Source: Escherichia phage ECP2301. From it: a stretch of 64,000 nt of DNA. The translations under genes and the position numbers were made by a program. This document shows positions 1-64,000 of the stretch, piece by piece (positions within the stretch are counted from its first letter, which is position 1; every line of letters starts with the position of its first letter). Location of the stretch: the sequence record OR880646.1; one strand, written 5' to 3'. Under the pieces are notes generated by a model that was not told where the DNA came from, did not search any database, and was given only the letters and a program-made list of their open reading frames with translations.

Positions 1-804
1 AATTAAAAATGCTTCTTGACCGATTTTATTAAATGCATCAGTCGGGTCTTCATCCAAAACAATATTAACTAATCTTTCATTAGCTTCTTCTATTTCCGAT
101 TTTAACGTTCTAGCTTCTTTTGCCAAATCATCATACATATTCTGCAGACGAGTAAGGTTATCACCAGTTAATTTTTTCTGGCGTTCAACGTTATCATTAT
201 ATATTTTAATTTGTTGGATAATACTATCTTTTTTAACATCAAGCACTTGGTTTTGTGAATTTAATTCACGTATTAGTGCTTTATTAAGCTTATCCATTTC
301 AGCTAATGTTCCTACCTCGAGCAGGTCTTCCACAAGCTTTCTTCGTGCAGGGGTCGACAAACCCATGAAAGGGGTATACCCTGCTGTACCAAGGACAACA
401 ATCTGCTTGAAACTGGCATATGACATTCCGATAAGCTGTTCAAATTCTGCTTGGAAATCTTTACTGCTGGCAGATTCATTAAGACGTGTACCGTTAACGG
501 TGATTTCGAAAACGTTTGGTTTTTGTCCTCTTTTGATATAGTACTTTTTCTCATCATATTCCATCCACAATTCAACTAAAAGTTCTTTCTTATTCGTGCT
601 GTTTATTAATTGACCTTTCTTTACATCACGGAATGGCTTGCCAAAAAGCCCAAATGTGATGGCTTCTAACATAGTAGACTTACCACCGCCATTTCGTCCA
701 GTAATAAGAGTTTTTTGAACCTTATCTAGTTGAATGTCAATAGGATTTCCACCTACTGACATTATATTTTGATACCTAACTCGGTTTAGTTTAAAATTCT
801 TCAC
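1..804 (-). CDS. 46: recombination nuclease subunit gp46 (Rad50/SbcC-like ATPase); C-terminal part cut by window edge
   Basis: Minus frame open from base 1 to probable GTG start at 802-804 (AAGGAA upstream); N-terminus VKNFKLNRVRYQNIMSVGG...GRNGGGKST (Walker A) matches T4 gp46 from memory. Confidence 0.85.
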   Translation of the reverse strand, partial: MKNFKLNRVRYQNIMSVGGNPIDIQLDKVQKTLITGRNGGGKSTMLEAITFGLFGKPFRDVKKGQLINSTNKKELLVELWMEYDEKKYYIKRGQKPNVFEITVNGTRLNESASSKDFQAEFEQLIGMSYASFKQIVVLGTAGYTPFMGLSTPARRKLVEDLLEVGTLAEMDKLNKALIRELNSQNQVLDVKKDSIIQQIKIYNDNVERQKKLTGDNLTRLQNMYDDLAKEARTLKSEIEEANERLVNIVLDEDPTDAFNKIGQEAFLI

Positions 805-1064
805 AAAAGATTCCTTTTAATGTATCTTTTAGACCATTCTATCATATCATCATAATCTAAAAAGTATTCATCAAATTCAGCCATGCAAACAACGCCTTGT
901 GCTGCTTTTGATGTGATATAAATTATTCCAACATATCTAGAATCTTCTTCGGTGTAATCAATATTTGCTACGAATTCATCGTTAATGTCAAATGTCGAAA
1001 ACTTCACAGTATGCATCCTTAATACAAGATACAGCCATATCTTGTAATGATTTAGGTGTATCAT
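801..1064 (-). CDS. small hypothetical protein (46.1-like position)
   Basis: 87-aa ORF between 46 and 47; true start may be internal (overlaps next ORF). Confidence 0.4.
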   Translation of the reverse strand: MIHLNHYKIWLYLVLRMHTVKFSTFDINDEFVANIDYTEEDSRYVGIIYITSKAAQGVVCMAEFDEYFLDYDDMIEWSKRYIKRNLL

Positions 1065-1251
1065 TATCTAAAATGTTGAAGTTAAAAGATACAGCCCAGT
1101 CAGTGCAGACCGTAACCTTTTTAATACAATTATCTTCAACCTCTAGCGGTTCAAACCAATATTCAATAATTTCTTTATGCCCAATATCATCTTTTACTTC
1201 GCATTCAAAATGCTGACTCATCATAACATTTTTAAATTCATCAAAAGTCAT
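988..1251 (-). CDS. small hypothetical protein (46.2-like position)
   Basis: 87-aa ORF immediately downstream of gene 47, stop/start junction with 47. Confidence 0.45.
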   Translation of the reverse strand: MTFDEFKNVMMSQHFECEVKDDIGHKEIIEYWFEPLEVEDNCIKKVTVCTDWAVSFNFNILDNDTPKSLQDMAVSCIKDAYCEVFDI

Positions 1252-2267
1252 TGTGTTGCCTCTACATATAACTGATTTGCATATTGAATAAGTGCTTCGC
1301 GGTCAGAATCAGTGATGTCTGGAATTGCATTAATGTATTCTTCCATCAACGTCTGAAGAGATTGAACTTCAACTTCTTCACTATCATCTGACTCGACAGA
1401 GTTATCAATCTTTGACACAACTCGTAATGAATGCACAACTTTTTCTAGTTCAGATTCGAACTTCGTTAGATTTTTGTCTACTTCAGTTACTATAACACGT
1501 ACTGATAGATTTGTAAAATCTTTATAGTCAATTTTTCCCTTAAATGGATATTGAATTCGACGATGCCAGGTGGTGTTGTTTGGAATAAATTCCATTCGTT
1601 CTGTTTCTGTATCAAACATCCAGAACCCACGAGGGTCATTCTCGTCACCTGCAGTTAGTGTCCATGGTGTCCCAATATATCTGACGTTAGCAGCCTCAGA
1701 GATAGTATGGAAGTGACCAGACCACACCTCTTTATAAGTCTTAAGGAAATCAGGTTCAAGACCGTGAGATTTCATTCCTTTATAAAAATAAAATCCATTC
1801 AGTTCCCAGTGACCAACACAAAAAGAAGCAGATGAAGTTTTAATGTGTTCAAGAATTTCACCAGTATTTTCTTCACACATCCAAGGAATTAAATCAATCA
1901 AACATCCGTCAAAATCTACTGTAGTAGGCTTATCATATACTTTAACATTAGGATATTTAGCCAAAAGTTCAGTAGAAGCATTTGGAGTTAAAGTATTTTT
2001 AAAGTGCATATCATGGTTTCCTACAACAGTATGTAGGGTAATACCAGCATCATCAAGCATTTGAACTATTTCACGAGCGAACTCCATAGTTTTATGCGTG
2101 ATTGCTTTTCGCACATCAAAAATATCGCCGTATTGAATCCATACAGTAATTCCATTTTTCTTAGAATATTCTATTGCTTGTTTAATTCCATCCAACTGAA
2201 TAGATTGAACCCACTCATCATCGGCTTTAACACCTAAATGCCAATCACCTAAATTTAAAATTTTCAT
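1248..2267 (-). CDS. 47: recombination endonuclease subunit gp47 (Mre11-like calcineurin-fold phosphoesterase)
   Basis: 339 aa; MKILNLGDWHLG...GNHD metallophosphatase motifs; size and N-terminus as T4 gp47. Confidence 0.92.
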   Translation of the reverse strand: MKILNLGDWHLGVKADDEWVQSIQLDGIKQAIEYSKKNGITVWIQYGDIFDVRKAITHKTMEFAREIVQMLDDAGITLHTVVGNHDMHFKNTLTPNASTELLAKYPNVKVYDKPTTVDFDGCLIDLIPWMCEENTGEILEHIKTSSASFCVGHWELNGFYFYKGMKSHGLEPDFLKTYKEVWSGHFHTISEAANVRYIGTPWTLTAGDENDPRGFWMFDTETERMEFIPNNTTWHRRIQYPFKGKIDYKDFTNLSVRVIVTEVDKNLTKFESELEKVVHSLRVVSKIDNSVESDDSEEVEVQSLQTLMEEYINAIPDITDSDREALIQYANQLYVEATQ

Positions 2268-2427
2268 ATATCAAGAACCGTCATTGAAATGCAAAATAAA
2301 ATTATTGAAATAAATCCGTCCGGAGTGCTAAAGAACCCAATCCAACATGCTCTGGTGAACAGATAAAACGCTAGAAAAAGTATCACATATCCAAGAAATA
2401 TCATTATATCAAACTCCGTATAAAGCT

Positions 2428-2449
2428 AAAGGGCCGAAGCCCTTTATTT
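2428..2449 (-). other. RNA hairpin with UUCG tetraloop (GGGC-UUCG-GCCC) between a-gt and 47
   Basis: Plus strand aaagggccgaagcccttt; on minus-strand RNA forms a GC stem with UUCG loop; no clean U-run. Confidence 0.5.
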
Positions 2450-3646
2450 TGTAATAATGTCAAACTGTTCTTTAAAGCAGAAGCTTGAATCTTGATGCTG
2501 ATACAAAAATTCATAAGCTTTTTCGCGTTCACGGTCATAAAGAGTTCGGTCAGATGACAGTTCTTTAATACGCTCAAATGTTGATTCCATGTCATTTTCA
2601 TCAAACCAAACGATACCGCTATCATGAGAAATTAACGGAGTATTATCAACGCGGAATTTTAAATTTTCGCCAGTAGATTTCCAAAATACTGGAATTGTTC
2701 CGCATGCACCAAGCTCGAGATGAGTATATTCTAAAGAACGTTGTAGATATTTTTTGTCCAACTTACTCAGCTGATAACCAAATCCAGATTTACTCATGCG
2801 TTCAAGCATTTCGCTATTTACATAACGGTCAAGAATTTGCGTTGGCAAATTAGGAGCAATTTTAATTTGGTCTACTTGATGAAGACGATAATACTCGTAT
2901 GGAATTCCTTTTTCTTTAATAGGAATGAACGCTGGAGAACGTTCCAGACCTTCCATAATAGTACTTAGTCCTGCAGGTTTAAGATGTTTTTCGTGAAAAT
3001 CAAACATCTGATAAAAACCTTTCCATGTAGTCGTACGACCAATCCAACGGTTGACATTCATGTTAATTTCAGAAACATCTTTCCAGTAGTTTGATCGAAC
3101 CTTCGCAATATCCATAGGAGGCTGAAAGTTGTATACAGTCGGTGCTTCTTCAATATCATCAAACAGAGAAACCGTTTCTGGATACCATTCTTTCATCAAA
3201 ACTTTATTAAAATCGCCATTATCAGAATGACTAAAAATAACATCAGCTCGACGAACAGTTTCTTCTAATCCCAAATTTCGGCGTAAAGAAAGAGAAGAAT
3301 GGTCATGTTGATAAACTACAACACGAACTGAAGGTTTAATGTTATCAATAATTTTTTTATAGTTATTAATAGTGTCTTCTTCGACTGAAGTAGCAGGAAC
3401 TGAATTGATAATTAGAATATCACAATCATTTACCAGCTTAAGTGTTTTATCGTATTCTTTTGCCAATAAAACCGGAATTGAAAATGATTTATAATCATGC
3501 GCGCAATTACGAGTAAATGATTTATCTTTAGCATAAACCAAAATTACTTCATGACCATTTTTAATAAACCAATCACGCTGCTCGAGAGAAAATTTAGTTA
3601 CACCGCAACCTTCAAGACCTCGAGCCATAAAAATGCATACTTTCAT
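2444..3646 (-). CDS. a-gt: DNA alpha-glucosyltransferase
   Basis: 400 aa, N-terminus MKVCIFMARGLEGCGVTKFSLEQRDWFIKNGHEV closely matches T4 AGT as recalled. Confidence 0.92.
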   Translation of the reverse strand: MKVCIFMARGLEGCGVTKFSLEQRDWFIKNGHEVILVYAKDKSFTRNCAHDYKSFSIPVLLAKEYDKTLKLVNDCDILIINSVPATSVEEDTINNYKKIIDNIKPSVRVVVYQHDHSSLSLRRNLGLEETVRRADVIFSHSDNGDFNKVLMKEWYPETVSLFDDIEEAPTVYNFQPPMDIAKVRSNYWKDVSEINMNVNRWIGRTTTWKGFYQMFDFHEKHLKPAGLSTIMEGLERSPAFIPIKEKGIPYEYYRLHQVDQIKIAPNLPTQILDRYVNSEMLERMSKSGFGYQLSKLDKKYLQRSLEYTHLELGACGTIPVFWKSTGENLKFRVDNTPLISHDSGIVWFDENDMESTFERIKELSSDRTLYDREREKAYEFLYQHQDSSFCFKEQFDIITK

Positions 3647-3692
3647 TTAATATCCTCATTGTTTTGGTTTATTTTACCAAAAATTTATAAAG

Positions 3693-3714
3693 CAATATAG
3701 GAGCCGAAGCTCCT
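3693..3714 (-). other. RNA hairpin with UUCG tetraloop upstream of a-gt
   Basis: Plus strand ataggagccgaagctcctat; minus RNA AUAGGAGC-UUCG-GCUCCUAU. Confidence 0.45.
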
Positions 3715-3889
3715 ATCCGCATAATACACCATACAGAGGCTCATTAGAGCTTCTAAATTTTATACGCTTATATGTTATAGTTCCTTCTGCTTTAGCTTTA
3801 TCATGAGACGCTTTAAAGCGTCTCATCATTTCTACTTTAGAGGAACGAATTTTATTATAATCTATTTCAGAAGTCTGGGTGTTCATCTT

Positions 3890-4096
3890 TCACAGCTGCC
3901 ACCATTTTTTGACTTGATAAGAATCAACCCACACTTTCATATTAGGGTCTGCTCTTACAATAGGAGGATTAACTTCTTTAATTGAACTATCATGGTATTC
4001 TTTTTCAGAAATTTTCACACAAAGATGACCATTCAAAGATTCAGTAAATCCTGCATTAATTTTAAGACGCTTGAATTTTACGTGTGTAAGCATCAA
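3890..4096 (-). CDS. small hypothetical protein
   Basis: 68-aa ORF in early minus-strand operon. Confidence 0.35.
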   Translation of the reverse strand: MMLTHVKFKRLKINAGFTESLNGHLCVKISEKEYHDSSIKEVNPPIVRADPNMKVWVDSYQVKKWWQL

Positions 4097-4379
4097 TCAT
4101 ATCCTCAATCTGCGATCTAGTAGTCTTCCAAAGAATACTAATGAGTTCATCGTTATATGGCTGTTTTAGAATATCCCGACTTTTCTTGATAGCATATTCG
4201 TATTGAGCAAAATTATTGTTTTCAGCTGCAATCTGAGCGTGCTTATAAAGACGGTTCAGTTCGCGTTTGTTTTTAGACAATAACTTATTTGCTTTTCTTT
4301 CTGCTTCAAGACGGTTCTTTTCTTCAATAGAAGAAATAAGCTTTTCCACTTCATCATTAATTTCGGGTTTATCAGTCAT
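4062..4379 (-). CDS. hypothetical protein (coiled-coil rich)
   Basis: 105-aa ORF, charged helical sequence, tightly packed with neighbours. Confidence 0.5.
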   Translation of the reverse strand: MTDKPEINDEVEKLISSIEEKNRLEAERKANKLLSKNKRELNRLYKHAQIAAENNNFAQYEYAIKKSRDILKQPYNDELISILWKTTRSQIEDMIDAYTRKIQAS

Positions 4380-4380
4380 A

Positions 4381-4599
4381 TTATTTCTCTAATATAAAAT
4401 AAAAATCATCATCTGTTAAATGATACCGATAGTTTAATTCTACACCATTAGATTTAAAAGCGGTATCATACGGATTTTCTGGATCAATATCAATGTCAAG
4501 AGCTAAAACTTCCCTGAGATACATTTTAAGTAAATAGGGAATAGCTTCAACTTCAGGTATTTCTTCCAAGAATCCGGAGAGGTTAATCGTTAGCCTCAT
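4381..4599 (-). CDS. small hypothetical protein
   Basis: 72-aa ORF, start overlaps end of gene 55. Confidence 0.5.
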
Positions 4600-5140
4600 A
4601 TAAAAAATCCAAACTAGGAGAATCGTCTACAACACTTTTCTTTTCAGCCCCCGGTGTTCTATAGGTTGATTCTTCGTAATGCGTCATTTTATCGTAGATG
4701 TCTTGAATAAAAGTTTCATCTACTAACGCAACCATATCGTCGTCACGACTGTCATAGACATTGTGAACGAAGTAACTGTATTTCTTTGCAACTTCCTTAC
4801 GTTCTTTTTTAATACGTTGGACGAATGCATTAAAACAAGCTTGAGTTATATATGCATGTGGGTTTTTATATTTCGTTTCATCAAAATTATGAAGCCCCTT
4901 AATAGAAGCTTCTATACCATCTGCAATCATTTCTTGTTTCCAGGATTGGGTGTATCCTGAAAAGTTGAAACGTTTAGATAAGCCTTCTGCAATAAGCATA
5001 ATGGCCAATCCGATAGTATCATTCTGACGAACTACTTTATTTGGGTCTTTATTATTTGCTAATTCTGTTTTCCAATCAATAATAGCTTGTAAAAGCTCTT
5101 TATTGTTTACGTAATTATATTTAGGCTTAGTTTCTGACAT
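4583..5140 (-). CDS. 55: late-transcription sigma factor gp55
   Basis: ORF track gives [26 protein letters not shown]; T4 gp55 begins [10 protein letters not shown] (185 aa), so start taken at second Met. Confidence 0.9.
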
Positions 5141-5218
5141 TTTCACCTCTTAGCTCAATTCATAGATCTATTATATCATAATATTTGAAGATCTATCTTA
5201 AAGCATAGAGGATATCAG

Positions 5219-5488
5219 TTATCTAAGTAAGCAGTATGCTTGGAACACTTTTTCCATCATCTTTTTAAATTCATGAATATCTATATAATGACTAGTTAAA
5301 TCAGCATGATATAAAAAGTCTAAAAACTTTTCATGTGTGCTAGCATATTCACTTTCATTTAATTCAGAAACATGGCTTTCCCAATATCCAACACCAGTCT
5401 TATTTGGGAAAAATGAAATTTTCATGTATTGATCAACATAGAAAATGCCATAATTTTCAATAGTAATAGAAATATTAATAAATTTCAT
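5219..5488 (-). CDS. hypothetical protein
   Basis: 89-aa ORF upstream of 55 in same orientation. Confidence 0.5.
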   Translation of the reverse strand: MKFINISITIENYGIFYVDQYMKISFFPNKTGVGYWESHVSELNESEYASTHEKFLDFLYHADLTSHYIDIHEFKKMMEKVFQAYCLLR

Positions 5489-5706
5489 ACATTCATCAAC
5501 TTAGCCGCTTCAAGAGCTGCATCTAGTGAATCAAACTGGTCAACGTATTCAATCAATTCGCCATAATTAGCGTATAACCACCATTGGCTAAATTCATACT
5601 CAAGGATGAATCCATTTCCTTCAATTTGAGTTAAACCAATGCCGTTTGTATTTACTTCATATCCGGCAAGACGCAAATCGTTAATAAGAGCTTCGTTCAT
5701 ATTCAT
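5485..5706 (-). CDS. hypothetical protein
   Basis: 73-aa ORF, stop/start overlap with neighbours. Confidence 0.5.
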   Translation of the reverse strand: MNMNEALINDLRLAGYEVNTNGIGLTQIEGNGFILEYEFSQWWLYANYGELIEYVDQFDSLDAALEAAKLMNV

Positions 5707-6029
5707 ACCTTAGCAATTTTCAGGTCAGCAAATTTTTTCTTGCGTTGATTTTTCATACGACGAATAGTTTTATCGGAAATTTCATGCTTTTGATAAGCTT
5801 TAGATTCTACACCAAAAGCTTTAACATCAAATTCTGACAAGATATATTGAACCAACAATTCACGAACAGTATTGCGTCCAATCTTCTGATCATTCTGTTT
5901 CATCGTCTGATGAAGCTCTTTTTCCCATTTATCCAAAATTTGAGGAGTTACAATATCGCCTTTTTCTAGCAAAGAAACTACTTTATCATATGCATAAGAA
6001 TTGATGGCGTTTTTAATTTGAATAGTCAT
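5703..6029 (-). CDS. hypothetical protein
   Basis: 108-aa ORF, basic C-terminus. Confidence 0.5.
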   Translation of the reverse strand: MTIQIKNAINSYAYDKVVSLLEKGDIVTPQILDKWEKELHQTMKQNDQKIGRNTVRELLVQYILSEFDVKAFGVESKAYQKHEISDKTIRRMKNQRKKKFADLKIAKV

Positions 6030-6067
6030 ACATTATCCTCAATTGCGTTAAAATTTTATTATCCAAA

Positions 6068-6090
6068 AAGGGCCGAAGCCCTTAGCTAAA
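6068..6090 (-). terminator. intrinsic terminator / stabilising hairpin (GGGC-UUCG-GCCC + U5)
   Basis: Plus aaaaagggccgaagccc; minus RNA GGGCUUCGGCCCUUUUU. Confidence 0.55.
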
Positions 6091-6282
6091 CTGTTTGGCA
6101 CCCTTCCAGCCTTCGTACATCATTGCGGCTGATATTAATATTGCTCCTGCGCATTTTGAATATTTGTGATTCCAAAACCAGTTTAGAAAAACTTCGTCAT
6201 CAATACCCTGGGCTATCATATTTTCAAAGAACTGGCGACGAGCTTCAGCAATTCGTTGCGATAATTTAGATTCAGGATTCAT
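6082..6282 (-). CDS. small hypothetical protein
   Basis: 66-aa ORF. Confidence 0.45.
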   Translation of the reverse strand: MNPESKLSQRIAEARRQFFENMIAQGIDDEVFLNWFWNHKYSKCAGAILISAAMMYEGWKGAKQFS

Positions 6283-6498
6283 TTAAATTTTCCAATTACC
6301 ATTTTCATCAATAAATTTAATCCAGTCATTTACTGACCACTTGGTCGTATCGCCTTTTGGAGCAACATTTAAAGTATATAATCCCTGTTTAAAAAGCATG
6401 CGTTTGATATTCATATTTTCCTCAGCTATAACGATAACACTCGTTTGATTTGCGCTTAGCAACTCGTTGAGAAGTATTATAATCAAAATCATCATCAA
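6283..6498 (-). CDS. small hypothetical protein
   Basis: 71-aa ORF; N-terminus is hydrophobic low complexity, true start may be internal Met (MNIKRMLF). Confidence 0.4.
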   Translation of the reverse strand: MMMILIIILLNELLSANQTSVIVIAEENMNIKRMLFKQGLYTLNVAPKGDTTKWSVNDWIKFIDENGNWKI

Positions 6499-6760
6499 TG
6501 TAAACTGATTTTTTCAACTTTCTTACTTCACCGCGTAATTGGCGATTTAGCTCATCTTTAACTTCTGAATCAATGCCTTTCATTCTACGCCATTTATCAG
6601 AGCGAAAAATGTTTTCAACCATATCTTTATGACTTACACCATCAGGAGCTTTACGCTTTCCGAAATAGTCATAATCACGAACTTTTAAGTCTTTACGACG
6701 ATACGTTTTACCCATGGAGTTTAATTTCCTTAGCAACTGAACTAAATACGGCACGATCAC
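6422..6760 (-). CDS. hypothetical basic protein
   Basis: 112-aa ORF rich in K/R; start possibly at internal Met. Confidence 0.45.
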   Translation of the reverse strand: MIVPYLVQLLRKLNSMGKTYRRKDLKVRDYDYFGKRKAPDGVSHKDMVENIFRSDKWRRMKGIDSEVKDELNRQLRGEVRKLKKSVYIDDDFDYNTSQRVAKRKSNECYRYS

Positions 6761-6909
6761 AAATCATCTGTTTATTCCATTTAAGTACAGTATAATGAAC
6801 ATCTAGATCATCTACTGCTGTAACAATAACAATATGTCCATTAACACGATAATACTGATCCCTTTTAATCTCTTTATCAACCATATCAAATCCTCAAAGG
6901 CAATTCATA

Positions 6910-6950
6910 TGTTAATAATACCACAGTTTGAACTTCTTGTAAACAACTTT
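6910..6950 (-). promoter_or_regulatory. early sigma70-type promoter (GTTTAC -35, TGgTATTAT -10)
   Basis: Minus-strand GTTTACa at 6939-6944 (plus gtaaac), 18-nt spacer, TGGTATTAT; member of recurring promoter family. Confidence 0.6.
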
Positions 6951-7017
6951 GTGAAAATTATTTTAGGGAACGATAAGAAGGGAACGATAGCTTAGAATGG
7001 TAATATACAGAATGTGA

Positions 7018-7040
7018 GAAAGAAAGGCCCAGAGGGCCCG
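7018..7040 (-). terminator. intrinsic terminator downstream of nrdH
   Basis: Plus aggcccagagggccc; minus RNA GGCCC-loop-GGGCC followed by U-rich tract. Confidence 0.5.
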
Positions 7041-7042
7041 TC

Positions 7043-7351
7043 TTAATCTTCTATGATATCTCTATCATATCCAAGTGAAATGAGAGTTTCTTTGAAGTGT
7101 TTAATGTTCTTTTGTCTAGAATCATTGATGAAAATGACTGGATAACGAATGTTAAGAGATGTGAATCCAGCGCGTTTAGCAAGAGATACAATCAGTGGAC
7201 GATCATACTCAATCTTACCATTATTTGTAAGAACTTTATAGAAAGTAAAAGGAGCATTGAGCTCCTTTAGAAGTTTTGTAACTGATTGACATCCAGGACA
7301 ACGACCTACTTCATCTGGAATTCCATAGACTTCAATCTTGTTTTGTTTCAC
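7043..7351 (-). CDS. nrdH: glutaredoxin-like protein NrdH
   Basis: 102 aa with CPGC redox motif; position next to nrdG/nrdD as in T4. Confidence 0.85.
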   Translation of the reverse strand: MKQNKIEVYGIPDEVGRCPGCQSVTKLLKELNAPFTFYKVLTNNGKIEYDRPLIVSLAKRAGFTSLNIRYPVIFINDSRQKNIKHFKETLISLGYDRDIIED

Positions 7352-7353
7352 AA

Positions 7354-7566
7354 CTATTCCTTACTAAGAGCAGCATTCAGCTTATTAGTAATTTTATCCA
7401 GACGCTCATTGAACTCGCTAGAAGACAGTCCTTTTTCTGGAGAAATCAAACTAATCACGAAAAATATAGCAATAAAAGGAATAAGAAAAATAGCTCCAAC
7501 TGCCATAAACAAAAAGAATGTTACAGTTGTAAGAAAATCAGCTAAACCTTTGCGAAATTTATACAT
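7354..7566 (-). CDS. small membrane protein
   Basis: 70-aa ORF with long hydrophobic segment (FFLFMAVGAIFLIPFIAIFFVISLI). Confidence 0.5.
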   Translation of the reverse strand: MYKFRKGLADFLTTVTFFLFMAVGAIFLIPFIAIFFVISLISPEKGLSSSEFNERLDKITNKLNAALSKE

Positions 7567-7681
7567 ATTTTACCCTTAATTGATTAACCAAGCATTGATA
7601 AGCACTAAACTATATTGCGAATAAAATTCTGGACCAAAATGAAAAATCATATCATTTATAGTGTCCATAATATAATTCAAT

Positions 7682-8152
7682 TTAATCATGTTTCCACACC
7701 CCATCGGTATTTGACCAAAGTCGCTGATTATCTGATCCTCGCCATAGCTTTTTGGTCGGAAGATTTTTCTCATACTTCCCATCAATAATAACATCAACAT
7801 ATTTAAGCATTTCTAGTTGTTTAATATCTTCAAATTTATATCCTGTCCACAACCAAATGCTTTTATTGGGATAAAGATTTTTTACTGTTTGAACAATGCA
7901 ATGAACAACATCTCTATTATCAGGATAGAGGGGGTCTCCCCCAGTTATAGTTAATCCTTCTATATAATCATTATTCAAACATTCAATTAATTGTTCCAGT
8001 GTTTCACCAGTGAATGGAACGCCATTTCTAGCGTTCCATGTTGATTTATTATAACACCCTTCGCATTTATGCAAACAACCTGTAACGAAAAGAACGACCC
8101 TGCATCCAGGGCCATTCACAAAATCGCAAGGATAAAATCTATCATAATTCAT
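7682..8152 (-). CDS. nrdG: anaerobic ribonucleotide reductase activating protein (radical SAM)
   Basis: 156 aa; CLHKCEGC radical-SAM cysteine cluster; overlaps nrdD stop. Confidence 0.9.
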   Translation of the reverse strand: MNYDRFYPCDFVNGPGCRVVLFVTGCLHKCEGCYNKSTWNARNGVPFTGETLEQLIECLNNDYIEGLTITGGDPLYPDNRDVVHCIVQTVKNLYPNKSIWLWTGYKFEDIKQLEMLKYVDVIIDGKYEKNLPTKKLWRGSDNQRLWSNTDGVWKHD

Positions 8153-9966
8153 TGGTGTTTAACCCTATGCATGATTTCTTTATTTTTGCCAAGATTAAAT
8201 CCACGTTCGTTCGGATTTCCCAAATAACCACAAGTTCTTCTTATTGTGTTCATCTTTTTAGGATCAGTTTCTCCACAAATAGAACAAACAAACCCGTTTT
8301 CAGTAGGAGTCATTTCATGGGTACTTCCACACGTAAAACATTTATCTACTGGCATATTAACGCCAAAATAATCTAAATGTTGTGCAGCATAATCCCATAC
8401 AGCCTCAAGACCCTTTAGGTTATTTTTCATATCAGGAAGTTCAACATAAGAAATGTGACCACCTGTCGCAATGAAATGATATGGTGCTTCGCGAGAAATC
8501 TTTTCAAACGGTGTGATATTTTCTTCTACTGAAACGTGGAAACTATTAGTGTACCAGCCTTTATCAGTAACATCTTTTACACTTCCATATTTTTCAGTAT
8601 CAAGTTTACAGAAGCGATAGCACAGGTTTTCAGCAGGAGTAGAATACAAGCTAAAAGCAAAACCGGTTCTTTCAGTCCACTGCTTAAGACGAGCATTCAT
8701 TTTAGTTAAAATTTCCTGTCCAATATCACGACCGACAAGAATATTCAATTCGTGAATACCAATGTATCCTAGGGACACTGAACTTCTACCGTTTTTAAAT
8801 AACTCAATTATGTCGTCATCGGGTTTAAGACGAACCCCGAATGCACCTTCTTGGTAAAGAATAGGAGCAACAGTCGCTTTAACTCCTTTTAAGGAACTAA
8901 TTCTACACATCAAAGCTTCAAAACACAAATCCATTCGTTCATTGAACAATTCGGCAAATTTCTGTTCATTGAATTGTGTTCCAATATAAGAATCTAACGC
9001 AATACGAGGAAGATTCAGTGTTACAACGCCAAGATTATTACGTCCATCAAGAATTTCATTACCAGTCGAATCTTTCCATACGCTTAAGAAACTACGGCAA
9101 CCCATTGGAGAAACAGGAATAGATGAACCGGTGATAGCTTTATTGTTCTTAGCTGAAATAATATCAGGATACATTCTTTTGCTTGCACACTCTAGAGCAA
9201 GCTGCTTAATATCATAGTTCGGATCGTCTTTATAAAGATTAACACCTTCTTCAACGAACATAACAAGCTTAGGGAAAATAGGAGTTATCCCATCGCGACC
9301 AAGGCCTTTAATGCGATTTTTCAGAATTGCTTTCTGAATCATTCGTTCAGTCCAGTCAGTTCCCGTACCAAATGTAATTGTTACAAAAGGCGTTTGTCCG
9401 TTTGAACTAAAGAGAGTATTTACTTCATATTCATAAGCTTGGAATGCGTCGTATACATCTTTTTCTGTTTTAGATTGGGCATAATTCAACGCATCAGCGA
9501 TTTGCCATTTTTCTGCATCCTCAATATGTTTTGCATAGGTGCGTTTAACATAAGGAGAAAGTACTTTATCTACATTCGCAAAAGTCGTTCCGCCATATTG
9601 ATGGGAAGCAACCTGTGCAGTAATTTGTGCCATAATTGCAGTAGCAACGCCGATTGATTTAGGAGTTTCAATCTGTGCATTACCGAGCTTAAATCCGTTT
9701 TCAAGCATTCCTTTTAAATCTACTAAACAGCAATTAGTAAATGGAAGAGCAGGGGAATAATCAATATCATGGAAATGGATAATTCCGCTTTCATGCGCTT
9801 TCATAATAAAAGACGGGACCATATTTTTGGCAATGTGTTTAGACACAATACCAGCCATAAGGTCCCGTTGAGTTGGAAAAACACGAGAATCTTTATTAGC
9901 ATTCTCGTTCAAAAGGTCTTTATTAGTTTTATGAATCAATCCTTCAATTTCTTTTTCAATTGTCAT
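8149..9966 (-). CDS. nrdD: anaerobic ribonucleoside-triphosphate reductase (class III, glycyl radical)
   Basis: 605 aa uninterrupted; C-terminal glycyl-radical motif RRTCGYLG; zinc-ribbon CxxC..CxxC. Confidence 0.93.
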   Translation of the reverse strand: MTIEKEIEGLIHKTNKDLLNENANKDSRVFPTQRDLMAGIVSKHIAKNMVPSFIMKAHESGIIHFHDIDYSPALPFTNCCLVDLKGMLENGFKLGNAQIETPKSIGVATAIMAQITAQVASHQYGGTTFANVDKVLSPYVKRTYAKHIEDAEKWQIADALNYAQSKTEKDVYDAFQAYEYEVNTLFSSNGQTPFVTITFGTGTDWTERMIQKAILKNRIKGLGRDGITPIFPKLVMFVEEGVNLYKDDPNYDIKQLALECASKRMYPDIISAKNNKAITGSSIPVSPMGCRSFLSVWKDSTGNEILDGRNNLGVVTLNLPRIALDSYIGTQFNEQKFAELFNERMDLCFEALMCRISSLKGVKATVAPILYQEGAFGVRLKPDDDIIELFKNGRSSVSLGYIGIHELNILVGRDIGQEILTKMNARLKQWTERTGFAFSLYSTPAENLCYRFCKLDTEKYGSVKDVTDKGWYTNSFHVSVEENITPFEKISREAPYHFIATGGHISYVELPDMKNNLKGLEAVWDYAAQHLDYFGVNMPVDKCFTCGSTHEMTPTENGFVCSICGETDPKKMNTIRRTCGYLGNPNERGFNLGKNKEIMHRVKHQ

Positions 9967-10436
9967 TTTAAACTCTTTCTAAGCTGCTTCTTAAATGAAG
10001 CTATTAATTGTGTTTTAGTGTCAGATTCATTATATTCAAATCCTCTTTGAAGCATCTCAGCCATCATTTCCTCTTTTCCTAAACGAGAAAATTCCTTTGA
10101 TTTATCTCCAACGAAGTTAGGGTGAATATTATTTTGGGTGTAATCGGATTTTAAATAAGTAAGTAAATTTTCTAACCATTCAAGATAATCAACGCCTTGT
10201 CCCTTTAAGCCAGAACGATTAAATTTGTGCTTCATTTGACCTTCCGCTGCATTGCAAAGATTACAGAGCAATCCACGCACCTTTCCTGCTTTTGGTCCAT
10301 TTAATTCATGGTCATGGTCAAGGTGATTAGCTTGAACATCAGGATTTAATTCTCGTTGGCAAATTAAGCATTTACCGTTTTGTGCATCATAAAATTTCTG
10401 TTTTTCTTCTTTATATAATTTGCCAGTCAATAACAT
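9963..10436 (-). CDS. 49: endonuclease VII (Holliday junction resolvase) gp49
   Basis: 157 aa; CLIC...HLDHDH...CNLCN His-Cys box; length and sequence as T4 endo VII. Confidence 0.9.
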   Translation of the reverse strand: MLLTGKLYKEEKQKFYDAQNGKCLICQRELNPDVQANHLDHDHELNGPKAGKVRGLLCNLCNAAEGQMKHKFNRSGLKGQGVDYLEWLENLLTYLKSDYTQNNIHPNFVGDKSKEFSRLGKEEMMAEMLQRGFEYNESDTKTQLIASFKKQLRKSLK

Positions 10437-10485
10437 AATAAAACCCTTACCTTAAATAGATAAGGGTATTTATTATTTTCAAGTA

Positions 10486-10950
10486 TTAAAACGCTCGGTC
10501 AGAAAAAGAAATTTGAGTTTCAAGCCATTCAATGTATTCTGCCGCAGCTTGCATCAAATTTCCTTCATAACCATCGTTATTTTCTTGTGCAGCTAATTTA
10601 GCTAATGCATATGAAATGCGTTCACCTTGAAAAGCGGCTTTAGGTTTATGAATAACTTGATCAACTCGTTCTACGACCTCTTCAATTTCGCCATTTTCTA
10701 CTGATTCAGTATTCCACAAGCACCAATACGTAATTGGCTTATCGTAGATGTTAATAACCTTTCCGCCAGAAAGTTCAATTTCAATAATTCCAGTATCAGG
10801 TTCTATATCATCTTCGCATTCTTTTGCAAGTTCACGAACTTTAAAGACAGTACCTGCACTAAGTTCCGGCCAATAATTACACAGCCCTTTATCAGCACGA
10901 TTAATTCTAAACCACTTATCTACTGTAATCATGTCCCATCTCCATATCAA
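10486..10950 (-). CDS. hypothetical acidic protein (pin/49.x region of T4 map)
   Basis: 154-aa ORF between 49 and nrdC; identity as protease inhibitor Pin not verifiable from memory. Confidence 0.5.
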   Translation of the reverse strand: MIWRWDMITVDKWFRINRADKGLCNYWPELSAGTVFKVRELAKECEDDIEPDTGIIEIELSGGKVINIYDKPITYWCLWNTESVENGEIEEVVERVDQVIHKPKAAFQGERISYALAKLAAQENNDGYEGNLMQAAAEYIEWLETQISFSDRAF

Positions 10951-11055
10951 TTAAGTCATTTATCGTTGGTTCATTATATACTGTTTCTTCATCAGTGTAA
11001 ACCGGTTCTTCCGGCTCTGGCTCTACTGTTTCCCATCTAGCCGCCCACCAAGGTT

Positions 11056-11376
11056 TTATAGCGTAATCCATTCTCGTATTGTCTGAGTTACTACACGTTC
11101 ACGGGGCTCGACTAGTTCAACAGTCGGAACTGCATAATACCAGTCAGAATGGTAAGAACCTGAGCGAGATTCATTTACAGACACATGAACGTTATGTTTT
11201 GGACTAAAATAAACACACTGACGATATTGGCATTTACCATCTTGCACCCAGTCTTCTATTTCGATAGGTTTAAGATAATCCGAAAAATCGAAATCATAAT
11301 TTTCTGAAAATGCATCATGGTCTTCGATGATTTCGCTCAGAACTGCATCAACATCTAATTTATTTTCAATAGTCAT
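11056..11376 (-). CDS. hypothetical protein
   Basis: 106-aa acidic ORF. Confidence 0.5.
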   Translation of the reverse strand: MTIENKLDVDAVLSEIIEDHDAFSENYDFDFSDYLKPIEIEDWVQDGKCQYRQCVYFSPKHNVHVSVNESRSGSYHSDWYYAVPTVELVEPRERVVTQTIREWITL

Positions 11377-11386
11377 TTGTCACCAA

Positions 11387-11596
11387 TTAATTTCGCAATT
11401 TATTAAGTTCTTCGTAATCAATCCAGGATTCTAGTCCTGATGGCAAATCAGATTCAATTTCCCAAAGAAGCTCTTCAATTTTCTGAAGACGATCTAATTC
11501 TTCAGCTGGAATAGTAACCATTGACGGAGTTCTTGATACGCTAATATCGTAAATCATATTTACCCCAGTTTGACCATACAATCGCCATATTTCCAT
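11387..11596 (-). CDS. small hypothetical protein
   Basis: 69-aa ORF. Confidence 0.4.
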   Translation of the reverse strand: MEIWRLYGQTGVNMIYDISVSRTPSMVTIPAEELDRLQKIEELLWEIESDLPSGLESWIDYEELNKLRN

Positions 11597-11775
11597 TTAG
11601 AAATAGACTTTTCACCATTAGAATAATAAACTTCAAGTTTAGCACGGTTATTTTTAATTTGAATAACTTTGGCTGTCATCAAAGTTCCATAACCATAGTA
11701 AACTGCGACTTCATCACCTACATATACCGCGCTTCCGCGGTAGTCATGGATATAATCAGTCCCTTCGAGCATCAT
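11560..11775 (-). CDS. small hypothetical protein
   Basis: 71-aa ORF overlapping nrdC stop. Confidence 0.4.
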   Translation of the reverse strand: MMLEGTDYIHDYRGSAVYVGDEVAVYYGYGTLMTAKVIQIKNNRAKLEVYYSNGEKSISKWKYGDCMVKLG

Positions 11776-12035
11776 TTAAAGTATTCCCGCAATTGGTCAA
11801 ATCCACCAATATGACTTCCATCAGGAGCAAATACTTGTGGCATCGTCAAACCAATTTGAGTATCACGACCTAGTTTCGTCAGAAGCTCAGCGATTTTCTC
11901 ATCATCAAAAACACCTTTTTCCGGCATAATGTTGATAAATTCAAATGGCTGTTTCTTTACAGTCAAAAGACGTTTTGCATTATCGCAATACACGCATTTA
12001 TGGATGTTGCTATCATAACCATATACTTTAAACAT
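11772..12035 (-). CDS. nrdC: thioredoxin/glutaredoxin NrdC
   Basis: 87 aa, CVYC active site, MFKVYGYDSNIHKCVYCDNAKRLL as T4 thioredoxin. Confidence 0.9.
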   Translation of the reverse strand: MFKVYGYDSNIHKCVYCDNAKRLLTVKKQPFEFINIMPEKGVFDDEKIAELLTKLGRDTQIGLTMPQVFAPDGSHIGGFDQLREYFK

Positions 12036-12036
12036 A

Positions 12037-12278
12037 TTATTCCTTAATTCCTAGTACTTGTTTAAAAGTCTCATCGTAATCAAGACTTTGGCCAGTTTGT
12101 TCTTTATGTTTGTATATAATATCACTTACTTCTGATAGCATATTTTTATATGAACGGGTTATAGCAGATTTAAGCACGCTGTATCTATCAGGAAATTTAC
12201 CATGTTCATTATAATACGCTATTGCTAATTCACGGACTGCTTTTTCAGCAGTCTCCATATATTCTTTACGCTTGGTCA
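12037..12278 (-). CDS. small hypothetical protein
   Basis: ORF track 125 aa; upstream part overlaps next gene, start moved to [10 protein letters not shown] (about 80 aa). Confidence 0.45.
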
Positions 12279-12280
12279 TT

Positions 12281-12649
12281 TTAATCCAAAATATTATTAG
12301 GCATTGGTTGAACACTCGCAAGTTCTTTAAAGAACTCAGTAGAGTCAGGTAATTTAACCATTTCCGGAGCATGCTTGCTAAATTTGTGTTTACAATGACG
12401 GCATTTATATTCAAGTTCCGGTTTACGCCAGTTAATCAATTGAACCTGTTCAGTACCGCATTCAGGACAATTAGGAACGTTTTTAGAAGCCCTTTCGCGA
12501 CGTTCAACCATAGCCATAATAGCATCCCAGGCTGGAGGTTTAAAATCTAAATCGTCAGTAACTAACAGTCCTTTATCAAACCCAGCGCATGGAGTCCATT
12601 CAGGAAAATCTGAAGCTTCGGCAATATCTTCTAATAGACGCTTTTTCAT
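12281..12649 (-). CDS. zinc-ribbon protein (CPEC...CRHC)
   Basis: 122 aa; two CxxC pairs 20 residues apart. Confidence 0.55.
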
Positions 12650-13575
12650 TTCAATACCTCAATAGCATTACGTAAACCATTTGCTTTTGCATTAAGAGCT
12701 TTTAACAATTTGGTGTGTTCGGCAATCTGGGCTTCAACTTCAATCAAACGAGCATTGAGATATTCACGTTCTTCGCTCAAGTTATCAATCTTTTCTACTT
12801 TAGGCTCTTTTACAACTGTCTTATATGTATTAGGGTTCTTCAGTTTAATTAGAATACGTGAACTGTATAACATTGAACCATTATCTTCGATTTCGTCATA
12901 CATTTCTACTACGTCCATGATTTTTAACATCATGCGGAGTTTATAAGACAACGAACGAATAGTTTTGTTGTGCTTATTAATTTCTTTAGAGTTCATGGTG
13001 CCAAGATTACGTGAGTAATAATAAGGAACCTGGATATTAATTAACACTGATGAACCACCTGGCTTGTGTGTTACTTCATCAGCAATAACCCAATCCTTAA
13101 CATGAACTGTATTTGTACGGTCATCACCAGCAGTAAATAGTTTGCGAGCATGCTTAAAAAGCATATTCACTTGGTCATTGAATTGACAAGCAAATTTATC
13201 AGCAAATTTAGTTTCAGGAATGGTAGATAACCAATCAGCCAAGTGGGTCTTTTTAACATCGTTAACAATAGTAAATTCAACCAAATCGGTTATAGATGTT
13301 GCAGATTTAATGAAGCTCGGCTTCATAAAGTTTTTAATGTTATCGCGAGCTACAGTAGAAGATAACATACGAGAACGTTTAAACCATTCAAGCAAATTGC
13401 CCAATGAATGAGAATAGGCGTTTTGAGTATCTTTACAGATATGATTTTCCTGGCCAACATATTGAAGGAAATCACGAAGAATATTATTGATTACTGCTCT
13501 GTGTCCGATCTGATAATTACGGTGTTTAGTAATAAGACTGTCAAAATAATCAATATAATGTTTACGAGTTTTCAT
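12646..13575 (-). CDS. modular protein, member 1 of coiled-coil-tailed tandem family
   Basis: 309 aa; globular N-domain, KEPKVEK linker, C-terminal amphipathic heptad helix ending NAIEVLK. Confidence 0.7.
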   Translation of the reverse strand: MKTRKHYIDYFDSLITKHRNYQIGHRAVINNILRDFLQYVGQENHICKDTQNAYSHSLGNLLEWFKRSRMLSSTVARDNIKNFMKPSFIKSATSITDLVEFTIVNDVKKTHLADWLSTIPETKFADKFACQFNDQVNMLFKHARKLFTAGDDRTNTVHVKDWVIADEVTHKPGGSSVLINIQVPYYYSRNLGTMNSKEINKHNKTIRSLSYKLRMMLKIMDVVEMYDEIEDNGSMLYSSRILIKLKNPNTYKTVVKEPKVEKIDNLSEEREYLNARLIEVEAQIAEHTKLLKALNAKANGLRNAIEVLK

Positions 13576-13627
13576 GTTCTTCTCACTTGGTTAATGATTT
13601 ATACTCCGAGCCATCCTTGGCTTTAAA

Positions 13628-14629
13628 TTACTTAATTAACTGTAAAGCTTGTTCAAGACGATCCAGGCGATTAACAGATTCTTCCCAAATCCTTTTAGCC
13701 TGCTCATATTCTTTCTGCGCTTTATTAGAAATTTCTAGAACTTCTTTATAAGCTTTTTCTAGTGCAATAACTTCTGGACGAATTTCTACCGGTTCAGGTG
13801 AATCGTCAAGACATTCCATTAGTTCCTCAAGGGTAGTTTCTTCTTTAGGAGTATTCACAATTTCTTCACATTTTTGTTGGTAAATTTCTTTATCAGTCGG
13901 TGAGTACGCACATTTCACTTCACGAAGGCTAATTATAATTTTATATCCTTCCCAACCACACATATTTTTGAAAGGATATGTATGAATACTTTTTACAGTT
14001 TCCATACAGCCCAAAGCCGCCTCTAATTGATAAGTTATAGTGCTAGCAATTGAGAAAAATTTATTAATATTCTTTTGGTTAGCGTTTGGTGTAAAAAATC
14101 CATAATTCACAAAAATAGCTACTTTATTTTTATCAAGCTCATATTCTTTTACGATAATCATATCAGAAGCCAAAGGATGAATTTGACGATAATCGCCATA
14201 ACATAATTTAGAAGCGGATTTTAGAAGTTGCTTCTTGAAAAGTCTGAAATTACTAATCCAACGACGAGTAAAAATATTCTCAGGGTCTTCTTTATTATTA
14301 AGATGATAAGAATTAACATCACCGAACCAATTATATCCTACTACATCTTTAGTTCGTTTAATTTCTTTCCCAAATTTACTAAGAATATCTCTGTTGACTA
14401 AGTATGAAAGAAGACGAGAACCTTTAAAGGTTTCCTTAATATCATCTTTATATTCGCAACTAGAAATTTTATGAACTTCATGAATAAATTTGCCGGAAGA
14501 AACAATACTTGCATCAGTATTGTTGAGCCACTGATTGATAATAGAAAGAACACTATTCTGACTAGACATAGATTTAACTTTATCATCAATAACGCTATTG
14601 AATGATTTGATATATTCGTTACGAGTCAT
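13628..14629 (-). CDS. modular protein, member 2 of coiled-coil-tailed tandem family
   Basis: Start moved to MTRNEYIK (SD GAGGAG upstream; ORF-track Met lies in the -10 box); PEPVEI linker and C-terminal coiled coil ending LEQALQLIK. Confidence 0.7.
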   Translation of the reverse strand: MTRNEYIKSFNSVIDDKVKSMSSQNSVLSIINQWLNNTDASIVSSGKFIHEVHKISSCEYKDDIKETFKGSRLLSYLVNRDILSKFGKEIKRTKDVVGYNWFGDVNSYHLNNKEDPENIFTRRWISNFRLFKKQLLKSASKLCYGDYRQIHPLASDMIIVKEYELDKNKVAIFVNYGFFTPNANQKNINKFFSIASTITYQLEAALGCMETVKSIHTYPFKNMCGWEGYKIIISLREVKCAYSPTDKEIYQQKCEEIVNTPKEETTLEELMECLDDSPEPVEIRPEVIALEKAYKEVLEISNKAQKEYEQAKRIWEESVNRLDRLEQALQLIK

Positions 14630-14654
14630 ATTAATCTCCTCAGTAGAAAGTAAG

Positions 14655-14690
14655 AACATTATACCACATCCTTGTGGCGAAGTAAACTAG
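14655..14690 (-). promoter_or_regulatory. early promoter (GTTTAC -35, TGgTATAAT -10)
   Basis: Minus strand GTTTACttcgccacaaggatgTGgTATAATg. Confidence 0.65.
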
Positions 14691-15706
14691 TTTAGTGCAT
14701 TTAGTGCATTGTTCAGTTTAGAACGTTGCTTCGTGAGATTTTTGACTTTTTCTTGAGCTTTTTCTAGCATCTTTTCAGCTTCTAACACTTCATTAGTTGC
14801 TTTAACGAGTTCATCATCTACTGCCTTGATAGACTTCTCAATCGCATCCGCGTGCCATTTTTCAACAGGTTTAAGACTCGGATTTTCAACAGGAAGAAAA
14901 TTCACTTTATTGAATTTCCATGCATCCTTATTACCTGAACTATACATCCAAAATTTAGGATCGTTTGATGAGTAATTGGATAAATTTAAAATATCTTGCA
15001 CTTCCTGCTTTTTCTCTTGCGGGATTTCGTCCTTTCTCAAAAAATCGTATTTAAATGAAACGATCATATCAAGTTCATATGTTGTTGTGTCTAATTTAAA
15101 TCGCTCAAAACGAGGTAAAATCTTAGACTGAACAGCGGCAACAACATCCATATACTTAAATGCTTCTGTCAACTGCGATTTAAGGCATTCGCAAATTGAA
15201 AGAGAATTTTTTGTATTAGGTTTAAAGCTAATTCGTGCAGTTCTGTTATTTTCTTTTAATGGTCTTACTTCCATCTGAAGAGTATAACCATCAAATTTCA
15301 GGTTCTTTAAGTTAATGTCAGAACCTTTTAATCGACTAGCCGTCGACAAAATTTGCTTTAATTGCTTACGGAATAGAGCAATAAATCTCCATTCAATACG
15401 ATAATGATTTGGATTGAAAAATCCAGATGATAAATCGACCTTACTCTGACCAACGCCTTGAACAAATAGAGGATTTTTATAATCAATAGTTTTACAGAAA
15501 TCGGTGAGTTGCTCACGAGCAGTCATTTGTGTAATATACCCCGCTTTACTAAAATGACGTAACCATTCACTGCTATTCATATATTTAAAGTGAATATCAC
15601 GATTAACTTTATCAGGGTCTAAATTATTTTGGCACAAAAATGTCATAACATCACGAGTATAGCTGGCATTACGAACCATATCTTCAATTTGAGAACGAGT
15701 TTTCAT
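14687..15706 (-). CDS. modular protein, member 3 of coiled-coil-tailed tandem family
   Basis: 339 aa; LKPVEK linker then coiled coil ending LNNALNALN. Confidence 0.7.
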   Translation of the reverse strand: MKTRSQIEDMVRNASYTRDVMTFLCQNNLDPDKVNRDIHFKYMNSSEWLRHFSKAGYITQMTAREQLTDFCKTIDYKNPLFVQGVGQSKVDLSSGFFNPNHYRIEWRFIALFRKQLKQILSTASRLKGSDINLKNLKFDGYTLQMEVRPLKENNRTARISFKPNTKNSLSICECLKSQLTEAFKYMDVVAAVQSKILPRFERFKLDTTTYELDMIVSFKYDFLRKDEIPQEKKQEVQDILNLSNYSSNDPKFWMYSSGNKDAWKFNKVNFLPVENPSLKPVEKWHADAIEKSIKAVDDELVKATNEVLEAEKMLEKAQEKVKNLTKQRSKLNNALNALN

Positions 15707-15714
15707 GGTGTTCC

Positions 15715-16626
15715 TTAAGATTTAAGTAAATCGACAATTTTAATTAACTTTTCACGCTCAGATTTAGCTTTACTACTCAGTCCAGATAGTCTGAAAATTT
15801 CATCATCATATTGTTGAATAGAAATATTCAGCTCTTCAATCTGTTTATTAAAATAATCAATTTGTTCAGAATGTTTTTCGTTACTACGAACTGGTACAGG
15901 TTTCGTAGGCAATGTAGTTGAACTGGATTCATCCGGGCGATAAATTAAAATACAACTTGAACCAATAGGGCATTTTGCACCAGATGAATATTCTAATGTT
16001 CCAGCTTCTTTTAAAACTTCAAAAGCTAAACAGAGATGATGCCCCATATTGACATAATCTGTAGAGCGAGCTCTGATATAATAATCATCGCCACGAATAC
16101 TAAATTTAAAGCATTTAAGGTCTTCTGTATTATTGGTCTTAAAAATCATTTGTTTATCTAGACCTTTAGCTAATCGAGCGCCTAATGCTAATAATCGTCT
16201 TTGATTTTCCCACAAATCCGCAATCATTTGATCGAATGATAATTTTGGCATCAGTCGACCGTAAAGGTCATATCCTTTATTATAATTACGAAGGATTTCA
16301 CTCGCATTAATACGAGATAATGCTCCAATTTTATTAAGGGCTTTCATAATGCGATTAGATAAACTCATTCCAGATCCGTTTGTTCGCTGCAAATGTTTTT
16401 CTAATCCAAATCCAATATCAACTTTAAACTTATCTAAAATTTCTGCATGAACATCTCTGTCGATAACATTCAAATCCAAAGTTGAGTTAAATCTATGAAA
16501 AAATTTATCTGGCTCTGCACTGCGAAATACAGTCCATTCATTCATCATTTTTTTATTAACTAAAGATTTAATTACTGCATTGACATTATTAATTACTACT
16601 GACATATTTTCCTCACTCAATTTCAA
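15715..16626 (-). CDS. modular protein, member 4 of coiled-coil-tailed tandem family
   Basis: 303 aa; TKPVPV linker then C-terminal helix ending KIVDLLKS. Confidence 0.7.
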   Translation of the reverse strand: MKLSEENMSVVINNVNAVIKSLVNKKMMNEWTVFRSAEPDKFFHRFNSTLDLNVIDRDVHAEILDKFKVDIGFGLEKHLQRTNGSGMSLSNRIMKALNKIGALSRINASEILRNYNKGYDLYGRLMPKLSFDQMIADLWENQRRLLALGARLAKGLDKQMIFKTNNTEDLKCFKFSIRGDDYYIRARSTDYVNMGHHLCLAFEVLKEAGTLEYSSGAKCPIGSSCILIYRPDESSSTTLPTKPVPVRSNEKHSEQIDYFNKQIEELNISIQQYDDEIFRLSGLSSKAKSEREKLIKIVDLLKS

Positions 16627-17020
16627 TTTTACTAAATATACAGAATAAGATGGAACAGACTATATAAGCACCACACACAGATTGAACTAATACCATTCCA
16701 AAGAACCAAACAATATTATCAAACAATGTCTGTTTTACGTCGAAAGGACGTAAACTTACAGTAATATTATCACCTTTTTCTATTGAAGAATACATCTCTG
16801 GGGAAATATATTCACTAAATCTATAACCGTCTTTGAGTTCATATACGGCAATAAACGATAAACTAGACCCTTTTCCTTGTGTTCCTGTAATGGTATTAAC
16901 TACAGTAACATCATAATCTTTATAATGCATATAATCATTAATTGCGTAATAACCATATGCAACTACTACACATAAACAACATATCAATAAATTCAATCTT
17001 TTAATTATCAACTGTTTCAT
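16613..17020 (-). CDS. membrane protein (2 predicted TM helices)
   Basis: 135 aa; N- and C-terminal hydrophobic helices. Confidence 0.55.
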   Translation of the reverse strand: MKQLIIKRLNLLICCLCVVVAYGYYAINDYMHYKDYDVTVVNTITGTQGKGSSLSFIAVYELKDGYRFSEYISPEMYSSIEKGDNITVSLRPFDVKQTLFDNIVWFFGMVLVQSVCGAYIVCSILFCIFSKIEIE

Positions 17021-17075
17021 AATAATCTCAATTAAAAGGGCTTAGAACCATTATACCATCCTTGGTATAAAGCGG

Positions 17076-17603
17076 TTATGCGAGTACCGTCTTTAACCGT
17101 TCTTCAAACTTCCGAAGAGTATTTTGGCGTTCAGCTCTTTGCTTTTTGTAAGTTTCAATACGCTCTGAAATGAGAGTGTATCGTTCATTTACTGATTCTT
17201 TCATAAAATCAGGAATTTCACGAGAAGCTTTAATCTCGTCAAATTTATCAATAACAGCTTGCTCTTCAGCAATTAAGTTATCATACATTAAAATATCTTT
17301 CTTGATGAACTCAATATCTTCTTGAGTTACACGAGATAATTTAGATGCTTTATCCTTTTTGTACTGTTCATTAGTATCACGAGACCAGTGTAATGTACGA
17401 TTTTTATTCGTATTCTTGTAAATTTCTACAATACCGATCTCATCAATAATAACGATCCAATTCCAACGGGATTTGTAAATTTGTCCTCCATCAACAGTGA
17501 TTTCACCTCCGATTGAGATGTCATTAAAGAACTTGCTTTGTGCTTCAGATTTAAATTTACCATCGTTGTAATTTACCAAGTTGAAAATATCTTTAGCGTT
17601 CAT
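17076..17603 (-). CDS. hypothetical protein with C-terminal coiled coil
   Basis: 175-aa ORF preceded by early promoter. Confidence 0.6.
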   Translation of the reverse strand: MNAKDIFNLVNYNDGKFKSEAQSKFFNDISIGGEITVDGGQIYKSRWNWIVIIDEIGIVEIYKNTNKNRTLHWSRDTNEQYKKDKASKLSRVTQEDIEFIKKDILMYDNLIAEEQAVIDKFDEIKASREIPDFMKESVNERYTLISERIETYKKQRAERQNTLRKFEERLKTVLA

Positions 17604-17624
17604 TTTGTGTTCCTCCGTAGTTGA

Positions 17625-17665
17625 TAGTTGTATAGTACCACAGAGGAACAGTCTTGTAAACCACT
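17625..17665 (-). promoter_or_regulatory. early promoter, TACTAT variant of the family
   Basis: Minus strand GTTTACaagactgttcctctgTGgTACTATacaactatcaact then SD GGAGG. Confidence 0.55.
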
Positions 17666-17978
17666 AAAAGAAACTTCTTTCACAATTTTTTCCACTGAAC
17701 CAGGCGCTCACTGCTTTCTTGGTCTCAGGAGCAGTGTTATCCATAAACCATTCAAAGGCAGCCTTTTTGTGATTCTGGAGGGCTTCTCGGGCTTTAATCT
17801 GCTCACGGTCTATTAACACTAACATATGAGCCTTTCTTGTCACCATGGGCTTCTTATGATTTTTTGAATACTCCCAGTCATTTGTCCATCGCATTGTCGT
17901 TGCGAACTGAAATACTGCTTCTTTAATTTTAGTTTCGTAAATTTCACGAGCCTTTGAGTATAACATCATTACCTCCAT
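17664..17978 (-). CDS. hypothetical protein
   Basis: 104-aa ORF. Confidence 0.5.
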   Translation of the reverse strand: MEVMMLYSKAREIYETKIKEAVFQFATTMRWTNDWEYSKNHKKPMVTRKAHMLVLIDREQIKAREALQNHKKAAFEWFMDNTAPETKKAVSAWFSGKNCERSFF

Positions 17979-18067
17979 TCACCAGTTTAATTCTAGTCAT
18001 CTTTTTAATGGCAGTCCATATAATCTATTTCTGAACTGCCTTTTTGTTATAGAAGTCCTCTTATGAA

Positions 18068-19036
18068 TTATTTCAGAAGAGTAACCTCAGCGATTTCTTC
18101 CCAACCGTTTTTGTCGGTCATAATAAAGTCAGCAAGATAAAGAGCAGTACGCAGTGAAACATTGCGTAAACGATTAACATTAACTTTCATCCATGATAAT
18201 GCTTTATAAGTTTCTTCATCAGAAAGACCGCGCTTTTGCATCATGTCAGTTGAAAGAATAACATCTTCAACTCTGACCATAATTTCTTCATTAGTGTGAA
18301 CACCCAGATCTAAATAAACCGAGCGGGACACTAATGCTTGTAAATGTGGAGCAAGTTTAGTACCACGGTCTAATTCGCGGTCAATGTCAACGTTTGTGAT
18401 AAAAACAATCGTTCCTTTAAATTCAAACTCACGCTCAATGCCTTTTTCTTCTAAGTAAGAAGACGCAGTGCTCCAGCAGACTTTACGGGTCTCTCCAGTG
18501 TCCAGAGCGGCTTTTAGAAGATTAAGAATGTCCATATCAGAGAAAACATCCACATCATCAATCAAAAGGACAGAATTCTCTTCACGATTATTCCAAAGCT
18601 GCTCATAAAGACCAATACCAGAGATTTTACCATTAATGCTTTTATATTCAATGTATCCAATATCATTTGCTTTATTTAAAGCTTTATCTAAAGAATACGT
18701 TTTACCAATACCTGCTGCGCCAGAGATAATCAATGAACGAATATTTCCATTAATAATACCATTCGTCATCATTCCCATAACATTAAATCTTTTATTAATG
18801 CGGGTTTTCATATCTTCATATGATTCTTTAACTTCTTCAACTTTTACACCATCATATGAAATATCTGATTTGTAAACCCAAACACCGCGACGCTTACCGT
18901 CAATTTCAACAAAAACTTTACCATCTCCTTGTGCATCTACCGGAGCATTATCTGGGAACCATTCGCCTAAGAGTTCAAAAGTTCCAGAGATTTCTTTACC
19001 GAAGTAGATACCCTTATTGATAGTTACAGTTTTCAT
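18068..19036 (-). CDS. AAA+ ATPase (Walker A GAAGIGKT, Walker B LLIDDVD)
   Basis: Start set at MKTVTINK (SD GGAG upstream); ORF-track N-terminal extension runs through the promoter leader. Confidence 0.75.
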   Translation of the reverse strand: MKTVTINKGIYFGKEISGTFELLGEWFPDNAPVDAQGDGKVFVEIDGKRRGVWVYKSDISYDGVKVEEVKESYEDMKTRINKRFNVMGMMTNGIINGNIRSLIISGAAGIGKTYSLDKALNKANDIGYIEYKSINGKISGIGLYEQLWNNREENSVLLIDDVDVFSDMDILNLLKAALDTGETRKVCWSTASSYLEEKGIEREFEFKGTIVFITNVDIDRELDRGTKLAPHLQALVSRSVYLDLGVHTNEEIMVRVEDVILSTDMMQKRGLSDEETYKALSWMKVNVNRLRNVSLRTALYLADFIMTDKNGWEEIAEVTLLK

Positions 19037-19054
19037 TTTATTCTCCAAATCCGT

Positions 19055-19105
19055 ATCAGTTGATAGTTGTATAGTACCATAAAGCTTTATGCTTGTAAAC
19101 CGTTT
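19055..19105 (-). promoter_or_regulatory. early promoter, TACTAT variant with conserved leader
   Basis: Minus strand GTTTACaagcataaagctttaTGgTACTATacaactatcaactgatacgg; near-identical copies at 17625-17665 and 34150-34186. Confidence 0.55.
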
Positions 19106-19128
19106 TGTGAAAAAATTTTTGAAATAAA

Positions 19129-19151
19129 AAAGGGAGCCCGAAGGCTCCCTA
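19129..19151 (-). terminator. intrinsic terminator (GGGAGCC-UUCG-GGCUCCC + U5)
   Basis: Plus aaaagggagcccgaaggctccc; minus RNA hairpin followed by UUUUU. Confidence 0.6.
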
Positions 19152-20165
19152 TCATTTATAATAACTTCGATGGTTTTCAAGATAAACCCTCTCAAGGAAG
19201 TCATCCCAGAAACCCATGTCTACTTTTTGCTGCATACCGTTCTTAGAAGCTTCAATGGATGCTGCTTCTACTTGATCGACCACATCTTCCAAAAACTCTT
19301 GAACAGTTTTAAATGGATGTTTACCCAACTTCACGTCAAGAATAAATGGAGCGTCTTGAAGTGGATAGACTAAGTCACCAGTTTTGTAAATTTCCAATAG
19401 TTGGAGTCCACCACGGCAAGCATGACTCAGAGCTTTCCAGTCAATGCCCTCATTCGCTTCAGCCTTACGAGCACGTTCGCCGTATTCAGCATCAAGTTTA
19501 TTCAAAGACTGCTTAAGCTCAATAAGAGAAAGCGTTGTTTGATATTTACGACCCAGCACAGTGTAGAACGTTTGTGGACCTGTTTTCTCATGATTATGGA
19601 ATACCCATTCACAGAATTCGTTCTCTGGAAGACGATGCTTAATATCTTCAACTTTAGTTCGACGCTGCTTAATGGAACCGTCTTCTTGGTAATCAACCCA
19701 TTGCTCAGGGATTTGATTAACTACTTTCAATACATCACGTAATGCGGCCAAACGAGAACCCTTGACGCCGTATTTAGAAGCTTGCTTGCGAACATATCCT
19801 AAATAGGATTTCATGTTAGTCGTATAAAAACGAGAACGGTTGTCTTGAATAAACTTCCATACATCAGGCAAATCAGATTTAACTACCAGTTCAGGTGGAG
19901 TGTGGAGCATATCCAATGCTACAGTTTCACCATCTGCTGCTAATTTAAAGAAATACTTAAGACTGTATAGTTCATGGTCAATATCATCTTTAGTGTTTTT
20001 AGATGATGTGTTGTTAGTGTTTTTACTCATATGCTCTTTAACATTTCCTATAAGAATATCACGAGCAGGAGGAACAAAGATTTCTTTAAAATCTACATCA
20101 GATTCTGGAGTAGAAGTTCCATAAAGATGACTACCAAAATAGCTTTTCATTACTGTTTTCATCAT
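19152..20165 (-). CDS. Pol-beta-superfamily nucleotidyltransferase (resembles the 'predicted nucleotidyltransferase' family associated with RNA-repair loci)
   Basis: 337 aa; N-terminal FGSHLYGTSTPESDVDFKEIFVPP fits GSx(9-13)DxD NTase motif; helical C-terminal domain. Confidence 0.6.
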   Translation of the reverse strand: MMKTVMKSYFGSHLYGTSTPESDVDFKEIFVPPARDILIGNVKEHMSKNTNNTSSKNTKDDIDHELYSLKYFFKLAADGETVALDMLHTPPELVVKSDLPDVWKFIQDNRSRFYTTNMKSYLGYVRKQASKYGVKGSRLAALRDVLKVVNQIPEQWVDYQEDGSIKQRRTKVEDIKHRLPENEFCEWVFHNHEKTGPQTFYTVLGRKYQTTLSLIELKQSLNKLDAEYGERARKAEANEGIDWKALSHACRGGLQLLEIYKTGDLVYPLQDAPFILDVKLGKHPFKTVQEFLEDVVDQVEAASIEASKNGMQQKVDMGFWDDFLERVYLENHRSYYK

Positions 20166-20623
20166 TCAGCCTTATATTCAATAACAGGACATACTTTAGC
20201 TTTACGCGCTTTTAAAAATTCGACGATAATAGATTTCTTGGGTTGAATAGGAGGTAAACCTTTATACGCCCTATCAATATTTTCTACATGTAAAGCATAA
20301 TCCTTTTTCCATTTATAATCTTTATATTTTTCATGCAGTTGTGCAGGAATAACAAATGAACCAATAATAAGTAAAACAAGCAAAATGGCAAGTATAAATG
20401 CTGATGGAATAAGAGTCCATAAACTACCAAAAATAAGCCATTTCTGTATGATTTCTGCGCAGATAATAGTTAGACCTGCGAGCATAGTACATCCGAATAA
20501 AGAAACGAAAAATGTAGGGATAACAATAGACCAAAAATACGCGCACAGTGTCTTAGGTCGTTTCCATTCGTCGTTAAACATTTTGAATAATTTATAATGC
20601 CAAGAGTTTTCATTAATAATCAT
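20162..20623 (-). CDS. integral membrane protein (3-4 TM helices)
   Basis: 153 aa with several long hydrophobic stretches. Confidence 0.6.
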   Translation of the reverse strand: MIINENSWHYKLFKMFNDEWKRPKTLCAYFWSIVIPTFFVSLFGCTMLAGLTIICAEIIQKWLIFGSLWTLIPSAFILAILLVLLIIGSFVIPAQLHEKYKDYKWKKDYALHVENIDRAYKGLPPIQPKKSIIVEFLKARKAKVCPVIEYKAE

Positions 20624-20625
20624 AA

Positions 20626-21147
20626 TTATCCTTTCATTGAAGGTGTAACAGTTGTTAAATACTTAATCATAGCTTCAGCTTCTGATTTTGATAATGAAAT
20701 TTCTCCATTGTTTTGACGAATAGAAATAAAATCCGGATGACGGTCACCACCAGCTTTTAAAATACACATATAAGTATCAGTTTCATCTTCAATATCTGAA
20801 ATAATTGAAGCAGTTCCACATGAATGTGGTTTTTGATAAATCAATGCAGCTTTTCTTCCACCGTTTGACTGTTCATAAACTTTTAACACATCAAACAAAT
20901 CGCTTCTTTTATCAATAGCTAAGATGTTGTTTTCATCTTCAATGTTAAATCCTTCGGATACTTCATAAAGTGTCACCCATAAATCGCCAATATCAATGAC
21001 AGCATTCACCTTTCCATGATTTTCAAGAGCATTACAAATTTTCTTAATTTCATCATAACTCATTTTAATAATATCATCTCCTTGAATAAGGAAGATGTCA
21101 TTTTTAAATTCAACACGAATTAAACCACTTCCACTTGAAATAAACAT
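20626..21147 (-). CDS. hypothetical protein, tandem paralogue A
   Basis: 173 aa; shares GFNIE motif and C-terminal KYLTTVTPSMKG tail with next ORF. Confidence 0.6.
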   Translation of the reverse strand: MFISSGSGLIRVEFKNDIFLIQGDDIIKMSYDEIKKICNALENHGKVNAVIDIGDLWVTLYEVSEGFNIEDENNILAIDKRSDLFDVLKVYEQSNGGRKAALIYQKPHSCGTASIISDIEDETDTYMCILKAGGDRHPDFISIRQNNGEISLSKSEAEAMIKYLTTVTPSMKG

Positions 21148-21153
21148 ATTTCC

Positions 21154-21711
21154 TCACTTTGAAATCATAGTTGGAATGACAGAATCAAGATAAGTCTTTA
21201 GCGCAATAGCTTCGTCTTTGGTAAATGTGACAATATGCGATCGAAAATCATCAATTTGACGAATAGTTAAGACATCACCATCTTCATAGCATTTTGATAC
21301 GTTTAAAACAGTTTCATCATTCTGATTGCAAGCGTTAGTAATAATAGCATTGCAATTTTTGAGCCATTTTAAACTATGTTTTCTTTCATTAGAATAATAA
21401 AAATATTTAATCTTATCTATAAAACTATCCCAATGAATAACTGATAAACATATTGACTCGCTTTCAATATTAAATCCTGGGCATGAAGAATAAAAATGAA
21501 TTTTATGCTCATCATTAATGCTTACAATTTTATCAGTATAAGGATTTTCAATTTGGGTTAAATGAATGATTTCACTAGGCGTAAAATACATCATATCATC
21601 TTCTTGCGTCAAACGATACATATTATTTACTTTTTCTATAGCTAATTCACCAAAAAGTGAACTAACTTCTAATACTAATCGTTTCATATTGATTCTCTTC
21701 GACTCACTCAC
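21154..21711 (-). CDS. hypothetical protein, tandem paralogue B
   Basis: 185 aa; GFNIESES and C-terminal KTYLDSVIPTMISK resemble previous ORF. Confidence 0.6.
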   Translation of the reverse strand: MSESKRINMKRLVLEVSSLFGELAIEKVNNMYRLTQEDDMMYFTPSEIIHLTQIENPYTDKIVSINDEHKIHFYSSCPGFNIESESICLSVIHWDSFIDKIKYFYYSNERKHSLKWLKNCNAIITNACNQNDETVLNVSKCYEDGDVLTIRQIDDFRSHIVTFTKDEAIALKTYLDSVIPTMISK

Positions 21712-21844
21712 AATTACATACTCCTTTGAATAATATCAATAATGTTGTTCACCAGATTATAAGTAAACATTGGGTAATTATATTGAATCATCACATACAC
21801 AACAAACAAAACTTTCATTCTCTTCTCCTTGGCAGTTGACAAGA

Positions 21845-21880
21845 TTACTATATCATAACCTTGCCAACTTGTAAACCATT
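21845..21880 (-). promoter_or_regulatory. early promoter (GTTTACa -35, TGaTATAGT -10)
   Basis: Minus strand GTTTACaagttggcaaggttaTGaTATAGTaatc. Confidence 0.45.
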
Positions 21881-22051
21881 AAATGACGTTTTCAATAAAA
21901 TTCTGAAGCTTTGTGTGAGCATCAACCATGATTTTCATTTCTTCCTTTGCGAAAGCTGTACCTCTTTCTCGAGCAGAATACTCATAGTCAGAAACTGCAT
22001 TAGCATATTCTTCAATTAGCTTCATTAAAAACATCTGCTTTTCAGTTTTCA
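21878..22051 (-). CDS. small hypothetical protein (not in ORF track, <60 aa)
   Basis: Hand-translated 57-aa ORF MKTEKQMFLMKLIEEYANAVSDYEYSARERG... Confidence 0.3.
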
Positions 22052-22236
22052 TTATTCCACCTAATCATTTCAAGATATTGAACTAACTTAGCTTTGGATT
22101 TATCCAAATCCTTTTTAGCTGCTTCTATACCATCGTATGAGTATCCTTCACAATGCTCAACTGCCAATTGGTATGAATCTATTTCAATATCACGTGCTAA
22201 TTTAATGATTTTTTCAAACTGTTCACGTGTTAACAT
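22042..22236 (-). CDS. small hypothetical protein
   Basis: 64-aa ORF. Confidence 0.45.
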   Translation of the reverse strand: MLTREQFEKIIKLARDIEIDSYQLAVEHCEGYSYDGIEAAKKDLDKSKAKLVQYLEMIRWNNEN

Positions 22237-22238
22237 AC

Positions 22239-22478
22239 TTAAACTCTCGTATTATGATCGATAATTTCATCAAGAAACATATCTAAAGCTTCTACAGCAT
22301 TATCAACTTTAGCTTCAAGTTCTTCGGCACCTTTATTTGCAATGCCTGACGAAAACCAAGCAAAGTCACTAAGTTCCTCATCTGCTTTGCGAATTAAAGC
22401 TACCAATTCTTTAATTTTATCTGCTTGTTCAATGCTAATCATTATTCCACCACATATGAAAGAGAAAATATTGCACAC
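22239..22478 (-). CDS. small hypothetical acidic protein
   Basis: 79-aa ORF. Confidence 0.45.
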
Positions 22479-22630
22479 GCCATATGAGTTGCAGCTTCAT
22501 CACACATACTATAGCGTTTCTTAAGAAATTCTACGAGTTCTTCACTAGTAACTTCATCCATGTCAACGAAAAAATCACCATTAATGATGACGTAGATATT
22601 TCCTTCTTGATTGAGTGCTTCAATTTTCAT
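22442..22630 (-). CDS. small hypothetical protein
   Basis: Start moved to [10 protein letters not shown] (SD GGAG); ORF-track extension covers promoter. Confidence 0.45.
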
Positions 22631-22654
22631 GATGTTCTCCTCTTTATCCGATGG

Positions 22655-22690
22655 TTGTATAGTATCACAGCTCAAATGGAAAGTAAACCG
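22655..22690 (-). promoter_or_regulatory. early promoter, TACTAT variant
   Basis: Minus strand GTTTACtttccatttgagctgTGaTACTATacaacc. Confidence 0.5.
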
Positions 22691-22699
22691 GTAAAATGA

Positions 22700-22725
22700 A
22701 AAAAGTCTCCCGAAGGAGACTAATG
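22700..22725 (-). terminator. intrinsic terminator (GUCUCC-UUCG-GGAGAC + U6)
   Basis: Plus aaaaaagtctcccgaaggagac directly after stop of 22726-23112 gene. Confidence 0.6.
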
Positions 22726-23112
22726 TTATTCGAGGGAAAGAAGATATTTACTCTGGTAAAACATCCCAGTAATATCATCTATCGTGCTTTGAATGGCTGG
22801 AGGCATTTCTTTATAAATGCTGTTAGATTGGTCTAGTATGCGATCAATCATTTTAATTGTGTCGGTAGGAAGTTTACTGGCATCTGGAATAGAAGGCGTG
22901 TATTTTCTACCAGAATACCCCAAATATTGCTCACCAAATTTATCAATCAAATCTGGCAACTCAGAGAAAATAAAATCGTATGCTTTGTGTCTAGCATAAC
23001 TTTTAGTTTCAAAATGTGCAGAATGAAAATAAGCTTGTGCAGCCATTAATAAACCTAAGTATTCATCTGCCTTTGAAGGTTTTCCACTTTGTGAAAAGTC
23101 GCTGAATTTCAT
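22726..23112 (-). CDS. hypothetical protein
   Basis: 128-aa ORF downstream of rI. Confidence 0.5.
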
Positions 23113-23402
23113 TCAGTCTCCAATTTAATGTTCATAATTCTAGCGTATGATTGTGCCATCTCCGCGCCTCGCTCTATACATTCAAAATCGGAAGAGCACG
23201 GGTCATTTTTATAAGTCGTTCGCATAAAACTATAGAACTGTTCAGATGATTCTACGCTTTTATTTTCAAAAAGCATATAAACGTGTCTAATACCAGATTC
23301 CATAAATTTATCAAAATGAGGATCGACATTCGCTTCAATCGGTGGAGATAAAGCAAACGCTAATCCTAGCATGGCAAATAGTGCCGTTGCTTTTAAGGCC
23401 AT
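23109..23402 (-). CDS. rI: lysis-inhibition regulator rI (periplasmic, N-terminal signal/anchor)
   Basis: 97 aa, MALKATALFAMLGLAFALSPPIEA signal-like N-terminus; size and position next to tk as T4 rI. Confidence 0.75.
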   Translation of the reverse strand: MALKATALFAMLGLAFALSPPIEANVDPHFDKFMESGIRHVYMLFENKSVESSEQFYSFMRTTYKNDPCSSDFECIERGAEMAQSYARIMNIKLETE

Positions 23403-23414
23403 AAAGGCCTCCTA

Positions 23415-23627
23415 TCATTTTTGTCCTGTATTTACTTTATGCCGATGCACGGCCTTAACTTTATCAAGGTATTTTTCAAAATTTCGCAATCTAGTATAGT
23501 CTGCCGGAGATTGGTTGAGTGATACTTCTCGACGCAAAGCTGAAATGATATTTCCAACTTCCCTACGAATTTCATCTAATTGAAGAACAGTAAGATTGCG
23601 AAGTTGCTTTTCAGTTAATTGTAGCAT
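23415..23627 (-). CDS. small basic protein
   Basis: 70-aa ORF with SD, preceded by late promoter. Confidence 0.5.
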
Positions 23628-23652
23628 ATATACCCCTTTAGTTAGATAAACC

Positions 23653-23660
23653 TATTTATA
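23653..23660 (-). promoter_or_regulatory. late promoter (TATAAATA) on minus strand
   Basis: Plus tatttata = minus TATAAATA about 25 nt upstream of start at 23627. Confidence 0.5.
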
Positions 23661-23669
23661 ACTTTTGCA

Positions 23670-24251
23670 CTAACCGAGCTTTTTAGTTAATTCATTCCAA
23701 TGTTTTCTACACAAAGAAACATAAATTTCATCACCAATACAGATTTGATTACCTTCTTTAACTGGTGTTCCATCTTCCATTAATCGAGCTGTCATAATAG
23801 CTTTTTTACCACAATGACAAACTGCTTTTAGTTCAATAAGTTTATCTGCAATCGCCAAAAGTTCTTTAGAACCTTCAAATAATTTTCCAGCGAAATCAGT
23901 CCTTAGCCCATAAGCCATAACAGGAACATTATATGTATCAACAATTCGGCTTAATTGATGCACCTGTTCAGTTTTTAAAAACTGGGCTTCATCTACAAAT
24001 ACACAATGAATATCTTTTTGTGCTTCAGCCCATTTATAGAACTCAAAAATATCCATATCATCCGTAATAATATTCGCTTCCTGTTTAATTCCAATGCGAG
24101 AAACGACTTCACAGACAGAATCGCGAGTATCAATAGCAGGCTTAAGAACTAATACACCCATTCCGCGTTCTTTATAATTATGCGCAGCAGTCAAAAGAGA
24201 AGCAGATTTTCCAGCATTCATTGCTGCATAAGTAAAAATTAAACTCGCCAT
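23670..24251 (-). CDS. tk: thymidine kinase
   Basis: 193 aa; P-loop AMNAGKS, C-terminal zinc motif CHCG...C; matches T4 tk length. Confidence 0.9.
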   Translation of the reverse strand: MASLIFTYAAMNAGKSASLLTAAHNYKERGMGVLVLKPAIDTRDSVCEVVSRIGIKQEANIITDDMDIFEFYKWAEAQKDIHCVFVDEAQFLKTEQVHQLSRIVDTYNVPVMAYGLRTDFAGKLFEGSKELLAIADKLIELKAVCHCGKKAIMTARLMEDGTPVKEGNQICIGDEIYVSLCRKHWNELTKKLG

Positions 24252-24260
24252 ATCACCTTC

Positions 24261-24446
24261 TTAAAGCGTATTCACATAAGCTATTAATTCGTTTTCTTTC
24301 TTATCAAACCGATCAGCAAATTCTTCCTGTTGTTCGGGAGATAGCGGGCCGTATTCATCATAAAAGGTGTTTGCTTCTGTATGCTCATCTAGAAGTTCAT
24401 GGATAAGCTCAAACAATTTATCTTTTTGTTCTTTACTCAGACTCAT
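24261..24446 (-). CDS. small acidic protein
   Basis: 61-aa ORF. Confidence 0.4.
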   Translation of the reverse strand: MSLSKEQKDKLFELIHELLDEHTEANTFYDEYGPLSPEQQEEFADRFDKKENELIAYVNTL

Positions 24447-24612
24447 ATATTAATTTCCAGGAGTTTTAAAATAATTCGCTTTTGCTTAAATATTTCCATG
24501 GTTAAATGACCAGTATCTTTTTGACCGATTCCAATGGCAAAACCTTTATTGACAGCGAATTCAATTAAATTATCAAGCTCACGTAACACTTCATATTGTA
24601 ACTCAAAACTAT

Positions 24613-24840
24613 TCATTTTGGTTTACCTTCTTTAACGAAATCAGGATAAGGATAAAATCCTGAATAAAATCCTTCACCTTTATGATTGATGCATCCTTTA
24701 TTAGAACAATAGCACCAATAATCGAAATCACAAGCCATTTCATCATTACATAAAGCAAAAACAACCGGCCATTCACACTTTTCGCAGTGGGCATTTTTAA
24801 GAATACTAGTTTGGCTCATAACCATGTAACCTTTAAGCAA
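24613..24840 (-). CDS. small Cys-rich protein (possible zinc binding)
   Basis: 75 aa with HCEKCEW and CYCSNKGC clusters. Confidence 0.45.
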   Translation of the reverse strand: MLKGYMVMSQTSILKNAHCEKCEWPVVFALCNDEMACDFDYWCYCSNKGCINHKGEGFYSGFYPYPDFVKEGKPK

Positions 24841-25028
24841 TATTCTTCTACGTGCTGTTTACGACCTTTCTTATCTATAAAGGTATATTCAACGAATGTT
24901 CCAATATAGTCTTTATCTACATCATGCGGACTATTAATTGGACATTTAGTACGGCAAATGCGTTCCCATTGACGAATAATTTCCACTTTGTTTTTAGGAT
25001 CAAACGGATGCGGGTAATGTACTTTCAT
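24816..25028 (-). CDS. small hypothetical protein
   Basis: 70-aa ORF. Confidence 0.4.
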   Translation of the reverse strand: MKVHYPHPFDPKNKVEIIRQWERICRTKCPINSPHDVDKDYIGTFVEYTFIDKKGRKQHVEEYCLKVTWL

Positions 25029-25479
25029 AATCCACCACTATTAAATCAATATCAGGAGTAAACATGTCGATTAATTTAGAAACCTTATCCCAATCGCCGC
25101 CAGCAATACCGCAACCTATGCGTGGAATGTAAATTACTGGTTTAAACAAAAGGGTTTCTGCCTGTAGATTTAATTCTATCATGCAGTTTACTAAAGCACC
25201 ATAATCAAGATTAGGACCCGGTTCATATTGCGTATACAGGTTATAGCATATACCAAATCCTGTAGGATTATGTTTAAAAACAATAGACATATCGCCTAAT
25301 TTATCACGAGAACCGTACTCGGTAGTGGTTTTATCTATTTCCAAAATTTTAGGATAGGCTCTTGCTAATTGACCTGCTACGCCAGAGCCCATTGTGTGGA
25401 AGCAATTACACCCGTGCGCAATAATATTACCTTGAAGAAATAGGGCGACAATATCGCCCTTGATATATTTTACAATCAT
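25000..25479 (-). CDS. macro-domain-like protein (ADP-ribose binding/processing fold, tentative)
   Basis: 159 aa; Gly-rich motifs HGCNCFHTMGSGVAGQ and RIGCGIAGG reminiscent of macrodomain phosphate-binding loops. Confidence 0.45.
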   Translation of the reverse strand: MIVKYIKGDIVALFLQGNIIAHGCNCFHTMGSGVAGQLARAYPKILEIDKTTTEYGSRDKLGDMSIVFKHNPTGFGICYNLYTQYEPGPNLDYGALVNCMIELNLQAETLLFKPVIYIPRIGCGIAGGDWDKVSKLIDMFTPDIDLIVVDYESTLPASV

Positions 25480-25817
25480 CTAGTACTCAATCCTCGATTA
25501 TAAGAATCTACTAAACGGTCAACCATTGAATGACAAGCGGCTTTATCTTTCTCCTCCGCAACTGAACATTCTAAGGTATTCCACTTTTTAGCATATCGTT
25601 TTAACAATGTATCATTTTTGTATCTGCTTGATTTATCTCTTTCTCCGTCTTTATATGCATATATTAATTTCTGCGCAAATTCAGCTTGGCATGCTTTATT
25701 TTTCCCACAATAATCCGCGGCAGTACGGTTTACATACTCTCTAATTTCAGTATATGATGTATCTGCTAACGCAGAAAATGAAATTAATCCTATACATAAA
25801 ACCAAAATTTTAGTCAT
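25476..25817 (-). CDS. secreted/periplasmic small Cys-containing protein
   Basis: 113 aa; signal peptide MTKILVLCIGLISFSALA; 4 Cys. Confidence 0.55.
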   Translation of the reverse strand: MTKILVLCIGLISFSALADTSYTEIREYVNRTAADYCGKNKACQAEFAQKLIYAYKDGERDKSSRYKNDTLLKRYAKKWNTLECSVAEEKDKAACHSMVDRLVDSYNRGLSTR

Positions 25818-26355
25818 TTACTATTTCCAAAAGTTTATTATTTTTAAGGTAATTAGCCTTTTCTAGGACTTCAGAAGCATATTTAGAACCTGCTTTAACA
25901 TTCCATCCCGAATTATAAGAGGATATTGCTTTTCTTATATCGCCCTTATGTATATTTAACCAATAAGAAAGTTCAATGTACGCCCAGGAAGCTGAATTGG
26001 ACCGTTTATTCAACATTCTTTTTATTTCAGCATCGGTCATATTATAACCAAGTTCCTTAACTCTTGCTCGCATGGTCGGCAAATAATTTTGGAACATTCC
26101 ATAGGCATGATGCTTTGGTTTAGATTTTAAATTAACTCCGGCAGAGCTTTCTTGCCATAAAATAGCAGCCATTATATGGCCCAATCCGCTCTTGTGGATA
26201 TTTTTGTGTGTTTTATATTTTCCATCCTTAGAAAATTGTTCCCCGAATTGATATGCGTAACGCATGTTATCGAGTTGGACATTACTGAAAGTATGCTCGG
26301 AGCTATGTGCCATCATTGAAATGGCCAATAGACCAGCGAGTAGTGCTTTTCTCAT
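25810..26355 (-). CDS. periplasmic lytic transglycosylase-like protein (SLT domain; T4 vs.1-like)
   Basis: 181 aa; signal peptide; SLT motifs WQESSAG, YGMFQ, SYNSG. Confidence 0.7.
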   Translation of the reverse strand: MRKALLAGLLAISMMAHSSEHTFSNVQLDNMRYAYQFGEQFSKDGKYKTHKNIHKSGLGHIMAAILWQESSAGVNLKSKPKHHAYGMFQNYLPTMRARVKELGYNMTDAEIKRMLNKRSNSASWAYIELSYWLNIHKGDIRKAISSYNSGWNVKAGSKYASEVLEKANYLKNNKLLEIVND

Positions 26356-26362
26356 GCTTACC

Positions 26363-26824
26363 TCATTGAGTTTTAATTACTGCTTTAGAAGCCTTTCCTG
26401 GTAAACGACGACTGTTGATAATTGCCATCCTACATTGAAGCGACGGGTCTTTGAATTTCGCATTAGGTTTACAAACTGTAAATCCAAGCCAAAGATTTCC
26501 ATCTGTGATTTCTAAACGTCCAGGGCGATATTCAACCCCATCAATAAAATCCTCGTCAATGTCAGGACGCGGAGGCATACTCAGGAATTCATTAACTTCT
26601 AAAACATGGTCTTTTATTTTGTGGAATAATTCAAAAACATATGTCTCATCAATCTCCCGTTGAATTGCACGATCAAGAAGATGCTGAGAATATTTTAGAT
26701 GAAACGATGAGACCCCTGCTGCTTTTGATGCCTCACGAATCTCATTGTTAATTTGACGAAACTCCGACTCAAAGTGACGACGAAGCTTATTTCGACGGAT
26801 AAAAACTTCTGTGTTGATAGTCAT
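26363..26824 (-). CDS. regB: site-specific RNA endonuclease RegB
   Basis: 153 aa, MTINTEVFIRRNKLRRHF...; size and position as T4 regB. Confidence 0.85.
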   Translation of the reverse strand: MTINTEVFIRRNKLRRHFESEFRQINNEIREASKAAGVSSFHLKYSQHLLDRAIQREIDETYVFELFHKIKDHVLEVNEFLSMPPRPDIDEDFIDGVEYRPGRLEITDGNLWLGFTVCKPNAKFKDPSLQCRMAIINSRRLPGKASKAVIKTQ

Positions 26825-26849
26825 GTTATTCTCCTCTTAACTGATAGAA

Positions 26850-26885
26850 AAATTATACCACAGTCAAGAGGAAAAGTAAACAGTT
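26850..26885 (-). promoter_or_regulatory. early promoter for regB (GTTTAC -35, TGgTATAAT -10)
   Basis: Minus strand GTTTACttttcctcttgacTGTGGTATAATttttc. Confidence 0.65.
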
Positions 26886-27204
26886 ATTCTTTAAATCTAA
26901 TCAATTTATTCATAGACTTTGAAACTTCTGCACGGACCTCATGTAGGTTTTTAAGCTGTTCAAGACGTTGCTCATAGTAAGCAATTTCATCTTCTTCTAG
27001 ACAGTCCTGTGAATCTTCTTTAAGATAACGTGCATAGTCCTGGAAAGCTTTACGGACTACTTCCTGGAAGTCATCAAGACTTTGAATTTTCTTAGGAGCA
27101 ACAGATACACGACGGTCTGCTGCATAATAATGAGTACCAAAACCTGATAGCAATTGTGCCATTAATATTTTTCCTCTGGTTGGAACACAGCACGACAAGC
27201 CCAC
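26884..27204 (-). CDS. hypothetical protein
   Basis: 106-aa ORF. Confidence 0.5.
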
Positions 27205-27464
27205 ATACTGGCTTCTTTGAGTTTCGTTTTAGCAATAGTTAACTGATCGAGGCTTTCAGCATAATTCTTCGCGAATTCACAGTCTTCACAATTATCCAGT
27301 GCTTCCCAAAATTCATCGTATAAAGCGTCAAAGATAAGTCCTAAACGAACTTCAGCATCTTTGATAGCATTCACTTTACCGATTTTCTCTTCAGTATGTG
27401 GCTTATAACCTTTAATATCTTCAATCATATTTGACTTCCTCACCAGTACATAAATCATATTCAA
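27162..27464 (-). CDS. hypothetical acidic protein
   Basis: 100-aa ORF. Confidence 0.5.
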
Positions 27465-27642
27465 CTAAACGAATAGGTTCATGAATGCCATATCCTTGAA
27501 CAGAAATTTCTGTCGTAGGATAAATTCCATCAATATCACCCATGGTCCACGCTTCATTAAATTGCTGTTCGCCTGAATTACTAAACCACTCGGCGAAAGC
27601 ATTTAACACATCTTTAGAACCTTCAATAATTATCTTTGCCAT
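27421..27642 (-). CDS. small hypothetical protein
   Basis: 73-aa ORF. Confidence 0.45.
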   Translation of the reverse strand: MAKIIIEGSKDVLNAFAEWFSNSGEQQFNEAWTMGDIDGIYPTTEISVQGYGIHEPIRLVEYDLCTGEEVKYD

Positions 27643-28004
27643 TACAGACTCTCAGTAAAGGTACGAGCGATAACGTCGCGCTGCTGTTCCGGAGTCAGAG
27701 AGTTAAAGCGAACTGCATAACCGGATACACGGATGGTCAGCTGCGGATATTTTTCCGGATGCTTAACTGCATCTTCAAGAGTTTCACGACGCAGAACGTT
27801 TACGTTCAAGTGTTGACCACCTTCAATTTTAACTGTAGGCTGTGGTTCAATTTCAATTTCACGGGCATGCAAACCGTAGAAAATTTCTGGGTCTACAAAA
27901 GAGTCCTCTTTAAAGGTTTTAGAAACAATAATTCGTGCTTGAATACCATCTTCAAAATAAATAGTACCTTTATGTGTGCCTTCAAGAATTTGATATGCTT
28001 TCAT
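27642..28004 (-). CDS. autonomous glycyl-radical cofactor (GrcA/YfiD-like; T4 Y06I-like)
   Basis: 120 aa; C-terminal [59 protein letters not shown] carries glycyl-radical signature RVSGYAV and is near-identical to E. coli GrcA as recalled. Confidence 0.85.
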
Positions 28005-28010
28005 ATAACC

Positions 28011-28340
28011 TCAATTAGAAAATAAATTTATCCAAGACTGTTCTTTAATTAAAAATGGCTCAGAATCATATGCCATTAAACTTTGGGTGATTAGTCCTTT
28101 AAAAGGACCATCAATAAATTCCATGGTAAAATATGGAATTTTATTCATTAATCTTGCATTAGGAGCAGTACACAAAACTCTGCATCCTTTGAATACACCT
28201 TTTTGTAATTTGTATTGCTTATGATAAAATTCGCTCAAGACGTTGTTATTTGCCAAAATTTCAAAATGATTCACCAATTTATTTTTAATAGTTTTTGGCG
28301 AAAAATAAAGATATTCGAAAAGCTGTGTGTCTGTCATCAT
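28011..28340 (-). CDS. hypothetical protein
   Basis: ORF track 126 aa; start moved to internal Met to avoid overlap. Confidence 0.45.
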   Translation of the reverse strand: MMTDTQLFEYLYFSPKTIKNKLVNHFEILANNNVLSEFYHKQYKLQKGVFKGCRVLCTAPNARLMNKIPYFTMEFIDGPFKGLITQSLMAYDSEPFLIKEQSWINLFSN

Positions 28341-28924
28341 TGCATTCCGATTACGAAAAACTGCGGACGAGTAATACCACCAATGCAACATTTAATATTA
28401 CAGCAGTAGTGTACAGTGTCAATATGGACGCTATAAATCTTATCCATATCAGGAGATTTAACAGGCTCATCGATTATATACAAAATCCGCGAAAGCGATA
28501 AACCTCTGAACTTGCTTCCTTTATTACCGATAAAACTACGGACAGAATCAGTAAATAAGCGGAATCGAATATCATCACTAGAATAACGAGAAAATTCTTT
28601 TTTAATGTGGCCTGCAGAAATTTTAGCGTAAGCTGAAGTATTAGAAAGAACAATAACTGTTCCACCATCATACAGCCAATTAGCAGCAAAGTTAGTCACA
28701 GCAGTTGATTTACCAGATTGACGTCCACCATCTAGTCGAAGTGTACAATATTGTTTAAGCAAGTCTTCAAATGGTGGGATATAATCGTTTTTACAAATTT
28801 CTTCTACTCTAGCATCAGAATGGTGTGTAAAAGCATTCATCAGGGATAGATAAGGGCCAGTTAAAAATGTTCTCATTTTATTATCTCTAAATTTGGGCCA
28901 TTCCATGGCGCATGAATTGTCCAT
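28337..28924 (-). CDS. P-loop NTPase-like protein
   Basis: 195 aa; Walker A GGRQSGKST and Walker B-like ILYIIDE. Confidence 0.5.
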   Translation of the reverse strand: MDNSCAMEWPKFRDNKMRTFLTGPYLSLMNAFTHHSDARVEEICKNDYIPPFEDLLKQYCTLRLDGGRQSGKSTAVTNFAANWLYDGGTVIVLSNTSAYAKISAGHIKKEFSRYSSDDIRFRLFTDSVRSFIGNKGSKFRGLSLSRILYIIDEPVKSPDMDKIYSVHIDTVHYCCNIKCCIGGITRPQFFVIGMQ

Positions 28925-29030
28925 TTTCTGTATTTACCCATTACCGCACTCAGGCTCGACCTTATTACAGGTTGGCGGGAATCCCTCATAGAATCATGAG
29001 GTCCAGCTTGTTCCCATATTTCTTATTTGC

Positions 29031-29504
29031 TTATTTGAATGATTTGACGTACTGAATAGAGCCTTTGCTATTCACGAAAGCGATTTTACCATTTTTGTTA
29101 TACATGGTAGCAGTACGCTGATAACCATAAGTTTGCTTACCAGATTGATAACCAACTAATGCAAAATTATCTTCACCCATTTTATTCTGCTTCGCGCGGA
29201 TACGTTCATGACCGTGCGCCATAAGAACCTTAGCATCGCCAGTTGAAATTGATCTACGAGTTTTTTCATCTTCAACTGTACTAACAAAGTCGTCAAATGA
29301 ATCAAATTTAGCATGAGATTTATTATACAGTTTTCCATCTACTGCATAATTATATCCCTGTACATCCATCTCAACTTCTGTACCATCATCCAATACAGCA
29401 GTGATTTTTTGACCTTTTTTAAATTTCAAAAGATCAGTAAAAGATTCAGCAATAATTTGAGAATTAATAGCTGCTTCAGTGATAAATTCTTGATATGTTT
29501 TCAT
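29031..29504 (-). CDS. internal-protein candidate with capsid targeting sequence
   Basis: 157 aa beginning MKTYQEFITEA, matching the T4 IPIII CTS MKTYQEFIAE as recalled; late promoter upstream. Confidence 0.6.
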   Translation of the reverse strand: MKTYQEFITEAAINSQIIAESFTDLLKFKKGQKITAVLDDGTEVEMDVQGYNYAVDGKLYNKSHAKFDSFDDFVSTVEDEKTRRSISTGDAKVLMAHGHERIRAKQNKMGEDNFALVGYQSGKQTYGYQRTATMYNKNGKIAFVNSKGSIQYVKSFK

Positions 29505-29513
29505 GTGTTTCCT

Positions 29514-29930
29514 TTAAATGTAAATATTTTTACCGTAGTATTTATACCAGTGTGGCTTCATTAAAATTTTTTCATCGAGTCGTTGTTGACTCAATTTAAT
29601 AGCTGATTTGCATGGATTATAATCATTTTTCCATTCTGCTGGAATATCGCTGATGTCAGGAACTTCAGTATCTTTTATACTAAACCCACGTTTTAAGCAT
29701 TCCGTTATAATGTCTGATTGACGCTTTCGCAAAAATTCTAACTTATCATAAAAGAACGTAACATGACCAGAACCTAAAATAAACTCGGAAGATATTTTAA
29801 AATCTTTAACCCGTTTACCATTTGCAACATGTTTACGAACTATACCAAAAACACGCGGCAGTTCACGGTATTCTGCGATTAAATGTTGATCAGCAAGTTC
29901 AGATACTAAAGTCAAATTAATACGAGTCAT
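29514..29930 (-). CDS. denV: endonuclease V (pyrimidine-dimer DNA glycosylase)
   Basis: 138 aa; [17 protein letters not shown]...[10 protein letters not shown] as T4 endo V. Confidence 0.93.
29539..29546 (-). promoter_or_regulatory. late promoter (TATAAATA) inside 3' end of denV, upstream of internal-protein gene
   Basis: Plus tatttata; minus TATAAATA about 35 nt upstream of start at 29504. Confidence 0.45.
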
Positions 29931-29953
29931 TTTATCCCTCCAAGTAACTGTGA

Positions 29954-29988
29954 ATATATTATCACAATTCTAGGAGAAAGTAAACAAC
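29954..29988 (-). promoter_or_regulatory. early promoter for denV
   Basis: Minus strand GTTTACtttctcctagaattgTGaTAATAT. Confidence 0.55.
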
Positions 29989-29989
29989 T

Positions 29990-30520
<531 letters not shown>

Positions 30521-30962
30521 TTAAAAGAGGCTGTTCATTATTCGGTAAAGTGAAGGGCCCATCACATATTGCCACTGAGTACGAGGAATAAGAGCAAAAG
30601 CATCCATCTCTGGAATCATAACGCCATCTTTATTTTCAAAATAAGACTCACAACGGCAATTTCTAAACATCTCATGCTCTACTGGAATCGTATAATAAAA
30701 TAACTGTAAGTCTTTATTACTAGAATATTTAAATACACCTAGGTCTTCTATAAGGTCTGGATTATAATTGCTAAAGCCAGTCTCTTCTAAGCATTCTCTT
30801 CGTGCTGCATCTAGTGCGCTTAAATCAGAACTTTCTACACGCCCCCTTTGGAATATCCCAGCGATGTGTCATCATTCCAGGCTTACGAGAACCAGTAACT
30901 CGTCCCATAAATAAATCTTTATCTTCTGTCATAAAGATAATACCAGCTGATAGTGTTTTCAT
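30521..30962 (-). pseudogene. nudE: Nudix hydrolase gene (nudE / e.1-like) interrupted by +1 frameshift in a homopolymer
   Basis: ATG at 30962 gives MKTLSAGIIFMTEDKDLFMGRVTGSRKPGMMTHRWDIPKG then stop; removing one C from the CCCCC run at 30843-30847 restores ...RVESSDLSALDAARRECLEETGF... (Nudix box) to a stop at 30521. Confidence 0.7.
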
Positions 30963-31447
30963 TTTAATTTCCTGCATTCAGTGATAAAGTTATTTAAATT
31001 TTGAGTATATTTCTTTTCATCAAAAATCTTTTGCTGCCTACGTAACCGCCATGGCATTTCAATGAACACGCACCATATTCCTGATAGTACTGCTGCTGTA
31101 AAAATATTAACAAGTATAATTAAAAGAATCCAATCTTCCGTTCTGCCTACTGGACTTTCTCCAAAGAAGCAAAATACAAATGATGTCACAGGAAAACTAA
31201 TAATATACCACAGAATAACCTTCTTATCTGTGAACCAATCAGCGTTCGTTAACTTAGCACGACCATTTTGAATACACACGAATTTATCATCTGTTACAGT
31301 AGATGGCTTAACTGCTTGATATCCCATTCTAAACTCCCTAATTAATCGTTTCTTTGTATCTTCAGAACAGCCGCTCCAGTCAACTCTATCAACTGAAATG
31401 CCATCGTCCCCATCATCTAAATCATACCAGCGAGTTTTTAAAATCAT
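30959..31447 (-). CDS. membrane protein, paralogue 1 of 3 (2 TM helices, C-terminal CRK tail)
   Basis: 162 aa; hydrophobic helices; ends ...ITECRKLK. Confidence 0.6.
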   Translation of the reverse strand: MILKTRWYDLDDGDDGISVDRVDWSGCSEDTKKRLIREFRMGYQAVKPSTVTDDKFVCIQNGRAKLTNADWFTDKKVILWYIISFPVTSFVFCFFGESPVGRTEDWILLIILVNIFTAAVLSGIWCVFIEMPWRLRRQQKIFDEKKYTQNLNNFITECRKLK

Positions 31448-31806
31448 TTAATTTTCCTACAATCACTCACAAACTCTTCCATTGATTCTTTTTCAATATA
31501 AGACATGTAGTTATTATATTCCTTTAATTGTATTTTGTAATCCTTTTTTCTTTGCCAATTTATTTTAAAATTATCATAATGAAAATATAACATGGTACCA
31601 AAGAATGAAAATAATGAAATCGCTATAGTATAATGAAGTTCACTCCAAACTTCTATTATATTTACTGTGCCGTCGATATTTAAAATAAGACAGTCAATTA
31701 ACAATCCAATAAGACTACCCGCAAGAGCTGCAGCCAACGCCACAGCAAAAATTAAAAATGACTCAGGAAGCGAATATTTGACTTTATTTAGTTTTGGCTT
31801 TTGCAT
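31444..31806 (-). CDS. membrane protein, paralogue 2 of 3
   Basis: 120 aa; 2 hydrophobic helices; ends ...FVSDCRKIK. Confidence 0.6.
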   Translation of the reverse strand: MQKPKLNKVKYSLPESFLIFAVALAAALAGSLIGLLIDCLILNIDGTVNIIEVWSELHYTIAISLFSFFGTMLYFHYDNFKINWQRKKDYKIQLKEYNNYMSYIEKESMEEFVSDCRKIK

Positions 31807-32201
31807 CGTGATTCCTTAACAAATTTCATAATTTCATCAAATTCATACGCAGCAAGTTTAAGCTGGTGTTCCTTTTTAATCTTTTTACACTGTGCTTTCC
31901 AATCACGTACGCGTTTACGATAATGTCTTCCTTGATACCAGTATCCTACCCAATTTACGGGTACTAATAAAAGTGGAACTATTAATGGAAGAATTAGCAT
32001 TAACACAAGTATTTCGCCAGAATTAATATCAGTCATAACATCTAAAACACCTCCAATAATCAGTAGAATTACAAATGATATAAGTATTACAGGACCTATT
32101 AATACATCAGTAGAAATTATCTGGCGCTTTAATTCATACTTTAAGGGTTTACTTGGAAGATACATTGATGGCTTTGACATATTCTCTACATTCCTTAACA
32201 A
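31788..32201 (-). CDS. membrane protein, paralogue 3 of 3
   Basis: 137 aa; 2 hydrophobic helices; ends ...FVKESRCKSQN. Confidence 0.6.
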   Translation of the reverse strand: MLRNVENMSKPSMYLPSKPLKYELKRQIISTDVLIGPVILISFVILLIIGGVLDVMTDINSGEILVLMLILPLIVPLLLVPVNWVGYWYQGRHYRKRVRDWKAQCKKIKKEHQLKLAAYEFDEIMKFVKESRCKSQN

Positions 32202-32763
32202 ATTTTTCTAATAATAAATCGCTTTCAAAATTAGGATTTTCCACGAATTTATCAAAAAGATCATCAACAATAGTTAAGATATTCTTTTTACTAAGAATAC
32301 GTTTATTTTCATATTTTGTTTCAGAATCAACTATAAGAGTAAAGAAATATTTCTTTCCCTGAAATTTTACCGTAGTATCAATATAGAACAAATTTGACTT
32401 TTGTAAATTACGTTTAAACCATGCGTCACTTAAACTATAAACGCCAAGATAATCATAATCGTCATTTAAATAACAAACTGTCCATTCAGGAGAAATGAAA
32501 TCAGTAAATTCAACATCAAAATCACATGTCAATGAATGAATTGATTCAATACTTTTAATGAGTATTCCAGGACGTATTAAAGACTTTTTACCTCTAGAAA
32601 ATCTTCCAGAAAGACTTTCATCAGTTTCATATGAAGACCCCCAATAGTAATTACGTCCTTCTGCCATGCGTTTAAGAGCATTTAGTAATTGGTCTGGAAC
32701 ATCAACCTGTCTTTGGAACTCTTCAAACATTGAATTGAAATCACTTTGCATTTTCATTTTCAT
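32149..32763 (-). CDS. hypothetical protein
   Basis: 204-aa ORF; 5' end overlaps neighbour so start may be internal. Confidence 0.5.
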   Translation of the reverse strand: MKMKMQSDFNSMFEEFQRQVDVPDQLLNALKRMAEGRNYYWGSSYETDESLSGRFSRGKKSLIRPGILIKSIESIHSLTCDFDVEFTDFISPEWTVCYLNDDYDYLGVYSLSDAWFKRNLQKSNLFYIDTTVKFQGKKYFFTLIVDSETKYENKRILSKKNILTIVDDLFDKFVENPNFESDLLLEKFVKECREYVKAINVSSK

Positions 32764-32780
32764 TCCTATTTACTCCAAGT

Positions 32781-32802
32781 AATAGGGGCCGAAGCCCCTT
32801 AT
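32781..32802 (-). other. intergenic RNA hairpin with UUCG tetraloop
   Basis: Plus aggggccgaagcccct; minus RNA AGGGGC-UUCG-GCCCCU; no U-run. Confidence 0.45.
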
Positions 32803-32804
32803 CA

Positions 32805-33398
32805 TTATTTCAGGGAATTAATGTATTCCTGAACATCGGCAGAGGTAGTTTCAACCCCAGAAATATTACCGTTAAAGGTTTCAACTCGAGCAAGGGTATC
32901 TTCAATATCAACCTTAGTCAGTGCTGCAATTTCAACTACATCATCGGCAGTACTAATTCCAAGGGCATTTGCCGCACGAGTTTCACGGATATATTCCAAT
33001 TTAACTGCAAGCTCTTGACGAGCATCATCTAACTCAACTACTTTCTTAGCGATTTCAATTCGCATTTCAGCATAACCGTCAGCCTTAGTAGTCAACTGCT
33101 CAGCCGTTCGACGATATAGTAAACCGAGTTTAGCATGCATTGTTACATCTTGACCTTCGGAAAGAAGTTTACGAATTTCACGCTCTTTTGATTCAGCCTG
33201 TCGATTCTTTTCGACAATAAGTTCACGAATACGTTTTTCTTCATTAATAGATTTAACAGAAGCAGTTTTTAGATCTTTAATTTTATCAAGTAGTTTTGCT
33301 GCAGCAGCAGTATACTGTTCTTCAACAGATAGATTTTTAGCCATAGCAGAACCAAGTTTAGTGCGAATAAACTCAACAATTTTCTTCAGTGTGTTCAT
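32805..33398 (-). CDS. coiled-coil protein (PspA/IM30-like helical architecture, tentative)
   Basis: 197 aa, almost entirely heptad-rich charged helices. Confidence 0.4.
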
Positions 33399-33455
33399 AG
33401 TATTTCCTTAGGTTGATACAATTAGATAATATCACGTTTTTAATAGATTGTAAAC

Positions 33456-33791
33456 TTATTCTTCGTCTATCTCATCGATAAAGACGTCAATGGCCTCGAT
33501 AACGGCATCATTGATAGCCAATAAAGTAAAATCATCGTCAGTGCCTTTAGAAGATTCTAAAGCATTGATATATGCTTGGTTAGCAAGTTCCCAAGCCTTT
33601 TTAAAATAAGGAGCTTCATCATCAGGGCCAACGAAACGTACACCTTCAAAGATACGGTTAGCATAATCCAATACCCACTGTACAGGCATGTTTTGAGAGC
33701 GTTCGTTAAACTCTTTAAATTCCTTAGATTCAAAAAGCTCTTCGGGATAATAATTTCGATTACAAAAAGCTTTACTAAAGTTACGTTTCAT
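33456..33791 (-). CDS. hypothetical acidic protein
   Basis: 111-aa ORF. Confidence 0.5.
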   Translation of the reverse strand: MKRNFSKAFCNRNYYPEELFESKEFKEFNERSQNMPVQWVLDYANRIFEGVRFVGPDDEAPYFKKAWELANQAYINALESSKGTDDDFTLLAINDAVIEAIDVFIDEIDEE

Positions 33792-33816
33792 AATGTTCTC
33801 CTCAAGTTACAGGCTC

Positions 33817-33846
33817 ATAATATCTCAATCATGAGCCTGTGTAAAC
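33817..33846 (-). promoter_or_regulatory. possible early promoter (GTTTAC -35, TATTAT -10, no TGn)
   Basis: Plus ataata at 33817-33822 and gtaaac at 33841-33846 with the family 18-nt spacing. Confidence 0.35.
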
Positions 33847-34110
33847 TTATTTCATATTATTGAAATATTCTTCTGCGATTTCGTCGTTATCGTGGTAAAC
33901 TTTAGAAGACAGTTTAACATAACCTTCAGCAGCGAACATGTTAATCACAACCTTTACAGTATACCACTGACCATCTTCATTACCCATTACTGCGTAAGTT
34001 TCAAACATCGGATGGTCAGGACCGATAACTTTAATATCATTCACTGTACGACCGAAATCTTCTGAAACACATTTCATAAAGAAGTTGAACAGTTCGCCGT
34101 AATTATCCAT
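33847..34110 (-). CDS. hypothetical protein
   Basis: Start moved to MDNYGELF (SD GGAG); ORF-track extension translates promoter leader. Confidence 0.5.
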   Translation of the reverse strand: MDNYGELFNFFMKCVSEDFGRTVNDIKVIGPDHPMFETYAVMGNEDGQWYTVKVVINMFAAEGYVKLSSKVYHDNDEIAEEYFNNMK

Positions 34111-34149
34111 TTCATTCTCCAAGTTGTTTTCTGTATCAGTAGTTGATAG

Positions 34150-34186
34150 TTGTATAGTACCATGGAAGAACAGGGGTGTAAACCGT
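34150..34186 (-). promoter_or_regulatory. early promoter, TACTAT variant
   Basis: Minus strand GTTTACacccctgttcttccaTGgTACTATacaactatcaact. Confidence 0.55.
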
Positions 34187-34339
34187 TTTGTGAAAAAATT
34201 TTTAGGGAATTCTGGGGCAGGGAGGGGCAATTAAAAGGTAGGATAATATATTATAAAGGGTATAAACTAAATGATGCCTAGAGAGGCCCAGAAAGGCCTA
34301 GATGCCAAAAAGCCCTATCATTTAGATAGGGATTTAAAA

Positions 34340-34903
34340 TTATTTATCTAGTTTAGTTATTATAGCTTCTGCAGCAGCTTTTAGCTTAGATGCGGTGTTA
34401 ATACGATTTTTAATTTCAGTATACGCATCGCCAAGAACATCAAGGCTATCAGAATAAACACTTACACTATTGCGTTCGCTATTTGAAATAGAACCTTTAG
34501 TTTTGCGGTCAAAATCGGTGTACACGTCTTGAAGATCGCGGGCTGCCTTCTTTGCATCATCCAATGCATCAAGAGCTTTATTCAAAGCATTAACGTATTT
34601 TTTAGTGTCGAACATATTCTTAGAAATTTTAACAGGTGCGCGTTCAGGAGTAGCTAACACAGATTTAGGAACCTGAGCGCCAGATGCCAATTTCTTAGAA
34701 ATTTTGAAAAATGCTTTATTGAATTTATTTTCTTGACTCATTGTAAAAGAACTATTATCGATGTTGTACATTTCAATAGCTTTAGCTTTCCACTTAAGAA
34801 AATCGCCGCGGTCTTTTGGGTCCAATTGGAAGAATACTTTAGTAAGATCTGCTTCAGATGGTAATTTTGCTGCTTCGGTTAAAAATTCGGCATAGGTTTT
34901 CAT
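34340..34903 (-). CDS. internal-protein candidate with capsid targeting sequence
   Basis: 187 aa beginning MKTYAEFLTEA. Confidence 0.55.
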   Translation of the reverse strand: MKTYAEFLTEAAKLPSEADLTKVFFQLDPKDRGDFLKWKAKAIEMYNIDNSSFTMSQENKFNKAFFKISKKLASGAQVPKSVLATPERAPVKISKNMFDTKKYVNALNKALDALDDAKKAARDLQDVYTDFDRKTKGSISNSERNSVSVYSDSLDVLGDAYTEIKNRINTASKLKAAAEAIITKLDK

Positions 34904-34990
34904 TTAAAATCCTTGAAATAATTTATCGGTTGGTTATTAATTATTTATTACTTTGTTACTATCCGTAGCAGCATTCTCTATGTGATTCAA

Positions 34991-35020
34991 ACTAAAAAGC
35001 CCCGACCGAAAGGTTGGGGC
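34991..35020 (-). terminator. intrinsic terminator (9-bp GC stem + U5), partner of 35550-35579
   Basis: Plus actaaaaagccccgaccgaaaggttggggctaag. Confidence 0.6.
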
Positions 35021-35028
35021 TAAGAATG

Positions 35029-35502
35029 TTATTTGATTTGTTTAGCAGACCAAATGCGGTCTTTAATAATTTTTTGGATGTCTTCAACATACTCAAGAGA
35101 GTGAACATGTGGATTATCTTTGAAACTATAAGCACGGGCTAACTTTTGGCCTTCGGTTTTGATTACTAAAAGCTCTTTAAGGATAGCTTCATATTTAGCG
35201 ATAATTCCTTTAACGATATTTTTTTCTTGTGCCGCTTTAGGATCTGCTTTAGGAGCAGGTTTACCCGAAGGCTTTGCAAAAGCAGCGCCAGTAGCAACTA
35301 AACTTTTCCAGGCCATACTAACTGCATTTCCCGTAAATCCTTCTGCTTTCATGTCGCGAGCAAATTGGAATCGTGATTCGTCAGAAGCATCTTTATAAGA
35401 ATATTTACCCGCTGCAATGGCTGCTTTTGCGACAGCTTGAATTTCGGTGCTAGATGCTTCATTTAACACCGCTTCATTTAAAAATTGAGCATATGATTTC
35501 AT
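35029..35502 (-). CDS. internal-protein candidate with capsid targeting sequence
   Basis: 157 aa beginning MKSYAQFLNEA; Ala/Lys-rich. Confidence 0.55.
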   Translation of the reverse strand: MKSYAQFLNEAVLNEASSTEIQAVAKAAIAAGKYSYKDASDESRFQFARDMKAEGFTGNAVSMAWKSLVATGAAFAKPSGKPAPKADPKAAQEKNIVKGIIAKYEAILKELLVIKTEGQKLARAYSFKDNPHVHSLEYVEDIQKIIKDRIWSAKQIK

Positions 35503-35542
35503 CTTATTTCCTGTTTTAATTCGTGGATTTAATATACTACTA

Positions 35543-35550
35543 TATTTATA
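35543..35550 (-). promoter_or_regulatory. late promoter (TATAAATA) upstream of internal-protein gene
   Basis: Plus tatttata. Confidence 0.5.
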
Positions 35551-35579
35551 CTAAAAAGCCCCAACCTTTCGGTCGGGGC
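35550..35579 (-). terminator. intrinsic terminator ending the tRNA/stable-RNA transcript
   Basis: Plus ctaaaaagccccaacctttcggtcggggctaag; stem-loop is the reverse complement of the copy at 34999-35020 with identical flanks. Confidence 0.6.
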
Positions 35580-35631
35580 TAAGCCTTGCGGCAACCTTGT
35601 CGGGGTTCCACCTGCTAAGGCAAGTGTTTGT

Positions 35632-35723
35632 ACGAAACGCCGGGATTCGAACCCGGTTATTAAGCAGTTGACGCTACTCAATATTTTTAAAAGGCCATAT
35701 CTCGACCATATCCGAACGTTCCG
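35632..35723 (-). ncRNA. tRNA-like stable RNA element (possible homologue of T4 species 1/2 RNAs rnaC/rnaD)
   Basis: Perfect T-arm CCGGG-TTCGAAT-CCCGG and 7-bp acceptor-like helix, but no canonical D-arm or anticodon arm; ORF-free region 35583-35890. Confidence 0.3.
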
Positions 35724-35891
35724 TCAAAAACGCTACTCGGCTTACGGCAAAGATATTTCCTCGAATCGATAATTCGGTGCGCCGTTTCTGCTGTGATGTA
35801 AGAGGGAATCAACAAATCATAAAGATTTATTAACACAATTCCTTACCCAGGGAACATCAGTCCGACGACTTACCGGTAGCGACCCGGTTTC

Positions 35892-36242
35892 TTAATATTC
35901 TTTTAAAGCATCAATCTGTTCACGACGTTTACGCCATAAATCAATTACTTCATACGCAGATTCAGCATTTCGAATTGGACGGCATTTATATAAAGACTTG
36001 TGATTTTGATATTGCGTAGATAATGGAATTTTATCTAAAAGGTCTTTACGTTCAAAGTATTCGTAACCATCTAAGCCAAATGAACGATTTTTGAGAAATT
36101 GCCAATGACCATATTCGTTTTCGACATAAACATAATCTGCGTGCTGATAAAGCAAATTAATTACACGTTCAGAAATAACAGTGTCATTATGATTAAAATA
36201 GAATGTTAAATCATGAACTACTAAATAAACATTACCTTTCAT
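35892..36242 (-). CDS. hypothetical protein in tRNA region
   Basis: 116-aa ORF between stable-RNA region and tRNA-Arg. Confidence 0.5.
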   Translation of the reverse strand: MKGNVYLVVHDLTFYFNHNDTVISERVINLLYQHADYVYVENEYGHWQFLKNRSFGLDGYEYFERKDLLDKIPLSTQYQNHKSLYKCRPIRNAESAYEVIDLWRKRREQIDALKEY

Positions 36243-36259
36243 ATTTTCCTCACTTAATT

Positions 36260-36335
36260 GGTCGAGGCAGTAGGGATCGAACCTACGACCTAGGACTTAG
36301 AAGGTCCTTGCTCTTCCTTCTGAGCTATGCCCCGT
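36260..36335 (-). tRNA. tRNA-Arg (anticodon UCU)
   Basis: Hand-folded cloverleaf: anticodon loop CUUCUAA, T-loop GGTTCGATCC, CCA encoded. Confidence 0.8.
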
Positions 36336-36339
36336 AATT

Positions 36340-36415
36340 GGGGTGACCGATGGGAGTCGAACCCATGACTACGAGAATCACAATCTCGAGTTCTACCAAC
36401 TGAACTACGGCCACA
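36340..36415 (-). tRNA. tRNA-His (anticodon GUG), no encoded G-1
   Basis: Acceptor GTGGCCG/CGGTCAC, anticodon loop TTGTGAT, discriminator C73, CCA encoded; base at -1 is U. Confidence 0.7.
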
Positions 36416-36529
36416 TTAATACCTACTCCAACAATCAAGATGTCTTCACACGAAATTAAGAGAAGAGTGATCAGTTCAACCCCTATAATCGCGTCAAGTA
36501 GATATTAATGTGACAGTTGTCACAAATTT

Positions 36530-36604
36530 GGCGGACGTGATAGGATTCGAACCTATAACCAATCGCTTAACAGGCGATCGCTCTGCCATTGAGCTACACA
36601 TCCA
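36530..36604 (-). tRNA. tRNA-Asn (anticodon GUU)
   Basis: Acceptor GGATGTG/CACGTCC, anticodon loop CTGTTAA, T-loop GGTTCGAATCC, CCA encoded. Confidence 0.75.
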
Positions 36605-36608
36605 AATT

Positions 36609-36695
36609 GGTGGGGAGTGGTGGAGTCGAACCACCCGAGTCGCAATGACAATGGATTTACAGTCCACACCGCTACCTATACGGGATAACTCCCCA
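36609..36695 (-). tRNA. tRNA-Tyr (anticodon GUA), type II with long variable arm
   Basis: Acceptor GGGGAGT/ACTCCCC, anticodon loop CTGTAAA, T-loop GGTTCGACTCC, CCA encoded, 87 nt. Confidence 0.7.
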
Positions 36696-36704
36696 AATTA
36701 ATTT

Positions 36705-36779
36705 GGTGGCCCTGGGTGGAATTGAACCACCATCTGGCGATTATGAGTCGCTTGCTTGAACCTTCCAGCTACAGGGCCT
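36705..36779 (-). tRNA. tRNA with anticodon CAU (Ile2-type as in T4, or Met)
   Basis: Acceptor GGCCCTG/CAGGGCC, anticodon loop CTCATAA, T-loop GGTTCAATTCC, CCA encoded. Confidence 0.7.
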
Positions 36780-36780
36780 T

Positions 36781-36856
36781 GGTGCTGATTGACGGAATTG
36801 AACCGCCGACCTTCTCATTACAAGTGAGTTGCTCTACCTACTGAGCTAAATCAGCA
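36781..36856 (-). tRNA. tRNA-Thr (anticodon UGU)
   Basis: Acceptor GCTGATT/AATCAGC, anticodon loop CTTGTAA, CCA encoded. Confidence 0.8.
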
Positions 36857-36861
36857 AAACT

Positions 36862-36951
36862 GGCGGAGGCGATAGGATTTGAACCTATGAGTCGCCGGAG
36901 CGACTGCCGGTTTTCAAGACCGGTGCATTAAACCACTCTGCCACGCCTCCA
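36862..36951 (-). tRNA. tRNA-Ser (anticodon UGA), type II
   Basis: Acceptor GGAGGCG/CGCCTCC, anticodon loop CTTGAAA, long variable arm, CCA encoded, 90 nt. Confidence 0.8.
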
Positions 36952-36953
36952 GT

Positions 36954-37027
36954 CTCCATACAAGGATTTGAACCTTGGACCTCCTGATCCCAAATCAGGC
37001 GCTCTACCAAACTGAGCTACACGGAGT
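36954..37027 (-). tRNA. tRNA-Pro (anticodon UGG), CCA not encoded
   Basis: Anticodon loop TTTGGGA; 2 nt upstream of tRNA-Ser, forming a Pro-Ser dimer as in T4. Confidence 0.8.
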
Positions 37028-37036
37028 AAATTAAAT

Positions 37037-37111
<75 letters not shown>

Positions 37112-37116
37112 AATTT

Positions 37117-37203
37117 GGTGCGAGAAGTGGGACTCGAACCCACAAGGAAATCATTCCGCAGCATTTTAAGTGCTGTGCCTTTACCAATTTGGCCATTCTC
37201 GCG
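37117..37203 (-). tRNA. tRNA-Leu (anticodon UAA), type II
   Basis: Acceptor GCGAGAA/TTCTCGC, anticodon loop CTTAAAA, long variable arm, CCA encoded. Confidence 0.8.
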
Positions 37204-37204
37204 C

Positions 37205-37277
37205 TGGGAATAAAGGACTCGAACCTTTGCATCCTGGAATCAAAATCCAGTGCCTTACCAACTTGGCTAATTCCCAA
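37205..37277 (-). tRNA. tRNA-Gln (anticodon UUG), CCA not encoded
   Basis: Acceptor TGGGAAT/ATTCCCA, anticodon loop TTTTGAT; 1 nt upstream of tRNA-Leu (Gln-Leu dimer as in T4). Confidence 0.8.
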
Positions 37278-37373
37278 TTATTAACAAAGGCTCTTAAGCA
37301 AGAACCCTTGATGATAGAGGGTATTAATCAGTGCGATATGAGTTAATAATAACAAATAATTCTTAAAGCATAT

Positions 37374-37667
37374 TTACCATTTATGATAATACATATTTAC
37401 GATGCATTCAAGACCCAAAGGATTCTTGAAAATATCATATTCAAGAGGACCTTTTTCTGTTTCAATAAAGAAATCAAAATTTACTGTATTAAATTTACGG
37501 TCTTCCTTTACTAATTTAACTTGAGAAGATGAACGGTCAATGTAAACCTTTTCAACTTCAAAACATGTTAAAATGCCATAATCATCAATCAAGGCTTTAG
37601 CTGCTTCTTGATCATATTTATATCCATTTTCAATGGATGATACTTTCGCATAAAGAATCATTATCAA
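37374..37667 (-). CDS. hypothetical protein
   Basis: 97-aa ORF. Confidence 0.5.
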   Translation of the reverse strand: MIMILYAKVSSIENGYKYDQEAAKALIDDYGILTCFEVEKVYIDRSSSQVKLVKEDRKFNTVNFDFFIETEKGPLEYDIFKNPLGLECIVNMYYHKW

Positions 37668-38044
37668 CCTTCATCAACAATAGTATGCGTATTGGCATTT
37701 ACAATTTGCCACCAATCAAAGCGATTAGAACCATAATCTGGTTTGTTTTCATTTTCTTTGATAATGTCACGGAGTTCATCTTCAGTGGCGGCTTTCGCGA
37801 TTAAATCAGCATATCCACCACGAGGATAATAATTATCACCTGCAAAAAGTAAAAAGTTTGGTTTAATGTTATTGAACTCTTCAAGAGTAATAACTTTTCC
37901 TGACGGTTGAACAATCTCTACATATTTATATCCCAATTTTTGAGCAGCATCTACTGCTTCAAGCAAAGTATCATGAGCCCATCCAATTTGACAACCTGGC
38001 TTTTCAGATGGATTAGCCTGATAATCCGCATACACTTTGTACAT
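37664..38044 (-). CDS. hypothetical protein
   Basis: ORF track 139 aa; start moved to MYKVYADYQ. Confidence 0.5.
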   Translation of the reverse strand: MYKVYADYQANPSEKPGCQIGWAHDTLLEAVDAAQKLGYKYVEIVQPSGKVITLEEFNNIKPNFLLFAGDNYYPRGGYADLIAKAATEDELRDIIKENENKPDYGSNRFDWWQIVNANTHTIVDEG

Positions 38045-38045
38045 T

Positions 38046-38231
38046 CTATTCACCTTTAGAAATTTTATCCATAACGATAGCAATTAAACCAATTAAAAAT
38101 GCTACTACAAGTGAAAAAACATTTTCTGCTGTAGTCAATAATCCACATATAAATCCAACAAACATTGAAAAACTAAAAGCAGAAGCAGAAATTGCAATAG
38201 CAACATTTCGAATTAATTCACAACGTTTCAT
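38046..38231 (-). CDS. small membrane protein
   Basis: 61 aa, two hydrophobic segments; preceded by SD and early promoter. Confidence 0.5.
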   Translation of the reverse strand: MKRCELIRNVAIAISASAFSFSMFVGFICGLLTTAENVFSLVVAFLIGLIAIVMDKISKGE

Positions 38232-38255
38232 TTTATTCTCCTCAGTAGTTGATAG

Positions 38256-38311
38256 GGTAATAGTATCACAACTAAAACCCTATGTAAACAACTTTGTGAA
38301 ATTATTTTAAA
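38256..38311 (-). promoter_or_regulatory. early promoter with duplicated 31-nt upstream block
   Basis: Minus strand GTTTACatagggttttagttgTGaTACTAT; upstream block atgtaaacaactttgtgaaattattttaaatc repeated at 38609-38639. Confidence 0.5.
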
Positions 38312-38559
38312 TCTTCTAATCGTTTCTTCATCTTAGAACCGTTCTTAGCGATTTCGCCTGCATCTGAGCATAATGCTAAAAGTGCTTTAACTTTAGTTTG
38401 GTCTCCTTTAAAAGATGAAGGATCGACTGCAGCAGCAAGTTCTTTAATACGAGAGAAAAGACGCTCAGCTTCAGCTAAAGCCATTCCAAGCTTTACTTCC
38501 ATACCGTGGGAAGATTCAGTGATAGTAGTTTTTGTAGCAAACTCTTTGAAAGTTTTCAT
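38302..38559 (-). CDS. small internal-protein-like ORF (ipI position; weak CTS-like N-terminus)
   Basis: 85 aa beginning MKTFKEFATK; sits between tRNA cluster and 57B where T4 has ipI. Confidence 0.4.
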   Translation of the reverse strand: MKTFKEFATKTTITESSHGMEVKLGMALAEAERLFSRIKELAAAVDPSSFKGDQTKVKALLALCSDAGEIAKNGSKMKKRLEDLK

Positions 38560-38585
38560 TTTATTTTCCTAATTAATTTTGATGA

Positions 38586-39328
<743 letters not shown>

Positions 39329-39329
<1 letters not shown>

Positions 39330-40042
39330 TATAGTACCTTTAGTGTATTTTTAATTTTAGAAAAAAGTTCTTCAAGAGAACCATCGTTTGTAATTACTAA
39401 ATCGCCATCACGAATTGGCAATCCAGCTTCTGTAATATGTGTATCATTGGATTTTTGACCAGGACGAACTACATGAATTACTGTAGCACCCATCGCCCTA
39501 GCCGCATCCATTTCATGATCTTGACGAGTATCAGGAACGATATAATAATCATAACCTGAGTTAAATTTATCAAGATAATCTAAAGCAAATAATTTTACCC
39601 AATACATGCGGTCGAAGTTATTAACAATCAAATCCGTACCTAGGGCTTGCATCAGACGACGGACTGACCATTGATCTTCAATATTATTTATAACGTCAGC
39701 AATCTTATTAAATGCTACGAAATTAACTGCGTCATCAAAAACAAATACGCCTTTAATTGGGCTTTTACTATTAAGATAGCAAAATGCTTGTTCCATAATC
39801 GTAATTACTTCTAATTTAGTCAGATTTAAATTAGTCTCACGATCATAGTCAATTCCTTCAAACTCTTTACGAGTTAAGCAAGGATAGTCAGTGTTTGCTG
39901 CAAATACACCCCATGCATAAGCCAATGCATCCTTAATAGGACCAGCAAGTTGATATTTAACTGCAGAATAATTATTCATGATAAAATCTGCAGTAGTATC
40001 TTTTCCACTACGCTTTACACCACTTAAAAAGATTAGTTTCAT
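39329..40042 (-). CDS. 1: deoxynucleoside monophosphate kinase
   Basis: 237 aa; MKLIFLSGVKRSGKDTTADFI P-loop; matches T4 gp1. Confidence 0.92.
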
Positions 40043-40091
40043 ATGTTTCTCCTCAAATTTAGTTAAGATTATAACACATGAAACTGAAGCA

Positions 40092-40622
40092 TTAAACTTC
40101 TGCTATAATTTTGCCATCTTTTTCTACTTGAAAATACGTATAAGGAATCGTTGCTGTGCATACTAAAGCTGGGTCTGAATCTTCCGTGTAGCTAAATTCT
40201 ACTTCAGACAGGTCAGAAACCCAGGGCTTATAAAAATTTATTGACATCACGATTTCAGTTTTACTATTATCTAAAATGTAAAGCGTAATGTATTCAGGAC
40301 CTGTTTTTTGGGCAGTATTTTCGCCTGTAAGATAGTTACTAGTTCCTAGCATCCATTCATACATTCCTATCCATGACTTAAGCTCTTCATCAACTATAAA
40401 TCTCACGATGAGTGGATCATACTCAAATGTAACTCCTGGACGCTGTGCTCGGCCTAGTCCAAACGGTCCAGTCACGGTATCAGTAACAGGTATCCTAATT
40501 CCTGGAATAGGAACTGACTGAGCATTTAAAGTAAAAGCAGATGTAGTATTACTATGTGGTATTGATACTACAAAGTTAGTTGTATTTGCTTGGTTAAAAA
40601 TTTGTTGTAGTGCTTGCGACAT
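40092..40622 (-). CDS. 3: tail sheath stabiliser / tail completion protein gp3
   Basis: Start set at MSQALQQIF to give 176 aa as T4 gp3; ORF track extends 27 codons upstream. Confidence 0.8.
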   Translation of the reverse strand: MSQALQQIFNQANTTNFVVSIPHSNTTSAFTLNAQSVPIPGIRIPVTDTVTGPFGLGRAQRPGVTFEYDPLIVRFIVDEELKSWIGMYEWMLGTSNYLTGENTAQKTGPEYITLYILDNSKTEIVMSINFYKPWVSDLSEVEFSYTEDSDPALVCTATIPYTYFQVEKDGKIIAEV

Positions 40623-40728
40623 ATATTCCTCATAATGCTTCATAAATGTTGGTGGTATAATGGGTCTAAGTCCCTTCCATTCAATTCCAATTAGAACAAA
40701 CAATAGAAAAGAATGGAAGATAATAGAA

Positions 40729-41553
40729 TTAGATATTTGACCAGACTTTGTTTGCAGAGAAACGTTTTCCTTTTGAAACGAACTGCTGAAGTGGCATTAA
40801 CACAACGTTCGCCCAGTCTTTCGGGGCGATTTCAACAAGGCTACCCATGATATTACCGGGTATATATGCCTTAATCATTTGATCTGCACCCCTAAATCCT
40901 TTCACTTGACTCCAATCAATTTTTAATTTCGTTTTATTAGTAATAGTAGGTGTATTTGAATATTGCTTTAAAAGCTCTTCTAGAAATTGCTGACGAGCTT
41001 TAGGTGGAATATAGTGCAAGTTCAATCCGTACATTAAATTATGTTTACCTAAACCAAGATAAATTATCAAAGGAAATTTATCCCAGTAAGGAAGAGTTTC
41101 CTTGTGTTTAGCATCATAAGCAAAAGCATATATTCGTCCCGGCTGCGGGCGAACAACTTTATGTCCTTTTACTTGTTTAATAGTTTCAGCAAACCACTTT
41201 TTGGTTTTATTATTAATTGCTGCACCTTCATTACGAATTTTATCACGCAATGTTTGCCTGAATGAATTTATCATAAGCAGTTGTCTTTCTTGCTTATTGA
41301 GTTTATTCATTGGTTTTGATTCAAGCTTTTGAATCTTTTCAGCTGTTTTAATTCCTGAAGCATATTTTGACATTGCTGAAGTAAACGTAGAGTATTTGAT
41401 TCCTCTTTCTTCGGCAAATTGCTTTCCTGTCATTCCTTTTGCTTTGGCCTTTTTGTATTCAAGACCTATCTGAATCCATTTCTTTTCGTTTAATGATTGC
41501 TTAACCTTTGGAACTTGGGGAGTGCTTTCATTAATTATTTGAAAAATAGCCAT
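40729..41553 (-). CDS. 2: DNA end protector protein gp2
   Basis: 274 aa, same length as T4 gp2; basic protein. Confidence 0.85.
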
Positions 41554-42005
41554 TATGCCCCCTTAAAGCCAAGAGCTCGTAATCCATCTTCTGTTAGAAT
41601 TCTAAATTTTATTCCACGCTTTTCAGCTAAAGCTTGCGCTGCTTTCCATTTGTCAGTATTAACGGAATATGTATAAATTTCATTCATAAATCTTTTCTTC
41701 GCTGCAGTTGTTAGATGTGCTGGTTTAACTGGTGGTTGTGTTTCTTTTTTAGGTTTTATTTCAATAAAAAATTCTTGTCCAGAAGAATCTTTCATCCAAA
41801 TATCCATGAAGTATCTACGTTTTTTCCCTTCTGCATTACAAAAATAAGGAATTACTGCTGTTTCACTACCCCATGCAATAATTTCTGGATTTTTATCTAA
41901 CCATTCAAAAAAGAATTTTTCCCAATTTGATCTATACGTAATTTTTTTAGGGTCACCTCTATATTTTGATATATTTTTAGGAACCCATTTTCCAGAATAT
42001 GCCAT
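41553..42005 (-). CDS. 4: head completion protein gp4
   Basis: 150 aa, same length as T4 gp4; divergent from gene 53. Confidence 0.85.
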
Positions 42006-42016
42006 TGGATTCTCCT

Positions 42017-42024
42017 TATAAATA
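42017..42024 (+). promoter_or_regulatory. late promoter TATAAATA for gene 53
   Basis: Exact TATAAATA 29 nt upstream of the 53 start codon. Confidence 0.7.
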
Positions 42025-42052
42025 GATAATATATTTATAAACAGGAGGGCCC

Positions 42053-42643
42053 ATGCTCTTTACATTTTTTGATCCGATTGAATATGCGGCCAAAACGGTG
42101 AATAAAAACGCGCCGACTATTCCTATGACAGATATTTTTAGAAACTATAAAGACTATTTCAAACGTGCTCTTGCGGGATACCGCTTACGTACTTATTATA
42201 TTAAAGGTTCACCACGCCCGGAAGAATTAGCAAATGCTATATATGGAAATCCGCAGTTGTATTGGGTTTTATTGATGTGTAATGATAATTATGATCCGTA
42301 TTATGGATGGATTACTTCGCAAGAAGCTGCTTATCAAGCATCTATACAAAAATACAAAAACGTAGGTGGAGACCAAATAGTATATCATGTGAATGAAAAT
42401 GGTGAAAAATTTTATAATTTAGTATCATATGATGATAATCCATATGTTTGGTATGACAAAGGCGATAAAGCTAGAAAATATCCTCAATATGAAGGAGCAC
42501 TTGCTGCGGTCGATACGTATGAAGCTGCTGTTCTTGAAAATGAAAAACTTCGTCAAATAAAAATAATAGCAAAATCAGACATCAATTCATTTATGAACGA
42601 CCTTATACGTATAATGGAGAAATCTTATGGAAATGATAAGTAA
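42053..42643 (+). CDS. 53: baseplate wedge protein gp53
   Basis: 196 aa; first gene of plus-strand late module. Confidence 0.85.
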   Translation: MLFTFFDPIEYAAKTVNKNAPTIPMTDIFRNYKDYFKRALAGYRLRTYYIKGSPRPEELANAIYGNPQLYWVLLMCNDNYDPYYGWITSQEAAYQASIQKYKNVGGDQIVYHVNENGEKFYNLVSYDDNPYVWYDKGDKARKYPQYEGALAAVDTYEAAVLENEKLRQIKIIAKSDINSFMNDLIRIMEKSYGNDK

Positions 42644-44354
42644 TAACCTTAATTGGTTTGTTGGTGTTGTTGAAGATAGAATGGACCCATTAAAATTAGG
42701 TCGTGTTCGTGTTCGTGTAGTTGGTCTGCATCCACCTCAAAGAGCACAAGGCGACGTAATGGGTATTCCAACTGATAAATTACCATGGATGTCAGTTATT
42801 CAACCTATAACTTCTGCAGCAATGTCTGGAATTGGAGGCTCCGTTACTGGTCCGGTAGAAGGAACTAGAGTTTATGGTCATTTTTTAGACAAATGGAAAA
42901 CTAACGGAATTGTCCTTGGCACGTATGGTGGAATAGTTCGCGAAAAGCCTAATAGACTTGAAGGATTTTCTGACCCGACTGGACAGTATCCTAGACGTCT
43001 AGGAAATGATACTAACGTATTAAACCAAGGCGGAGAAGTAGGATATGATTCGTCTTCTAATATTATCCAAGACAGTAATCTAGACACTGCGATAAATCCT
43101 GATGATAGACCGCTGTCAGAAATTCCAACTGATGATAATCCAAATATGTCAATGGCTGAAATGCTTCGCCGTGATGAAGGATTAAGACTAAAAGTTTATT
43201 GGGATACTGAAGGATATCCGACAATTGGTATTGGTCATCTTATCATGAAGCAGCCAGTTCGTGATATGACTCAAATTAATAAAGTTTTATCAAAACAAGT
43301 TGGTCGTGAAATTACCGGAAATCCAGGTTCTATTACAATGGAAGAAGCGGTAACTTTATTTGAACGTGATTTGGCTGATATGCAACGTGACATTAAATCA
43401 CATTCTAAAGTTGGCCCAGTTTGGCAGGCAGTTAATCGTTCTCGTCAAATGGCATTAGAAAATATGGCATTTCAGATGGGTGTTGGCGGTGTAGCTAAAT
43501 TTAACACAATGTTAACTGCTATGTTAGCCGGAGATTGGGAAAAGGCATATAAAGCTGGTCGTGATTCATTGTGGTATCAACAAACAAAAGGCCGTGCATC
43601 CCGTGTTACCATGATTATTCTTACGGGTAATTTGGAATCATACGGTATTGAAGTGAAAACATCGGCTAGGTCTTTGTCAGCAATGGCTGCTACTGTAGCA
43701 AAGTCTTCTGATCCAGCTGACCCTCCTATTCCGAATGATTCGAGAATTTTATTTAAAGAACCTGTTTCTTCATATAAAGGTGAATATCCGTATGTTCACA
43801 CAATGGAAACTGAAAGCGGTCATATTCAGGAATTTGATGATACCCCTGGGCAAGAACGATACAGATTAGTTCATCCGACTGGAACATATGAGGAAGTATC
43901 ACCGTCAGGAAGAAGAACAAGAAAAACTGTTGATAATTTGTATGATATAACAAATGCTGATGGTAATTTTTTGGTAGCTGGCGATAAAAAGACTAACGTC
44001 GGTGGGTCAGAAATTTATTACAACATGGATAATCGTCTCCACCAAATAGATGGAAGCAATACAATATTTGTGCGTGGCGATGAAACTAAGACGGTTGAAG
44101 GTAATGGAACTATCCTAGTAAAAGGTAATGTTACTATTGTAGTTGAAGGTAATGCTGACATTACAGTTAAAGGAGATGCTACCACTTTAGTTGAAGGAAA
44201 TCAGACTAATACAGTAAATGGAAATCTTTCTTGGAAAGTTGCTGGGACAGTTGATTGGGACGTTGGTGGTGATTGGACAGAAAAAATGGCATCTATGAGT
44301 TCTATTTCATCTGGTCAATACACAATTGATGGATCGAGGATTGACATTGGCTAA
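42627..44354 (+). CDS. 5: baseplate hub subunit and tail lysozyme gp5
   Basis: 575 aa; internal lysozyme domain MAEMLRRDEGLRLKVYWDTEGYPTIGIGHL; C-terminal VxGxxxxx beta-helix repeats. Confidence 0.95.
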   Translation: MEMISNNLNWFVGVVEDRMDPLKLGRVRVRVVGLHPPQRAQGDVMGIPTDKLPWMSVIQPITSAAMSGIGGSVTGPVEGTRVYGHFLDKWKTNGIVLGTYGGIVREKPNRLEGFSDPTGQYPRRLGNDTNVLNQGGEVGYDSSSNIIQDSNLDTAINPDDRPLSEIPTDDNPNMSMAEMLRRDEGLRLKVYWDTEGYPTIGIGHLIMKQPVRDMTQINKVLSKQVGREITGNPGSITMEEAVTLFERDLADMQRDIKSHSKVGPVWQAVNRSRQMALENMAFQMGVGGVAKFNTMLTAMLAGDWEKAYKAGRDSLWYQQTKGRASRVTMIILTGNLESYGIEVKTSARSLSAMAATVAKSSDPADPPIPNDSRILFKEPVSSYKGEYPYVHTMETESGHIQEFDDTPGQERYRLVHPTGTYEEVSPSGRRTRKTVDNLYDITNADGNFLVAGDKKTNVGGSEIYYNMDNRLHQIDGSNTIFVRGDETKTVEGNGTILVKGNVTIVVEGNADITVKGDATTLVEGNQTNTVNGNLSWKVAGTVDWDVGGDWTEKMASMSSISSGQYTIDGSRIDIG

Positions 44355-44388
44355 TATACTTCCAATGAGCGCTGATTTAGGAGAATCC

Positions 44389-44883
44389 ATGGAAGGTTCT
44401 TCTATCGACGTCACCTTTACCGCTCAATTAGAAACAGGTGAAACGTTAGTATCTATAAATATAACTAGTTACGAAGAAACTCCTGGGGTTTTAGTAGAAG
44501 AAAATCGTTTATATGGAACGTATGAATCTGTATTTGGATTTGGAAATGATGCATTGAAATATCGTTTAGATAATGAATTTAAAACTGCTGCTTCATGGGA
44601 AGACCTTCCAACTGATTCTAATACTCAGTTATATTTATGGAAAGCTCCTCAAAACCTCCAGAAGACATTCACTTACGAAGTAACATTAATATATGACTAC
44701 CAAGAACAAGGTGAATCTGGAGGTTCTGGCAGTAATTCTAGGTCATCTTCTGATACTACTGAACCGACGAATCCTCCAGCTCCAATAAGAAAAACTCTTG
44801 TTAAAAATTATACAAAAACTATAGTTGGAAATTGGAGTCGTTGGGCTAATAAATTGAGAAGCTACGTGTATGAGAGGCCATAA
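44389..44883 (+). CDS. 5.1: baseplate-associated protein gp5.1
   Basis: Start set at MEGSSIDV (AGGAG 6 nt upstream); ORF track extends into gene 5. Confidence 0.6.
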
Positions 44884-45177
44884 ATGTCAGGATTAAGTTA
44901 TGATAAGTGTGTTACTGCCGGCCATGAAGCATGGCCTCCAACAGTTGTGAATGCTACGCAAAGTAAAGTATTCACTGGAGGAATTGCTGTTCTCGTAGCA
45001 GGCGATCCAATTACAGAACATACAGAAATTAAAAAGCCATATGAAACACATGGCGGAGTGACACAACCTAGAACTTCTAAGGTATATGTCACTGGAAAGA
45101 AAGCTGTTCAAATGGCTGATCCAATATCATGCGGTGATACAGTGGCTCAGGCATCATCTAAAGTATTCATTAAATAG
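44884..45177 (+). CDS. 5.4: PAAR-repeat spike tip protein gp5.4
   Basis: 97 aa, small PAAR-like protein directly after 5.1. Confidence 0.8.
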
Positions 45178-45185
45178 GATTTAAA

Positions 45186-47168
45186 ATGGCAAATACCCCT
45201 GTAAATTATCAATTAACAAGAACAGCAAATGCTATTCCCGAGATATTCGTCGGGGGTACATTTGCTGAAATAAAACAAAACCTCATTGAATGGCTTAATG
45301 GTCAAAATGAATTTTTGGATTATGATTTTGAAGGCTCAAGATTAAACGTTCTGTGCGACCTTTTGGCTTATAATACATTATACATTCAGCAGTTTGGTAA
45401 TGCTGCCTTGTATGAAAGCTTTATGCGTACTGCTAATTTGCGTAGTTCAGTAGTTCAAGCTGCACAAGATAATGGATATTTACCTACTTCAAAATCAGCT
45501 GCTCAAACTGAAATTATGCTAACTTGCACAGACGCATTGAATAGAAATTACATTACTATTCCTCGTGGTACTCGCTTTTTAGCATATGCAAAAGATACTT
45601 CAGTTAATCCTTACAACTTTGTATCTACCGAAGATGTTATTGCTATTCGCGATAAAAATAACCAATATTTTCCACGTTTAAAATTAGCCCAGGGGCGTAT
45701 AGTAAGAACTGAAATCATTTATGATAAATTAACACCTATTATCATTTATGACAAAAATATAGATAGAAACCAAGTTAAACTATACGTTGATGGAGCAGAA
45801 TGGATTAACTGGACAAGAAAGTCAATGGTTCATGCTGGTTCTACATCGACAATTTACTACATGCGTGAAACTATTGATGGAAATACTGAGTTTTATTTTG
45901 GTGAAGGTGAGATTTCTGTTAATGCGGCAGAAGGAGCATTGACTGCTAATTATATTGGAGGTCTTAAACCTACCCAGAACTCTACGATTGTTATTGAGTA
46001 CATCAGTACTAACGGTGCAGATGCGAATGGTGCAGTCGGATTTTCATACGCAGATACATTGACAAATATAACTGTCATTAACATTAATGAAAATCCAAAC
46101 GATGACCCAGATTTTGTTGGGGCAGATGGCGGCGGTGATCCAGAAGATATTGAACGTATTCGCGAATTGGGTACTATTAAACGCGAAACCCAGCAACGCT
46201 GCGTAACTGCGACTGACTATGATACATTCGTTTCAGAGAGATTTGGTTCTATTATTCAAGCAGTTCAGACGTTCACTGATTCTACTAAACCTGGTTATGC
46301 ATTTATTGCTGCTAAACCTAAATCAGGTCTGTATTTAACTACCGTACAGCGCGAAGATATTAAAAATTATCTCAAAGACTATAATTTAGCTCCTATTACA
46401 CCGTCAATTATTTCTCCTAATTATCTTTTTATTAAGACTAATTTAAAAGTCACATATGCTTTAAATAAGCTGCAAGAATCCGAACAGTGGCTCGAAGGTC
46501 AAATAATTGATAAAATTGATCGTTATTATACCGAAGATGTAGAAATTTTTAACTCGTCTTTCGCTAAATCTAAGATGTTGACATATGTAGATGATGCAGA
46601 TCATTCTATCATTGGCTCATCAGCGACAATTCAAATTGTTCGTGAAGTACAAAACTTCTATAAAACGCCTGAAGCAGGTATTAAATACAATAATCAAATA
46701 AAAGATCGTTCTATGGAATCTAATACGTTTTCATTTAATTCTGGACGAAAGGTTGTAAATCCTGATACTGGTTTAGAAGAAGATGTATTATATGACGTTC
46801 GCATAGTATCAACAGACCGAGATTCTAAAGGAATTGGTAAAGTTATTATTGGTCCATTTGCTTCTGGCGATGTTACAGAAAATGAAAACATTCAACCATA
46901 TACAGGCAACGATTTTAACAAATTAGCAAATTCTGATGGACGCGACAAATACTATGTTATCGGTGAAATAAATTATCCAGCTGATGTGATTTATTGGAAT
47001 ATCGCTAAAATTAATTTAACATCTGAAAAATTTGAAGTTCAGACTATCGAATTATATTCTGACCCAACCGATGATGTTATTTTTACTCGCGACGGTTCAC
47101 TGATTGTATTTGAAAATGACTTACGTCCACAATACTTAACTATCGATTTGGAGCCTATATCACAATGA
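45186..47168 (+). CDS. 6: baseplate wedge protein gp6
   Basis: 660 aa as T4 gp6. Confidence 0.92.
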   Translation: MANTPVNYQLTRTANAIPEIFVGGTFAEIKQNLIEWLNGQNEFLDYDFEGSRLNVLCDLLAYNTLYIQQFGNAALYESFMRTANLRSSVVQAAQDNGYLPTSKSAAQTEIMLTCTDALNRNYITIPRGTRFLAYAKDTSVNPYNFVSTEDVIAIRDKNNQYFPRLKLAQGRIVRTEIIYDKLTPIIIYDKNIDRNQVKLYVDGAEWINWTRKSMVHAGSTSTIYYMRETIDGNTEFYFGEGEISVNAAEGALTANYIGGLKPTQNSTIVIEYISTNGADANGAVGFSYADTLTNITVININENPNDDPDFVGADGGGDPEDIERIRELGTIKRETQQRCVTATDYDTFVSERFGSIIQAVQTFTDSTKPGYAFIAAKPKSGLYLTTVQREDIKNYLKDYNLAPITPSIISPNYLFIKTNLKVTYALNKLQESEQWLEGQIIDKIDRYYTEDVEIFNSSFAKSKMLTYVDDADHSIIGSSATIQIVREVQNFYKTPEAGIKYNNQIKDRSMESNTFSFNSGRKVVNPDTGLEEDVLYDVRIVSTDRDSKGIGKVIIGPFASGDVTENENIQPYTGNDFNKLANSDGRDKYYVIGEINYPADVIYWNIAKINLTSEKFEVQTIELYSDPTDDVIFTRDGSLIVFENDLRPQYLTIDLEPISQ

Positions 47169-50100
47169 CAGTAAAAGCACCTTCAGTCACTAGTCTCAGA
47201 ATTTCCAAGTTATCCGCAAATCAGGTGCAAGTACGCTGGGATGACGTTGGTGCTAATTTCTACTATTTTGTAGAAATCGCTGAGACAAAAACAAACTCGG
47301 GGGAAAATCTCCCGAGTAATCAATACAGATGGATTAACTTAGGATATACTGCAAATAACAGCTTCTTTTTTGATGATGCTGACCCATTGACATCATACGT
47401 TATTAGAGTAGCTACAGCTGCACAAGATTTTGAGCAGTCTGATTGGATTTATACCGAAGAGTTTGAAACTTTTGCTACAAATGCTTATACATTTCAAAAC
47501 ATGATTGAAATGCAATTAGCCAATAAATTCATTCAGGAAAAATTTACTCTTAATAATTCTGATTATGTTAATTTTAATAATGACACTATAATGGCTGCAT
47601 TGATGAATGAATCATTTCAGTTCAGCCCATCATATGTTGATGTTTCATCAATAAGCAATTTTATTATTGGTGAAAATGAGTATCATGAAATACAAGGTTC
47701 TATTCAGCAAGTATGTAAGGATATTAACCGAGTTTATTTGATGGAATCAGAAGGGATTCTATACCTTTTTGAGCGCTATCAACCTGTAGTTAAAGTATCC
47801 AATGATAAAGGACAAACTTGGAAAGCTGTAAAGCTCTTCAATGACCGTGTAGGATATCCTTTATCTAAGACAGTATATTACCAATCTGCGAACACAACAT
47901 ACGTTCTAGGATACGACAAGATTTTCTATGGCCGCAAATCGACTGATGTTAGATGGTCAGCTGATGATGTCAGATTTAGTTCTCAGGATATAACATTTGC
48001 TAAACTTGGCGACCAATTACATTTAGGATTTGATGTAGAAATTTTTGCCACTTACGCGACTTTACCAGCGAATGTATATCGCATTGCAGAAGCTATTACT
48101 TGTACCGATGATTACATTTACGTTGTCGCCAGAGACAAAGTTAGATACATAAAAACGAGCAATGCACCTATAGATTCTGATCCATTATCTCCAACATATT
48201 CGGAAAGGCTTTTTGAACCTGATACAATGACTATAACTGGAAATCCTAAAGCAGTATGCTATAAAATGGATTCTATCGGTGATAAAGTTTTTGCTCTTAT
48301 TATTGGTGAAGTTGAAACATTAAATGCTAATCCCAGAACATCAAAAATAATTGATTCTGCTGATAAAGGAATATATGTTTTAAATCATGACACAAAAACA
48401 TGGAAAAGAGTTTTTGGCAACACTGAAGAAGAAAGAAGACGTATTCAACCAGGGTACGCGAATATGTCAACTGATGGTAAATTAGTTTCTCTATCATCGA
48501 GTAATTTTAAATTTTTAAGTGATAATGTTGTTAATGACCCTGAAACTGCAGCAAAATATCAGTTAATCGGTGCTGTTAAATATGAATTTCCTCGTGAATG
48601 GTTAGCTGATAAGCATTATCATATGATGGCATTTATAGCAGATGAAAAGTCTGATTGGGAAACTTTTACTCCTCAGCCGATGAAATACTACGCAGAACCG
48701 TTCTTTAACTGGTCTAAAAAATCTAACACACGTTGTTGGATAAACAACTCTGATAGGGTTGTAGTAGTTTATGCTGATTTAAAATACACTAAAGTTATAG
48801 AAAATATTCCTGAAACATCACCAGATAGATTAGTTCATGAATACTGGGATGATGGCGATTGTACTATAGTAATGCCAAATGTTAAATTCACTGGATTTAA
48901 AAAATATGCATCTGGGATGCTTTTCTATAAAGCCTCTGGTGAAATAATTTCTTACTATGATTTTAACTATCGTGTTAGAGACACCGTCGAAATTATTTGG
49001 AAGCCAACTGAAGTATTTTTAAAAGCATTTTTACAAAACCAAGAGCATGAAACTCCTTGGTCGCCCGAAGAAGAGCGTGGATTAGCTGACCCTGATTTAA
49101 GACCATTGATTGGCACAATGATGCCTGATTCTTATTTGTTGCAGGATTCGAATTTTGAGGCATTTTGCGAAGCATATATTCAGTATCTTTCTGATGGATA
49201 TGGAACTCAGTATAACAATTTACGAAATTTAATTCGTAACAAATATCCACGAGAAGAGCATGCATGGGAATATTTGTGGTCAGAGATATATAAAAGAAAC
49301 ATTTATTTAAATGCTGACAAACGTGATGCTGTTGCAAGATTTTTCGAATCACGTAGCTATGATTTTTATTCTACTAAAGGAATTGAAGCATCATACAAAT
49401 TTCTTTTTAAAGTTCTTTATAATGAAGAAGTTGAAATTGAAATTGAATCTGGGGCTGGTACTGAATATGATATAATCGTCCAATCTGATTCTTTGACTGA
49501 AGACTTAGTAGGACAAACGATTTATACAGCTACAGGAAGATGTAATGTTACTTATATAGAAAGAAGCTATTCTAATGGTAAATTGCAATGGACCGTAACT
49601 ATTCATAATCTTTTGGGAAGATTGATTGCCGGTCAAGAAGTTAAAGCAGAAAGACTTCCTAGTTTTGAAGGCGAAATTATTCGTGGGGTCAAAGGAAAGG
49701 ATTTGCTTCAAAATAATATAGACTATATTAATAGAAGTCGATCATATTATGTAATGAAAATTAAATCCAATTTACCTTCTTCCCGCTGGAAATCTGACGT
49801 TATTCGTTTTGTTCATCCAGTAGGATTTGGATTTATAGCAATTACCCTTTTAACTATGTTTATTAATGTTGGTTTAACTCTTAAACATACAGAGACCATA
49901 ATTAATAAATACAAAAACTATAAATGGGATTCTGGATTGCCTACTGAATATGCTGATAGAGTAGCTAAATTAACTCCGACTGGTGAAATTGAGCATGATT
50001 CGGTAACAGGCGAAGCAATTTATGAGCCTGGCCCAATGGCTGGTGTAGAATATCCTCTTCCTGATGACTATAATGCTGAAAATAACAATTCAATATTTCA

Positions 50101-50263
50101 AGGTCAATTGCCGTCTGAACGACGTAAATTAATGAGTCCTCTATTTGACGCATCTGGAACAACATTTGCACAATTTAGGGATTTAGTTAATAAACGTCTA
50201 AAAGATAATATAGGAAATCCAAGAGACCCTGAAAATCCAACACAGGTTAAAATAGATGAATGA
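47165..50263 (+). CDS. 7: baseplate wedge initiator gp7
   Basis: 1032 aa as T4 gp7. Confidence 0.92.
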   Translation: MTVKAPSVTSLRISKLSANQVQVRWDDVGANFYYFVEIAETKTNSGENLPSNQYRWINLGYTANNSFFFDDADPLTSYVIRVATAAQDFEQSDWIYTEEFETFATNAYTFQNMIEMQLANKFIQEKFTLNNSDYVNFNNDTIMAALMNESFQFSPSYVDVSSISNFIIGENEYHEIQGSIQQVCKDINRVYLMESEGILYLFERYQPVVKVSNDKGQTWKAVKLFNDRVGYPLSKTVYYQSANTTYVLGYDKIFYGRKSTDVRWSADDVRFSSQDITFAKLGDQLHLGFDVEIFATYATLPANVYRIAEAITCTDDYIYVVARDKVRYIKTSNAPIDSDPLSPTYSERLFEPDTMTITGNPKAVCYKMDSIGDKVFALIIGEVETLNANPRTSKIIDSADKGIYVLNHDTKTWKRVFGNTEEERRRIQPGYANMSTDGKLVSLSSSNFKFLSDNVVNDPETAAKYQLIGAVKYEFPREWLADKHYHMMAFIADEKSDWETFTPQPMKYYAEPFFNWSKKSNTRCWINNSDRVVVVYADLKYTKVIENIPETSPDRLVHEYWDDGDCTIVMPNVKFTGFKKYASGMLFYKASGEIISYYDFNYRVRDTVEIIWKPTEVFLKAFLQNQEHETPWSPEEERGLADPDLRPLIGTMMPDSYLLQDSNFEAFCEAYIQYLSDGYGTQYNNLRNLIRNKYPREEHAWEYLWSEIYKRNIYLNADKRDAVARFFESRSYDFYSTKGIEASYKFLFKVLYNEEVEIEIESGAGTEYDIIVQSDSLTEDLVGQTIYTATGRCNVTYIERSYSNGKLQWTVTIHNLLGRLIAGQEVKAERLPSFEGEIIRGVKGKDLLQNNIDYINRSRSYYVMKIKSNLPSSRWKSDVIRFVHPVGFGFIAITLLTMFINVGLTLKHTETIINKYKNYKWDSGLPTEYADRVAKLTPTGEIEHDSVTGEAIYEPGPMAGVEYPLPDDYNAENNNSIFQGQLPSERRKLMSPLFDASGTTFAQFRDLVNKRLKDNIGNPRDPENPTQVKIDE

Positions 50264-51260
50264 TTCAAGTGTTATCTATCGTGCGATAGTTACTTCAAAA
50301 TTTAGAACAGAAAAAATGTTGAATTTTTATAATTCAATTGGAAGTGGTCCGGATAAAAACACTATCTTTATCACATTTGGAAGATCAGAACCGTGGTCAT
50401 CAAATGAAAATGAGGTGGGCTTTGCTCCACCTTATCCTACCGATTCCGTATTAGGTGTAACTGACATGTGGACTCATATGATGGGAACCGTAAAGGTTCT
50501 TCCATCTATGCTTGATGCAGTTATTCCTCGTAGAGATTGGGGAGATACTAGATATCCGGATCCATACACATTTAGAATTAACGATATTGTAGTGTGTAAC
50601 TCAGCTCCTTACAATGCTACTGAATCAGGCGCAGGCTGGTTAGTATATCGTTGTTTAGATGTTCCTGATACCGGAATGTGTTCAATAGCATCTTTAACTG
50701 ATAAAGATGAATGCCTTAAGTTAGGTGGAAAATGGACCCCTTCTGTTAGGTCAATGACTCCTCCTGAAGGTCGAGGAGATGCGGAAGGAACAATTGAGCC
50801 TGGAGACGGATATGTTTGGGAATATCTTTTTGAGATTCCGCCTGATGTATCTATAAATAGATGCACGAATGAATATATCGTGGTTCCTTGGCCTGAGGAA
50901 TTAAAAGAAGACCCGGCTAGATGGGGGTATGAAGATAATCTTACTTGGCAACAAGATGATTTTGGATTAATTTACCGTGTTAAGGCAAATACTATCCGTT
51001 TTAAAGCATATTTAGATTCAGTTTATTTTCCTGAGGCTGCATTGCCGGGAAATAAAGGATTTAGACAAATATCAATAATCACGAATCCTCTTGAAGCTAA
51101 AGCTCATCCAAATGACCCAAACGTTAAAGCTGAAAAGGATTATTATGATCCGGAAGATTTAATGAGGCATTCGGGCGAAATGATTTATATGGAAAATAGG
51201 CCACCTATTATCATGGCAATGGATCAAACAGAAGAAATCAATATTCTGTTTACATTTTAA
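50256..51260 (+). CDS. 8: baseplate wedge protein gp8
   Basis: 334 aa as T4 gp8. Confidence 0.92.
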   Translation: MNDSSVIYRAIVTSKFRTEKMLNFYNSIGSGPDKNTIFITFGRSEPWSSNENEVGFAPPYPTDSVLGVTDMWTHMMGTVKVLPSMLDAVIPRRDWGDTRYPDPYTFRINDIVVCNSAPYNATESGAGWLVYRCLDVPDTGMCSIASLTDKDECLKLGGKWTPSVRSMTPPEGRGDAEGTIEPGDGYVWEYLFEIPPDVSINRCTNEYIVVPWPEELKEDPARWGYEDNLTWQQDDFGLIYRVKANTIRFKAYLDSVYFPEAALPGNKGFRQISIITNPLEAKAHPNDPNVKAEKDYYDPEDLMRHSGEMIYMENRPPIIMAMDQTEEINILFTF

Positions 51261-51265
51261 CTTAA

Positions 51266-51290
51266 GGGAGCCCATGGGCTCCCTTTTTCT
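51266..51290 (+). terminator. intrinsic terminator after gene 8
   Basis: gggagcccatgggctccc hairpin followed by TTTTT. Confidence 0.65.
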
Positions 51291-51291
51291 T

Positions 51292-51299
51292 TATAAATA
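51292..51299 (+). promoter_or_regulatory. late promoter TATAAATA for gene 9
   Basis: Exact TATAAATA 25 nt upstream of gene 9 start. Confidence 0.7.
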
Positions 51300-51323
51300 C
51301 TATAAACTCATAAGGAAACCGCT

Positions 51324-52190
51324 ATGTTCATTCAAGAACCAAAGAAATTGATTGATACCGGCGAAATTGGTAACGCTTCTACTGGTGATATCTTATTCGA
51401 CGGTGGTAATAAAATTAATAGTGATTTTAACGCAATTTATAATGCGTTTGGCGATCAACGTAAAATGGCAGTAGCAAATGGAACTGGAGCAGATGGCCAA
51501 ATTATCCATGCTACTGGATATTATCAAAAACACTCTATTGCAGAGTACGCAACTCCAGTAAAAGTTGGCACTAGGCATGATATTGATACCTCTACTGTAG
51601 GTGTTAAAGTTATCATTGAAAGAGGCGAACTTGGCGACTGTGTTGAATTTATTAACTCAAATGGATCTATATCAGTTACTAATCCTTTAACGATTCAAGC
51701 GATTGATTCAATTAAAGGTGTTTCTGGTAATTTAGTAGTGACTAGCCCATACAGTAAAGTAACTTTACGCTGTATTTCATCTGATAATTCTACATCGGTT
51801 TGGAATTATTCTATTGAAAGCATGTTTGGACAAAAGGAATCACCAGCTGAAGGTACATGGAATATTTCTACATCCGGATCAGTTGATATTCCACTATTTC
51901 ATCGCACTGAATACAATATGGCTAAATTGCTAGTTACATGCCAATCAGTAGATGGAAGAAAAATTAAAACAGCAGAAATAAATATTCTTGTGGATACTGT
52001 TAATTCAGAGGTCATTTCTTCTGAATATGCTGTCATGCGAGTTGGGAATGAAACCGAAGAAGACGAAATCGCTAATATTGCATTTAGTATTAAAGAAAAT
52101 TATGTAACGGCGACTATAAGTTCTCCAACTGTCGGTATGAGAGCAGCAGTTAAAGTTATCGCTACGCAGAAAATCGGGGTGGCTCAATAA
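51324..52190 (+). CDS. 9: baseplate wedge / long tail fibre socket protein gp9
   Basis: 288 aa as T4 gp9. Confidence 0.92.
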   Translation: MFIQEPKKLIDTGEIGNASTGDILFDGGNKINSDFNAIYNAFGDQRKMAVANGTGADGQIIHATGYYQKHSIAEYATPVKVGTRHDIDTSTVGVKVIIERGELGDCVEFINSNGSISVTNPLTIQAIDSIKGVSGNLVVTSPYSKVTLRCISSDNSTSVWNYSIESMFGQKESPAEGTWNISTSGSVDIPLFHRTEYNMAKLLVTCQSVDGRKIKTAEINILVDTVNSEVISSEYAVMRVGNETEEDEIANIAFSIKENYVTATISSPTVGMRAAVKVIATQKIGVAQ

Positions 52191-53998
52191 TGAAACAAAA
52201 TATTAATATCGGTAATGTTGTTGATGATGGTACCGGTGACTACCTGCGTAAAGGTGGTATAAAAATAAATGAAAACTTTGATGAGCTTTATTATGAGCTT
52301 GGTGATGGAGATGTTCCATATTCAGCCGGTGCCTGGAAAACTTATGATGCTTCATCTGGCCAAACACTAAAAGCTGAGTGGGGGAAATCATACGCTATTA
52401 ATACCTCTTCTGGAAGAGTAACTATAAATCTTCCAAAAGGAACTGTCAATGATTACAACAAGGTAATTAGAGCTAGAGACGTATTTGCTACATGGAACGT
52501 CAACCCAGTTACATTAGTAGCTGCTTCCGGCGATACGATTAAAGGGTCTGCAGTACCAGTTGAAATTAATGTTCAATTCAGCGATTTGGAATTAGTGTAT
52601 TGCGCTCCAGGACGTTGGGAATATGTCAAAAATAAGCAAATTGACAAAATTACCAGTTCAGACATCAGTAATGTAGCTCGTAAAGAATTTTTAGTCGAAG
52701 TCCAAGGGCAAACAGACTTTTTAGATGTTTTCCGTGGAACTAGTTATAATGTAAATAACATCAGAGTAAAACATCGTGGTAACGAATTGTATTATGGCGA
52801 TGTATTTAGTGAAAACAGCGATTTTGGCTCTCCGGGCGAAAACGAAGGTGAATTAGTTCCTCTTGATGGATTTAATATTCGATTAAGACAGCCTTGTAAT
52901 ATTGGTGATACTGTTCAAATTGAAACATTTATGGATGGCGTATCACAGTGGAGAAGTTCATATACAAGACGTCAAATTAGATTGTTAGATTCAAAATTAA
53001 CGTCAAAGACTTCTTTAGAAGGAAGCATTTACGTTACTGATTTATCAACAATGAAATCAATTCCGTTTTCAGCTTTTGGATTAATTCCAGGTGAACCTAT
53101 TAATCCTAACTCTCTCGAGGTCCGTTTTAATGGAATTTTACAAGAATTGGCTGGAACAGTTGGAATGCCATTATTTCATTGTGTTGGTGCCGATTCAGAC
53201 GATGAAGTAGAATGCTCTGTTTTAGGTGGAACCTGGGAACAGTCTCACACAGACTATTCAGTTGAAACTGATGAAAACGGCATACCAGAAATTTTACATT
53301 TCGATAGAGTATTTGAGCATGGCGACATTATCAATATCACCTGGTTTAATAATGATTTAGGTACATTATTAACAAAAGATGAGATTATTGATGAAACTGA
53401 TAATCTCTATGTATCGCAAGGACCAGGAGTAGATATTTCCGGTGATGTAAATTTAACAGACTTCGATAAAATTGGTTGGCCAAATGTAGAAGCAGTTCAA
53501 TCTTATCAACGTGAATTTAATGCTGTTTCAAATATCTTTGATACGATTTATCCTATTGGAACTATATATGAAAACGCTGTTAATCCAAATAACCCTGTTA
53601 CATATATGGGATTCGGCTCATGGAAATTATTTGGGCAAGGAAAAGTTTTAGTTGGATGGAATGAAGATATTTCGGACCCTAACTTTGCTCTAAATAACAA
53701 CGATTTAGATTCGGGTGGAAATCCTTCACATACTGCAGGCGGAACTGGTGGTTCTATTTCTGTTACATTGGAAAATGCTAATCTTCCTGCAACTGAGACA
53801 GATGAAGAAGTTCTAATAGTTGATGAAAATGGATCAGTCATTGTTGGTGGATGTCAATACGATCCAGATGAATCTGGTCCAGTTTACACGAAATACCGTG
53901 AAGCTAAAGCATCTACTAACTCTACTCACACTCCGCCAACATCAATAACTAACATTCAACCATATATTACAGTTTATCGTTGGATAAGGATTGCATAA
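52190..53998 (+). CDS. 10: baseplate wedge protein gp10
   Basis: 602 aa as T4 gp10. Confidence 0.92.
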
Positions 53999-54657
53999 TG
54001 AGTTTACTTAATAATAAAGCGGGAGTTATTTCCCGCTTAGCCGATTTTCTTGGTTTTAGACCTAAAACTGGCGACATCGATGTAATGAATCGTCAATCGG
54101 TTGGGTCAGTGACAATTTCTCAATTAGCGAAAGGATTTTATGAACCAAACGTAGAATCAGCTATTAATGATGTTCATAATTTTTCTATAAAAGACGTTGG
54201 TACAATTATTACTAATAAAACCGGCGTTTCTCCTGAAGGTGTTTCTCAAACTGATTATTGGGCATTTTCAGGAACTGTGACAGATGATTCGCTTCCTCCT
54301 GGTTCTCCTGTTACTGTATTAGTATTTGGTCTTCCGGTTTCAGCAACAACCGGAATGACAGCTATCGAGTTTGTTGCCAAAGTTCGCGTTGCACTACAAG
54401 AAGCTATTGCGTCATTTACTGCTATCAATTCATATAAAGACCATCCAACTGACGGTAGTAAATTAGAAGTTACTTATTTAGATAATCAGAAACATGTATT
54501 AAGCACATATTCCACATATGGAATAACTATTTCCCAAGAAATTATTTCAGAATCTAAGCCCGGATATGGCACATGGAATTTGCTTGGTGCACAAACTGTA
54601 ACTTTAGATAATCAGCAAACTCCAATAGTACTTTATCATTTTGAGAGAACAGCATGA
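53998..54657 (+). CDS. 11: baseplate wedge / short-fibre attachment protein gp11
   Basis: Start at ATG overlapping gp10 stop (TAATG) gives 219 aa as T4 gp11. Confidence 0.88.
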
Positions 54658-56237
54658 GTAATAATACATATCAACACGTTTCTAATGAATCTCGCTATGT
54701 GAAATTTGATCCAACCGGTACAAATTTTCCGGCAGAGATTACTGATGTTCAGGCTGCTATAGCAGCCATTTCTCCTGCTGGTGTAAATGGAGTTCCTGAC
54801 GCATCATCAACAACAAAGGGAATTTTATTTCTTGCCACTGAACAGGAAGTTATCGACGGAACTGATAATACCAAAGCAGTTACACCAGCAACGTTGGCAA
54901 CAAGATTATCTTATCCAAACGCAACTGAAACTGTTTATGGATTAACAAGATATTCAACCAATGATGAAGCAATTGCCGGAGTTAATAATGAATCTTCTAT
55001 AACTCCCGCTAAATTTACTGTTGCCCTTAATAATGCCTTTGAAACTCGTGTTTCAACTGAATCATCAAATGGAGTTATTAAAATTTCATCTCTACCGCAA
55101 GCATTAGCTGGCGCAGATGATACTACTGCAATGACTCCGTTAAAAACGCAGCAGTTAGCTATTAAATTAATTGCGCAAATCGCTCCTTCTGAAACCACAG
55201 CTACCGAATCTGACCAAGGTGTTGTTCAATTAGCGACAGTAGCTCAAGTTCGTCAAGGAACATTAAGAGAAGGCTATGCAATTTCTCCTTATACGCTAAT
55301 GAATTCTACTGCTACTGAAGAATATAAAGGCGTAATTAAATTAGGAACACAATCAGAAGTTAACTCGAATAATGCTTCTGTTGCGGTTACTGGCGCAACT
55401 CTTAATGGTCGTGGTTCTACAACGTCAATGAGAGGCGTAGTTAAATTAACTACAACCGCCGGCTCACAGAGTGGAGGTGATGCTTCATCAGCACTAGCTT
55501 GGAATGCTGACGTTATCCACCAAAGAGGTGGTCAAACGATTAATGGAACACTTCGCATTAATAATACGCTCACAATAGCTTCAGGCGGAGCAAATATTAC
55601 CGGAACAGTTAACATGACCGGTGGTTATATTCAAGGTAAGCGTGTTGTAACGCAGAATGAAATAGATAGAACTATTCCTGTCGGAGCTATTATGATGTGG
55701 GCGGCTGATAGCCTTCCTAGTGATGCTTGGCGCTTCTGTCATGGCGGAACTGTTTCAGCATCAGATTGTCCATTATATGCTTCTAGAATTGGAACAAGAT
55801 ACGGCGGAAGTTCATCAAATCCTGGATTACCTGATATGCGTGGCCTTTTTGTTCGCGGCTCTGGTCGTGGCTCTCACTTAACAAATCCAAACGTTAATGG
55901 TAATGACCAATTTGGCAAGCCTAGATTAGGCGTAGGTTGTACCGGTGGATATGTTGGCGAAGTACAAAAACAGCAGATGTCTTATCATAAACACGCTGGC
56001 GGATTCGGTGAGCATGATGATTCTGGAGCATTCGGTAATACCCGCAGATCAAATTTTGTTGGTACACGTAAAGGACTTGACTGGGATAACCGTTCATACT
56101 TCACCAATGACGGTTATGAAATTGACCCAGCATCACAACGAAATTCCAAATATACATTAAATCGTCCTGAATTAATTGGAAATGAAACACGTCCATGGAA
56201 CATTTCTTTAAACTACATAATTAAGGTAAAAGAATGA
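54654..56237 (+). CDS. 12: short tail fibre protein gp12
   Basis: 527 aa as T4 gp12; repetitive Thr/Gly-rich fibre sequence. Confidence 0.92.
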
Positions 56238-57697
56238 CAGATATTGTACTGAATGACTTACCATTCGTTGACGGCCCTCCTGCAGAGGGCCAGAGCCGCA
56301 TTTCCTGGATTAAAAACGGCGAAGAAATATTAGGAGCTGACACACAGTATGGAAGCGAAGGTTCAATGAATAGACCTACAGTTTCTGTACTAAGAAATGT
56401 TGAAGTTCTTGATAAAAACATTGGAATACTTAAAACATCTTTAGAATCCGCGAATAGTGATATTAAAACAATTCAGGGCATCTTAGATGTATCTGGTGAT
56501 ATTGAAGCTTTGGCCCAAATAAGTATCAATAAAAATGATATTTCTGACCTTAAAACGCTAACCAGTGAACATACAGAAATATTAAATGGAACTAATAGTA
56601 CAGTTGACAGCATTCTTGCTGATATTGGTCCATTTAACTCCGAGGCAAACTCTGTATACAGAACGATCAGAAATGATTTACTATGGATAAAGCGTGAACT
56701 TGGACAATACACAGGTCAAGATATTAATGGTCTTCCTGTTGTAGGAAATCCTAGCACAGGAATGAAGCATCGCATTATTAATAATACTGATGTCATCACT
56801 TCACAGGGAATACGTTTAAGCGAATTAGAAACAAAATTCATTGAATCTGATGTAGGTTCTTTAACTATTGAAGTTGGTAATCTTCGCGAAGAGCTTGGAC
56901 CGAAACCACCGTCATTTTCACAAAACATCTACAGTCGTTTAAATGAAATTGACACTAAACAGACAACAGTTGAATCTGACATTAGTGCTATTAAGACCTC
57001 AATAGGATATCCAGGAAATAATTCGATTATTACGAGTGTTAATACAAACACTGATAATATTGCATCTATTAATTTAGAGCTAAATCAAAGTGGAGGTATT
57101 AAACAGCGTTTAACCGTTATTGAAACTTCTATTGGTTCAGATGATATTCCTTCGAGTATTAAAGGCCAAATCAAAGATAATACAACTTCAATCGAATCTC
57201 TAAATGGAATCGTCGGTGAAAACACTTCATCTGGTTTAAGAGCGAATGTTTCATGGTTAAACCAAATTGTTGGAACTGATTCTAGCGGTGGACAACCTTC
57301 TCCTCCTGGGTCTCTTTTAAACCGAGTTTCTACAATTGAAACTTCTGTTTCAGGCTTGAATAACGATGTTCAAAACCTACAAGTAGAGATTGGTAATAAC
57401 AGCACAGGAATTAAAGGGCAAGTTGTAGCGTTAAATACTTTAGTAAATGGAACTAATCCAAACGGTTCAACTGTTGAAGAACGCGGATTAACCAATTCAA
57501 TAAAAGCTAACGAAACCAACATCGCATCAGTTACACAAGAAGTGAATACAGCCAAAGGTAGTATATCTTCTCTGCAAGGTGATGTTCAAGCTCTACAAGA
57601 AGCAGGTTATATTCCTGAAGCTCCAAAAGATGGTCAAGCTTACGTTCGTAAAGACGGCGAATGGGTATTACTTTCTACCTTTTTATCACCAGCATAA
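56234..57697 (+). CDS. wac: fibritin (whiskers)
   Basis: 487 aa; heptad coiled coil and C-terminal foldon [27 protein letters not shown]. Confidence 0.95.
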
Positions 57698-57700
57698 CAT

Positions 57701-57720
57701 GGGGCCGCAAGGCCCCAAAG
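57701..57720 (+). terminator. RNA hairpin after wac (GGGGCC-GCAA-GGCCCC), possible terminator
   Basis: GC stem with GNRA-type loop; no immediate U-run. Confidence 0.4.
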
Positions 57721-57729
57721 GATTTTTAA

Positions 57730-59428
<1,699 letters not shown>

Positions 59429-59431
<3 letters not shown>

Positions 59432-59437
59432 TAAATA
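59429..59437 (+). promoter_or_regulatory. possible late promoter (TAATAAATA, 7/8 match)
   Basis: Imperfect TATAAATA about 35 nt upstream of gene 15. Confidence 0.3.
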
Positions 59438-59472
59438 TTATAAACTAATTAAAGCCCAGATTAGGAGAAATC

Positions 59473-62613
<3,141 letters not shown>

Positions 62614-62641
62614 TATTAAAGCATATTAAAGAGGATTAAAA

Positions 62642-64000
62642 ATGACTTTATTATCTCCGGGCATTGAGCTCAAAGAAACTACGGTTCAAAGCACCGTGGT
62701 TAATAACTCTACTGGTACAGCAGCTTTGGCCGGTAAATTCCAGTGGGGTCCTGCTTTTCAAATTAAACAGGTTACGAATGAAGTAGATTTAGTTAATACT
62801 TTTGGTCAACCTACAGCTGAAACTGCTGACTATTTTATGTCTGCAATGAATTTCTTACAATACGGAAATGATTTGCGAGTTGTGCGTGCTGTCGATAGAG
62901 ATACCGCTAAAAACTCATCTCCGATTGCCGGTAATATTGAATACACTATTTCTACCCCAGGTAGTAACTACGCGGTTGGAGATAAAATCACGGTTAAGTA
63001 TGTTTCAGAAGATGTTGAAACAGAATGTAAAGTTACCGAAGTAGATGCTGATGGAAAAATTAAGAAAATTAATATTCCTACCGCAAAAATTATCGCTAAA
63101 GCGAAAGAAGTAGGCGAATATCCAGAATTAGGTTCTAACTGGACCGCGGAAATTTCTTCGTCTTCCTCTGGTTTAGCTGCAGTAATAACTCTTGGAAAAA
63201 TTATTACCGATTCTGGTATTTTATTAGCTGAAATTGAAAATGCCGAAGCTGCCATGACAGCTGTTGACTTTCAAGCAAATCTCGAAAAATATGGAATTCC
63301 AGGAGTAGTAGCTCTTTATCCAGGCGAGTTGGGCGATAAAATCGAAATTGAAATCGTATCTAAAGCTGACTACGCAAAAGGTGCTTCTGCATTACTCCCA
63401 ATTTATCCAGGTGGCGGAACACGCGCATCTACTGCCAAAGCAGTGTTTGGATATGGACCACAAACTGATTCACAATACGCTATTATAGTTCGTCGCAACG
63501 ATGCTATTGTTCAAAGCGTTGTTCTTTCAACAAAGCGTGGTGAAAAAGATATTTACGATAGTAACATCTATATTGATGACTTTTTCGCAAAAGGTGGTTC
63601 AGAATATATTTTTGCAACTGCACAAAACTGGCCAGAAGGCTTCTCTGGAATTTTAACTCTGTCTGGTGGTTTATCATCAAATGCTGAAGTAACAGCAGGA
63701 GATTTGATGGAAGCTTGGGACTTCTTTGCTGACCGTGAATCTGTTGATGTTCAGTTGTTTATTGCGGGTTCTTGTGCCGGTGAATCTTTAGAAACAGCAT
63801 CTACTGTCCAAAAACACGTCGTTTCAATTGGGGATGCTCGCCAAGATTGCTTAGTACTGTGCTCACCACCGCGTGAAACTGTAGTTGGAATTCCTGTAAC
63901 TCGTGCTGTTGATAACTTAGTCAATTGGAGAACCGCAGCAGGTTCATACACTGATAATAACTTTAATATCAGTTCAACCTACGCAGCAATTGATGGTAAC
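62642..64000 (+). CDS. 18: tail sheath protein gp18 (N-terminal 453 codons; continues beyond window)
   Basis: Open frame from ATG 62642 (SD GAGG) to window end: MTLLSPGIELKETTVQSTVVNNSTGTAALAGKFQWGP... Confidence 0.9.
   Translation, partial: MTLLSPGIELKETTVQSTVVNNSTGTAALAGKFQWGPAFQIKQVTNEVDLVNTFGQPTAETADYFMSAMNFLQYGNDLRVVRAVDRDTAKNSSPIAGNIEYTISTPGSNYAVGDKITVKYVSEDVETECKVTEVDADGKIKKINIPTAKIIAKAKEVGEYPELGSNWTAEISSSSSGLAAVITLGKIITDSGILLAEIENAEAAMTAVDFQANLEKYGIPGVVALYPGELGDKIEIEIVSKADYAKGASALLPIYPGGGTRASTAKAVFGYGPQTDSQYAIIVRRNDAIVQSVVLSTKRGEKDIYDSNIYIDDFFAKGGSEYIFATAQNWPEGFSGILTLSGGLSSNAEVTAGDLMEAWDFFADRESVDVQLFIAGSCAGESLETASTVQKHVVSIGDARQDCLVLCSPPRETVVGIPVTRAVDNLVNWRTAAGSYTDNNFNISSTYAAIDGN

What the first reader, a model, noticed from the sequence alone, without database searches (positions are those of the whole stretch)
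12646..16626. Tandem array of four modular early proteins with a shared proline linker and C-terminal coiled coil
Four consecutive minus-strand genes (309, 333, 339, 303 aa) share an architecture: a divergent globular N-domain, a short P-x-P-V-E-like linker (KEPKVEK / PEPVEI / LKPVEK / TKPVPV), and a ~40-residue amphipathic helix ending in an L-x-x-(A/I)-L motif. Two start MKTR. This looks like a diversifying paralogue family with a common oligomerisation or docking module and variable effector heads, sitting in the hypervariable nrdC-to-rI interval behind an early promoter. I cannot match it to any characterised T4 protein from memory. It is a plausible host-takeover or anti-defence effector family.
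Basis: partly seen in the sequence, partly recalled or inferred. Interest (0 to 1): 0.75.

Follow-up and report, generated by a model that had tools for sequence, protein, structure and literature searches.

The report
T4 nrdC.3–nrdC.6 anti-defence paralogue array
The four genes are the T4-type early genes nrdC.3, nrdC.4, nrdC.5 and nrdC.6, old tandem copies of one phage-specific protein family, and because NrdC.5 is already published as blocking the bacterial immune protein Dsr1, the other three become candidate immune-evasion genes.

Summary
The window is a Tequatrovirus (T4-like phage). The four minus-strand genes are orthologues of T4 nrdC.3 (61% aa identity), nrdC.4 (89%), nrdC.5 (94%) and nrdC.6 (97%). 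All four end in a [EK]P.?V[EP] linker, an unbroken 47-56-residue heptad helix and a terminal LxxA(L/I)xxLK motif. Both motifs are essentially unique to these proteins in the window.

Two corrections are needed. The fourth gene most likely starts at ATG 16605, giving 296 aa rather than 303. The "heads" are not unrelated. NrdC.3 and NrdC.4 are clear homologues (E 1e-14). NrdC.5 aligns collinearly with them (HHalign 94%, E 1.6e-7; reversed control E 0.5). NrdC.6 is linked mainly by structure (Foldseek E 2.5e-5, prob 1.0).

The array is old. A (3/4)-(5)-(6) triplet sits beside nrdC in three other T4-like lineages. Acinetobacter phage Acj61 has two copies there and Klebsiella phage F48 has one.

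T4 nrdC.5 is published as counteracting the defence sirtuin Dsr1 (eLife 2022). So the anti-defence reading is established by experiment for one member and inferred for the rest. No solved structure or enzyme family matches. The genes are known. The superfamily link appears unreported in the library I could search.

The parts
12646..13575 (-). nrdC.3-type gene (309 aa). It is a divergent allele, 61% aa identical to T4 NrdC.3. Its DNA is 83-86% identical to the Mosigvirus gene.
   Evidence: phrog_1435 E 7e-117; HHalign against the NrdC.4 family prob 98%, E 6e-14
13628..14629 (-). nrdC.4 gene (333 aa, 89% identical to T4). The AF2 model has an N-terminal helical domain (3-84), an alpha/beta domain (88-235), two short helices, a disordered linker (263-284) and a C-terminal helix (285-332).
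14658..14686 (-). T4 early-type promoter GTTTAC-17-TGGTATAAT between nrdC.5 and nrdC.4, identical in T4. This is a consensus match only.
14687..15706 (-). nrdC.5 gene (339 aa, 94% identical to T4 NrdC.5, the published anti-Dsr1 factor). It matches Pfam DUF7235.
   Evidence: (PF23882, 414 bits against a cut-off of 30)
15715..16605 (-). nrdC.6 gene (296 aa from ATG 16605, 97% identical to T4 over 259 aa).
   Evidence: phrog_2257 E 1e-151
12649..12810 (-). NrdC.3 tail: KEPKVEK linker, heptad helix and terminal LRNAIEVLK.
13631..13798 (-). NrdC.4 tail: PEPVEI linker, heptad helix and terminal LEQALQLIK.
14690..14875 (-). NrdC.5 tail: LKPVEK linker (K279, P280, E282 and W284 invariant in the family), heptad helix and terminal LNNALNALN.
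15718..15906 (-). NrdC.6 tail: TKPVPV linker, heptad helix and terminal LIKIVDLLKS.
17050..17073 (-). Context: a MotA-box-like GCTTTA, 12 nt, then TATAAT upstream of nrdC.7. It is a candidate middle promoter that could feed nrdC.7, nrdC.6 and nrdC.5. This is a consensus match only.
17632..17660 (-). Context: an early-type promoter GTTTAC-17-TGGTACTAT upstream of nrdC.8. This is a consensus match only.

Best explanation
The four genes are old tandem paralogues of one family found here only in T4-like phages, the NrdC.3/4, NrdC.5 and NrdC.6 lineages.

Each protein has four parts:
- an N-terminal helical domain;
- an alpha/beta domain;
- a short proline-containing linker;
- a C-terminal heptad helix ending in LxxA(L/I)xxLK.

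They are soluble proteins. Three of the four are basic (pI 9.1-9.4; NrdC.4 is about 7.0). They are transcribed from early and probably middle promoters. The nrdC.5-containing region is dispensable on laboratory hosts.

Shown by published experiment: T4 NrdC.5, which is 94% identical to the third gene here, lets the phage grow on cells carrying the NAD-depleting defence sirtuin Dsr1.

Inferred:
- The family consists of non-enzymatic proteins made early in infection that bind and neutralise host immune proteins.
- NrdC.3, NrdC.4 and NrdC.6 have target specificities different from NrdC.5.
- The C-terminal helix provides oligomerisation.
- NrdC.5 probably acts before the late trigger of Dsr1 (a capsid protein in other phages) is made, for example by occupying the Dsr1 sensor. 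DSAD1 does this for DSR2.
For: Identity of the genes.

Homology of the heads:
- NrdC.3 against NrdC.4: HHalign prob 98%, E 1e-14.
- The 3/4 profile, without the bridging sequence, against the enriched NrdC.5 profile: prob 93.9%, E 1.6e-7 over 180 collinear columns. The reversed-profile control gives E 0.52.
- Reciprocal best non-self HMM hits among 242 ORF segments of the window.
- The AF2 model of NrdC.4 (pLDDT 84.5) hits the BFVD model of JS10 NrdC.6 at E 2.5e-5, prob 1.0. It also hits about 17 other 300-370-aa proteins of T4-like phages.
- A combined 3/4/5 profile against the NrdC.6 family gives E 7.7e-4, against 0.21 when reversed.
- Bridge protein P0263 has a NrdC.4-like head (E 2e-9) and a NrdC.5-like tail (phrog_2351 E 4e-11).

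Shared tail features.

Synteny and copy number:
- A triplet next to nrdC in HX01, CJ20 and a metagenomic contig.
- Two copies between nrdC and nrdC.10 in Acj61, one with E 2e-6 to the 3/4/5 profile.
- One copy in Klebsiella phage F48.

Function: nrdC.5 restores plating of a T4 deletion clone on MG1655 carrying dsr1 (PMC9391042). That clone had lost nrdC.5, which shows the gene is dispensable on the laboratory host.

Not an enzyme:
- The residues conserved across the families are mostly hydrophobic, and no His/Asp/Cys cluster is conserved.
- Pfam gave only DUF7235 (for NrdC.5), and NCBIfam and PADLOC gave no significant hit.
- There is no PDB homologue by sequence or by fold.

Early expression: promoter matches.

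Local variability: these genes diverge more from T4 than most of their neighbours do.
Against: - Only NrdC.5 has any functional evidence, and its mechanism is unknown. Direct binding to Dsr1 has not been shown.
- The link to NrdC.6 is weak by sequence (E 0.04 to 8e-4). It rests on one Foldseek hit with a modest TM-score (0.39/0.45).
- The AF2 model of NrdC.5 itself failed (pLDDT 47), so its fold was not compared directly.
- Tail-only profile comparisons are not significant.
- The two motif counts were defined after seeing the sequences.
- dN/dS is well below 1, so there is no evidence of positive selection of the kind often seen in arms-race genes. Only one genome pair was compared.
- The basic heads could equally suit nucleic-acid binding.
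Confidence: 0.55

Rival explanations
1. The paralogues are subunits of one hetero-oligomeric complex. Their similar C-terminal helices would bundle together, and the array would work as a single machine rather than as independent inhibitors.
For: - The tails have the same length, register and terminal motif.
- The order (3/4)-(5)-(6) is conserved across genera.
- The genes are adjacent and share promoters.
- The published complementation used a phage whose deletion extent is not given in the text, so other paralogues may still have been present.
Against: - Copy number varies from 1 to 4 among T4-like genera.
- The T4 reference nrdC.6 has lost its tail through a frameshift.
- Natural genomes lack nrdC.4 and carry a disrupted nrdC.5.
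- nrdC.3 alleles are exchanged independently of their neighbours.
Confidence: 0.15
2. Only NrdC.5 is an anti-defence protein. The other paralogues do something else early in infection, such as binding nucleic acid or a host housekeeping protein as part of host takeover.
For: - Three of the four heads are basic, with pI 9.2-9.5 and net charge +7 to +11.
- NrdC.3 residues 30-86 give weak sub-threshold matches to the N-terminal SAM-like domain of tyrosine recombinases (Pfam E 0.057; NCBIfam E 0.0017-0.012).
- NrdC.6 is under strong purifying selection (dN/dS 0.05).
Against: - The genes lie in a variable accessory region next to a proven anti-defence paralogue.
Confidence: 0.2
3. There is no real family beyond NrdC.3/NrdC.4. 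On this view the shared tails are generic coiled coils, and the other resemblances are chance.
For: - Pairwise BLASTP is significant only for NrdC.3 against NrdC.4.
- Tail-only HHalign gives E 0.002-0.2.
- Pfam keeps three separate families.
Against: - The collinear head alignment of NrdC.5 with NrdC.3/4 has E 1.6e-7, and the reversed control has E 0.52.
- Foldseek links NrdC.4 to NrdC.6.
- A bridge protein connects the families.
- The linker and terminal motifs are unique to these proteins and sit at the same positions.
- Synteny is conserved.
Confidence: 0.04

Closest known systems
T4 NrdC.5 (UniProt Y05A; Pfam DUF7235, PF23882), the anti-Dsr1 factor of Srikant et al., eLife 2022 (PMC9391042)
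   Same: The third gene is its orthologue, with 94% aa identity and the same position and length. The other three share its architecture and, at the profile or fold level, its ancestry.
   Different: NrdC.3, NrdC.4 and NrdC.6 do not match PF23882 and have no functional data. The searchable literature does not describe NrdC.5 as part of a paralogue family.
Pfam PF26897 (Phage_T4_Y04OP, covering NrdC.3 and NrdC.4) and PF26899 (Phage_T4_Y05B, covering NrdC.6)
   Same: Genes 1 and 2 belong to the first family and gene 4 to the second. All retrieved homologues carry these domains.
   Different: Pfam treats these and DUF7235 as three separate families of unknown function. Here they are linked into one superfamily with a common tail.
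DSAD1, the phage inhibitor of the defence sirtuin DSR2 (for example PMC10973363 and PMC10981675, abstracts seen)
   Same: It is a functional analogue. It is a phage protein that switches off a SIR2-type NAD-depleting defence protein that senses a virion structural protein. This is the mechanism I infer for NrdC.5.
   Different: No sequence or structural comparison with DSAD1 was made here. The target is a different protein (Dsr1, whose sensor recognises major capsid proteins; PMC13581612). Binding has not been shown for NrdC.5.
T4 internal proteins IPI, IPII and IPIII
   Same: They are a small family of T-even accessory proteins with a shared terminal module and variable remainder. IPIII is needed on ECOR17 (PMC9391042). 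From my own knowledge, IPI* counters the GmrSD restriction system. Their leader MKTY(Q/A)EF(I/L)TE superficially resembles MKTR...I.
   Different: The shared IP module is an N-terminal capsid-targeting leader cleaved after (L/I)-x-E (cleavage rule from my own knowledge). The NrdC proteins have no such site at residues 8-10. Their N-terminus is modelled as an ordered helix (pLDDT 95). Their shared module is C-terminal.

Membership tests
DUF7235 / T4 NrdC.5 (PF23882) | Full-length match to the Pfam model above its gathering score | tested here: met
   The third gene scores 414.3 bits against a cut-off of 30, E 4.6e-124, over residues 1-339. It is 94% identical to T4 NrdC.5.
DUF7235 / T4 NrdC.5 (PF23882) | The same match for the other three genes | tested here: not met
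   There is no PF23882 hit for genes 1, 2 or 4 at E <= 1. They are related only at the profile-profile or fold level.
DUF7235 / T4 NrdC.5 (PF23882) | Counteracts Dsr1 during infection | not testable with these tools
   This is known only for the T4 protein, by plasmid complementation (PMC9391042).
PF26897 Phage_T4_Y04OP (NrdC.3/NrdC.4) | Full-length homology to T4 NrdC.3 or NrdC.4 | tested here: met
   Gene 1 is 61% identical to T4 NrdC.3 and gene 2 is 89% identical to T4 NrdC.4. Both match phrog_1435 end to end. All 94 homologues carry PF26897. That Pfam model is not in the local Pfam copy and was not scanned directly.
PF26899 Phage_T4_Y05B (NrdC.6) | Full-length homology to T4 NrdC.6 | tested here: met
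   Gene 4 is 97% identical over 259 aa and matches phrog_2257 at E 1e-151. All 105 homologues carry PF26899.
Proposed NrdC.3-6 superfamily | Collinear homology of the heads | tested here: met
   This verdict applies to NrdC.3, NrdC.4 and NrdC.5 (E 1e-14 and 1.6e-7, with reversed controls). For NrdC.6 the sequence evidence is inconclusive (E 0.039 to 7.7e-4). Foldseek supports it at E 2.5e-5, prob 1.0.
Proposed NrdC.3-6 superfamily | Proline linker, heptad helix and terminal LxxA(L/I)xxLK at the C-terminus | tested here: met
   All four proteins have these features. The terminal motif is conserved within each family across genera and also occurs in HX01, CJ20, P0057, P0257, P0263 and Acj61p120.
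Proposed NrdC.3-6 superfamily | Position between nrdC and nrdC.7-11 in T4-like genomes | tested here: met
   This holds for T4, KMB39, HX01, CJ20, L005, Acj61 and F48.
DSAD1-type inhibitors of defence sirtuins | Direct binding to the sensor domain of the DSR protein, competing with the phage trigger | not testable with these tools
   No binding data exist.
DSAD1-type inhibitors of defence sirtuins | Sequence or fold similarity to DSAD1 | not tested
T4 internal proteins (capsid-targeted) | N-terminal leader MKTYxEF(I/L)xE with an (L/I)-x-E cleavage site | tested here: not met
   The window's own IP-like ORFs carry MKTYQEFITE and MKTYAEFLTE. The NrdC proteins share only MKT and an Ile at position 7 or 8, and they lack the (L/I)-x-E site.

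The most novel reading that the evidence does not exclude
The array is a diversified toolkit of early inhibitors. On this reading each paralogue neutralises a different host immune sensor. One possibility is different members of the large group of defence proteins that share the Dsr1/Avs7-type sensor (PMC13581612). The conserved C-terminal coiled coil would then be a common oligomerisation or docking module. Copy number (1 to 4 across T4-like genera) would track the defence repertoire of the hosts. NrdC.3, NrdC.4 and NrdC.6 would then be three new anti-defence proteins with a previously undescribed fold.
Probability: 0.3. Interest if true: 0.7.

Novelty: new member of a known kind. Interest (0 to 1): 0.45.

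Why it matters
NrdC.5 is one of the few known phage counter-measures to the defence sirtuin Dsr1, and its mechanism is unknown. Three results bear on that.

- It is one of four paralogues in T4, and the family reaches Acinetobacter and Klebsiella T4-like phages. This gives three concrete, easily deleted candidate anti-defence genes in the best-studied phage.
- The domain map (head, linker, coiled coil) can guide truncation and binding experiments.
- Natural variants serve as ready-made controls. These are the T4 nrdC.6 frameshift, the nrdC.5::nrdC.3 fusion and the exchanged nrdC.3 alleles.

The work also shows that three Pfam families of unknown function should probably be treated as one clan.

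Tried and rejected
- **Pairwise BLASTP.** Among the four proteins, only NrdC.3 against NrdC.4 is significant.
- **First-pass HHalign.** Shallow family alignments gave only suggestive links (E 1e-4 to 0.1). Adding diverged orthologues was needed.
- **Tail-only HHalign.** Not significant.
- **Exhaustive HMM search.** The 3/4 profile against 1.84 billion proteins found only 11 representatives. None was a NrdC.5 or NrdC.6 family member, apart from bridge protein P0263.
- **AF2 of NrdC.5.** Its shallow alignment failed (pLDDT 47), so there was no direct fold comparison for the one characterised member.
- **afdb50.** The library was unavailable.
- **DNA-mimic idea (Ocr/ArdA-like).** Rejected because the proteins are basic or near-neutral, not acidic.
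- **Capsid-targeting leader.** Rejected.
- **Tyrosine-recombinase N-domain.** The hits for NrdC.3 are far below the cut-offs.
- **Other library scans.** PADLOC and Rfam found nothing.
- **Further paralogues in the window.** None was found, including NrdC.8, whose C-terminus looks coiled-coil-like.
- **Extent of the T4 deletion.** The deletion complemented by nrdC.5 could not be read from the text or the held supplements.

Full report
**What the region is**

The 5.1-kb stretch around the finding matches 743 phage records, nearly all Tequatrovirus, at 80-98% DNA identity. The ORF at 11772-12035 is 100% identical to T4 thioredoxin NrdC.

I compared the four ORFs with the annotated T4 record and a second annotated genome.

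| Window gene | Size | T4 orthologue | aa identity |
|---|---|---|---|
| 12646-13575 | 309 aa | nrdC.3 | 61% |
| 13628-14629 | 333 aa | nrdC.4 | 89% |
| 14687-15706 | 339 aa | nrdC.5 | 94% |
| 15715-16605/16626 | 296 or 303 aa | nrdC.6 | 97% over 259 aa |

**Gene starts and promoters**

- The ATG that would give a 343-aa nrdC.4 product lies inside TATAATG of a textbook T4 early promoter, GTTTACTTCGCCACAAGGATGTGGTATAAT. This promoter is identical in T4. The real start is ATG 14629, behind GAGGAG.
- nrdC.6 most likely starts at ATG 16605, behind GAGG and overlapping the nrdC.7 stop. This gives 296 aa, as in T4.
- A second early-type promoter lies upstream of nrdC.8.
- A MotA-box-like GCTTTA-12-TATAAT lies upstream of nrdC.7.
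- All of these are consensus matches, not demonstrations of transcription.

**The shared tail**

- Each protein ends with an unbroken heptad pattern over 47-56 residues. The a/d positions are 80-94% hydrophobic against 18-30% elsewhere.
- In the AF2 model of NrdC.4, the tail is a single helix (285-332) after a disordered segment (263-284).
- The linker pattern [EK]P.?V[EP] occurs five times in 11,491 residues of minus-strand ORFs. Four of those are in these proteins, directly before the helix.
- The terminal pattern L..[AI][ILVM].[AVL][LIV][KN] occurs four times in all 242 six-frame ORF segments of the window. All four are at the very C-termini of these proteins. It is conserved within each family across genera.
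- Both patterns were written after seeing the sequences, so the counts are descriptive.
- Profile comparison of the tails alone is not significant (E 0.002-0.2).

**The heads are homologous too**

- BLASTP links only NrdC.3 and NrdC.4 (E 4e-9). Profiles confirm this link (prob 98%, E 1e-14).
- Three searches of the 5.8-billion-protein collection gave family alignments. An exhaustive HMM search then added two diverged members, P0257 and P0263.
- I enriched the NrdC.5 family with positional orthologues from HX01 and CJ20 and removed P0263 from the 3/4 profile. HHalign then gives prob 93.9%, E 1.6e-7 over 180 collinear columns (NrdC.4 residues 65-258 against NrdC.5 residues 49-237). The reversed-profile control gives E 0.52.
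- Within the window, the 3/4 HMM and the NrdC.5 HMM are each other's best non-self hits.
- P0263, from Klebsiella and Enterobacter T4-like phages, has a NrdC.4-like head and a NrdC.5-like tail.
- NrdC.6 is not significantly linked by sequence. It scores E 0.039 against the 3/4 profile, 0.0044 against NrdC.5 and 7.7e-4 against the combined profile. The alignments are collinear and better than the reversed controls.
- The confident AF2 model of NrdC.4 (pLDDT 84.5) hits the BFVD model of phage JS10 NrdC.6 at E 2.5e-5 and probability 1.0. It also hits about 17 other uncharacterised 300-370-aa proteins of T4-like phages infecting Klebsiella, Enterobacter, Pectobacterium, Erwinia, Serratia and Acinetobacter.
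- The recurring sequence landmarks are an N-terminal (K)TR..(Y/F)I, an SRLLS...L..FG helix, an AS(K/R)L..GD helix-turn, and an L...L..M(D/E).V helix.

**Age and distribution**

| Phage (lineage) | Family members beside nrdC |
|---|---|
| Tequatrovirus (this window, T4) | .3, .4, .5 and .6 types (4) |
| Mosigvirus HX01 | .3, .5 and .6 types (3) |
| Gaprivervirus CJ20 | .4, .5 and .6 types (3) |
| Diverged metagenomic contig L005 | .4, .5 and .6 types (3) |
| Acinetobacter phage Acj61 (another subfamily) | two members between nrdC and nrdC.10 |
| Klebsiella phage F48 | one member (P0263 type) |

- The Acj61 pair are the BFVD hits E5E4A1 and E5E4A2. One scores E 2e-6 against the 3/4/5 profile and ends in LNKALEIMML.
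- The family is therefore widespread in T4-like phages (Straboviridae and Marfavirus), stays at one locus, and ranges from one to four copies.

**Variation**

- Against T4, most flanking genes are 96-100% identical in protein. The nrdC.2 to nrdC.7 stretch is more diverged: nrdC.2 57%, nrdC.3 61%, nrdC.4 89%, nrdC.5 94%, nrdC.6 97% and nrdC.7 91%. Further out, pin is also lower, at 87%.
- dN/dS is 0.30, 0.25, 0.12 and 0.05 for nrdC.3 to nrdC.6. In six flanking genes it is 0.00-0.08. nrdC.2 (0.34) and nrdC.7 (0.47) are also raised, and pin and nrdC.11 could not be computed.
- The nrdC.3 allele here is 83-86% identical in DNA to Mosigvirus genes, which implies exchange between genera.
- The region is a local divergence hot spot. 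It is under purifying selection overall, not obviously positive selection.

**Function**

- Srikant et al. (eLife 2022, PMC9391042) found that a T4 clone with compensatory deletions could no longer plate on ECOR17. Deleting dsr1 from the host restored plating. Expressing nrdC.5 from a plasmid restored plating on MG1655 carrying dsr1.
- No other paper in the searchable library deals with nrdC.3 to nrdC.6 beyond passing mentions, and none describes them as a family.
- The Dsr1 sensor domain recognises major capsid proteins of other phages (PMC13581612).
- The NrdC proteins have no enzyme-like conserved residues. Pfam gave only DUF7235, for NrdC.5, and NCBIfam and PADLOC gave no significant match. 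There is no solved homologue and no membrane segment.
- Three of the four are basic (pI 9.1-9.4) and NrdC.4 is near neutral.
- The best-supported reading is that these are early, stoichiometric binders of host immune proteins that oligomerise through the tail. DSAD1 against DSR2 is the nearest functional analogue.
- This is shown for NrdC.5 only at the genetic level. It is inferred for the mechanism and for the other three proteins.

**Rivals**

- A single hetero-oligomeric complex is not excluded. Variable copy number, the tail-less T4 nrdC.6, natural loss of nrdC.4 and independent exchange of nrdC.3 make it less likely.
- A non-defence role for the other paralogues, such as nucleic-acid binding by the basic heads, remains open.
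- The "no family, just coiled coils" reading is essentially refuted.

**Verdict**

The genes are known and one already has a published function. What appears new is the link joining three Pfam families of unknown function into one superfamily around the anti-Dsr1 protein. This is a useful, moderately interesting lead rather than a new kind of system.

Noticed in passing
L002 9067-9130 (T4 NC_000866 nrdC.6 3' end); window 15715-15830: The T4 reference nrdC.6 carries a 1-nt deletion relative to the window (ctg-atattt against ctgaatattt). This shifts the frame and gives a 275-aa product without the coiled-coil tail. The tail sequence ISIQQYDDEIFRLSGLSS...LLKS is still intact in the other frame. 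It is either a sequencing error or a laboratory-strain mutation.
   Followed up: partly
window 12281-13575: nrdC.2 and nrdC.3 are only 57% and 61% identical in protein to T4, while the nearest conserved neighbours (nrdC, nrdC.1, nrdC.8 to nrdC.11) are 98-100%. The nrdC.3 DNA is 83-86% identical to genes of Mosigvirus phages (HX01, APCEc01, Shf125875). This looks like an allele replacement across genera.
   Followed up: partly
L006 4570-5900 and L007 1931-3261: Metagenomic T4-like genomes carry a 115-aa fragment plus a 299-aa ORF (P0056). The ORF joins NrdC.5 residues ~145-268 to NrdC.3 from residue ~138 onward. nrdC.4 is missing entirely.
   Followed up: partly
P0058 (Shigella phage Sf25 NrdC.6, 378 aa): This NrdC.6 homologue contains an internal tandem duplication of about 83 residues (IRAHSTDYVNMGH...QIEEL appears twice). 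It could be real or an assembly artefact.
   Followed up: no
window 20163-21156 and 11387-11775: tblastn with T4 mobD (a homing endonuclease) and with 49.3 finds nothing in the window. Two small ORFs (69 and 71 aa) occupy the 49.3 position.
   Followed up: no
window 18068-19204: The nrdC.10 ORF can be read as 378 aa from an upstream ATG, against 325 aa in T4. A gene caller made the same 378-aa call in L006. The protein contains a Walker-A-like GAAGIGKT.
   Followed up: no
window 29504 and 34903 (minus strand starts): Two ORFs (157 and 187 aa) begin with MKTYQEFITEA and MKTYAEFLTEA. This is the capsid-targeting leader typical of T-even internal proteins (identification from my own knowledge).
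   Followed up: no
window 12646-15706 (N-termini of NrdC.3, NrdC.4, NrdC.5): The first residues (M)(K)TR..(Y/F)I are conserved. T2 and R3 are present in 15 of 15 non-redundant representatives of the 3/4/5 families across genera. NrdC.6 lacks the motif. Its role is unknown.
   Followed up: partly
window 17076-17603 (nrdC.8): The C-terminus of NrdC.8 (...ETYKKQRAERQNTLRKFEERLKTVLA) looks like a similar amphipathic helix. None of the family HMMs gives it a significant score.
   Followed up: partly
window 12281-12649 (nrdC.2): This nrdC.2 allele (122 aa) has CxxC...CxxC spacing and sub-threshold zinc-ribbon matches (Pfam Zn_ribbon_8 E 1.3e-5, below the cut-off).
   Followed up: no
L008 1229-3938 (Acinetobacter phage Acj61): Acj61 encodes adjacent nicotinamide phosphoribosyltransferase and ribose-phosphate pyrophosphokinase genes. 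This pairing is the kind described for phage NAD+ reconstitution pathways that counter NAD-depleting defences.
   Followed up: no

Follow-up and report, generated by a model that had tools for sequence, protein, structure and literature searches.

The closest described relative of the genes treated here is mobD.1 of phage T4 (Y05I_BPT4, NP_049711), which lies between mobD.2 and the nrdC.11 side. T4 mobD.1 gives an early RNA and an early protein, and Y05I has been detected by mass spectrometry (PMC9697503 supplement). MobD.1 is non-essential in the laboratory. A T4 deletion running from nrdC.11 through mobD.3 is viable (PMC9825161), and CRISPRi-ART knock-down of mobD.1 was scored 'Not Fit' (PMC11879866 supplement). 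In T4 the gene is present once and is followed by the mobD homing endonuclease. The GenBank records of RB32 and T6 label a second gene at this locus 'similar to mobD.1' and the membrane gene after it 'replaces mobD', so the paralogy described below is not new. Our search of the full-text literature on mobD.1, y05I, and nrdC.11 found no functional study. The RefSeq name 'Molybdopterin-guanine dinucleotide biosynthesis protein MobD' is a name collision without Pfam support and was set aside.

The DNA analysed here (the window) is a stretch of 64,000 nt from Escherichia phage ECP2301 (OR880646.1), a Tequatrovirus (T4-like) genome whose DNA in this region is 98% identical to that of the Tequatrovirus phages IME339, Sfk20, and ime09. 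On the minus strand the genes run in the order tk, rI.1, rI, rI.-1, mobD.5, mobD.4, mobD.3, mobD.2a, and mobD.2, and then the 185-aa ORF, the 173-aa ORF, a 153-aa membrane protein, nrdC.11, and nrdC.10. The two ORFs lie side by side inside the nrdC.11-to-rI interval, with the same gene order in ime09, RB32, and T6. This interval belongs to the hyperplastic nrdC-tk accessory region of T4-type genomes, in agreement with the initial annotation, which had placed two adjacent ORFs in an accessory island.

The first of the two (21154..21711, minus strand, 185 aa from a GTG) occupies the place of T4 mobD.1 and is about 84% identical to T4 MobD.1; its Pfam N-domain and C-domain fall at about 21388-21678 and 21166-21375. 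The second (20626..21147, minus strand, 173 aa from an ATG) corresponds to RB32ORF097c and its T6 homologue, with 93–94% identity and the same tandem layout, and differs from them in nothing of substance. Its N-domain, predicted to contain two beta4-alpha units, covers about 20857-21147, and its C-domain, predicted as beta5-alpha, about 20629-20856. Where T4 has one copy and then mobD, the window instead has this paralogue and the conserved membrane-protein gene (RB69ORF104c-like, phrog_944; 20162..20623, minus strand). Upstream of the pair is the mobD.2 orthologue (34 aa; 21714..21818, minus strand), which is 105 bp long as in T4.

Comparison of the two proteins by BLASTP with composition-based statistics showed 29% identity and 51% positives in 176 columns aligned end to end (E=5e-11). 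Since this alignment spans the full length of both, the similarity is not limited to low-complexity segments and represents true homology. Both proteins, like T4 MobD.1, carry PF24449 (T4_y05I_N) followed by PF24448 (T4_y05I_C) in N-to-C order, with scores far above the Pfam gathering cut-offs of 24.9 and 27 bits, respectively. PF24449 gave 118.6 bits for the 173-aa protein (E 2e-34) and 129.6 bits for the 185-aa protein (E 8e-38); PF24448 gave 82.1 bits (E 4e-23) and 75.7 bits (E 4e-21). PHROG 1502 was also matched by both (E 3e-66 for the 173-aa and E 1e-80 for the 185-aa protein). It is almost certain that the pair consists of two members of the T4 MobD.1/Y05I family, the 185-aa gene being the mobD.1 orthologue and the 173-aa gene the long-diverged paralogue RB32ORF097c. 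The initial annotation had called them paralogues of unknown function, and this description stands, including the shared internal motifs (EGFNIEDEN and PGFNIESES). The C-terminal tails it had regarded as near-identical have 9 of 21 aligned residues identical and are similar at most.

An AAGGAG lies 9 nt upstream of the GTG of the 185-aa ORF. An alternative ATG at 21687, eight codons in, would give 177 aa and is the start used in the ime09 annotation; in T6-type phages another gene is inserted upstream of MobD.1, so that the ATG must serve as the start there. The stop of mobD.2 precedes the GTG of the 185-aa ORF by 3 nt, the 173-aa gene starts 6 nt past the stop of the 185-aa gene, with a GAGG overlapping that stop, and the membrane gene starts 2 nt past the stop of the 173-aa gene. 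Across both the 6-nt and the 2-nt gaps the Shine-Dalgarno sequences overlap the preceding stops. Our consensus scan also identified a promoter-like site, TTTACA-17 nt-TATAGT (21847..21875, minus strand; 10/12 matches), which was the best site on the minus strand. It has a TG upstream of the −10 element, and its GTTTACA resembles the T4 early-promoter consensus. From its position, this predicted early-type promoter could drive transcription of mobD.2, the two paralogues, and the membrane gene. Judged by these signals, the two paralogues and the membrane-protein gene after them are probably co-transcribed and translationally coupled.

Upon tblastn search against 50,697 phage records, the 173-aa gene was found at no less than 90% identity in about 430 records. 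The MobD.1 orthologue was found at 80% identity or above in about 405 records and at 31–50% identity in about 310 further ones. The tandem pair is present in about 430 phage records and is the commonest arrangement in Tequatrovirus. The T4-type mobD endonuclease (at least 95% identity) was found in 47 records. Mosigvirus, Dhakavirus, and Gaprivervirus have a single-copy gene at the same position. An exhaustive HMMER search of 1.8 billion representative proteins gave only 21 clusters at 50% identity, which indicates that the Y05I family is small and restricted to enterobacterial T4-like phages, and a scan of IMG/VR gave only three loci, all near-identical.

The single copy of T4 can be explained from the junctions. 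According to blastn, collinearity between T4 and the window ends at 21129 and resumes at 20166. Past the mobD.1 stop, T4 still has a remnant of the 173-aa gene, namely its Shine-Dalgarno sequence and first 19 nt (ATGTTTATTTCAAGTGGAA), after which the mobD cassette begins; the remainder of the 173-aa gene and the membrane gene are missing. The segment replaced in T4 by the mobD HNH homing-endonuclease cassette corresponds to 20167..21128 (minus strand) of the window, as defined by the blastn comparison, the junction sequences, and the T4 annotation. The 19-nt remnant indicates that the two-copy arrangement is older than the T4 arrangement. The single copy of T4 is therefore derived, the mobD cassette having overwritten the second copy and the membrane gene. 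The locus is a clean small example of a homing-endonuclease cassette overwriting accessory genes.

The initial annotation had attributed the pair to local duplication and divergence under host-range or defence selection. The two genes are adjacent, co-oriented, in the same length class, and members of the same two-domain family, all of which a recent tandem duplication of this kind would produce. However, the copies are not each other's closest relatives. The N-domain of the 173-aa protein is only 21–23% identical to that of Tequatrovirus MobD.1, compared with 31–32% to the Dhakavirus/Gaprivervirus type. In neighbour-joining trees with 60 bootstrap replicates, built separately for the N-domain and the C-domain, Tequatrovirus MobD.1 and the Mosigvirus-type alleles formed a group without the 173-aa clade in 59 of 60 (N-domain) and 60 of 60 (C-domain) replicates, and Tequatrovirus MobD.1 was never the sister of the 173-aa clade (0/60). 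The 173-aa lineage is thus a deep branch. The gene-wide dN/dS values, calculated by the Nei-Gojobori method on 12 Tequatrovirus orthologues, were 0.21 for MobD.1 and 0.13 for the 173-aa gene, which indicates that purifying selection maintains both copies. PADLOC gave no hit for either paralogue or for the three downstream genes, and we found no experimental link to defence. A recent local duplication driven by defence or host-range selection is largely refuted by these results and appears very improbable. As far as the sequences can tell, the pair did not arise by recent in-place duplication; it derives either from an old duplication with losses in other genera or from a foreign allele captured beside its homologue.

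Recombination at this locus is visibly ongoing. Phage PE37 and some metagenomic alleles have a Mosigvirus-like N-domain on a Tequatrovirus C-tail, and the metagenomic protein P0010, with an N-domain 40% identical, a C-domain 79% identical, and 58% identity overall, is a genuinely divergent allele. A T2 paralogue that seemed to be another divergent allele ('56% identical') was rejected as an artefact of frameshifts in record AP018813. In six contigs the pair is replaced by a single in-frame hybrid (protein P0011) with the N-part of MobD.1 and the C-part of the paralogue. The crossover point, located from this hybrid and the blastn breakpoints, is the 10-nt microhomology GATGAAACTG, which is present in both genes of the window, at 21309..21318 within the 185-aa gene and at the equivalent codon position, 20778..20787, within the 173-aa gene (both minus strand). 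The locus is therefore also an example of tandem paralogues recombining into in-frame hybrids.

These hybrids, which collapse the pair into one gene in nature, could be taken as a sign that one copy is a decaying, functionless duplicate. T4 has lost the second copy, and both copies are frameshifted in the T2 record AP018813. This explanation is hardly credible, as the 173-aa ORF is intact, with 90–98% amino-acid identity, in about 430 records, its translation signals are intact, and its dN/dS is below that of MobD.1 itself.

The gene that follows the pair is conserved together with the C-domain. The 153-aa membrane protein has hydrophobic blocks at about residues 26–60 and 63–96 and a basic (+6) C-terminal tail. 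In all nine Tevenvirinae genera sampled (Tequatro-, Mosig-, Dhaka-, Gapriver-, Teguna-, Jiaoda-, Gelderland-, Kagamiyama-, and Karamvirus), a homologue of this membrane protein is encoded immediately after a gene ending in a Y05I C-domain, and the two genes usually abut or overlap. Gene content around this pair is variable, both further upstream (DUF7438 arrays, Phage_tudor, DksA-like, DUF7189) and in the interval from the membrane gene to nrdC.11. Two C-domain-only paralogues stand in tandem before the membrane gene in Salmonella phage SEA1, so that a two-copy state has evolved on more than one occasion. An Aeromonas phage (Emmerichvirinae) encodes the membrane protein downstream of an unrelated gene. 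Because gene order is strongly conserved among T4-like genomes, adjacency by itself is poor evidence that two products interact. Furthermore, an intact, expressed MobD.1 persists without the membrane protein in T4 and about 47 related records, indicating no absolute dependence on that protein.

For the 173-aa protein, AlphaFold2 run with an alignment of 18 sequences produced a model that could be used (pLDDT 77.7 overall, about 90 in the N-domain and 53–80 in the C-domain). The model obtained for the 185-aa protein (pLDDT 55) was too poor. The 173-aa model contains three units: beta4-alpha (residues 2–43), beta4-alpha (49–95), and beta5-alpha (100–167). The first two are consecutive beta4-alpha units in one domain (type I). 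As modelled, the protein would adopt a PC4-like/Whirly/PUR fold, which is a resemblance of fold and not membership of a family, and this fold is presumably the source of the Pfam label 'putative transcription factor'. The best structural neighbours were Pur-alpha, MRP1/2, Whirly, PC4, and YdbC, with SsgA and the DUF4176 chaperones also ranking high. A Foldseek search against the PDB did not reproduce the match: the best E was 0.04, none reached E≤0.001, and SsgA first appeared at rank 50. No Pfam hit to PUR (PF04845), PC4 (PF02229), or Whirly (PF08536) was found at E≤1 for the full-length proteins or the isolated domains. Sequence and profile searches of the PDB gave only noise (CsoS1D, E 0.78; NMD3, E 0.008). 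With neither a sequence-model match nor Foldseek confirmation, the resemblance is one of fold only. The viral BFVD search was uninformative, returning mostly members of the Y05I family and a few Bacillus phage proteins.

Some observations bear on the origin of the three units. When the internal repeats were compared by hhalign, repeats 1 and 3 matched weakly (E 0.012), with no significant match for any other pair. Stand-alone C-domain proteins of 74–83 aa exist. There are also shared weak hits to DUF7189, which is a 63-aa gene adjoining a C-domain gene in Klebsiella phage KpV477. A modular origin from a single unit fits all three of these observations.

According to the Pfam label, both proteins might be ssDNA- or RNA-binding regulators like Pur-alpha, Whirly, PC4, and ChmC, and this might extend to an RNA role shared with two neighbours, the RlaP nucleotidyltransferase (nrdC.11) and the ATPase (nrdC.10); the Pfam match of nrdC.11 is to RlaP, whose description places it in an RNA repair pathway. 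Nucleic-acid binding is known for the best structural neighbours listed above, and basic and aromatic residues are conserved in the C-domain (K99, K106, R144, K154, and a W/Y in strand 1). The PC4-like fold is predominantly nucleic-acid-binding (PMC7549692), and RNA binding has been reported for a Whirly-fold protein of a phage (PMC11077065). However, all 16 full-length members examined are acidic, with a pI of 4.1–5.8 and an N-domain net charge of −4 to −16, and the conserved N-domain motifs, L-T-Q-E-D-D and G-F-N-I-E-x-E, are acidic as well. This acidity argues against classic nucleic-acid binding. The known nucleic-acid-binding members of the PC4-like fold are basic, and its acidic members, SsgA and the DUF4176 chaperones, bind proteins. 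These acidic proteins of the same fold rank high among the neighbours too, and none of the PUR, PC4, or Whirly models matched the pair. We therefore regard a nucleic-acid-binding role as somewhat unlikely.

The T5 PC4-like protein (PDB 4bg7) and the chimallivirus ChmC are phage-encoded and belong to the fold superfamily predicted for Y05I, but they bind ssDNA or RNA via basic surfaces, a point established for ChmC with K/R mutants (PMC11077065), whereas the Y05I family is acidic. The acidic neighbours differ in other respects. The SsgA/SsgB-type Whirly-like proteins (PDB 3cm1) act in actinomycete cell division and the DUF4176 type VII secretion chaperones (PDB 9dct/9dcr) in Gram-positive secretion; each is a single domain, compared with the three units of Y05I, and neither has sequence similarity to the phage proteins. 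In layout, Y05I resembles the combination found in Pur-alpha (PURA; Drosophila repeats I-II, PDB 3k44; repeat III, PDB 5fgo/8chw), and its third unit, predicted as beta5-alpha at moderate confidence, would take the place of repeat III. Pur-alpha is the only known protein that combines an intramolecular two-repeat domain with a dimerising third repeat (review, PMC7549692). There is no detectable sequence homology between the two, and PUR domains bind nucleic acids while the phage proteins are acidic.

The reading that we prefer, and hold tentatively, is that the pair encodes acidic, dimerising three-unit proteins that act early as soluble partners of the membrane protein. It is proposed from the acidity of the family and of its N-domain motifs, together with the position of the C-domain gene immediately upstream of a membrane protein with a basic, predicted cytoplasmic tail. 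Each paralogue would be an acidic cytoplasmic protein of three beta4-alpha units with the PC4/Whirly/PUR fold, as the model suggests, and the first two units may pack into one domain like Pur-alpha repeats I-II. The third unit (Y05I_C), in which a strongly conserved helix reads F/L-T/S-K-x-E-A-x-A-L/M-x-x-Y-L-x-x-V-I/T-P-T/S-M, would probably pair with a second such unit, by analogy with Pur-alpha repeat III, to give homodimers or possibly a heterodimer of the two paralogues. This module may work during early infection, not as a transcription factor but as a soluble partner of the membrane protein with its two predicted TM segments, or as its regulator or chaperone, in a non-essential interaction with the host. 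For both dimerisation via the C-terminal unit and action with the adjacent membrane protein, which we infer, our confidence is moderate to low.

The retention of MobD.1 by T4 without the membrane gene would also agree with another explanation, that these are soluble early host-takeover or anti-defence proteins which bind and inhibit a host protein independently of the membrane protein, possibly as acidic nucleic-acid mimics, with the two copies covering different host variants. The proteins are early, non-essential, acidic, and small, and the hyperplastic accessory region in which they lie shows presence/absence and allelic mosaicism between phages. On the other hand, the dN/dS values of 0.13–0.21 give no gene-wide sign of an arms race, neither PADLOC nor any other search gave a functional hit, and the family is tiny, being confined to 21 clusters of enterobacterial T4-like phages. 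This explanation is in our opinion unlikely.

The pair is a genuine, anciently diverged, and selectively maintained tandem of the MobD.1/Y05I family, which is widespread and had been annotated before. As it stands, it matters little, being known already from hundreds of sequenced T4-like phages, from a Pfam-curated family, and from GenBank records of the paralogy. Its value as a lead is modest: MobD.1 is one of many expressed, non-essential T4 early proteins without an assigned function, and the leads are the predicted fold, an acidic character at odds with the 'transcription factor' label, and the conserved adjacency of the C-domain and membrane-protein genes. A bolder proposal, which we consider decidedly improbable, is that Y05I is a phage counterpart of the Pur-alpha architecture that has lost nucleic-acid binding, serves the conserved early membrane protein with two TM segments as an acidic, dimeric partner in the cytoplasm, and, in two-copy phages, forms paralogue heterodimers via the C-terminal repeats. 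If this were true, Y05I would be only the second protein family known with that domain combination, and the locus would represent a new early membrane-associated module of T4-like phages.

A natural in-frame hybrid of the two genes, in which the N-part of MobD.1 is joined to the C-part of its 173-aa paralogue, was found in six Logan contigs (positions 3001-3540 of the comparison loci L006-L008). The predicted product is 179 aa long. The junction is a 10-nt microhomology, GATGAAACTG, which is common to both genes and lies at 21309-21318 and 20778-20787 in the window. Hybrid formation at this sequence turns the two-gene pair into a single gene.

Our analysis also showed broken and mosaic alleles in other phages. 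In the T2 record AP018813.1 (locus L003, 1940-3019), frameshifts break both Y05I family members, and the 173-aa gene has both ends identical to those of the intact gene while its middle is out of frame. Either the genes have really decayed in this T2 stock, or the frameshifts are sequencing errors. In the Tequatrovirus PE37 (locus L009, 2504-4038), the MobD.1 allele consists of a Tequatrovirus C-tail fused to a Mosigvirus-like N-domain, and the membrane gene is cut down to its last 73 codons.

Genes possessing the C-domain only were identified in two further phages. The gene order in Klebsiella phage KpV477 (locus L022, 2314-3225) is a DUF7189 gene (63 aa), a C-domain-only gene and the membrane gene, and in Salmonella phage SEA1 (locus L023, 2501-3460) the membrane gene is preceded by two tandem C-domain-only paralogues. 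DUF7189 matched repeat 1 of the Y05I family weakly, and the Y05I C-domain weakly as well. A profile search of the PDB with the C-domain alignment (A6) gave the ribosome export factor NMD3 as a borderline match, with E 0.008 at about residues 157-219, which is probably due to chance.

A second and larger paralogue array immediately adjoins the pair. It is made up of mobD.2a, mobD.3 and mobD.4 (21879-22052, 22042-22236 and 22239-22478, minus strand; 21879-22478 overall), three tandem paralogues which all match Pfam DUF7438 (E 1e-15 to 1e-17). The interval between mobD.2 and mobD.1 in other Tequatroviruses contains one more DUF7438 copy and a Phage_tudor gene. Farther along, directly after rI.-1, is a strong bidirectional terminator-like hairpin (AGTCTCC-CGAA-GGAGACT, 22704-22721) with a T run behind it on the minus strand, and this hairpin stands between rI.-1 and the mobD.5 to nrdC early cluster. 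On the other side of the pair are nrdC.11 and nrdC.10 (18068-20165, minus strand). The former matches Pfam RlaP, an RNA-repair-associated Pol-beta nucleotidyltransferase, and the latter is an AAA/STAND-like NTPase, whose longest ORF (378 aa) overlaps the nrdC.11 end by 53 nt and whose product is annotated as shorter in related records.

Several RefSeq orthologues of MobD.1 and MobD.4, including NC_019503 mobD.1a and NC_000866 mobD.4, are labelled 'molybdopterin-guanine dinucleotide biosynthesis protein MobD'. We rejected this label as a collision with the T4 locus name, without domain support. The labels 'helicase loader', 'prohead core scaffold protein' and 'thioredoxin' in the mobD-region interval of RefSeq records look spurious too. 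A Tequatrovirus membrane gene with 90% identity is present in PV654520.1 (database match H164, 'Pseudomonas phage vB_PSGBLB0006'), a record that gives Pseudomonas aeruginosa as the phage host and whose host label or sample purity looks doubtful.

In T4 (NC_000866), a remnant of the 173-aa gene, namely its SD and first 19 nt, is kept at about 7195-7286 of locus L002, corresponding to 21129-21153 in the window. This leftover opens a 23-codon ORF (MFISSGTDMCYKCKAKLNETKNQ). The T4 mobD homing-endonuclease cassette is promoter-less, and because the TGA of the 23-codon ORF overlaps the mobD ATG, translation of the cassette may be coupled to initiation at the start site of the very gene that it destroyed.

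Follow-up and report, generated by a model that had tools for sequence, protein, structure and literature searches.

The open reading frame (ORF) at positions 25000-25479, on the minus strand of a 64,000-nucleotide stretch of Escherichia phage ECP2301 DNA (OR880646.1; here called the window), encodes, as judged from sequence profiles and a structural model, a macrodomain of the TARG1/DarG/Poa1p/SCO6735 ("ALC1-like") class. It is probably a stand-alone macrodomain ADP-ribosylglycohydrolase, an allele of T4 Tk.4/AdfM, which would counter the host toxin DarT2 by a glutamine-type chemistry. Full-length homology to T4 Tk.4 in the same genomic slot makes the same role against DarTG2 the best supported one. 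A macrodomain protein was what the initial annotation had proposed here, and profile, predicted structure, and fold search all bear this out.

The window belongs to a T4-like phage (Tequatrovirus), and the region around the macrodomain ORF is 99.3% identical to that of Escherichia phage teqskov and 95-99% identical to those of about 400 other T4-like phages. The annotation in teqskov reads "macro domain protein"; RefSeq records label the ORF "phosphatase", and the RefSeq note on T4 tk.4 reads "contains A1pp phosphatase motif". The gene is already known and not new: its macro/A1pp domain has been recognizable for years, and a function was assigned to T4 tk.4 in late 2025. The suggestion that the gene might be a discovery does not hold, as close relatives already carry the macro domain label. 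As a discovery it has little weight, since macro domains are widespread in myoviruses, the gene is annotated, and the role of its T4 counterpart is assigned. The useful outcome is a correct annotation, that is, an AdfM/Tk.4-type anti-DarT2 macrodomain in place of "phosphatase" or "hypothetical protein".

A separate observation concerns the teqskov record (MN895437), in which several neighbours of regB carry the label "endoribonuclease RegB..." at locus 4211-4756, 5285-5563, 6412-6741, and 6738-7277. The genes so labelled include vs.1 and the genes at the T4 vs.3, vs.7, and next-gene positions. The true regB homologue is the 153-residue ORF at 26363-26824 of the window, and these labels look like a mistake passed from one record to another.

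According to the ORF list, the macrodomain ORF runs from ATG to TGA and specifies 159 amino acids plus the stop. Chance occurrence of such a frame is ruled out by its matches to Pfam, to PHROG 335, and to phage and metagenome proteins. Two glycine-rich motifs, HGCNCFHTMGSGVAGQ and RIGCGIAGG, had been taken for ADP-ribose-binding loops, and both are present when the ORF is translated. The first (loop 1) occupies residues 22-37 (25369-25416, minus strand), and includes H22, G23, and N25 as well as the GxG motif, which would line the ADP-ribose cleft, and the second is the putative phosphate-binding loop at residues 120-128 (25096-25122, minus strand). Both of them align with the known loops of macrodomains.

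The gene is tightly packed among its neighbours. Upstream lies the vs homologue, whose stop codon (25478-25476) shares bases with the macrodomain start codon (25479-25477) in an ATGA at 25476-25479 of the minus strand, an arrangement typical of translational coupling inside one transcription unit. A GAGGA that resembles a Shine-Dalgarno element lies 11 nt upstream of the ATG (25491-25495, minus strand), and the same sequence is found in T4; its putative role is read from the sequence only. At the other end, the 3′ end of the ORF overlaps the start of the tk.3 homologue (24816-25028, minus strand) by 29 nt (25000-25028), as the ORF list and translation indicate. In T4, by contrast, tk.4 and tk.3 overlap by only 4 nt; the ORF described here has four extra C-terminal residues. 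Given the ATGA start overlap and the 29-nt overlap at the 3′ end, the macrodomain gene is a link in a tightly packed minus-strand run, whose order is regB, vs.1, vs, the macrodomain ORF, the tk.3 homologue, three small ORFs, and tk. The position upstream of tk that the initial annotation had named is confirmed: tk lies at 23670-24251 on the minus strand, and four small ORFs separate it from the macrodomain ORF, which precedes it in the direction of transcription.

A scan of 23500-28200 gave 14 promoter-like sites versus 17.5 expected by chance, a count that is uninformative on expression. A strong hairpin, AGGGCGA-TATTG-TCGCCCT, was observed at 25442-25460, 19 nt into the macrodomain coding sequence, with a terminator-like score on both strands. 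Since this hairpin lies inside the coding region and its DNA is identical in T4, no claim of a terminator is made.

The assignment to the ALC1-like class follows from profile and structure matches. The Pfam macro search that had been proposed as a check gives 33.1 bits with the Macro profile PF01661, above the gathering cut-off of 22, with profile positions 2-117 of 118 covered, and PHROG 335 is matched at E = 1.6e-71. The ORF product shows the three-layer alpha/beta/alpha macro fold, the absence of which was to have refuted the macrodomain proposal; it is recovered both by profile and in the predicted structure. The AlphaFold model built on the family alignment is confident (mean pLDDT 94.2, pTM 0.89). 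The GxG loop (G31-S-G33) follows the second core strand and aligns with the loops of BT1257, SCO6735, TARG1, and DarG, as does the glycine-rich phosphate loop G122-C-G124-I-A-G127-G128; the residues of both loops are invariant or nearly so among 101 homologues of the family. Among solved structures, the single sequence matches BT1257 (about 2e-10), Poa1p (1.5e-9), SCO6735 (8.5e-8), M. tuberculosis DarG (4.8e-5), and human TARG1 (0.01). With the profile of the 101 homologues, these matches become 7e-19 for BT1257, 3e-16 for TARG1, 4.2e-15 for SCO6735, 1.7e-14 for Poa1p, and 2.7e-11 for DarG.

DarG models are the top matches in PADLOC (4.5e-7) and in NCBIfam (1.4e-6), and membership in the DarG antitoxin family was considered and rejected. 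The score with NCBIfam NF048014 is 27.8 bits versus an equivalog cut-off of 250, and that with the PADLOC DarG model is 27.7 bits. Of the 338 positions of that model, only 2-142 are matched, and the C-terminal DarT-binding domain is missing. In addition, Lys80 of DarG is missing, as Gln84 aligns to K80 in both DarG structures, and a neighbouring darT is lacking. Indeed, no DarT-like gene is found beside the macrodomain ORF, either among the window ORFs or in the teqskov annotation.

The product of the ORF is 58% identical to T4 Tk.4 over 155 amino acids, with no gaps (E = 1e-70), and the slot that it fills, between the homologues of tk.3 (92.9% identical to T4) and vs (99.1%), is the T4 tk.4 slot. 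Based on the ORF list, Pfam, T4 homology, synteny, and the AlphaFold model, the gene at 25000-25479 (minus strand) is considered the positional counterpart of T4 tk.4/adfM. The toxin DarT2 attaches ADP-ribose to thymidine in single-stranded DNA, which blocks replication, and the DarG2 macrodomain reverses the modification (PMC11825919, PMC9411070). In a T4 transposon library (HIDEN-SEQ) grown on a DarTG2-expressing host, tk.4 was the only significant gene, and a clean tk.4 knockout was sensitive to DarTG2; the gene was renamed adfM, for anti-DarT factor Macrodomain, in a preprint dated November 2025 (bioRxiv 10.1101/2025.11.20.689424). What is demonstrated there for T4 Tk.4 is the phenotype alone, the removal of ADP-ribose from DNA being proposed as "likely". 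The idea that a phage macrodomain could counter host ADP-ribosylating defences is supported by these T4 data on DarTG2. From the homology, and by analogy, we infer that the 58%-identical allele would have the same activity and role as T4 Tk.4.

It had also been suggested that the protein might reverse or read the marks of the phage's own transferases Alt, ModA, and ModB, which modify arginine; ModB-type RNAylation may be added to these marks. T4-type phages do encode transferases of the Alt/ModA/ModB type, and a survey reports an enrichment in myoviruses for macro domains as well as for ADP-ribosyltransferases (PMC9503650). However, the activities reported for this class of macrodomains in the literature covered concern Glu/Asp esters, thymine and uracil bases, and ADP-ribose-1′′-phosphate, none of them arginine-linked (PMC9411070, PMC13036486), and tk.4 was not flagged as required in standard K-12 infection, but only with DarTG2 (bioRxiv 10.1101/2025.11.20.689424). 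Reversal of Alt, ModA, or ModB marks has thus found no support, and this whole explanation is very improbable. A purely non-catalytic reader is unlikely, because all the catalytic-site residues predicted from the alignments are conserved among the 101 homologues.

The legacy "phosphatase" label corresponds to another explanation, namely that the protein is an Appr1p (ADP-ribose-1′′-phosphate) phosphatase, or a processor of soluble ADP-ribose derivatives, which clears by-products of RNA repair or NAD signalling. Poa1p acts on ADP-ribose-1′′-phosphate, which is a soluble phosphate ester (PMC13036486). Against this, the label is a homology carry-over from the old A1pp domain name and from Poa1p-type proteins, and the sole phenotype that genetics has given for T4 tk.4 involves a DNA ADP-ribosylating toxin. 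Moreover, neither KptA/Tpt1 nor a 2H phosphoesterase was identified beside the gene, which is flanked by the homologues of vs and vs.1 and by small ORFs whose only matches are PHROGs of unknown function. A phosphatase of this type is regarded as distinctly improbable.

The anti-DarT2 reading can be examined at the level of the active site. The ORF product was aligned with T4 Tk.4, PhiKZ gp104, the DarGs of M. tuberculosis and T. aquaticus, TARG1, BT1257, and SCO6735, the sequences of the DarGs, TARG1, BT1257, and SCO6735 coming from PDB searches. Among the 101 homologues, H22, G23, N25, C26, G33, A35, Q84, P119, and W130 are invariant, and G122, G124, G127, and G128 nearly so. The catalytic lysine of both best-studied thymine-ADP-ribose hydrolases, K80 in DarG and K84 in TARG1, is missing, which argues against the anti-DarT2 assignment; at its position stands Gln84, within T83-Q84 at 25228-25233 of the minus strand, as placed by translation and alignments. 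TARG1 D125 corresponds to Ala126. On the other hand, Gln84 aligns to Gln85 of SCO6735, His22 to His24, Asn25 to Asn27, and G122 and G124 to G126 and G128.

SCO6735 reverses the thymidine ADP-ribosylation by DarT both in vitro and inside cells, and its Q85A variant is inactive and its N27S variant nearly so. In the mechanism proposed for it, the distal ribose is oriented by Gln, and a water molecule is held by the backbone of Val25, a role that this residue would exert via its backbone oxygen. The hallmarks of its subclass are a Gln at the catalytic-Lys position held by a conserved Asn, Val/Ile at position 25, and an extended Lys-bearing mobile loop that is five residues longer than in DarG and TARG1 (PMC9411070). 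The Gln at the Lys position and the conserved Asn are both found in the phage protein, as Q84 and N25 align to Q85 and N27. Two SCO6735-specific features are missing and count against the assignment: Val25 is replaced by Gly23, an invariant Gly in the phage family, and the Lys-bearing mobile-loop insertion of SCO6735 and BT1257 (5-6 residues) is absent, the loop having the length seen in DarG and TARG1. Full membership in the SCO6735 subclass is rejected on these two grounds, and the description that best suits the phage family, from its sequence, is Gln-type like SCO6735/ALC1 yet short-looped like DarG/TARG1. With Gln84 instead of the catalytic Lys of DarG and TARG1, the chemistry is probably of the SCO6735 type, and we infer, by analogy, hydrolysis by a Gln-type mechanism.

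The anti-DarT2 activity could then proceed as follows. Expression of the macrodomain gene would come from the minus-strand run that it shares with regB, vs.1, vs, the tk.x ORFs, and tk. During infection, DarT2 of the host would ADP-ribosylate thymidines in single-stranded phage DNA and replication would be blocked. The macrodomain protein would bind the ADP-ribose in its cleft through H22-N25 and the GSG loop, together with the G122-G128 phosphate loop. Gln84 would place the distal ribose and a backbone-held water would act, with no lysine being used, as proposed for SCO6735. Cleavage of the N-glycosidic bond between ribose and thymine would release ADP-ribose and restore the DNA, so that the protein would act, in effect, as an "orphan antitoxin".

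Protein identity to T4 was determined gene by gene, and DNA identity was followed in 50-column windows of a MAFFT alignment against T4. Besides tk.3 and vs, for which the values are given above, the neighbours rI.-1 (100%), rI (96.9%), rI.1 (100%), tk (99.0%), vs.1 (99.4%), and regB (99.3%) are all close to their T4 counterparts, in contrast to the 58% of the macrodomain gene. The DNA identity falls to 42-72% at about 24997-25383, with about 96-100% on both flanks. The first 30 or so codons of the macrodomain gene stay close to T4, and the replaced part is approximately the C-terminal three quarters. By sequence comparison, a 58% allele amid neighbours of 93-100% indicates a local mosaic replacement. 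T4-like phages typically exchange alleles in this way, by recombination within a hypervariable region. Such an exchange would suit a gene of counter-defence and is, alone, no proof of a functional difference. The allele of the window is found at 90% identity or more in 312 phage records, the T4-type allele in 224, and a form 80-90% identical to that of T4 in a further 159; with 312 versus 224 records, the window allele is the commoner form rather than an oddity. In its phosphate loop, GCGIAGGDW, it follows the consensus of the family, whereas the GAGIGKGNW of T4 Tk.4 is unusual.

Colinearity with T4 is also lost in a second block, at 24251-24846, where three small ORFs on the minus strand, of 61, 57, and 75 amino acids, stand in place of tk.1 and tk.2 (the last is annotated in teqskov with about 68 amino acids, from an ATG). 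The first of them shares 54% identity with Tk.2; for the other two, T4 has no counterpart in the region, and they match PHROG 3452 and 2306, of unknown function. The last one is Cys-rich (CEKCEW...CNDEMACDFDYWCYCSNKGC), and its sequence suggests a small zinc-binding protein. On the other side, the homologues of vs (25476-25817) and vs.1 (25810-26355) have a hydrophobic, signal-peptide-like N-terminus (MTKILVLCIGLISFSALA... and MRKALLAGLLAISMMAHS..., respectively). [quoted passage not shown] The vs.1 homologue has weak PHROG matches to lytic tail proteins, and in HIDEN-SEQ, vs has been reported to show the strongest depletion of all T4 genes in minimal medium (bioRxiv 10.1101/2025.11.20.689424).

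Homologues of the macrodomain gene are widely distributed. By tblastn, they are present in 2,777 of 50,697 phage records, the hosts including Escherichia, Klebsiella, Salmonella, Pseudomonas, Vibrio, Acinetobacter, Aeromonas, and others, and 795 proteins of a metagenome collection match at E <= 0.001. A survey places macro domains in about 41% of myoviruses (PMC9503650). Beside a bacterial homologue, a stand-alone chromosomal gene of Pelagimonas, no DarT neighbour is found, a single case that is too little to generalise from. A 43%-identical homologue was seen on a phage-like metagenomic contig of 110 kb, some 4 kb away from an Acb5-domain gene (PF26761), at 541-888 and 5001-5447, and next to genes of nucleotide metabolism. 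Judging from its name, Acb5 is presumably an anti-CBASS gene, and its proximity may hint at a clustering of counter-defence genes. In a Microbacterium phage (accession masked, xxxxxxxx), the gene under the macrodomain match is annotated as "ADP-ribosyltransferase", and in Streptomyces phage Moab a macro gene and a sirtuin are described as a toxin-antitoxin-like module (PMC9503650). The macro genes of actinophages may therefore be partners of phage-encoded transferases rather than orphan counter-defence genes.

The ALC1-like macrodomains are promiscuous: SCO6735, besides thymidine in DNA, also acts on protein ADP-ribosylation (PMC9411070) and on uracil-linked ADP-ribose on RNA (PMC13036486). 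Given this promiscuity of the class, the phage enzyme may have natural substrates besides DarT2-modified DNA, or even a main one other than it. The protein could be a broader eraser, whose main substrate would be uracil-linked ADP-ribose on RNA or Glu/Asp-linked ADP-ribose on protein set by another host defence, with DarTG2 resistance as one of several activities. The breadth of the Gln-type SCO6735 favours this idea, and the occurrence of several strongly diverged allele classes among near-identical phages could reflect different targets. Nevertheless, DarTG2 provides the sole conditional phenotype reported in T4 (bioRxiv 10.1101/2025.11.20.689424), and no bacterial defence that ADP-ribosylates RNA uracil was found in the literature covered. 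A main substrate other than DarT2-modified DNA is unlikely, and the broader range is compatible with the anti-DarT2 explanation.

A further possibility, doubtful but worth stating, is that the T4-type AdfM represents a third mechanistic subtype of thymine-ADP-ribose hydrolase, which would combine Gln chemistry with a short loop and would not be a captured DarG, and that the sharply bounded 58%-identity replacement, in a genome otherwise roughly 99% identical, reflects the swapping of alleles in an arms race. If this were true, one allele would be distinguished from another by its range of substrates (DarT2 variants, uracil-linked RNA, or protein) or by its evasion of a host sensor or inhibitor. 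The preferred reading, that of a Tk.4/AdfM allele directed against DarT2, has consequences of its own. The presence of Gln instead of the Lys of DarG and TARG1 bears on the chemistry of thymine-ADP-ribose hydrolysis and on the cross-reactivity of DarG inhibitors with phage enzymes, and the diverged alleles at the T4-like locus are a natural panel for specificity versus different DarT toxins.

Among the known systems, the DarG macrodomain of DarTG2 (PDB 5M3I, 5M31) differs from the phage protein in having Lys80 where Gln84 stands, and in its DarT-binding domain and adjacent darT, both of which are absent here. Human TARG1/OARD1 and yeast Poa1p share the ALC1-like fold class with it. TARG1 removes thymine- and uracil-linked ADP-ribose (PMC13036486), and its catalytic dyad K84/D125 becomes Q84/A126 in the phage protein.

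PhiKZ gp104, which is also named AdfM, neutralises DarT2, and its removal of ADP-ribose from DNA has been shown in vitro (Cell Rep 2026, PMC13309987). Like the ORF described here, it is a phage-encoded stand-alone macrodomain; unlike it, it is Lys-type and DarG-like, with an FPTKDNW motif, whereas the present protein is Gln-type. Identity of the two was considered and rejected, the BLASTP match having E = 0.001 over 33 residues and the alignment 22% identity with a protein of Lys type. By sequence, the AdfM name has been given independently to two separate phage macrodomain lineages, that of PhiKZ gp104 and that of T4 Tk.4.

SCO6735 and BT1257 (PDB 5E3B, 2FG1) are the best matches in sequence and structure. 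What they have in common with the phage protein is a Gln at the catalytic site position, a His-x-x-Asn motif, and a GCG(L/I)AGG phosphate loop, and SCO6735 likewise stands alone without a DarT partner. The differences are an identity of only 26% with SCO6735 and a loop after the Gln that is 5-6 residues longer in SCO6735 and BT1257. Furthermore, SCO6735 is a DNA-damage-inducible bacterial gene, whereas the present one would be a phage counter-defence gene. T4 Tk.4/AdfM differs from the ORF product in 42% of residues, though the flanking genes are 93-100% identical. It is of about the same size (155 versus 159 amino acids), and it shares with the ORF the slot, homology over the full length, and the same invariant residues, including H22, N25, and Q84.

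Follow-up and report, generated by a model that had tools for sequence, protein, structure and literature searches.

Among the host-derived auxiliary metabolic genes of phages, psbA of cyanophages is an example with intragenic recombination between host and phage. DNA in common with the host is very scarce in T4-like phages. How lateral transfer into such phages happens is a matter on which few clues exist, as noted in a review of T4-related genomes (PMC2993671). The locus studied here is the counterpart of T4 vs.6, whose product (Vs.6, also Y06I; NP_049730, NC_000866 63557-63919) is annotated as "autonomous glycyl radical cofactor GrcA". According to PMC8683613, which cites Wagner et al. 2001, E. 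coli YfiD (GrcA) and T4 Y06I are spare-part proteins of ~14 kDa, which are radicalised by the activating enzyme of pyruvate formate-lyase (PFL), associate in a complex with PFL that O2 has cleaved and make it active again. The same paper names YfiD and Y06I as the only two validated examples of such spare parts.

We analyzed a stretch of 64,000 nucleotides of Escherichia phage ECP2301 (OR880646.1), hereafter called the window, which contains a vs.6 orthologue. The gene, its annotation and its biochemical role are already known, and since the role has been known since 2001, no new system is added here. The host-matched DNA mosaic within the gene is a modest new evolutionary observation; our literature search found no published account of the host-identical tract or of its counterpart in Klebsiella phages, and an earlier mention is possible. 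Taking all evidence together, we consider it highly probable that the gene encodes a PFL spare part with a 3' half recently copied from the host and that a parallel event took place in Klebsiella phages.

Results

The vs.6 orthologue and its neighbourhood

The window is a segment of a T4-type phage genome that carries lysozyme e, denV, regB, vs.1, nrdD and nrdG, and its closest database relatives are Tequatrovirus genomes with 95-96% identity. The vs.6 orthologue, identified from the list of open reading frames (ORFs), occupies 27642..28004 including the stop codon and is encoded on the minus strand, as are its neighbours and the parts of the gene described below. It is flanked upstream by a vs.7 homologue (28011..28391, 126 aa, assigned from the ORF list and the T4 annotation) and downstream by a vs.5 homologue (27421..27642, 73 aa, assigned from the ORF list and the T4 and Shfl2 annotations), and it lies upstream of regB, in the same order as in T4 and Shfl2. 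The Pfam search gave no match for the vs.5 homologue. A sigma-70-like site just 5' of the vs.7 homologue (28422-28394) was assigned by consensus match only. The stop codon of vs.6 overlaps the start codon of the vs.5 homologue as TAATG at 27642, which suggests that translation of the two genes is coupled; the overlap probably also limits how far any host-derived tract in vs.6 can extend at its 3' end. The vs.7 homologue has 126 residues versus 109 in T4, and between denV and e a single ORF of 157 aa (29031-29504, minus strand) is found where T4 has ipII and ipIII.

The protein of 120 aa shares 119 residues with T4 Vs.6, the sole difference being R73 here and H73 in T4. It has the features by which GrcA/YfiD proteins are recognized: it is a small stand-alone protein, in the size range of about 120-130 aa, with a C-terminal glycyl radical domain, and this domain mimics PFL and carries the fingerprint RVSGYAV (residues 92-98, 27711..27731), which was located by translation and by alignments with GrcA and PFL. 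These alignments place the radical glycine at G95 (27720-27722), corresponding to G102 of GrcA and G734 of PflB. The Pfam family Gly_radical (PF01228) was matched at residues 61-101 with an E value of 2.8e-18 (66.8 bits versus a cutoff of 22.2 bits), and residues 61-120 are identical to residues 68-127 of E. coli GrcA. The best PDB match was E. coli GrcA (6OWR, E 8.6e-42, residues 22-120), and residues 697-759 of PFL were also matched (E 5.2e-26).

The NCBIfam equivalog model for GrcA, TIGR04365 (IPR011140), gave a score of 153.3 bits, which is below its cutoff of 170 bits, whereas E. coli GrcA scored 233.9 bits. The alignment to the model began at residue 20 (model position 25 onward), and the low score is due to the divergence of the N-terminus. 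Vs.6 is a phage-lineage homologue of GrcA with presumably GrcA-like function and is not an equivalog by the curated threshold; RefSeq still calls T4 Vs.6 "GrcA". PHROG 1209 was matched over the full length (residues 1-120, E 1.2e-62) and is labelled "unknown function" despite having one biochemically characterised member.

The 3' half of the gene nearly matches E. coli grcA

A blastn search against 5426 complete E. coli genomes matched grcA in all of them, and the match covered only nucleotides (nt) 179-363 of the phage gene (97.8% identity over 185 nt). Pairwise alignment with E. coli grcA showed ~45% nucleotide identity in the 5' half and then an abrupt, near-perfect match, which starts at GAAGGTGGTCAACAC and runs to the stop codon; downstream of the stop codon the alignment showed no host similarity. 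From the grcA alignment, the host-derived tract was delimited as gene nt 179-353 (codons 60-118, 27652..27826), which encode the glycyl radical domain. This tract contains only 2 mismatches to E. coli grcA in 175 nt, namely 196 C>T and 228 G>T. Since E. coli grcA alleles themselves differ by 1-2 bases (96.3-97.4% identity to the window across strains), some of these mismatches may be polymorphisms of the donor. Two further mismatches, 354 A>G and 357 C>T, are located in the final 10 nt, which include the stop codon (27642..27651); they are common to most phage copies and recur across those of Tequatrovirus and Mosigvirus.

The tract also stands out in composition. Its GC content is 48.0%, compared with 34% in the 5' part of the gene (nt 1-177, residues 1-59, 27828..28004) and 35.5% in the window, and it ranks in the top 0.84% of all 175-nt segments of the window. 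GC at third codon positions (GC3) is 41% in the tract versus 19% in the 5' part. When codon usage is scored with the phage's own table, the tract ranks among the lowest 1.1% of 58-codon segments: CTG, CCG, ATC and CGC are used in the tract, whereas the phage favours TTA, CCT, ATT and CGT/AGA. An initial annotation of this DNA, made from the letters alone, had proposed a GrcA-like protein of 120 aa at 27642-28004 with a C-terminal block of ~60 residues, including RVSGYAV, almost identical to GrcA, and had suggested scans of GC and codon usage. The ORF, the Pfam match and the identity of residues 61-120 bear out the protein and its block, and both scans revealed the expected heterogeneity. Its GC-rich block at about 27650-27850 is indeed GC-rich, with limits that have to be narrowed to 27652-27826 for the host-like part, and the AT-rich, phage-like region that it had described as the 5' third comprises the 5' half (177 nt).

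When the whole 64 kb was compared with the E. coli genomes by megablast, the grcA tract was the sole segment common to all genomes. The other matches were that of a tRNA-Tyr gene to a plasmid record, the one such record among the matches listed, and a 53-nt match in a single genome. GC-rich patches at 10930-11214, 35186-35897 and 55309-56429 (GC 0.49-0.51 in 175-nt segments) gave no megablast match in the E. coli genomes, and they are therefore not host-derived in the way that the grcA tract is. The tRNA-Tyr region (about 36605-36697) is 88% identical to tRNA-Tyr on the record of an E. coli O111:H8 plasmid and belongs to a group of 11 tRNA genes at 36259-37276 on the minus strand (Arg, His, Asn, Tyr, Met, Thr, Ser, Pro, Gly, Leu and Gln), while T4 has 8 tRNA genes. 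The 53-nt stretch at 19082-19134 is 98% identical to two places in the genome of E. coli strain BE104, neither with an annotated feature, and is absent from the other 5425 genomes.

A corresponding tract in Klebsiella phages

Phages of the genus Jiaodavirus, including Klebsiella phage KPV15, have an orthologous gene of 120 aa in the same neighbourhood, the N-terminal part of which is 71% identical at the amino acid level. In these homologues (KPV15, JD18-like) the host-identical tract begins at the same codon as in the window copy; it differs in its donor, which is K. pneumoniae grcA, and in its 3' junction, which lies ~15 nt further upstream. The tract of 158 nt has a GC content of 56% and is closest to K. 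pneumoniae grcA with 1-3 mismatches, followed by K. aerogenes grcA with 9-12 and E. coli grcA with 20-22. At 21 sites that are diagnostic between E. coli and K. pneumoniae, KPV15 has the K. pneumoniae state at 20, and the window copy has the E. coli state at all 21. The panel of 80 hosts used for comparison lacked K. pneumoniae, and against it the KPV15 tract was only 88% host-like; the donor was found in PLSDB records that are in fact chromosomes. Copies of the E. coli type and of the Klebsiella type alike retain phage-type sequence in the last 10-22 nt of the gene. The C-domains of the two types differ by E77L and K81E within the tract and by S119A in the phage-type tail. These data indicate that a replacement by host DNA also took place in T4-like phages of Klebsiella as an independent event, for which K. 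pneumoniae grcA was the donor.

In the KPV15 record (KY000080 / NC_055715, locus 1501-1859), the vs.6 homologue is put out of frame by the loss of 1 nt, which reflects either a sequencing error or a pseudogene, and the other Jiaodavirus records of this gene are intact (363 nt). Among the host records, CP125156.1 (K. pneumoniae, 5.37 Mb) is labelled "plasmid unnamed2" and is evidently a chromosome, and LR134122.1 (K. aerogenes) has four extra bases in grcA, the annotated coding sequence of which is shortened.

The 5' half and the proposed mode of replacement

Residues 1-59 are 31% identical to the N-terminal part of E. coli GrcA and 54-71% identical to those of the CC31-, RB16-, RB43- and KP15-like orthologues, which are colinear and also 120 aa long. 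No host-identical tract was found in these RB16/RB43-, KP15- and CC31-like orthologues: their C-domains show at most 83% DNA identity to any host of the panel, even where the protein is 100% identical, and their longest exact host match is at most 35 nt versus 125 nt in the window copy. As judged from these comparisons, the 5' part of the gene is not an unrelated ORF and represents an old phage lineage of grcA homologues. Since the last 10 nt are still of phage type, the 3' junction falls inside the gene, and these 10 nt likely mark the 3' edge of the replaced tract.

We considered whether the gene could have arisen by a one-off illegitimate capture, in which a piece from the 3' side of host grcA was joined to a phage ORF unrelated to it and no homologue had existed in the phage before. 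The host similarity, which falls sharply at codon 60 and ends exactly at the stop codon, would fit such a fusion, and so would the N-terminal 19 residues, which are not aligned to the GrcA model. However, residues 20-59 still align to GrcA, both in TIGR04365 and in BLASTP, where the alignment of Vs.6 to GrcA starts at residue 22. Colinear orthologues of 120 aa with the same N-terminal part and C-domains that are not host-like occur in several T4-like genera, and the 3' junction lies inside the homologous block, with the phage-type ends retained in both types of copies. We therefore regard such a capture as unlikely. The best and simplest model is that a host allele took the place of the 3' half in a grcA homologue that the phage already had. 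According to this replacement model, ~175 nt of the 3' half would have been recently overwritten by the chromosomal grcA allele of E. coli. To judge by the sequence pattern, the overwriting may have been a gene conversion, in which the phage gene underwent homologous recombination with the DNA of the infected host, and the tract would be just the block in which the phage and host copies are similar enough for pairing. The initial annotation had suggested a relatively recent capture of, or recombination with, a host gene; the DNA identity supports recombination, and what had been viewed as a possible fresh capture is rather a replacement of the 3' half.

Predicted function

Since the window protein differs from T4 Y06I by one residue, it is expected to restore O2-cleaved PFL in the same manner. 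The C-terminal 60 residues would stand in for the glycyl radical domain of PFL, of which they are a separately encoded copy. When oxygen cleaves active host PFL at Gly734, host PflA would put a glycyl radical on Vs.6, and Vs.6 would dock on the truncated PFL, by which the conversion of pyruvate to acetyl-CoA plus formate would be restored. T4 is not known to encode PFL or a PFL activase, and Vs.6 would therefore depend on PflA and PflB of the host. The phage would supply the repair part because the T4-infected cell presumably no longer makes its own GrcA or PflB. The benefit may be that fermentative energy metabolism is sustained in low-oxygen habitats such as the gut.

The genes for the anaerobic ribonucleotide reductase, nrdD (8149-9966, minus strand) and nrdG (7682-8152, minus strand), are located in the same window, and Vs.6 might instead be a spare part for the phage NrdD that is activated by NrdG, and not for host PFL. 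Spare parts for other glycyl radical enzymes are a subject of speculation in PMC8683613. However, BLASTP of Vs.6 against the NrdD of the window gave a best E value of 2.6, outside the glycyl radical region of NrdD, and this lack of significant similarity makes such a role very unlikely. The C-domain matches PFL residues 697-759 and is identical to that of host GrcA, and the T4 protein is reported to rescue PFL in vitro (Wagner et al. 2001, cited in PMC8683613), a rescue that the initial annotation had put forward as a check. The view of the initial annotation that vs.6, nrdD and nrdG form a complete glycyl-radical toolkit is thus right as to the presence of nrdD and nrdG and overstated as to "complete", since Vs.6 would depend on PflA and PflB of the host and, moreover, has no significant similarity to NrdD. 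We accordingly retain PFL as the probable target of Vs.6.

Protein conservation, donor and direction

The window copy was compared with a panel of 80 enterobacterial and related grcA genes. The grcA genes with a 98% identical C-domain protein have 77-89% DNA identity to the window copy, and E. coli grcA has 97.3% over 183 nt. Among the codons for the same residues, 56 of 60 are identical in E. coli versus 22-42 of 60 in other enterics. Where the proteins of two host genes are at least 98% identical, the DNA identity is 85.8% in the median and 91.8% at the 95th percentile. Since enteric genes for the same residues are only 77-89% identical, protein conservation cannot explain the match. The initial annotation had held that a nucleotide identity no higher than expected from amino acid conservation, together with uniform GC across the gene, would speak against a host origin; the nucleotide identity to host grcA is 97-99%, far above the range of the other enteric genes and above the median between hosts, and the GC is not uniform.

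Convergence, by which a highly constrained domain would have reached the nucleotide identity under selection for codon usage or mRNA structure and with no DNA transfer, could draw on the extreme conservation of the C-domain protein and on the unconverted phage copies, in which GC3 of the C-domain is also above that of the N-terminal part. Its probability is nevertheless negligible, since the RB16-like C-domain is 100% identical to that of E. coli in protein and only 83% identical in nucleotides, host genes for the same residues stay within the 77-89% range, and the phage base at the 21 diagnostic sites follows the phage's own host type, which contradicts this explanation. Transfer of DNA is indicated instead, and the E. 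coli state of all 21 sites in the window copy points to an Escherichia as the donor of the tract.

The two halves of E. coli grcA have a uniform, host-typical GC content (48.0 and 48.9%) and diverge in parallel from those of Citrobacter, Salmonella, Klebsiella and Enterobacter, and the gene sits in the chromosome between ung and eamB; the tract is therefore original to the host gene and foreign DNA in the phage. Although near-identity by itself gives no direction, the reverse transfer, by which E. coli and K. pneumoniae would have received the 3' half of grcA from their phages, is hardly conceivable in view of these features of the host gene and of the fact that the tract is an outlier in composition and codon usage in the phage and not in the host. 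The signs of a transfer of DNA from host to phage, namely identity at synonymous sites, sharp junctions and donor-like composition, are all present.

Distribution and number of events

At least 95% identity to E. coli grcA was found in 636 phage records (Tequatrovirus, Mosigvirus), always in the 3' 48% only, and at least 95% identity to nt 202-369 of K. pneumoniae grcA in 106 records of Klebsiella/Raoultella phages. Cross-comparisons of a phage tract with the other host gave 85-88%, which is equal to the identity between the two hosts (87.4%). The tract sequences attest to at least two independent events, one from E. coli and one from K. pneumoniae. Most phage copies carry 204 A>T, and Mosigvirus copies have further common changes. 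Because 204 A>T is common to most copies, much of the E. coli-type distribution seems to go back to one event that spread vertically or between phages. Later or repeated events of the E. coli type are hinted at by three features: Shfl2 has no mismatch in the 175 nt of the tract and the host base at site 357; the window copy lacks 204 A>T; and Tequatrovirus and Mosigvirus differ by a synonymous divergence of 0.42 in the 5' part versus 0.12 in the tract, the latter value being no higher than within the genera.

Tequatroviruses isolated on Yersinia, Serratia, Citrobacter and Salmonella keep the E. coli tract, and the K. aerogenes phage Nispero has the K. pneumoniae allele and not that of K. aerogenes. 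Host tracking is thus coarse, and a finer tracking is unsupported, since Nispero and the Tequatroviruses from other genera carry alleles that do not match their hosts. No phage tract matched grcA of Salmonella enterica (best 83.8%), and no tract of the Enterobacter type was found, all but one record being below 90% to Enterobacter sichuanensis grcA. One record (L110) with 91% identity to Yersinia grcA was rejected as a third phage example, as it has an N-terminal part of the bacterial type and is probably a chromosomal fragment.

GrcA-like proteins are also encoded on other contigs. Those of 120-151 aa on contigs of about 104-122 kb (L123-L149) and of 345-357 kb (L106, L108, L109), sizes that fit T5-like and jumbo enterobacterial phages, have C-domains with 63-75% identity to host grcA and no host-identical tract, and in GenBank they bear labels as diverse as "acetyltransferase" and "ribonucleotide reductase subunit". 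GrcA-like genes of 130-137 aa are present on metagenomic contigs of 33-154 kb (L100-L105, L112). The C-domains of L100-L102, L104 and L112 are closest to grcA of Pasteurellaceae (Gallibacterium, Haemophilus, Lonepinella; 79-83%), and those of L103 and L105 have their nearest counterparts in Pantoea and Phytobacter; these affinities hint that the contigs are from phages of those hosts.

Discussion

The sequences of vs.6 show where the junctions lie, which species was the donor and that a second phage genus underwent a parallel event, which makes the gene a clean natural example of homologous replacement from host to phage in a strictly virulent phage. A broader reading, which we put forward tentatively and hold to be somewhat less probable than its opposite, is that vs.6 may be a standing hotspot of gene conversion from host to phage, in which T4-like phages would time and again overwrite the half encoding the radical domain with the allele of their present host and so keep it matched to PflA and PflB of that host. 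If this were true, the tract would be a datable molecular record of host association, and the gene would lend itself as a natural assay of recombination between a virulent phage and the host DNA that it destroys.

The closest described system is T4 Vs.6, which has the same length, the same neighbours (vs.7, vs.5 and regB) and the same host-like 3' tract, likewise with 2 mismatches to E. coli within the tract. The window copy differs from it by R73, which is the residue of E. coli where T4 has H73, and by a few synonymous changes. E. coli GrcA (YfiD) has the same C-terminal 60 residues, the same fingerprint and the same overall architecture, and the DNA of its C-domain is 98.9% identical. In contrast, the N-terminal 59 residues of the phage protein, which is 7 residues shorter, are those with 31% identity, and the gene, unlike E. 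coli grcA, is phage-encoded and AT-rich in its 5' half. Similarly to genes of the cyanophage psbA type, the phage copy would sustain host metabolism and swap segments with the host allele. Unlike in psbA, only half of a very small gene was exchanged and the identity is near 99%, and the product of vs.6 would repair a damaged host enzyme and not replace it.

What the first reader, a model, noticed from the sequence alone, without database searches (positions are those of the whole stretch)
29031..29504. Third CTS-bearing internal-protein candidate adjacent to denV, with its own late promoter inside denV
The 157-aa ORF begins MKTYQEFITEA, differing from the T4 IPIII targeting sequence at one position, but the remainder does not resemble IPII/IPIII as I recall them. 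A TATAAATA late promoter lies within the 3' end of denV just upstream. It is likely a novel injected protein.
Basis: partly seen in the sequence, partly recalled or inferred. Interest (0 to 1): 0.55.

Follow-up and report, generated by a model that had tools for sequence, protein, structure and literature searches.

The report
Known T-even internal protein Ip4
The ORF is the already named internal head protein gene ip4 of T2-type phages: it very probably makes a small protein that is packed into the phage head and injected with the DNA, but its target in the host is still unknown.

Summary
A 157-codon ORF lies at 29031-29504 on the minus strand. It starts MKTYQEFITEA, one residue different from the T4 IPII/IPIII capsid targeting sequence (CTS). 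A TATAAATA sits 34 nt upstream, inside the 3' end of denV.

The protein is not novel. It is Ip4:
- 97-99% identical to Ip4 of phages K3, T2 and RB32, a gene named in the 1990s.
- Full-length match to Pfam DUF7412 (1e-95) and PHROG 3155 "internal virion protein".
- Present in about 470 deposited phage genomes.

The most likely mechanism is prohead targeting through the CTS, trimming by the gp21 protease, and injection with the DNA to block a host defence. Published tests of ip4 against GmrSD restriction variants found no target.

The TATAAATA is weak evidence for a dedicated promoter. It is encoded by the conserved denV residues W-Y-K-Y and is expected about 62% of the time from codon usage alone.

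Already known; low interest.

The parts
29031..29504 (-). ip4 coding sequence (157 aa plus stop); ortholog of Ip4 of T2/K3/RB32/RB70
   Evidence: ORF. Pfam DUF7412 1e-95 over 1-157. PHROG 3155 'internal virion protein' 1.8e-101. 470 phage records, 306 of them at >=95% identity. BFVD top hit is Ip4 of K3 at 97% identity. dN/dS 0.017 against T2/RB32.
29475..29504 (-). Capsid targeting sequence, residues 1-10 (MKTYQEFITE), ending in the I-x-E motif cut by the gp21 prohead protease
   Evidence: 9 of 10 identical to the T4 IPII/IPIII CTS. The experimentally mapped determinants are all retained: residues 4 and 7 for targeting, 8 and 10 for processing (PMC9026906). The leader is conserved in all full-length homologs, including relatives at 35-37% identity.
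29445..29453 (-). Second candidate gp21 cleavage site, I18-A19-E20, followed by S21 (inferred)
   Evidence: E20 is nearly invariant, with I/M/L at the -2 position across the family. T4 IP propeptides are 10-19 residues long (PMC9026906). Cleavage itself was not tested.
29509..29515 (-). Shine-Dalgarno AAGGAAA of ip4; it overlaps the denV stop codon and is part of the conserved internal-protein leader cassette AAAATATTTACATTTAAAGGAAACA
   Evidence: Sequence. The same leader precedes T4 ipII and ipIII and the T2 and RB32 ip4 genes.
29539..29546 (-). TATAAATA late-promoter consensus inside the denV 3' end, 34 nt upstream of the ip4 ATG
   Evidence: Also present in IME339 and one IMG/VR relative. 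It is created by the denV codons TGG TAT AAA TAC; T4 denV has TAC and no motif. It is not associated with a downstream internal-protein gene in other phages. Function not shown.
29514..29930 (-). denV (endonuclease V); its last codons (N-I-Y-I-stop) are supplied by the internal-protein leader cassette
   Evidence: Pfam Pyr_excise and PHROG 1183. The tail is KNIYI* here and KAIYA* in T4.
29931..29989 (-). e-denV intergenic promoter-plus-stem-loop cassette (PeSL type): GTTTAC, 16 nt, TGtGATAAT early promoter overlapping a strong hairpin that pairs with the denV Shine-Dalgarno
   Evidence: Fold dG -23.7 kcal/mol, z -5.35, 0 of 200 shuffles as stable. Homologous to the cassette upstream of T4 ipIII. 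PeSL concept from PMC4122927.
30498..30518 (-). Two TATAAATA late promoters upstream of lysozyme gene e; an alternative source of late ip4 transcripts by read-through
   Evidence: The same pair is the only TATAAATA in the T4 e-ipIII-ipII-denV region.
28977..29015 (-). Hairpin immediately downstream of ip4; the same element follows denV in T4, marking the 3' boundary of the inserted ip4 module
   Evidence: Alignment of downstream flanks and fold. There is no U-run, so it is not a canonical intrinsic terminator.
28337..28924 (-). vs.8 homolog (P-loop protein), the next gene downstream
   Evidence: PHROG 1488 7e-79. The leader and N-terminus match T4 vs.8.

Best explanation
The ORF is ip4, one of the interchangeable internal protein (IP) genes of T-even phages.

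**Proposed mechanism**
1. The gene is transcribed early from the promoter-hairpin cassette downstream of e. Late transcription comes from the e late promoters and/or the TATAAATA inside denV.
2. The 10-residue N-terminal capsid targeting sequence MKTYQEFITE docks the protein onto the scaffolding core of the prohead.
3. The gp21 prohead protease removes the leader after E10, and possibly again after E20. This leaves a basic protein of 137-147 residues (15.5-16.5 kDa, pI 9.1-9.3) free inside the head.
4. The protein is ejected into the cell with the glucosyl-hmC DNA.
5. There it most likely acts stoichiometrically, as a binding inhibitor rather than an enzyme, against a host defence that attacks incoming modified DNA. 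All three characterised T4 IPs work this way. Its target is not any of the GmrSD variants tested so far.

**Shown here**
- Gene identity and family membership.
- An intact CTS with all mapped determinants.
- Location in the polymorphic IP locus.
- Strong purifying selection.
- A confident orphan fold without catalytic-type conserved residues.

**Inferred**
- Packaging, cleavage and injection (probability about 0.8).
- An anti-defence role (about 0.5).
For: **Identity**
- Pfam DUF7412 1e-95 and PHROG 3155 1.8e-101, both full length.
- 98.7% identity to T2 and RB32 Ip4, and 97% to K3 Ip4, UniProt Q38388.

**CTS**
- 9 of 10 identical to T4 IPIII/IPII.
- Y4, F7, I8 and E10 are the residues shown by mutagenesis to govern targeting and processing. 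The first 10 residues of IPIII alone suffice to package foreign proteins (PMC9026906).
- The leader is retained in every full-length homolog. This includes relatives at 35-37% identity (MNFEQFLNE|S, MNFKDFLNE|S) found in an exhaustive HMM search of 1.84 billion proteins.

**Locus**
- It sits between e and vs.8, the same hyperplastic locus that holds ipIII and ipII in T4. It uses the same leader cassette.

**Real and constrained gene**
- pN 0.005 against pS 0.23-0.28 versus T2/RB32; dN/dS 0.12-0.16 versus Salmonella and Klebsiella phage orthologs.

**Properties**
- The mature protein is basic, like T4 IPs.
- AF2 model of residues 21-157: pLDDT 92.7, pTM 0.86.
- The His-Gly-His motif is not conserved in distant relatives, and the invariant residues are G/K/N/A/L/Q/Y/T, so nothing suggests catalysis.

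**Late expression**
- TATAAATA 34 nt upstream here.
- A distant relative has a terminator followed by two TATAAATA directly upstream of its gene.

**Functional analogy**
- Ip1, Ip2 and Ip3 each inhibit a distinct GmrSD type IV restriction enzyme (PMC12373910).
- This phage encodes the DNA alpha-glucosyltransferase, so its DNA is a substrate for such enzymes.
Against: - No direct evidence for Ip4 in virions or for its cleavage was found in the literature I could search.
- ip4-10 were tested against GmrSD variants with no reproducible inhibition (PMC12373910, Supplementary Fig. 9).
- T2 carries ip4 yet is restricted by GmrSD-ECOR21 and GmrSD-ECOR17, so any anti-defence target is unidentified.
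- dN/dS of 0.017 is unusually low for an arms-race effector.
Confidence: 0.78

Rival explanations
1. Ip4 is packaged but is mainly a structural or assembly component of the head. It would be a basic protein that binds or neutralises DNA, or assists core and prohead assembly as reported for IPIII, with no specific host target.
For: - The mature protein is basic (pI 9.1-9.3).
- Purifying selection is very strong, which is atypical for arms-race proteins.
- It resembles small beta-barrels of the Sm/SH3/Tudor/bL19 type, which often bind nucleic acids.
- IPIII mutants slow head assembly and reduce burst size (PMC9026906).
- No defence target was found in tests against GmrSD variants.
Against: - T4 lacks ip4 entirely and assembles heads normally.
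- IP genes are dispensable in T4, and all three have now been assigned specific anti-restriction targets.
- Presence or absence of ip4 varies among close relatives.
Confidence: 0.15
2. The CTS-like leader is only a relic of cassette recombination at the IP locus. The protein is not packaged and acts inside the infected cell as an ordinary early protein.
For: - The leader and its 5' flank belong to a shared recombination cassette that also precedes ipII and ipIII.
- The gene lies downstream of an early promoter.
- No virion proteomics for Ip4 was found.
Against: - The leader is kept at the protein level, with different nucleotide sequence, in relatives only 35-37% identical in the mature part.
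- Every experimentally mapped targeting and processing residue is intact.
- The first 10 residues of IPIII are sufficient to package unrelated proteins, so a protein carrying them would be packaged whenever it is made late.
Confidence: 0.05
3. The ORF is a chance open frame and not a gene.
For: None beyond its small size.
Against: - Full-length family matches.
- 470 genomes carry it.
- dN/dS 0.017-0.16.
- A good Shine-Dalgarno sequence.
- A confident structure prediction.
Confidence: 0.01

Closest known systems
Ip4 (ipIV) of phages T2, K3, RB70 and RB32 (UniProt Q38388; GenBank ABI94947); Pfam DUF7412; PHROG 3155 'internal virion protein'
   Same: Same protein: 97-99% identity over all 157 residues. 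It has the same leader, the same position downstream of lysozyme e and upstream of vs.8, and the same downstream hairpin.
   Different: Here denV lies between e and ip4, and the ip4 leader cassette supplies the last codons of denV. In T2 and RB32 there is no denV, and ip4 directly follows the e promoter-hairpin cassette. There are two amino-acid differences from T2/RB32.
T4 IPIII and IPII (internal proteins at the e-denV locus)
   Same: Near-identical capsid targeting sequence, the same 5' leader cassette, the same hyperplastic locus, and a small basic protein. The expected route is the same: prohead core, gp21 trimming, then injection.
   Different: The mature parts are unrelated in sequence. 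Gene order differs: T4 has e-ipIII-ipII-denV, and this phage has e-denV-ip4. Ip2 and Ip3 have known GmrSD targets, while Ip4 has none.
T4 IPI* (Ip1), injected inhibitor of the GmrSD type IV restriction enzyme of E. coli CT596
   Same: It belongs to the same class of CTS-led, protease-trimmed, injected small proteins, and it is the model for the proposed mode of action.

Membership tests
Ip4 / DUF7412 / PHROG 3155 | Full-length match to the family profile above the curated threshold | tested here: met
   Pfam PF24183: 318.6 bits against a cut-off of 27, covering residues 1-157 of 158 profile positions. PHROG 3155: 337.9 bits.
Ip4 / DUF7412 / PHROG 3155 | Orthology to the proteins originally named Ip4 (T2, K3, RB70, RB32) | tested here: met
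   98.7% to T2 and RB32 Ip4 and 97% to K3 Ip4. The flanking genes e and vs.8 are syntenic.
T-even internal proteins (CTS-bearing IPs) | N-terminal capsid targeting sequence with the mapped determinants (aromatic at 4, F at 7, I/L at 8, E at 10) | tested here: met
   MKTYQEFITE against the T4 sequence MKTYQEFIAE. The only change is at position 9, which is not a mapped determinant.
T-even internal proteins (CTS-bearing IPs) | Location in one of the two polymorphic IP loci, flanked by promoter/stem-loop cassettes | tested here: met
   It lies between e and vs.8, with a PeSL cassette upstream of denV, the shared IP leader, and the shared downstream hairpin.
T-even internal proteins (CTS-bearing IPs) | Small basic mature protein that is variably present among close relatives | tested here: met
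   Mature protein is 15.5-16.5 kDa with pI 9.1-9.3. It is absent from T4 and present in T2, RB32 and about 470 records.
T-even internal proteins (CTS-bearing IPs) | Physical presence in the virion, gp21 cleavage, and injection with the DNA | not testable with these tools
   This needs virion mass spectrometry or N-terminal sequencing. No such data for Ip4 turned up in the searchable literature.
Injected GmrSD (type IV restriction) inhibitors: Ip1*, Ip2, Ip3 | Homology of the mature domain to a known inhibitor | tested here: not met
   [not shown]
Injected GmrSD (type IV restriction) inhibitors: Ip1*, Ip2, Ip3 | Demonstrated inhibition of a GmrSD enzyme | not testable with these tools
   Published tests of ip4-10 against GmrSD variants gave no reproducible inhibition (PMC12373910, Supplementary Fig. 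9). T2, which carries ip4, is restricted by GmrSD-ECOR21 and GmrSD-ECOR17.
T4 late gene with its own gp55-type promoter | TATAAATA at a suitable distance upstream, and maintained because of the downstream gene | tested here: inconclusive
   The motif is present 34 nt upstream. However, it is expected with probability about 0.62 from W-Y-K-Y and local codon usage. It is also found in denV tails with no internal-protein gene downstream, and it is absent upstream of ip4 in five other contexts. A distant relative does have two intergenic TATAAATA upstream.

The most novel reading that the evidence does not exclude
Ip4 is an injected inhibitor with an orphan fold. It would disarm a host defence that is not one of the GmrSD variants tested so far: either another modification-dependent nuclease or an unrelated early-acting system. 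Its unusually strong sequence conservation would then reflect a conserved host target. Because phage T2 carries it, the idea can be tested directly.
Probability: 0.4. Interest if true: 0.5.

Novelty: already known. Interest (0 to 1): 0.15.

Why it matters
As a discovery it adds little. The gene has been named since the 1990s, has a Pfam and a PHROG family, and sits in phage T2.

The open question is its function. It is a highly conserved, very probably injected protein of a classic model phage, and its target remains unknown even after the 2025 work that assigned GmrSD targets to Ip1-3.

The useful by-products here are a confident structural model of the mature domain, evidence that it is probably not an enzyme, and a caution that the TATAAATA inside denV is largely explained by coding constraints.

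Tried and rejected
1. **T2/RB32 as a denV deletion.** I first read the e-ip4 junction in RB32 and T2 as a deletion of denV that left short remnants. I rejected this after seeing that the same sequence is the standard promoter-hairpin plus IP leader cassette that precedes T4 ipIII and ipII.

2. **A selected, dedicated late promoter.** I tested this by scanning IMG/VR for denV tails and by comparing ip4 upstream regions in 9 loci. There is no association between the motif and a downstream internal-protein gene. Codon usage alone predicts the motif with probability about 0.62.

3. **Remote homology or fold-based function.**
   - PDB sequence searches with the single protein and with the family profile found nothing. 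The SAKe6AE hit is a repeat artefact with no significant single domain.
   - NCBIfam gave nothing above threshold.
   - Foldseek against BFVD returned only Ip4 itself.
   - The afdb50 library was unavailable.

4. **HGH motif (residues 97-99) as a metal or catalytic site.** Rejected because it is not conserved in the divergent relatives.

5. **Literature.**
   - Repoila 1994 (PMC395341) and Bair 2007 (PMC1868451) are not held.
   - Searches for Ip4, ipIV or DUF7412 together with virion proteomics found no direct evidence of packaging.

6. **Rfam and the ip4-vs.8 spacer.** Rfam found only tRNAs in the window. The conserved ip4-vs.8 spacer folds no better than shuffled sequence (z -0.21).

Full report
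**1. Observation**

- The window carries a 157-codon ATG-started ORF at 29031..29504 on the minus strand. Its product begins MKTYQEFITEAAINSQIIAESF.
- On that strand the gene order is:
  - lysozyme e, 29990-30484;
  - denV, 29514-29930;
  - this ORF;
  - a vs.8 homolog, 28337-28924;
  - a 126-aa ORF;
  - vs.6/GrcA.

- T4 IPIII and IPII both begin MKTYQEFIAEA. The leader therefore differs at one position, A9T.
- A six-frame scan shows this is the best CTS match in the window at 9 of 10. Three weaker CTS-like ORFs lie at 34340-34903, 35029-35502 and 38302-38559.
- TATAAATA is on the minus strand at 29546..29539. It is inside denV, 34 nt before the ATG.
The finding did not state the strand.

**2. 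Identity**

- The protein matches Pfam DUF7412 over its full length (1e-95). It also matches PHROG 3155, 'internal virion protein' (1.8e-101).
- tblastn finds it in 470 deposited phage genomes:
  - 306 are at >=95% identity, in Tequatrovirus phages of E. coli, Shigella and Yersinia, including T2, RB3 and RB32;
  - about 160 are at 60-80% identity, in Klebsiella and Salmonella T4-like phages.
- Several annotations name it:
  - RB32 calls it 'Ip4 ... similar to T2, RB70 Ip4';
  - Kha5h calls it 'ipIV: internal head protein 4';
  - the only significant match in the viral structure library is UniProt Q38388, 'Ip4 [Enterobacteria phage K3]', at 97% identity;
  - a 2025 preprint refers to T2 gene ipIV.
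- Reviews attribute the set of additional CTS-bearing IPs in T-even phages to Repoila et al. 1994. I could not read that paper itself.
- Only the leader is shared with T4 IPIII and IPII.

**3. A real, constrained and phylogenetically narrow gene**

- Against T2 and RB32 the gene shows 23-28% synonymous but only 0.5% non-synonymous differences (dN/dS about 0.017).
- Against orthologs from Salmonella phage STML-198 and Klebsiella phage KpV477, dN/dS is 0.12-0.16.
- An exhaustive profile search of 1.84 billion representative proteins found only the main cluster plus three divergent full-length relatives at 35-37% identity.
- Two of the three start with a CTS-like leader ending in L-N-E|S (MNFEQFLNE|S, MNFKDFLNE|S); the third has FSLNE|S after a longer N-terminus.
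- Retention of the leader across that divergence argues that the mature domain is always delivered through the prohead route.

**4. Capsid targeting and processing (inferred from T4 experiments)**

- In T4, the first 10 residues of IPIII suffice to package foreign proteins.
- Residues 4 and 7 govern targeting, and residues 8 and 10 govern gp21 processing.
- IP propeptides are 10-19 residues long, and each IP is present at about 360 copies per head (PMC9026906).
- Ip4 keeps Y4, F7, I8 and E10.
- A second, family-conserved hydrophobic-x-E site (I18-A19-E20|S21) could give a 20-residue propeptide.
- The mature protein would be 137-147 residues, 15.5-16.5 kDa, with pI 9.1-9.3. It is basic like IPII and IPIII.

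**5. Structure**

- The full-length model was mediocre (pLDDT 71.8).
- The model of residues 21-157, built with the divergent relatives in the alignment, is confident (pLDDT 92.7, pTM 0.86).
- It consists of beta-strands that form a small barrel, interrupted by a three-helix insertion.
- PDB sequence searches are empty.
- The H-G-H motif is not conserved in distant relatives. The invariant residues (G, K, N, A, L, Q, Y, T) do not suggest catalysis.
- I therefore favour a binding protein over an enzyme.

**6. Locus architecture**

- The three arrangements compare as follows:

| Phage | Gene order |
|---|---|
| T4 | e-ipIII-ipII-denV-vs.8 |
| T2 and RB32 | e-ip4-vs.8, no denV |
| This phage, IME339 and about 164 records | e-denV-ip4-vs.8 |

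- The e-denV spacer is a promoter-plus-hairpin cassette. It has GTTTAC, 16 nt, then TGtGATAAT. The fold has dG -23.7 kcal/mol and z -5.35, and it pairs with the denV Shine-Dalgarno.
- This cassette is homologous to the one upstream of T4 ipIII. It is of the PeSL type proposed to mediate module shuffling (PMC4122927).
- The leader AAAATATTTACATTTAAAGGAAACA-ATG precedes T4 ipII and RB32 ip4, and a shorter form of it precedes T4 ipIII and T2 ip4.
- Here that leader also supplies the last codons of denV, giving KNIYI* instead of KAIYA* in T4.
- The sequence after the ip4 stop is the same hairpin and vs.8 leader that follow denV in T4.
- ip4 is therefore a cassette inserted between denV and its former 3' flank.
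- A denV-like gene also precedes the DUF7412 gene on a distant metagenomic contig.

**7. The late promoter claim**

- The motif is well placed. Only 14 TATAAATA occur in 128 kb of both strands.
- However, it is encoded by denV codons TGG-TAT-AAA-TAC for the conserved W-Y-K-Y.
- With this genome's codon usage (TAT 78%, AAA 80%) it is expected with probability about 0.62.
- T4 denV uses TAC and lacks the motif.
- In IMG/VR denV tails, the TAT form occurs where no internal-protein gene follows. The TAC form occurs upstream of ip4 and of another CTS ORF.
- ip4 has no upstream TATAAATA in T2, RB32, L005, STML-198, L007 or KpV477.
- T4 ipIII and ipII also lack one. The only late promoters in that T4 region are the pair upstream of e, and the same pair is present here at 30498-30518.
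- In favour of late transcription as a family trait, one distant relative has a terminator followed by two TATAAATA directly upstream.
- Verdict: the motif may well fire late, but its presence is not evidence of a dedicated, selected promoter.

**8. Function**

- Ip1, Ip2 and Ip3 of T4 each inhibit one specific GmrSD type IV restriction enzyme (PMC12373910).
- This phage encodes the DNA alpha-glucosyltransferase, so its DNA is a substrate for such enzymes.
- By analogy, the most likely role for Ip4 is an injected stoichiometric inhibitor of a defence that attacks entering DNA.
- Against a simple extension of the GmrSD story:
  - the same study tested ip4-10 against GmrSD variants and found no reproducible inhibition;
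  - T2, which carries ip4, is restricted by GmrSD-ECOR21 and GmrSD-ECOR17.
- The very low dN/dS fits either a conserved host target or a structural role in the head.
- My estimates are about 0.8 for packaged and injected, about 0.5 for anti-defence, and about 0.15 for a mainly structural or DNA-associated role.

**9. Verdict**

- This is a correctly spotted but already known gene: ip4 in its denV-linked arrangement. Novelty: already known. Interest: low.
- The residual interest is the unknown target of a conserved, injected protein of model phage T2.

Noticed in passing
window 35029-35502 (-) and 34340-34903 (-): Two paralogous ORFs (157 and 187 aa, both PHROG 2280 'unknown function') start with CTS-like leaders, MKSYAQFLNEA and MKTYAEFLTEA. 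The 187-aa ORF is annotated only as 'hypothetical protein', or not annotated at all, in every row listed of its 164 matching phage records. The first follows a terminator hairpin plus TATAAATA (35543-35550). They look like unnamed internal-protein candidates and may be more novel than Ip4.
   Followed up: partly
[not shown]
   Followed up: yes
window 29925-29995 (-): The e-denV spacer folds into a very stable hairpin (dG -23.7 kcal/mol, z -5.35) that pairs with the denV Shine-Dalgarno GGAGGG and overlaps an early-type promoter. Translation of denV may therefore depend on which transcript carries it, as I recall for T4 gene e.
   Followed up: partly
window 29514-29530 (-): The denV C-terminus is ...YYGKNIYI* here and ...YYGKAIYA* in T4. 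The last codons and the stop are supplied by the conserved IP leader cassette, which marks the recombination junction of the ip4 module.
   Followed up: yes
window 28925-29030 (-): The spacer between ip4 and vs.8 (...CCCGCCAACCTGTAATAAGGTCGAGCC...GCGGTAATGGG) is conserved in T4, T2 and RB32, and partly in Klebsiella phage KpV477. It does not fold better than shuffled sequence (z -0.21) and has no Rfam match. The reason for its conservation is unexplained.
   Followed up: partly
window 28337-28924 (-): The vs.8 homolog (PHROG 1488) has a P-loop and weak similarity to the terminase large-subunit ATPase N-terminal region (PHROG 2 at 7.9e-06; Pfam Terminase_6N at 0.023). Some GenBank records label this region 'large terminase subunit', which is probably an over-annotation.
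   Followed up: no
window 36259-37276 (-): The tRNA cluster has 11 genes (Gln, Leu, Gly, Pro, Ser, Thr, Met/Ile-CAU, Tyr, Asn, His, Arg). RB32 has eight annotated at the same locus. Tyr, Asn and His are the extra ones.
   Followed up: no
L024 139-1215; L023 89-654: On a distant metagenomic contig, a denV-like gene (Pyr_excise, weak) directly precedes a DUF7412 gene at 35% identity. This suggests that the denV-ip4 linkage is old. Another distant relative has a terminator followed by two TATAAATA upstream of its gene.
   Followed up: partly
window 2444-3646 (-): This ORF is the DNA alpha-glucosyltransferase gene (Pfam AGT, 4.7e-234), so the phage DNA is expected to be glucosyl-hmC.
   Followed up: no
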